Assembly (NCBI GenBank): GCA_039794085.1
Contig: JBDIWC010000089.1
Location: 1-11,000, forward strand
Length of the DNA: 11,000 nucleotides
Direction: 5' to 3'
Source of the DNA: Gemmatimonadales bacterium
GTDB lineage: Bacteria; Gemmatimonadota; Gemmatimonadetes; Gemmatimonadales; GWC2-71-9
A program made the position numbers and the translations under genes. Position 1 is the first letter of the stretch, and every line of letters begins with the position of its first letter. Shown one piece after another: positions 1-11,000 of this stretch. Under the pieces are notes generated by a model. It was not told where the DNA came from, did no database searches, and was given only the letters and a program-made list of their open reading frames with translations.

Positions 1-1415
1 TGCGCCGACGGGGAGCGGAACTGGCGGAGATCACCTACCGGTATGTGAAACTCCCCCGGGAATTCCGGGGCAACCCGGAGTTCGGGGGGCGGGTGGCCTT
101 TGCCCCGGTGCCGGGGGTCGGCTGGATTGTCCGGGAGTGGTCCCTGCAGACGCCGATCTACGGGGTGCGCGCCGATGGTGGCGGCTTCAGTGGGTATTCC
201 CGGCAAATGACAGTCACCAGTGAACTGGCGGCGCGGAGACGGCTGGCGGATGAGATGTCCATCGTGGGCTGGCAGCTCGAGGGGGGCACCGGACGGGCGG
301 TGGGCGAAGGCGGGCTCCTGCTTCCGTCCGGCCCCGGCCTCCGCCCCGATGGGGTGGAGTCGGTGGCGGGCCAGCCCCGGCTCTGCCGGTCGGGCGCCGA
401 TGTGGGGAACGGCCTGGGGGCTGTCGTGGTCCGGGTGGAACGGGAGGATTCTGCCCTGGTGGCGCCGGACGTCCCGGTGGTGGTCGTGGTGGGAGACGCC
501 GAGGTTCAGTCGGTGCGGCTGGCCAATGACCGGCAGCTCAGCGTGGTTCGGCCGGCGGTGCAGGTCAAAGGAGTGAGCAGCTCGGCGGGGTTCGTGGCGG
601 TCTGCGGGGTTCCGGTCGGGGCCCGGGTCCGGGTGCATGCCGGTTCCGTGAAGGCCCCGCCGGTACATGCGGAGGTGACCGAGGCCCCGGTGCCGGTGCG
701 GGTGGCCTATCGGCCGGTGCCGGCAGCTCCTGTGGTCGAGACCCCGGCGGGGGTGCTGCAGGGGCGGGTGATCGACTCGGTGGGCACCGGGCTCCCTGAT
801 GTGCAGGTCGTCGTCGCAGGTGCCGGTCGCTTTGTGATGACGGATAGTGGAGGCCGGTATAGGGTGACCGGGGTGCCCGAAGGGCGGTTCGAGGTGATCT
901 ACCGCCGGTTCGGCTACCAGCCGGCCCACACGTTCCGGGCCTTCCGCCAGGACACGAGCCGGGTCGACATGCGGCTCCAAGCCGAGGCGTTCGTGTTGCC
1001 GGAGATCACGGCGGAAGCGAGGGAGGTGGCGCGACCGACGCCGAAAATGGCCGGGTTCCTGGATCGGCGGGCCATGGGATTCGGGTCGTTCATCGACGAG
1101 ACGATCCTCCGGGAGCGGGAGTATTCACCTCTCTCCATGGTGCTCCGCGGCCATGTGGCGGGGGTGACGCTCGTCCACCTGGCGAACAACCAGGGGTACG
1201 GCGTCATGATGTCCCGGGTTCCCAAGTGCTGGGCGCAGATCTTTTTGGATGGCATGCGCATCGTGAAGGGGGGCGAACCATACAACATCGACCAGCACAC
1301 GGTGCAGAGTCTCATGGCGGTCGAGGTGTACAAGGGGGCCGCCTCCACCCCGGTTGAGTTCGGTGGGAGCAACTCATCGTGCGGAACGGTCCTGCTCTGG
1401 ACCAGGGACCGGTAG
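1..1415 (+). CDS. 5'-truncated multidomain exported protein: end of B core + two-Cys Cna-B-like domain + CarboxypepD_reg-like domain + C-terminal TonB-receptor-type plug domain (no barrel)
   Basis: The frame is open from base 3 (RRRGAELAEITYRYVKLP...), so the GTG at 45 is not the real start. The N-terminal LAEITYRYV...GRVAFAPVPGVGWIVREW matches LREVEFEYV...GSVHFERVPGLGWIVSEW of 4693-6477. VLQGRVIDS...TDSGGRYRVTGVPEG...RRFGY is CarboxypepD_reg-like. The C-terminal IFLDG...IDQH...AVEVYKG...CGTVLLWTR is plug-like. TAG stop at 1413-1415. Confidence 0.85.
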   Translation, partial: RRRGAELAEITYRYVKLPREFRGNPEFGGRVAFAPVPGVGWIVREWSLQTPIYGVRADGGGFSGYSRQMTVTSELAARRRLADEMSIVGWQLEGGTGRAVGEGGLLLPSGPGLRPDGVESVAGQPRLCRSGADVGNGLGAVVVRVEREDSALVAPDVPVVVVVGDAEVQSVRLANDRQLSVVRPAVQVKGVSSSAGFVAVCGVPVGARVRVHAGSVKAPPVHAEVTEAPVPVRVAYRPVPAAPVVETPAGVLQGRVIDSVGTGLPDVQVVVAGAGRFVMTDSGGRYRVTGVPEGRFEVIYRRFGYQPAHTFRAFRQDTSRVDMRLQAEAFVLPEITAEAREVARPTPKMAGFLDRRAMGFGSFIDETILREREYSPLSMVLRGHVAGVTLVHLANNQGYGVMMSRVPKCWAQIFLDGMRIVKGGEPYNIDQHTVQSLMAVEVYKGAASTPVEFGGSNSSCGTVLLWTRDR

Positions 1416-1416
1416 C

Positions 1417-1441
1417 GAAGTTTGAAGTTTGAAGTTTGAAG
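1417..1441 (+). repeat. Heptamer tandem repeat (GAAGTTT)x3 + GAAG directly after a stop codon
   Basis: Read directly: TAG-C-GAAGTTT GAAGTTT GAAGTTT GAAG. Confidence 0.95.
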
Positions 1442-1449
1442 GAGGGTCC

Positions 1450-2154
1450 TTGGCCGCAATCGAAGGCGCACGGAGAGCGATCCTGGCACTGTTGGTGTCG
1501 GTCGCATCAACGGGAATTCCCGGTGCGTCCGGGACCGAGGCCATGTCATTCATCGGAGGTGTGATCCTCGACAGCATCACCTCCCGCCCGATTCCCGGCG
1601 TACTGGTGTATGTGAACGCCACCCTCAGGGACAGTTCCAACGCCGACGGGCGGTACCGGGTCAAGGGGCTCACGAGGGGGGATTATGTCCTGCGCTTCGA
1701 GATGCCCGAGGCTGCCGCGGTGATGGATGGGATTACCGTGGAAGCCACCATCGACGAAGTGGGACAGCAGTACTATCTGGATGTGCTCTGGCCTTCGATG
1801 GAACGCGTGGTTGCCGATCGGTGCGAGGAGGATCACGGGAGGCGATCGGGTCCGGTGGCACTGTTGGGGCGGGTGATGGAGGCGGGTTCAGACTCCGCCC
1901 GGGAATATGGGCGCTGGGTGGCCACGGTTACCTGGTCTGGTGGCCTGACGGGGGAGGGGACCAGTCTCGAGGGAGACCGCCAGAGGGTGGTCGTCCCGGT
2001 CCAGGAGAACGGAGGATTCCTGGTCTGCCATCTTCCCGCCGGGGTATCAGCTCGCCTGATGGTGGAAGATCCGTTGACGGGGCCCGATCGGGGCCCGCTC
2101 CCGCTGGCCCTTCCGGTGAGCGGATTCCTTGCGGTGCGCTGGCCGGGGTCGTGA
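1450..2154 (+). CDS. Exported protein: CarboxypepD_reg-like domain + two-Cys Cna-B-like domain
   Basis: TTG at 1450 follows AAGGAGG (1439-1445); the ORF-track start at 1429 lies inside the repeat. The N-terminus RRAILALLVSVAS is signal-like. IGGVILDSITSRPIPGVLV...SNADGRYRVKGL is CarboxypepD_reg-like. The C-terminal C...ALLGRV...VTW...GGFLVCHLPAG matches the tails of 4693-6477 and 7664-9145. The start is uncertain. Confidence 0.75.
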   Translation: MAAIEGARRAILALLVSVASTGIPGASGTEAMSFIGGVILDSITSRPIPGVLVYVNATLRDSSNADGRYRVKGLTRGDYVLRFEMPEAAAVMDGITVEATIDEVGQQYYLDVLWPSMERVVADRCEEDHGRRSGPVALLGRVMEAGSDSAREYGRWVATVTWSGGLTGEGTSLEGDRQRVVVPVQENGGFLVCHLPAGVSARLMVEDPLTGPDRGPLPLALPVSGFLAVRWPGS

Positions 2155-2189
2155 CGTGAGCGACCGTGACGGGTGATAGACGGCGGCCC

Positions 2190-2223
2190 TTGCGTTGGGA
2201 AGTGCGGTGGCGTATCGTAAGAT
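2190..2223 (+). promoter_or_regulatory. Candidate sigma70-type promoter(s) for the lipoprotein gene
   Basis: TTGCGT(2190-2195)-17 bp-TATCGT(2213-2218), and an overlapping TTGGGA(2195-2200)-17 bp-TAAGAT(2218-2223), upstream of SD GGAGG at 2240-2244. Motif match only. Confidence 0.4.
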
Positions 2224-2248
2224 TCCAGTCACCAACACCGGAGGAGTG

Positions 2249-3421
2249 ATGGGAAATACTCGCCTGCTGTTGCTCGCCCTCGGCCTCACCGCCTGTGGGA
2301 CGCCGTCGTCGGATCACGACGTCCGCACCGCCGATTCCGCGGGTGTCACGATCGTGACCAGCCCCGGCACCGACCGGCCCTACCCCTTCACCGCAACGCT
2401 CCAGCGCCGTCTCGGCCTCGACGACGATGGCGTCGCGGCCCTCACCAGGGCCGACCGCCGCTTCACGGGGGTGGACAGCGAGCAGCGGATCTACATCCTC
2501 AATGCCCCCCTCAACCGCGTCGAGGTGTACGACACCGCGGGCCAACGTCTCGCGCTGATCGGAGGAGAGGGGGGCGGACCGGGTGAGTTCGGCTACCCGG
2601 CGGGTCTGCAGGTGAGCCCTGATGGTCAGGTCAGTGTGGTCGACTACGGGAAGGGGGCCCTGGTCCGATTCGGCCCGGACCGGATGCCGATCGCAGAACT
2701 TCCCTATCAACAGTTCGGCTTTCCCTACAGCGGCATTCAGGTCCAGGGAGATACGGTGTACCTGGACACGAATCGTCCCCGAGAGAACTCGGCGGTGTGG
2801 GCCCTTCGGAGATTCTCGCCCCGGGATTCGGTCACGATTGCCGAACTGGTCCTTCCCTCCAGTGGCGAACTCGACTTCGGGTGTGTCAGGCTCCGGTGGC
2901 AGGCCCCGGTGCTGAGCCCCTTGCTGGTATGGAGCGCGCGGGACAGCACCTTGGCGGTGGCCGCCGAAGCCGGATATCGGGTTGATCTACGAGTGAATGA
3001 CCGGTTGGTGAAGAGTATCCGCCGGAGTGTGACGCCCGTGCCCGGAGGTGCTGTCGCCGTGCGCCGGCAGTATCCGGAGGGGCTGCGGATTGGATTCGGC
3101 CGAGGCCGGGCCGACGGGTGCCTGATTTCGGTGGAGGACCTCATCGCGAAACAGGGTGCGGCACCGTTCGTACCGGAGATTCAAGGTCTCGCCCTGGCCC
3201 CTGATGGCACGCTCTGGGTCCAGCGCTACACCTTCCCCGATGAGCCGGAACGGGTGGATGTGTTCGATCCGTCGGGGGCCTATCGTGGTACGATCACCGG
3301 TCACGGGGTACCGGCGGGGTTCCTTCCCGGGAACCGGGTGCTCTTCCCGATCAAGGACAAGGACACCGATGGCTATTCCCTCGGCCTCTACGTACTCGAA
3401 CCGGAAGAAGGGGCTTCCTGA
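2249..3421 (+). CDS. Lipoprotein, NHL-repeat-like / 6-bladed beta-propeller family
   Basis: ATG at 2249 follows GGAGG. MGNTRLLLLALGLTAC is a type II signal peptide with lipobox LTA-C (Cys codon 2294-2296). It has the NHL-like IGGEGGGPGEFGYPAGLQVSPDGQVSVVD and blade motifs LALAPDGTLWV and VDVFDPSGAYRG. Confidence 0.85.
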   Translation: MGNTRLLLLALGLTACGTPSSDHDVRTADSAGVTIVTSPGTDRPYPFTATLQRRLGLDDDGVAALTRADRRFTGVDSEQRIYILNAPLNRVEVYDTAGQRLALIGGEGGGPGEFGYPAGLQVSPDGQVSVVDYGKGALVRFGPDRMPIAELPYQQFGFPYSGIQVQGDTVYLDTNRPRENSAVWALRRFSPRDSVTIAELVLPSSGELDFGCVRLRWQAPVLSPLLVWSARDSTLAVAAEAGYRVDLRVNDRLVKSIRRSVTPVPGGAVAVRRQYPEGLRIGFGRGRADGCLISVEDLIAKQGAAPFVPEIQGLALAPDGTLWVQRYTFPDEPERVDVFDPSGAYRGTITGHGVPAGFLPGNRVLFPIKDKDTDGYSLGLYVLEPEEGAS

Positions 3422-3449
3422 AGTGGCGCACGAGGCGCTCGCCCCCGGA

Positions 3450-3478
3450 GTTCCCGGGCTGAAGCCCGGTCTCGGCGC
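3450..3478 (-). repeat. REP-like palindromic element, inverted copy
   Basis: The minus strand reads GCGCCGAGACCGGGC-TTCA-GCCCGGGAAC, closely matching GCGCCGAGCCCGGCG-TTCA-AGCCGGGGAAC at 9478-9507. Confidence 0.6.
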
Positions 3479-3617
3479 CAGAGGCGCCGGGTCCTGAAGG
3501 ACAAGGGGCCTGTTATTCCCTCTCTCCTCGAAGCACCGTGAATGCCTTGAAGGGCAGTTCCCCGGGCCCTACGCCACGGGGACCGTGGAATGAGCACCCG
3601 GCCGTGCGAACGGCCGC

Positions 3618-3797
3618 AGGGCCGAGCCCGGGGCGAAAGCCCCGGGGATTCCGCCACGGACCCGTCGGGCTCCGCGCGATGACGACTCTCGATCAGCGGC
3701 TGTGTCCCTCGCGTCCGCTGGCGCGTCTCCCACAGAAGCAGTACTCTGATGGAAGGGAGCTGCACCTACTTCGGCCTCGGATGGAGGATGGATGATG
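3618..3797 (+). promoter_or_regulatory. Conserved structured leader, copy 1 (REP-like hairpin, further stems, candidate -10 box, SD)
   Basis: Aligns with 6502-6680. Contains the perfect hairpin CCCGGGGC-GAAA-GCCCCGGG (3627-3646), conserved GTACTCTGAT (TACTCT at 3742-3747 is -10-like), and GGAGG at 3783-3787. Confidence 0.7.
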
Positions 3798-4601
3798 ACG
3801 AAGACAGCGACCGACGTTCCATGTCAAGCAGTGCGCATGTTCGGTTGCCACCTCCGGTGGATGGGCGTCGCGGCCCTGGTCACAGCCACCCCCCTGTCCG
3901 CTCAGCACGTGCTTCGCGGCTCTGCCGTTGATACGACGGGGGCTGACCTCGCGGGAGTGGAGATCGTCCTGACAGGCACTGGACGGAGTGCCACCACCGA
4001 CAGCCAGGGCCGATACACGGTCACCGGGATTCCTCCCGGCCGGTTCGAGATTCTGTTCCGCCGACTCGGATATGCACCTCTGGTCATGTACCGGAGCTTC
4101 ATGGGGGACACCGGCACGACGGTGGTGGACGTGGAACTGGTGTCCGAGGCGGTGGTGCTGCCCGAGGTGGAGACCCGGGCGCGGGGACCGGCGGAGGTGC
4201 CCCTCAAGCTGCGGGAGTGGGCCCGGCGCCGGGAATACAACGGGGCGGGGAAGTTCTGGGATGATTCGCTGCTCCGCACGAAGGAGTACCAGCGACTCCC
4301 GGAGGTACTTCAGGGCATTCCCGCGATGCGCATCATCCGGGCGAACGGAGGGCGCTATGCCGCCTCGGCGAGAGGATCAGGGGGCACAAGGCCGGCGGAT
4401 CCACGCATGCCACCCGCGTGCTATCTGCAGGTGTACCTGGACGGCGCCAGATTGTCGGGATCCTACACACCTCCCAATCTCGACGACATTCCGGTTCACC
4501 ACATCATTGCCATGGAACTCTACCGGTCCCAGGTGGAACTCCCGATAGAATTTGCCGGGCCGGGGTCGGGATGCGGAGTCCTCGCCATCTGGACGCGGTA
4601 G
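3792..4601 (+). CDS. Exported CarboxypepD_reg-like + TonB-receptor-type plug protein lacking a beta-barrel (R-P, copy 1)
   Basis: SD GGAGG followed by ATGATG (start 3792 or 3795). Signal peptide ends ...ATPLSA|Q. HVLRGSAVDT...TTDSQGRYTVTGIPPG...RRLGY is the R domain. Plug-like LPEVLQGIPAM...CYLQVYLDG...LDDIP...MELYR...CGVLAIWTR is followed by the stop. Confidence 0.88.
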   Translation: MMTKTATDVPCQAVRMFGCHLRWMGVAALVTATPLSAQHVLRGSAVDTTGADLAGVEIVLTGTGRSATTDSQGRYTVTGIPPGRFEILFRRLGYAPLVMYRSFMGDTGTTVVDVELVSEAVVLPEVETRARGPAEVPLKLREWARRREYNGAGKFWDDSLLRTKEYQRLPEVLQGIPAMRIIRANGGRYAASARGSGGTRPADPRMPPACYLQVYLDGARLSGSYTPPNLDDIPVHHIIAMELYRSQVELPIEFAGPGSGCGVLAIWTR

Positions 4602-4602
4602 G

Positions 4603-4637
4603 GAAGTTTGAAGTGTGAAGTCTGAAGTTTGAAGTGA
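4603..4637 (+). repeat. Heptamer tandem repeat (GAAGTNT-type) x5 after a stop codon
   Basis: GAAGTTT GAAGTGT GAAGTCT GAAGTTT GAAGTGA, starting 1 nt after TAG 4599-4601. Confidence 0.92.
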
Positions 4638-4692
4638 CGGGATGCTGGCAGTTCCGGTACCGTGAAGGTGCAAGTAAGGAGATGACAGGGGA

Positions 4693-6477
4693 ATGATCAC
4701 TTTGCGTCACATCGCGTGGATCTCCACGCTGGGTCTGCTGATGGCCGGCCCGGCCTCCCTGTCAGCCCAGGCCATCCGCGTCATCCTCGTCGAGGAAGGA
4801 ACAGGCAATCCGGCTGCGAGCAGTCTCGTCTCCCTGCTCTCGGAGTCGGGATCGAGACTCGTCCAGATGCTGGCCGACGAGTTCGGACGGGCCACGCTGC
4901 CCACACCGGGGCCTGGACGGTACCGGGTTCGGGGGGACCGGATCGGTTTTCTGAGCCACACGTCCGACCCGGTTACCGTCGCGTCCGGTGACACGGTCTC
5001 GCTCCGCCTCACTCTCCCGATGACGCGGTTTGTCCTGCCGGATGTAACCGTGATGGCAGAGTCCCGCTGCACGACGGCGGGAGTGGAACGACGTGACATC
5101 AGCGTGGTCTGGGAGGAGGCGCGCAAGGCTCTCACCTCCACGGTGCTGACCCGCGAACAGGTCCGGCCGGTGCTGCAGGTGACCGGTCATGAGCGGGAAT
5201 GGGATACCGAGGACCATCTCGTGCGGGAGGACACCTCCTTTGCGAAACGGGGGACCGGAGCTCCCTTCCACACTCTCCCGGATGACACCCTGCTCCTCGA
5301 AGGGTTCTCGCGCGAGGAACGCGGAACCCGGATGTTCTACGCCCCCGATGCGGGAGCTTTGCTGAGCGAGGCGTTCCTGGGGAGTCATTGCTTCACACTC
5401 GTCTCCGACAGCCGTGATGGAAGGGACCGGGTCGGACTTCGATTCGAACCAACGCCGGACCGCAGCGTACCGGACATTGCGGGCACCCTCTGGCTCGATC
5501 GGGTCGAGAATCTGTTGCGGGAAGTGGAGTTCGAGTATGTCAACGTCGAGCCCCCCTGGGATCGGCATCGAGCCCACGGATCGGTCCACTTCGAGCGAGT
5601 GCCCGGTCTCGGCTGGATCGTCAGTGAGTGGAGGGTCCGCATGCCCCGGGTGGTGGTGGAGGAGGTGCGCCCCTCACGCATGGAGACCCGGGCATCGAGC
5701 GGAGATGGCAGACGACGGGTGACCCGTGTCGAGGAGACCGACCGCGCCCCGGTAGCCCCCGACATCCGTACCCGATTCGTCCCGCGGGGGACGAGGGAAC
5801 AGAGCGGGTATGCGGTCGTGGCCGAATCCATGGCGGGGAATCAGCCCGACGGGGCGATCGGGGGGATGATCACCGGCGTCGTGTACGACTCGGTGTGTGG
5901 CTCTGGAATCTCCGGCGCCGCGGTCTCTCTTGCCGAAAGCCGCAGTGCCGCCCTGACGGATTCCACGGGTCGCTATCTCCTGTCTGTCGGAACCAGTGGC
6001 CCGGTACGCGTGAGGATCACCCATCCCGTTCTTGACCTCCTCGGGGTTCCTCCGCTGCACGAGGCCGTGGTTCCCGCCGGAGGGATCGTTCGGCTGAATG
6101 CGGCGACCCCGGGTCGGGACAGGTGGCTTCTCGATCAGTGTGGTCGCAAAACGGTGCGCAATGACCGACTCGGAGCCCTGGTGGGACGCCTTCCGGAGAC
6201 TCCGGGGGGCACCCCGAGGCGGCGCGGTGAAATCCGGGTGTCCTGGTTTGCGGGGAGCGTCACCCAGGCCGGCAGCGGCGTGGTCACTGTGGTGCGTCGA
6301 GGACACATGGATGTGACGACCGATGAGAAAGGGCGGTTCCTGGCCTGTGACGTTCCCCTTGGCGTCCCGGTGCGGATGCGGGTGAATGGGGAGACGGATT
6401 ACCAGATCGAGCCCTTGACGCCCGAGCAACGGGTCACGGTCTTTCCCGTGGCCGCAGGGGGCGACCGGTCGCGATAG
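4693..6477 (+). CDS. Exported multidomain protein: CarboxypepD_reg-like + conserved beta-rich B core + second CarboxypepD_reg-like + two-Cys domain (copy 1)
   Basis: 594-aa ORF with a signal peptide ending ...ASLSA|Q. ADEFGRATL...PGRYRVRGDRIGF is R-like. Core motifs VWEEARKAL, MFYAPDA, LLSEAFLGSHCF, IAGTLW, EVEFEYV and LGWIVSEW are shared with 7664-9145. A second R domain is ITGVVYDS...TDSTGRY. The tail is TDEKGRFLACDVPLG. Confidence 0.88.
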   Translation: MITLRHIAWISTLGLLMAGPASLSAQAIRVILVEEGTGNPAASSLVSLLSESGSRLVQMLADEFGRATLPTPGPGRYRVRGDRIGFLSHTSDPVTVASGDTVSLRLTLPMTRFVLPDVTVMAESRCTTAGVERRDISVVWEEARKALTSTVLTREQVRPVLQVTGHEREWDTEDHLVREDTSFAKRGTGAPFHTLPDDTLLLEGFSREERGTRMFYAPDAGALLSEAFLGSHCFTLVSDSRDGRDRVGLRFEPTPDRSVPDIAGTLWLDRVENLLREVEFEYVNVEPPWDRHRAHGSVHFERVPGLGWIVSEWRVRMPRVVVEEVRPSRMETRASSGDGRRRVTRVEETDRAPVAPDIRTRFVPRGTREQSGYAVVAESMAGNQPDGAIGGMITGVVYDSVCGSGISGAAVSLAESRSAALTDSTGRYLLSVGTSGPVRVRITHPVLDLLGVPPLHEAVVPAGGIVRLNAATPGRDRWLLDQCGRKTVRNDRLGALVGRLPETPGGTPRRRGEIRVSWFAGSVTQAGSGVVTVVRRGHMDVTTDEKGRFLACDVPLGVPVRMRVNGETDYQIEPLTPEQRVTVFPVAAGGDRSR

Positions 6478-6501
6478 CAGGTGGACGTGTGAAGCCGGAT
6501 G

Positions 6502-6680
6502 AGGGCCGAGCCCGGGGGAAAGCCCCGAGGTTCCGCCACGGACACCCCTCCGGGGTCCTCGCGATGACGAATCCCGAGGAACATCTGTGTTCCTCGCGTC
6601 CGCTGGTGCGTCTCCCACAAAGGCGGTACTCTGATAGAGGATGGACCTGCGCCTGGACCTCGGATGGAGGACGAATGATG
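6502..6680 (+). promoter_or_regulatory. Conserved structured leader, copy 2
   Basis: Homologous to 3618-3797. Stems are CGGGG-GAAAG-CCCCG (6513-6527), CCCC-TCC-GGGG, and a perfect CGAGGAACA-TCTG-TGTTCCTCG (6575-6596). GTACTCTGAT is conserved and GGAGG is at 6666-6670. Confidence 0.7.
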
Positions 6681-7493
6681 ACGATGACAGTCAGCCGACC
6701 AATCATGTTCAACAGCCCCTATGTTCGGTTGCCCCTTTGGTGGGCTGGTATCGCGGCCCTCGTCGCGGCCAGCCCCGTGTCCGCTCAACACGTTCTGCAG
6801 GGCCGGGTGACGGACACCACGAACGCCGGCCTGTCCGGCGTGGAGGTCGTACTGCCGGCCCTCAAACAAACCGCGACGACCGACGCCGAAGGCTACTACC
6901 GGATCGTGGGCATCCCTGGAGGCCCGCGGCGCATCGTGATGCGGAAGATCGGATTCCAACCCCTCAACTCACTGCACACCCTGATTGCCGACACGGTGGT
7001 GCTCGACGTGCGGATGGCCCCGCAGGAGGTGGTGCTTCCCACCATCGAGGTCACCGCCCGGGGGCTGGAAGCGGTGCCGGCCAAGCTCAGAGGGTGGGCG
7101 GAACGGCGGGAACGGGGCGAGGGGACCTTCTTCGACACCTCCTTCCTCCGGGAAAACGAGCACCGGGGCCTCAAGGATATCCTGCGACGGGTCACCGGAT
7201 TCCGGCTGGTGCGATTCTTCGATGGCGCCGGCTATGGCGCCGCGACCGGGACTCGGAACATCAGCTTGTCTCGGCGACCGGCCCCGATCGGGGCCCCCGA
7301 CGCCTGTTACATGTCGGTTTATCTCGACGGTGCCCTGATGTGGAGATCCGGATCCACGTCCACTCCCCCCGATCTCGACAGCTTCCCGCTCCATCAACTG
7401 GCGGCGATCGAGGTATACCGTTCCGCGTCGGAGATGCCCGCCCAGTTCAACACCGATGCCGCGTGCGGAGTCCTGTCGATGTGGACCCGATAG
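6675..7493 (+). CDS. Exported CarboxypepD_reg-like + TonB-receptor-type plug protein lacking a beta-barrel (R-P, copy 2)
   Basis: Start reassigned to ATG 6675/6678 after GGAGG, by homology with 3792. Signal peptide ends ...SPVSA|Q. Motifs: HVLQGRVTDT...TTDAEGYY...RKIGF; CYMSVYLDG...LDSFP...IEVYRS...CGVLSMWTR, then stop. Confidence 0.88.
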   Translation: MMTMTVSRPIMFNSPYVRLPLWWAGIAALVAASPVSAQHVLQGRVTDTTNAGLSGVEVVLPALKQTATTDAEGYYRIVGIPGGPRRIVMRKIGFQPLNSLHTLIADTVVLDVRMAPQEVVLPTIEVTARGLEAVPAKLRGWAERRERGEGTFFDTSFLRENEHRGLKDILRRVTGFRLVRFFDGAGYGAATGTRNISLSRRPAPIGAPDACYMSVYLDGALMWRSGSTSTPPDLDSFPLHQLAAIEVYRSASEMPAQFNTDAACGVLSMWTR

Positions 7494-7494
7494 A

Positions 7495-7532
7495 GAAGTT
7501 CGAAGTTTGAAGTTCGAAGTGTGAAGGGTGAA
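7495..7532 (+). repeat. Heptamer tandem repeat x5 after a stop codon
   Basis: GAAGTTC GAAGTTT GAAGTTC GAAGTGT GAAGGGT GAA, starting 1 nt after TAG 7491-7493. Confidence 0.92.
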
Positions 7533-7623
7533 AGCGGTCATCCCGAGCCGCGGGCGAGGGATCTGTGAACGCCGCTGGTGTACTTCCCGTCGTCCGGATT
7601 CCAGGGGTATCCTTGAATCGGAT

Positions 7624-7645
7624 TGCTCACACGAAGGCACGAAGG
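7624..7645 (+). repeat. 22-bp exact direct repeat, copy 1 (TGCTCACACGAAGGCACGAAGG)
   Basis: Identical to 9389-9410; contains tandem CACGAAGG x2. Confidence 0.9.
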
Positions 7646-7663
7646 GTGCGCAGGAAGTTTGCA

Positions 7664-9145
7664 GTGGGAAAACTGAACCCGGGAGCCCGTACGTGTGTTC
7701 CAGGTCTTGCCCTGCTCGCACTGGCGACCTGCATCGTCCCCCTCCATGGGCAGGGGATCCAGGTGACGCTGGTGGAGGAACGCTCCCGCGTGGCCGTGCC
7801 CGGTCTCGTCTCGGTTCTGTCCCTCGACGGCGCTACCGTCGCGAGGGCCCTCACCAACCCCTCGGGCTATGTGATGATCCCGGTCCCCCCGGGCCGCTAC
7901 GTGGTGGAGGGGGCCCGGATCGGCTTCTTCGGTGCCCGCTCGGACACCCTCACCGTGGTGGAAGGGAGTGCGGTCACCCTGCGCCTGGGGATGCCCATGG
8001 ACCAGGTGATGCTCCCGGAGGTGGTGACCGAGGCCCGGCGGTCCGAATGCTCGGTGCGGGACCGGAGCCCCGACCTGCAGACCGTGTGGGAGGAGGCGCG
8101 GAAGGTACTCGCCACCGTGGTGCTCACCCGGGAGCAACTCCACCCGACGCTCGAGGTGGTGCGGTTCGAGCGCACCCGCGGTCCCCTCGGGGCCCTCGTG
8201 TCGGAGCGCGAGGTGGCCCGGCGCCGGGGTTCCGGAAACCCCTACCACACCCTGACCCCTTCCGAGTTGCTCGACGGGGGCTTCTCCCGCACGACCGAGG
8301 GCCAAGTGATGTTTTACGCCCCCGACGCCGACCTCCTGCTGAGCGAGGACTTTCTCGCGACCCACTGCTTCGGGCTCAGGGCCGATGCCGCGAGAGGCCG
8401 CATTGGGCTGACCTTCACGCCGATGCCGAGCCGCCCTCAGACCGGCATCGCCGGAACCCTCTGGATGAACCGCGCCGAAGGGGAGCTGGAAGAAGTGGAG
8501 TTCGAGTACGTAAAGGCGCCGTATCCCTATAACCGCACCCGGTCCACCGGCGTGGTCCGGTTTGCCCGGATGCCTCGGCTGGGCTGGATCGTGGGGGAGT
8601 GGGAGATCCGGATGCCCAAAGTGGCCCAGGTCCGGCAACGGATCGTCGGCGCCCAGCTCGAGGAGCGGGAGGTGGTCATCGGGTCGGTGGAGGTGGGAGG
8701 AGTCGCCACGCCGGTGGATCCCGCGGAACGGCGGGTCGTGGTCGCGGCCCGGCAACGGACCGACAGTGTGGCGGGCGTATCACCCGCCGCTCCCCTTCCC
8801 GGAGGGTTCGCGTCCGCCGAGGCGCTCCTGGAGAGCTACTGCGGAGCGGCCGTCGCGGCGGATTCCAGCCGGGGAATCCTCATCGGAATGATCCGGACCG
8901 CGGACGGGGGCCCGGTGGAGGGGGCTCGGATGCGCGTGTCCTGGGGAGGGGATGCCGCCCCTCGCCCCGGGGTGTCCACCGATTCCGGCGCCGAGACGGA
9001 TGCATCGGGTGGGTTCTTCGCCTGCGGGGTACCACTGGGGGGAGTGCTCCGGGTGGACAATGGAGGCCGGCCCGTCGGGAAGCCGATCGGGACTCGTCGG
9101 GGGGAGCGGGTGATCACCCGGGAGTTCGTGGTTCCGGAGAAATGA
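7664..9145 (+). CDS. Exported multidomain protein: CarboxypepD_reg-like + conserved beta-rich B core + two-Cys domain (copy 2)
   Basis: Paralog of 4693-6477 (VWEEARKVL, MFYAPDADLLLSEDFLATHCF, IAGTLW, EVEFEYV, LGWIVGEW, TDASGGFFACGVPLG). GTG 7664, preceded by AGGA at 7652-7655, gives a normal-length signal peptide ending ...VPLHG|Q. The start is uncertain. Confidence 0.85.
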   Translation: MGKLNPGARTCVPGLALLALATCIVPLHGQGIQVTLVEERSRVAVPGLVSVLSLDGATVARALTNPSGYVMIPVPPGRYVVEGARIGFFGARSDTLTVVEGSAVTLRLGMPMDQVMLPEVVTEARRSECSVRDRSPDLQTVWEEARKVLATVVLTREQLHPTLEVVRFERTRGPLGALVSEREVARRRGSGNPYHTLTPSELLDGGFSRTTEGQVMFYAPDADLLLSEDFLATHCFGLRADAARGRIGLTFTPMPSRPQTGIAGTLWMNRAEGELEEVEFEYVKAPYPYNRTRSTGVVRFARMPRLGWIVGEWEIRMPKVAQVRQRIVGAQLEEREVVIGSVEVGGVATPVDPAERRVVVAARQRTDSVAGVSPAAPLPGGFASAEALLESYCGAAVAADSSRGILIGMIRTADGGPVEGARMRVSWGGDAAPRPGVSTDSGAETDASGGFFACGVPLGGVLRVDNGGRPVGKPIGTRRGERVITREFVVPEK

Positions 9146-9164
9146 AGTTTGAAGTTCGAAGTGG
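9144..9164 (+). repeat. Heptamer tandem repeat x3 overlapping a stop codon
   Basis: GAAGTTT GAAGTTC GAAGTGG; the TGA stop at 9143-9145 overlaps the first unit. Confidence 0.85.
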
Positions 9165-9388
9165 GCGAAATCGAGTTGGTCGAGTCCGCTGGGGCGGATT
9201 TGAAGGACGAGGATCCTGTCATGGACTCGGCGTCATCCAGAGAAGAGAGGGATCTGAGGAGGTGACCGGCGTACCTTCCCGTCGTCGGCGCTCTCCGGTG
9301 GGTTGCCGCCCCGGAGACCGATCAACGCAACGTCGCGGGAGAGGGCTTACGCGGAGACGCGGAGGAACAGATGAGGCAGTGAATGAGA

Positions 9389-9410
9389 TGCTCACACGAA
9401 GGCACGAAGG
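9389..9410 (+). repeat. 22-bp exact direct repeat, copy 2
   Basis: Identical to 7624-7645. Confidence 0.9.
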
Positions 9411-9477
9411 TCACAAAGTGAAGGGATGGTCTGGGGGCTTCGGAGCCTGGTGCCCTTGAGGGTGTGTCGCGCGGAGC

Positions 9478-9507
9478 GCGCCGAGCCCGGCGTTCAAGCC
9501 GGGGAAC
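9478..9507 (+). repeat. REP-like palindromic element
   Basis: GCCGAGCCCGG (9480-9490) is also present at 3621-3631 and 6505-6515; stem CCCGGC-GTTCAA-GCCGGG. Confidence 0.6.
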
Positions 9508-9515
9508 AGGTGAAT

Positions 9516-9544
9516 TTGTGATCCAGGAAGATTGATGTTAGTGT
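9516..9544 (+). promoter_or_regulatory. Candidate sigma70-type promoter for the aminotransferase
   Basis: TTGTGA(9516-9521)-17 bp-TAGTGT(9539-9544), with an extended -10 TG at 9536-9537, in a locally AT-rich patch. Confidence 0.45.
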
Positions 9545-9546
9545 TC

Positions 9547-9589
9547 CTTCAACCTTCACACTTCAAACTTCAAACTTCCAACTTCCAAC
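9547..9589 (-). repeat. Inverted heptamer tract (AAACTTC-type on +, GAAGTTT-type on -), ~6 units, abutting a start codon
   Basis: CTTC AACCTTC ACACTTC AAACTTC AAACTTC CAACTTC CAAC, then GTG at 9590. Confidence 0.92.
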
Positions 9590-10753
9590 GTGACTCTGCA
9601 CACCGCTCACCGCACCCATCGTTTCACCGAATCGGTCATCCGCGGCATGACCCGGCTGGCCCGGGAGCATGACGCGATCAATCTGGCCCAGGGGTTCCCC
9701 GACTTTCCCTCCCCCGACGTGCTCAAGGATGCGGCGTGCGACGCCATCCGGCGTGACATCAACCAGTACGCCATCACCTGGGGTGCCACCCGTCTCCGGA
9801 ACGTCCTGGCGGCGAAATACCACGAGTGGTACGGGATGGAGGTGAACGCCGAGACCGAAATCACCGTCACCTGCGGCGCCACCGAGGCAATGGCCTCGAC
9901 CCTTCTCGCCATCGTCGACCCGGGGGACGAAGTGGTGGTGCTCGATCCGTTCTACGAGAACTACGGGCCCGATGCCGTGCTTTGCGAGGCGAAACCGGTC
10001 TTCGTCCCGATGGCTCCCGGCGAGGCCCTCGATCTGGACCGGCTCGCCGCCGCCTGTTCCGAGCGGACCCGTGCCATCATCGTCAACACCCCCAACAATC
10101 CCGCCGGCCGGGTGCTGCGTCGTGAGGAACTGGAGGGGATCGCCGAGCTCTGTCGGCGGTGGAACTGCTACGCCGTGACCGACGAGATCTACGAGCACAT
10201 CCGCTACGAGGGAATCCACATTCCGATCGCCACCCTGCCGGGGATGCGGGAGCGAACCATCACGATCAGCGGGGCCTCGAAGACCTTCAGCATCACCGGC
10301 TGGCGCGTCGGGTGGATCATCGCCCCGCCGGGAGTGACCGACGCGATCCGGAAGGTGCACGATTTCCTCACGGTGGGTTCTCCCGCGCCACTGCAGGATG
10401 CCGTCGCGGCGGCGCTGGAAACCCTCGGTCCCGACTACTATGCCGGTCTGGTCACCCAGTACCGAGCCCGCCGGGAGATCCTCCACGGCGCCCTGGTGGA
10501 CGCCGGTTTCCGCTGCGTGTCTCCCGAGGGCGCCTACTATATCATGGCCGATTTTTCGGCGCTCTCCTCCGACGACGACACGACGTTCAGTCGCTGGATG
10601 GCGCGGGAGGTGGGGGTGACGCCGGTACCGGGCTCGAGTTTCTTCAGCGATCCCGCGCTGGGGCGGTCCCTGGTGCGCTTCGCTTTCTGCAAGACGGAAA
10701 AGCTGCTCCAGGCCGCGGCGGTGAGGCTGCGGACTCTAGGGAGTAGGGAATAG
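9590..10753 (+). CDS. PLP-dependent aminotransferase class I/II (YbdL / kynurenine-glutamine transaminase / DapC-like subgroup)
   Basis: 387 aa with motifs INLAQGFPDF, TCGATEA, NTPNNPAG, DEIYE, SKTFSITGWRVG (PLP lysine) and VRFAFCK. Substrate cannot be assigned from sequence alone. Confidence 0.93.
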   Translation: MTLHTAHRTHRFTESVIRGMTRLAREHDAINLAQGFPDFPSPDVLKDAACDAIRRDINQYAITWGATRLRNVLAAKYHEWYGMEVNAETEITVTCGATEAMASTLLAIVDPGDEVVVLDPFYENYGPDAVLCEAKPVFVPMAPGEALDLDRLAAACSERTRAIIVNTPNNPAGRVLRREELEGIAELCRRWNCYAVTDEIYEHIRYEGIHIPIATLPGMRERTITISGASKTFSITGWRVGWIIAPPGVTDAIRKVHDFLTVGSPAPLQDAVAAALETLGPDYYAGLVTQYRARREILHGALVDAGFRCVSPEGAYYIMADFSALSSDDDTTFSRWMAREVGVTPVPGSSFFSDPALGRSLVRFAFCKTEKLLQAAAVRLRTLGSRE

Positions 10754-10808
10754 GGTGTTGGGTGTTGGGAACTGCGGGGGTGGGCCCAGTACCCAGTACC
10801 CAGTACCC
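10739..10808 (+). terminator. Stem-loop built from inverted heptamer tracts at the aminotransferase 3' end (possible terminator or mRNA-stabilising structure)
   Basis: GGGTGTTGGGTGTTGGG (10753-10769) can pair over 17 bp (4 G-U) with CCCAGTACCCAGTACCC in the (CCCAGTA)x3-CCC tract (10785-10808). There is no U-run, so it is not a classical intrinsic terminator. Confidence 0.4.
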
Positions 10809-10833
10809 GGAGTGTTGGGATGGTCGGCGGTAG

Positions 10834-10889
10834 GTCCTATGTCCTATGTCCTATGTCCTATGTCCTATGTCCTATGTCCTATGTCCTAT
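10834..10889. repeat. Perfect heptamer tandem repeat (GTCCTAT)x8
   Basis: Eight identical units counted directly, 56 bp. Confidence 0.97.
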
Positions 10890-10975
10890 CACTAGTGTCC
10901 GGTTAACTTGCGGAGACGGCCTTGTAAGTATGCTGTTTCCGGCAGTTTAGGCGATTTGTCGCCTGTCACCGACTT

Positions 10976-10997
10976 GAGCCCGGCTTCGACTCCGGGC
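10976..10997 (+). repeat. Degenerate REP-like hairpin
   Basis: GAGCCCGG-CTTCGACT-CCGGGC has the same GAGCCCGG head as the other copies and a 6-bp stem. Confidence 0.35.
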
Positions 10998-11000
10998 ATC

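Follow-up and report, generated by a model that had tools for sequence, protein, structure and literature searches.

Architecture of the locus

The window analysed here is an entire contig of 11,000 nucleotides (C89) from a Gemmatimonadales genome assembly of 4.16 Mb that is 94.7% complete, and all of the features described below lie on its plus strand. Three genes, which we designate A, B, and C, have in common an Ig-like R/NTE domain, a segment resembling a TonB box, and a plug-like domain directly before the stop codon. Gene A (3..1415) is cut at its 5′ end: the reading frame is open at the contig start, and the visible 470 amino acids comprise the end of a LolA-like domain and additional Ig-like domains, an arrangement also seen in a full-length paralogue on contig C35, then the last R/NTE domain (from 750), a box-like segment (990–1019), a plug with cysteines at 1227 and 1380, and a TAG stop codon (1413–1415). 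The range given in the initial annotation begins at 750; that position is the start of the last Ig-like domain, and gene A is not a short protein but a long fusion that joins the LolA-like domain to the plug. Gene B (3792..4601, with a start at 3792 or 3795) has a signal-peptide-like N-terminus, an R/NTE domain from 3903, a box-like segment at 4152–4181, plug cysteines at 4419 and 4572, and TAG at 4599–4601. Gene C (6675..7493, with a start at 6675 or 6678) has the same layout, with the R/NTE domain from 6786, the box-like segment at 7029–7058, plug cysteines at 7305 and 7464, and TAG at 7491–7493. A start for gene C at 6489 is less likely than one at 6675/6678, which has GGAGG upstream.

Among the intervening genes, 1429..2154 encodes a small exported-looking protein with an R domain and a second Ig-like domain containing two cysteines, without a plug, and 2249..3421 encodes a six-bladed beta-propeller protein with DUF5128 and NHL matches and, by eye, a lipobox-like N-terminus. 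Two larger plug-less neighbours, 4693..6477 and 7565..9145, each carry an R domain, a box-like motif, and a LolA-like domain; in the former, which has no barrel, the LolA/RseB-like domain is accompanied by Ig-like domains, and the true start of the latter is probably downstream of 7565. The window contains no SusD partner gene.

Most of the features first noticed at this locus are borne out. The R domain of all three ORFs matches CarboxypepD_reg (PF13620) over its cut-off, with E values of 1e-11 to 6e-13; the box-like segments FVLPEITAEA, VVLPEVETRA, and VVLPTIEVTA start at 990, 4152, and 7029; and the TAG codons follow 0–2 residues after the plug domain. In a three-way alignment, both plug cysteines, as had been observed, and the terminal W-T-R are invariant. 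A scan of eight window proteins with barrel families gave no match, in keeping with the reported absence of a barrel from the window. The description of all three proteins as exported holds only in part: the signal peptides of genes B and C, identified by eye, end in Ser-Ala before Gln, whereas any export signal of gene A would lie outside the window because its ORF is open at the contig start. From these signal peptides, together with the lack of a lipobox and of a barrel, we infer Sec export and a periplasmic location.

The C-terminal domains have the profile and predicted fold of receptor plugs

TonB-dependent transporters combine a plug (PF07715) with a 22-strand C-terminal barrel (PF00593) whose last residue is aromatic, and plugs are usually treated as parts of these outer-membrane transporters. 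Because the defining barrel is absent, genes A, B, and C are not TonB-dependent transporters, although they are built from the transporter front end. Pfam Plug matches the C-terminal domains of all three at 18.5–22.7 bits, just under the cut-off of 23.9, which relatives exceed. When a profile of 70 family domains was compared with the PDB, it matched Cir (E 1e-7) and BtuB (E 4e-7), and also PirA, PfeA, and FepA. An AlphaFold2 model of the mature gene B product, made with 114 sequences (pLDDT 91.8), shows two domains joined by a flexible linker that carries the box (pLDDT 60–71 in the box itself). With Foldseek, the C-terminal domain of this model matches CirA (130 columns, rmsd 2.9), FepA, and BtuB, and the N-terminal domain matches transthyretin-like domains and SusC NTEs; in VIA comparisons, residues 109–232 align with the BT1763 plug (6z9a) with Z 9.9 and rmsd 3.3 over 106 residues, and the N-terminal domain aligns with the SusC NTE 9hfj with Z 12.1. 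By profile and model, the C-terminal domains are thus homologues of TonB-receptor plugs, as the initial annotation had supposed.

We note that a wide VIA search was dominated by matches to the Ig domain, and that the R fold is common to pilin and adhesin stalk domains. BamP of the Flavobacterium BAM complex (PMC12611786) was also considered and was ruled out by the identification of the C-terminal domain here as a plug; the literature found on BamP and DUF5686 held nothing on plugs.

Barrel-less plugs form a large family under purifying selection

The genome contains 34 barrel-less plug ORFs (22 strong and 12 weaker matches) against about 16 full-length receptors, and every one of the 34 ends within 19 amino acids of the plug; a frameshift affects one paralogue (C20), and contig ends cut a few members short. 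The same end point recurs across hundreds of homologues. The plug is complete in 44 of 47 homologues of similar size, and these 44 stop no more than 16 residues after it; the other three break off within the plug. Each of 15 longer homologues stops within 6 residues of the plug, with its extra length lying N-terminal. With a threshold of E ≤ 1e-10, an exhaustive profile search returned 7,386 clusters, a number that is a ceiling for the family because ordinary plugs may enter at weak scores; all of the best 150 of these end within 31 amino acids of the last plug. For a pooled set of 400 distinct domains of full length, the protein stops no more than 35 amino acids after the plug in 353 cases; in the remaining 47, the plug is followed by a TonB_C-like tail, by another R–box–plug unit, or, in two cases, by a tail of 150 amino acids, and in none of the 400 by a 22-strand barrel. 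The two 150-residue tails (L045 and L046) have, by eye, the alternating strands and aromatic end of a small barrel, and neither matches Pfam or the PDB. Proteins with two R–box–plug units exist, as do fusions of up to about 1,080 amino acids. All seven paralogue pairs that were compared have dN/dS of 0.09–0.24. Given the shared end point, the purifying selection, and the lack of a barrel in 400 domains, the family is almost certainly real and stand-alone, as originally proposed, and not a set of broken receptors.

On sequence matches, the family is widespread in Gemmatimonadota. Beyond the source genome, a hand count gave matches at E ≤ 1e-10 in 79 of 150 genomes from this phylum, all 79 in the class of the window's source, with 26 candidates scored per genome, an unpublished genome (G095) counted as a match, and another (G055) included in the denominator. 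A looser tally of 117/151 was set aside, its weak matches being probably ordinary plugs. A GTDB motif scan gave 80 loci, of which 79 carry titles of Gemmatimonadota lineages and one is titled "uncultured bacterium," the single motif used having come from Gemmatimonadota. Automatic annotation names the relatives plug-domain or carboxypeptidase-regulatory proteins, and the literature searched, which leaves out most subscription papers, yielded no study of a barrel-less, cysteine-paired plug family.

A conserved cysteine pair and other family-specific residues

The cysteine counts behave as a disulfide would predict. Two cysteines are present in 310 of the 400 pooled domains, four in 81, and none in nine, and the count is odd in no case; profiles made from cysteine-bearing seeds favour cysteine-bearing matches, and with a different domain envelope, 2 of 150 domains show a single cysteine. 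In the nine domains without cysteines, the two disappeared together, through one or two events within a clade fused to TonB_C. Because the cysteines are kept or lost as a pair, never odd in 400, a disulfide between the two conserved plug cysteines is likely. In gene B they precede plug strands 176–179 and 226–231. No cysteine occurs in the 140 amino acids after the box in any of 15 full receptors of the same genome. Further features that set the family apart from 18 full receptors, in none of which they were seen, are an inserted helix-strand with the pattern F/W-x-x-R-R-x-x-G-x-G-x-F before the plug and conserved Tyr, Pro, and Trp columns.

On its own, the FepA plug is reported to be unfolded and still to bind ligand weakly, and engineered intraplug disulfides are reported to prevent FepA transport (PMC11658791). 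Because of these findings, a disulfide-locked plug fits life outside a barrel well and a gating role poorly.

The TonB box and links to TonB

The box columns of the family match those of the 18 full receptors (L-x-E-V-x-V-x-A/G), and among close paralogues the box is 73% conserved, compared with 58% for the R domain. A box-like motif is also present after nearly every R domain in the genome, including those that stand in tandem or precede a LolA-like domain, and it stands behind the Ig-like domain of the plug-less neighbours at 4693..6477 and 7565..9145; because it follows nearly every R domain, the box may be a structural linker or a relic. Other observations connect the family with TonB itself. 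The genome carries tonB-exbB-exbD-exbD. All three relatives compared with Pfam TonB_C have this domain after the plug, over cut-off, and similar tails follow 37 of 89 domains in a scan whose seed, itself a plug–TonB_C fusion, inflates that share; the fusions fall inside the cysteine-paired family. In published work, TonB is bound at its C-terminal domain by an Oar fragment made up of NTE and plug (PMC6434023), BT1763 requires the box that follows its NTE (PMC7782687), and a role of the NTE in pairing with TonB is put forward as a hypothesis (10.64898/2026.09.16.752182).

Plug exchange and variable loops

Gene A and a paralogue on another contig (C30) are 87% identical up to the box and 37% identical after it, their DNA match stopping at about position 995. 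A fast tree built from 22 domains of this genome and 64 of other genomes places the gene A plug apart from the main clade of this genome, which has 14 members. Because identity drops at the box and the gene A plug lies outside the main clade, we conclude that plugs are exchanged as units. Variation within the plug peaks in the loop at 159–178, which has 36% identity compared with 74–88% in the most conserved core segments.

Neighbouring genes

A repeated cassette, not mentioned in the initial annotation, brings the plug genes together with genes for LolA-like and propeller proteins. The neighbours' LolA-like domain has 180 homologues and a predicted structure with pLDDT 87; its ten best VIA matches are all LolA/LolB/LppX-like, at middling Z scores of 5.5–8.0 and 5–15% identity, with the best alignment at Z 8.0 (rmsd 3.6–4.0 over about 150 residues) and a Foldseek E value of 2e-3. 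By features, the domain closely resembles DUF5686, with a score of 0.90. The propeller of the window (2249..3421) is one of 64 paralogues.

Within 5 kb of the 34 members, a cysteine-rich, secreted-looking mini-ORF occurs near 13 (random sites, 5%), a propeller near 15 (14%), and a LolA-like gene near 9 (2%); tandemly arrayed members do not count as independent cases, and some false positives pass the mini-ORF filter. Five of the mini-ORFs sit 4–220 bp upstream of a plug member, and the linkage recurs in a second genome (G108), while the window itself contains no mini-protein gene. At 148 loci of other genomes, only 4 matches were found, all apparently in the wrong frame, against 3 at 29 control loci (one of these, without a match, from the unpublished genome G160). 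Because the foreign loci gave only apparently spurious matches, the mini-protein cassette is shown for the genus of the window only. Complex prediction for a close gene B paralogue (C104) with its adjacent mini-protein scored 0.00 in two runs, with an uncertain fold for the partner, and speaks neither for nor against the pairing.

Searches for a partner barrel

Searches of the genome, which is 94.7% complete, with three barrel families turned up no intact barrel lacking a plug: each barrel ORF has its own plug-like N-terminus, except for a 189-amino-acid ORF that is a 94% duplicate of its neighbour's 3′ end. Among 120 immediate neighbours of relatives, with genes called by a codon model, there are six full SusC-like receptors, three SusD-like genes (two of them identified by eye), one TonB gene, and no plug-less TonB barrel; most are unrelated housekeeping genes. 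Immediately before the conserved glycine of the third strand, 15 of the 18 receptors have K/R, whereas arginine, the family's commonest residue there, is present in only 28 of 70 members.

Possible functions of the barrel-less plugs

Of the three functions suggested in the initial annotation, a soluble binding module fits best, with both ligand binding and TonB binding being putative properties. Our tentative preference, held at somewhat less than even confidence, is that genes A, B, and C encode periplasmic, TonB-engaging, variable binding modules. The disulfide, the added helix, and the aromatic residues would allow the plug to fold without a barrel; the Ig domain and box would serve as a handle for pairing with TonB through its C-terminal domain, in the manner of SusC and Oar receptors; and the variable plug loops would bind a specific partner. 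The most speculative steps are that the partners in this genus may include the cysteine-rich secreted mini-proteins encoded just upstream of several paralogues, and that a TonB pull on the box could cause a bound partner to be released or handed over. Taken to its full extent, this would amount to a barrel-less, TonB-powered periplasmic receptor repertoire, with a shared Ig–box handle, swappable disulfide-locked plugs each having its own partner (in this genus, cassette-encoded cysteine-rich mini-proteins), and TonB force used for capture, release, or hand-over; in so specific a form, we consider the proposal unlikely. Several points run counter to the TonB-engaging model: the box-like motif follows nearly every R domain of the genome, a disulfide-locked plug may resist TonB-driven unfolding, Ton-related genes are few among the 120 neighbours of relatives, and the mini-protein link is so far confined to this genus.

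Nearly as likely is a TonB-independent role, in which the plug has been co-opted as a stable binding domain on Ig-like stalks, in the periplasm or at the surface, where it would serve co-encoded proteins as receptor, chaperone, or immunity partner; the box would then be a relic or linker. Such a role would account for the box motifs that join tandem R domains or lead into LolA-like domains, and it agrees with the multi-Ig stalks and two-plug proteins, the R fold shared with pilin and adhesin stalk domains, the weak linkage to Ton genes, and the clustering with propellers and mini-proteins. It is harder to reconcile with a box that is better conserved than the R domain and matches true boxes column by column, and with the conserved TonB_C fusions.

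Those fusions would also suit TonB decoys or regulators, which would occupy TonB so as to ration energy among receptors or to block the TonB-dependent entry of bacteriocins or phages. An intact front end with a true-looking box, in proteins that outnumber full receptors about two to one, is what such a role calls for. Yet a single copy would suffice for it, whereas 34 copies with diverged loops and swapped plugs point to many specificities, and a box peptide needs no folded, selected plug; we regard decoys as a distinctly unlikely explanation.

Lower again we place the initial suggestion that the plugs are exchangeable and enter, in trans, outer-membrane barrels that have none of their own. 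The retained plug fold would permit insertion, and the small-barrel look, by eye, of the 150-residue tails in two relatives might hint at it, but the idea is weakened by the lack of an intact plug-less barrel both in the genome and among the 120 neighbours, by the tandem two-plug proteins and the longest fusions, by the infrequent third-strand basic residue, and by the block that intraplug disulfides impose on FepA transport (PMC11658791), which together make it improbable. Truncated or mis-assembled receptors, to which the sub-threshold Pfam scores, the short contig, the frameshifted C20 paralogue, and the three homologues ending inside the plug might point, are scarcely credible given the end point shared by hundreds of homologues, the purifying selection, and the conserved family-specific residues that none of the 18 receptors has.

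If the box is functional in the preferred, TonB-engaging reading, the family would constitute a large class of soluble periplasmic TonB clients in a phylum that is common yet has received little study, and automatic counts of "TonB-dependent receptors" in such genomes would be misleading; if the repertoire proposal is also true, each cell would hold dozens of soluble TonB clients, outnumbering the transporters that TonB serves. How plugs fold and bind outside a barrel is an old question that, to our knowledge, has been studied only with engineered fragments; the plug domain of neisserial TbpA, for instance, has reportedly been isolated in a laboratory study. A natural, selected family with thousands of members and a built-in cysteine pair offers soluble material for work on plug folding, ligand binding, and TonB pulling.

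Comparison with known systems

The closest counterparts of these proteins are NTE-bearing transporters, such as the SusC proteins BT1763 and BT3090 and Oar of M. xanthus. The family shares with them the order NTE, TonB box, and plug, as well as the NTE fold (Z 12.1 to 9hfj), the plug fold (Z 9.9 to 6z9a), and the box residues, but unlike them it has neither a 22-strand barrel nor a C-terminal aromatic residue, and scores against the SusC/RagA model TIGR04056 reach 13–23 bits compared with a cut-off of 368. Two conserved cysteines, the inserted helix-strand, and the Tyr, Pro, and Trp columns further separate it from the 18 full receptors. Barrel-less plugs of the ordinary type also exist (an M56 peptidase fusion on C37, and L089); unlike the family, these end in N-G-V-I/V-L-I-T and have no cysteine pair. 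The LolA-like domain of the neighbours moderately resembles LolA-, RseB-, and MucB-like periplasmic proteins in predicted fold and may form the open beta half-barrel with a helical lid that characterises them; it differs in sitting behind an R domain and box. Finally, the family shares with the laboratory-isolated FepA plug its existence outside a barrel; the FepA plug is reported to be unfolded and a weak ligand binder (PMC11658791), whereas the barrel-less state of the family is natural, selected, and predicted to be folded.

Variation among relatives of the Cys plug

In two relatives of the Cys plug (the barrel-less, TonB-receptor-like plug family with a conserved cysteine pair), the CarboxypepD_reg (R) domain, TonB-box-like segment and Cys plug are fused to a 150-aa tail (L045:3728-4948 and L046:3544-4803). 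This tail has alternating strands and a terminal Tyr, and is possibly a small outer-membrane barrel; searches of Pfam and PDB with it returned no match. Both cysteines have been lost together in the TonB_C-fused members L105-L111 and L115. Barrel-less plugs of the ordinary type occur at four further loci (L045:5147-5470, L073:4617-4919, L089:3274-3996 and, in G000, the genome containing the window, C37:8227-9450), and comprise two lone plugs (~100 aa), one R-plug protein and one fusion to an M56-peptidase-like protein.

Repeats and other genes in the window

Genes B (3792..4601) and C (6675..7493), both encoding R-box-Cys plug proteins, share a 183-bp leader with 81% identity. Short arrays of the heptamer GAAGT(T/G)(T/C) lie directly 3' of stop codons at 1417-1437, 4603-4616, 7495-7522 and 9144-9157 on the + strand and at 9558-9578 on the reverse strand, and arrays with at least three units number 121 in the genome. 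A GC-rich, REP-like palindromic element, present in dozens of genomic copies, lies at ~3590-3650 and ~6500-6545. The window also encodes a lipoprotein-like six-bladed propeller (2249-3421; 64 paralogues in the genome) and a class I/II PLP aminotransferase (9590-10753), after which short 7-bp tandem repeats are visible at ~10785-10890.

Related genes elsewhere in the genome

Among 29 filter matches in G000, ~24 are plausible secreted cysteine-rich mini-proteins, including those at C104:1184-1441, C103:1229-1480, C71:2111-2362, C30:10488-10727, C69:11140-11319 and C35:12273-12467. Many end C-terminally in L-E-P, and in a single case (C31:44973-45170) the C-terminal segment resembles the box motif. 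On C53, positions 16252-16818 hold a 189-aa duplicate, 94% identical, of the 3' end of the adjoining receptor gene. On C46 (195-8853), two genes come within 5-8 kb after a tonB-exbB-exbD-exbD cluster, one encoding a LolA-like domain and the other a propeller.

Follow-up and report, generated by a model that had tools for sequence, protein, structure and literature searches.

R-box cassette proteins bearing predicted LolA-like domains or barrel-less plugs in Gemmatimonadota as possible periplasmic clients of TonB

The window, i.e. the whole analysed stretch of 11,000 nucleotides, encodes proteins that share an R domain followed by a TonB-box-like strand. With somewhat less than even confidence, we propose that they form one shuffled cassette family, in which the cassette carries either a predicted LolA-like domain or a plug without barrel, and that they are probably periplasmic TonB clients working side by side and not a cognate pair. 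The SusC-like N-terminal domain and the TonB-box-like strand would act as a docking cassette for interchangeable payloads. To our knowledge, all known TonB clients are outer-membrane barrels. A large family of soluble proteins in which the docking cassette bears a free plug or a LolA-like domain would extend the range of substrates of the Ton motor. Many exported proteins without annotation, a major class in this little-studied phylum, would also gain a function.

Results

In the following, R is a CarboxypepD_reg-like domain matching PF13620/PF13715, P the plug, B the core domain, T a Cys-bearing R-like domain and box the TonB-box-like strand following R. RP and RB denote R-box-plug and R-box-B genes, respectively. 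All eight genes of the window were recovered by a codon-usage gene caller. The five open reading frames of the first-pass annotation (<3-1415, 3792-4601, 4693-6477, 6675-7493 and 7664-9145) were found again, with each of the two RP genes preceding an RB gene.

3-1415, + strand: 3' part of a fusion gene, truncated by the contig end, order SP-R-B-T-R-plug (full-length versions P0299/P0300); end of B at about 6-161, Cys-bearing R-like T at about 378-707, R at about 756-1007, plug at 1035-1406
996-1004, + strand: LPE of the TonB-box-like strand, site of the plug exchange; nt 1004 is the last position of similarity to the paralogs C30 and C35
1429-2154, + strand: R-T-only gene, similar to the tail at the C-terminus of B1 (29% over 215 aa); the gene caller prefers 1561 as the start, which is uncertain
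2195-3421, + strand: six-bladed beta-propeller (DUF5128/NHL) gene with lipobox-like LTAC, neighbour of the family genes
3618-3913 and 6502-6796, + strand: duplicated upstream and leader region, including a genome-wide repeat element
3792-4601, + strand: RP1, with signal peptide (ending PLSA before Q), R, box-like LPEVET (4158-4175) and barrel-less plug; invariant Cys at 4419 and 4572, C-terminus GVLAIWTR-stop
4693-6477, + strand: B1, with signal peptide (ending SLSA before Q), R, box-like LPDVTV (5035-5052), B core (5053-5655) with invariant Cys pair and predicted LolA/LppX-like fold, R and T
6675-7493, + strand: RP2, second R-box-plug gene, 45% identity to RP1
7664-9145, + strand: B2, R-box-B core (8036-8626)-T, 41% identity to B1 over 394 aa

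The two RP-RB pairs probably arose by one tandem duplication, because the regions 3618-3913 and 6502-6796 show 78% identical DNA. The alternating array is a genus-level tandem expansion. Judged by its lipobox-like motif, the propeller gene likely encodes a lipoprotein.

The first gene had been described as a fusion of the end of a B core with R and plug in one reading frame. This description holds: a single frame encodes the last 52 aa of the B core, followed by T, R and P. The full B core expected upstream is present in P0299 and P0300 from other assemblies, which are complete SP-R-B-T-R-P proteins of 744 and 746 aa; over B the window frame and P0299 share 98% identity, over the plug 97%. Six further B-plug fusions are encoded in the same genome. 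A contig of run X3 spans positions 950-3575, including the R-plug junction, with zero differences. It is not independent, because it derives from the same sample as the best match. No RNA data set was among those listed as containing the sequence. An assembly artefact was ruled out by the full-length proteins together with this difference-free contig. The window contig begins mid-gene at a repeat common to C30, with the first 120 nt identical.

Compared with C30, the window fusion is 82-98% identical up to LPE and 36% identical in the plug. In other fusion pairs with at least 85% identity in B, the plugs shared at least 58% identity, versus 33-34% in swapped pairs. The plug of the window fusion was exchanged at the TonB box.

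P matches PF07715 weakly, under the cut-off (E 1.5e-4 to 2.9e-3). With the plug model 37 matches at E<=0.001 were obtained in Foldseek, and all 50 rows among the matches listed were TBDTs (TM up to 0.62); the plug profile reached E 6e-6 against the PDB. The fold of the module is thus predicted to be that of a TBDT plug. Its cysteine pair is invariant, and it terminates where the barrel would begin: only 0-2 residues follow the plug in the fusion and in the RP genes, and PF00593 is absent from the window. R-plug was also found fused to TonB_C (L118, L123) and, in five genes of two genomes, to a 155-aa barrel-like tail without Pfam or PDB match, for which 'barrel' describes a sequence pattern alone. 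Extra fusion partners ahead of R-plug genes (L140, L143, L146, L148, L158) were rejected, as the long frames are non-coding.

No Pfam family was found for the B core in a Pfam scan. For the model of B (pLDDT 88), the best 11 rows in VIA were all LolA/LolB/LppX-like (Z 5.1-7.8), led by 4z48 with Z 7.8, rmsd 3.8 and 143 aligned residues. Foldseek gave no match at E<=0.001 (E>=0.048, TM about 0.3), none of 81 B sequences matched LolA or LolA-like Pfam models at E<=1, and the B profile had no relevant match in the PDB. The resemblance of the predicted fold to LolA/LppX is rated as moderate. Members of this superfamily used for comparison were 4z48 (DUF1329), 3buu (NE2245), 9tp6 (LolA3), 3bk5 (VP), 2byo (LppX) and RseB/MucB. 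Like these, B is predicted to have a curved antiparallel sheet and an N-terminal helix, forming a half-barrel that has a long helix and further short helices of its own. Unlike them, and with an identity of about 10%, it is flanked by Ig-like domains and the box motif and carries an invariant Cys pair, and no lolCDE context was seen. One invariant cysteine sits six residues past the box; should it be bonded, unfolding by pulling would be restricted, a point against the TonB-client reading. B homologs comprise 4030 cluster representatives at E<=0.001. Bacteroidota DUF5686 (PF18939) carboxypeptidase-regulatory-domain proteins came up as an atlas lead only (score 0.89, cluster with 14% DUF5686), and membership of B was not supported: none of 81 scanned B sequences matched PF18939. 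The single weak PF18939 match in the genome is a gene other than B.

The box follows R directly in 245 of 364 cases ahead of B, in 125 of 167 ahead of the Cys-type plug, in 18 of 30 ahead of the second-type plug and in four of six true TBDTs. It was detected in 11 of 200 R domains preceding R or T, in 18 of 138 with nothing known downstream and in 467 of 5000 random 26-mers; these counts are to be read with a pattern written after the sequences were seen, and a strict form was present in only 48/364 (ahead of B) and 52/167 (ahead of the Cys-type plug). Fusions hold one box ahead of B and another ahead of the plug. According to the available sections of PMC7782687, the tested TonB box of SusC (81-VDEVVV-86) lies after PF13715, at the same position as the box after R. 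The strand could also be structural or vestigial, because it belongs to the end of the PF13715 model as well. In the genome there are five TonB_C matches, four of them above the cut-off. One RB gene stands in a same-strand run after tonB-exbB-exbD-exbD-tonB; TonB within 8 kb of B was found at only one of 79 B loci.

Discussion

A PF13715 extension followed by a TonB-box motif, as in SusC-type transporters, was found at the level of sequence. With SusC/RagA-type transporters (PF13715 extension, TonB box, plug and barrel; Bt1763, available sections of PMC7782687) the proteins share R, the box position and the plug fold. In contrast to these transporters, the RP proteins are barrel-less, end at the last strand of the plug and have an added invariant Cys pair; in RB a LolA-like domain replaces the plug, and no SusD neighbour is present in the window. 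A barrel-less receptor-like protein is described for Pseudomonas aeruginosa in the available part of PMC2729926: VreA (PUMA3), periplasmic and mostly soluble, likewise keeps the N-terminal part of a transporter without the barrel. VreA alone has an STN domain, a TolA/TonB-like C-terminus and ECF sigma and regulator partners, whereas RP and RB proteins carry a CarboxypepD_reg domain with plug or LolA-like payload, with no sigma pair in the window. Neither an STN domain nor ECF sigma/anti-sigma genes occur in the window or among the 25 neighbour families listed as most frequent. For BamP no link was found in the available text of PMC12611786, and it was dismissed as an analogue. The organisation had been regarded as belonging to no named system; none was found, and a literature search outside subscription journals and supplements gave no paper on the R-box-B/plug family.

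With their signal-peptide-like starts, RB and RP proteins would be located in the periplasm, where the Cys pairs may form disulfide bonds. TonB would grip the box, the groove of B could hold a hydrophobic ligand, and the plug may serve as a variable recognition module.

Repeated adjacency and fusion had been taken as signs of a two-partner system. Fusion is recurrent: a plug forms the C-terminus in 30 out of 120 near B homologs and in 68 out of 150 cluster representatives, a share of 25-45% among the database B homologs, and the fused/unfused state changed at least 61 times on a 365-tip B tree. Adjacency also exceeds chance about 15-fold. The 27 B matches in 40 relatives comprised five fused, three adjacent and 19 with neither, hence three of 22 unfused genes (a label including some truncated genes) versus 0.2 expected. 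Co-location in other genomes is thus confirmed as enriched, but most B genes of the sampled genomes lack a fused or adjacent plug. Among 33 further B loci from other genera, three were fused, one had a divergent neighbour and 29 had none; plug-linked B loci accounted for 8/27, 4/33 and 18/79 in three samples. These proportions do not support an obligate pairing, nor do plugs that cluster with plugs and with plug-bearing fusions, join other fusion partners and were exchanged under a nearly unchanged B. The Rosetta-stone argument loses force where modules are promiscuous. Conversely, fusion at this frequency, with two plug subfamilies, exceeds the need of a purely shared adaptor.

The best surviving alternative, although unlikely, is domain shuffling without functional coupling: within arrays of paralogs the cassettes would be duplicated and recombined, the box would be a structural remnant, and the tasks of B and plug would have nothing in common. 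Standalone plugs lie near B in three of 74 cases and near another plug in 12 of 74 (0.88 expected), so that plug-plug clustering is enriched about like B-plug adjacency. The neighbours from outside the family are a heterogeneous set (the commonest Pfam family occurs in 6/74 upstream genes and in 5/102 of the pooled set), and the expansion is genus-specific, with 16 B matches in this genome, 10 in the congener and 0-4 elsewhere. Against uncoupled shuffling, the box is kept ahead of the payloads and is mostly missing after internal R domains, the added C-terminal module of long B homologs is nearly always a plug, and the TonB_C fusions point to the Ton system.

Direct binding of the plug by B, the curved sheet holding it in place of a barrel, is rather improbable. 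It agrees with the frequent fusion to two plug subfamilies, with the adjacency above chance, with a fusion in G010 followed by a split pair of RB and RTRP genes (L153) and with the recurrence of the RP-then-RB order in other genera (L008 group, L080, L091). Furthermore, binding to protein partners occurs in the LolA fold, for instance in RseB. However, the prediction for B is not that of a barrel stand-in: like LolA-like proteins, it has a long helix and short ones of its own. The plug was exchanged under a B 84-98% identical. RP genes stand beside fusions that already bear a plug (C103, C106, L008, L012, L017, L185), and usually one to three Ig-like domains separate B and plug in fusions. In four of 16 B-bearing genomes a genome-wide search for Cys-type plugs gave no match. 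The order of the fusion, B before plug, fits B1 with the following RP2 and not the proposed RP-then-B pairs. Covariation between the domains of 60 fusions (effective 50, underpowered and not informative) gave a top B-plug value of 4.9 versus a mean shuffled maximum of 4.7, and the distance correlation of B-plug (0.41) was no higher than that of R1-plug (0.43).

About as doubtful as direct binding is an extension of the preferred reading of periplasmic TonB clients, namely a TonB system working wholly in the periplasm of Gemmatimonadota. TonB would pull on soluble carriers of LolA-like type so that lipid-type cargo is loaded or released, and the swapped, disulfide-stapled plugs would gate or specify this step. 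Plug swaps by recombination at the TonB box would then diversify a barrel-free use of the Ton motor.

The least probable alternative gives the plug-only proteins a role at outer-membrane barrels or at propeller lipoproteins, where they would be a spare plug, a decoy or a ligand, while B would be an occasional passenger. It is suggested by several plug-only genes adjoining SusC-like TBDT genes (L116, L120, L121, L123, L137, L143, L150), by five of 26 plug-only genes of this genome adjoining a propeller gene and by the barrel-like tail fused to R-plug, but the 15 long PF00593 frames of the genome (718-1110 aa) are long enough for their own plugs and the sole short match is a 189-aa fragment, which leaves no clear plug-less barrel for the approximately 26 plug-only genes. 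In the NCBI annotation, P0045 and P0305 are labelled 'TonB-dependent receptor' despite lacking a barrel.

Gene organization and fusions

The R-plug and R-B genes form a real modular family assembled from known parts and apparently undescribed; the literature search, judged on titles and abstract openings, found no paper on it. Among barrel-less receptors already described, VreA comes closest, yet both of its domains differ from those of this family (PMC2729926).

The window covers contig C89 from end to end, in a genome of 4.16 Mb. All five open reading frames of the family lie where the first-pass annotation had placed them; an aminotransferase gene in the window is unrelated:

<1-1415, truncated 3' part of a fusion (full order: signal peptide, R, B, T, R, plug)
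3792-4601, RP1, R-plug gene
4693-6477, B1, R-B gene
6675-7493, RP2, R-plug gene
7664-9145, B2, R-B gene
9590-10753, class I/II aminotransferase gene

By Pfam scan, R is a carboxypeptidase-regulatory-like domain, the plug (P) gave a weak match to Plug and B matched no family. The fusion claimed for the truncated first gene was borne out by complete proteins of this architecture in other assemblies (P0299, P0300), whose plugs are 95-96% identical to that of the window. The genome of the window has six more fusions, four complete (C35, C69, C103, C106) and two truncated (C20, C30); the contig break of C89 falls at a repeat common to C30. An RP2-B2 pair was recovered on a single contig of a related strain (runs X5 and X6, second study). 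Since 300 bp of upstream DNA are common to both window pairs at 78% identity, one duplication probably lies behind them.

Arrays of three to four GAAGTNN-type 6-mers were seen at 1417-1437, 4603-4630, 7495-7522, 9144-9164 (plus strand) and 9558-9585 (minus strand), four of the five directly 3' of stop codons; the genome holds 152 arrays of three or more. Short REP-like elements at about 3590-3650 and 7535-7600 have dozens of genome copies (75-95% identity), and a short tandem run of gtcctat units (10835-10888) is close to the contig end.

Association of B and plug

A plug forms the C-terminal end in 30 of 120 near homologs of B and in 68 of 150 cluster representatives, which were score-ranked, clustered at 50% and may favour fusions. 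B was present in 16 of 40 relatives, with 5 of 27 matches fused, 3 adjacent to a plug and 19 neither; in four B-bearing genomes of this survey no Cys-plug match was found. Plug rows with E above 1.1e-9, and rows resembling TonB-dependent transporters (TBDTs), had been dropped from the survey. Among 79 GTDB loci counted by hand, some redundant or cut by contig ends, the anchor was a fusion at 14, had a plug-bearing gene beside it at 4 and showed neither at 61; by record title, 77 belong to Gemmatimonadota. Of 42 new matches outside the genus, 33 loci were read, leaving aside 9 that were partial or unpublished, lay at a contig end or exceeded the retrieval limit; fusion was seen at 3 of them, a divergent neighbour at 1 and neither at 29. 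Since B matches number 16 in this genome and 10 in its congener against 0-4 elsewhere, dense RP/RB arrays are a genus trait; RP/fusion/RB arrays were found in the congener loci read (7/10).

The association is thus partly upheld: the fusion is real and plugs lie within 3 kb of 3 of 22 unfused B genes (0.2 expected), but most B loci in the sampled genomes have no plug. Standalone plugs were near a B in 3 of 74 cases and near another plug in 12 (0.88 expected), and fusions already bearing a plug are often flanked by RP genes. That B and plug modules are shuffled without coupling is rather unlikely. On a B tree (FastTree, 365 tips), 61 or more switches between fused and unfused are needed, against a shuffled mean of 101.

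Between the window fusion and its paralog on C30, identity is 98% at the B end, 82% in the linker, 90% in T (a Cys-bearing R-like domain) and 86% in R, but 36% in the plug; DNA likeness ends at nt 1004, within LPE. In other fusion pairs, wherever B reaches 85% identity or more, the plugs are still at least 58% identical. Relatives found for the new plug are P0299 and P0300, and otherwise only the standalone RP protein P0301 (46%). The exchange is a single case, but in it a B does tolerate a very different plug.

Predicted structure of the B core

The predicted B model (119-row alignment; pLDDT 88, pTM 0.83) has an N-terminal helix of 27 residues and a long antiparallel sheet. Foldseek gave no match at E<=0.001, with LolA-like proteins and RseB ranked on top; by VIA, each of the top 11 rows was a protein resembling LolA, LolB or LppX, and the best had Z 7.8 with an rmsd of 3.8 across 143 residues. 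The match is consistent with such a fold but moderate. For LolA3, PMC13103446 describes such helices as the base of the groove, shielding it; by analogy, B would have no empty cradle to offer the plug. Direct B-plug binding is unlikely, with the fusions on its side and the plug exchange set against it. The dedicated two-partner model, a curved B sheet cradling the plug in place of a barrel, is not sustained as stated: linkage is loose (the 19/27 and 29/33 loci without plug) and the plug was exchanged under a near-identical B.

Two tandem B cores occur in each of P0152-P0156 and P0289; in P0170, a peptidase M28 domain is fused to R-B-R-R. A tandem B pair in a Rhodospirillaceae record (L038), possibly mis-binned, resembles Gemmatimonadales loci L035, L040 and L048.

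Plug and TonB-box-like strand

The plug model (pLDDT 88.5) matches TBDT plugs in structure search, and the R-plug gene terminates on the last plug strand. Two cysteines, invariant or nearly so in the alignment, may form a disulfide; another plug subfamily, whose motif differs, is likewise fused to B. In TBDT plugs the N-terminal part is force-labile and the C-terminal part stable, according to 10.1101/755678. The cysteine pair is located in the C-terminal part, therefore a putative staple there would leave the labile part free. RP1, RP2 and B1 have signal-peptide-like starts ending AxA|Q; among 249 B homologs, a crude pattern picked out 109 with such a start and 3 with a lipobox. We infer a periplasmic location for RP and RB proteins.

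Both carry an L[PDE][ED][VI]xV-like strand after R, just where this genome's own TBDTs have their box; the tested Bt1763 box, VDEVVV, is at a matching position (PMC7782687). A loose box pattern, picked with the sequences already seen, followed R in 245 of 364 cases before B, 125 of 167 before plug and 4 of 6 TBDTs; for R domains in internal positions the count was 11 of 200, and for random segments the rate was 9%. The strict pattern gave 48, 52, 2 and 5. Fusions have two boxes each. We tentatively favour over its three rivals a reading in which B and plug would be independent TonB-docking modules sharing a pathway. Genomic context supporting TonB for RB genes is thin: one same-strand run in this genome reads tonB-exbB-exbD-exbD-tonB-permease-RB-propeller (C46:195-8784, L161), and of 79 other B loci a single one has TonB nearby. 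That plugs act on barrels or propellers is very unlikely.

Plug-only genes adjoin SusC-like TBDT genes at L116, L120, L121, L123, L137, L143 and L150, and at several loci full TBDTs are also downstream of RB genes. R-plug is fused to TonB_C in two genomes (L118:1051-2301, L123:1099-2415). Five R-plug genes, from two genomes, end in a tail of 155 aa that has no annotation:

L111:1888-2355, R-plug with 155-aa tail
L140:3569-4027, R-plug with 155-aa tail
L151:844-1314, R-plug with 155-aa tail
L152:742-1224, R-plug with 155-aa tail
L158:3408-3881, R-plug with 155-aa tail

This tail shows a small-barrel pattern, with hydrophobic strands of alternating type and an aromatic residue at the C terminus, and is possibly a small outer-membrane barrel.
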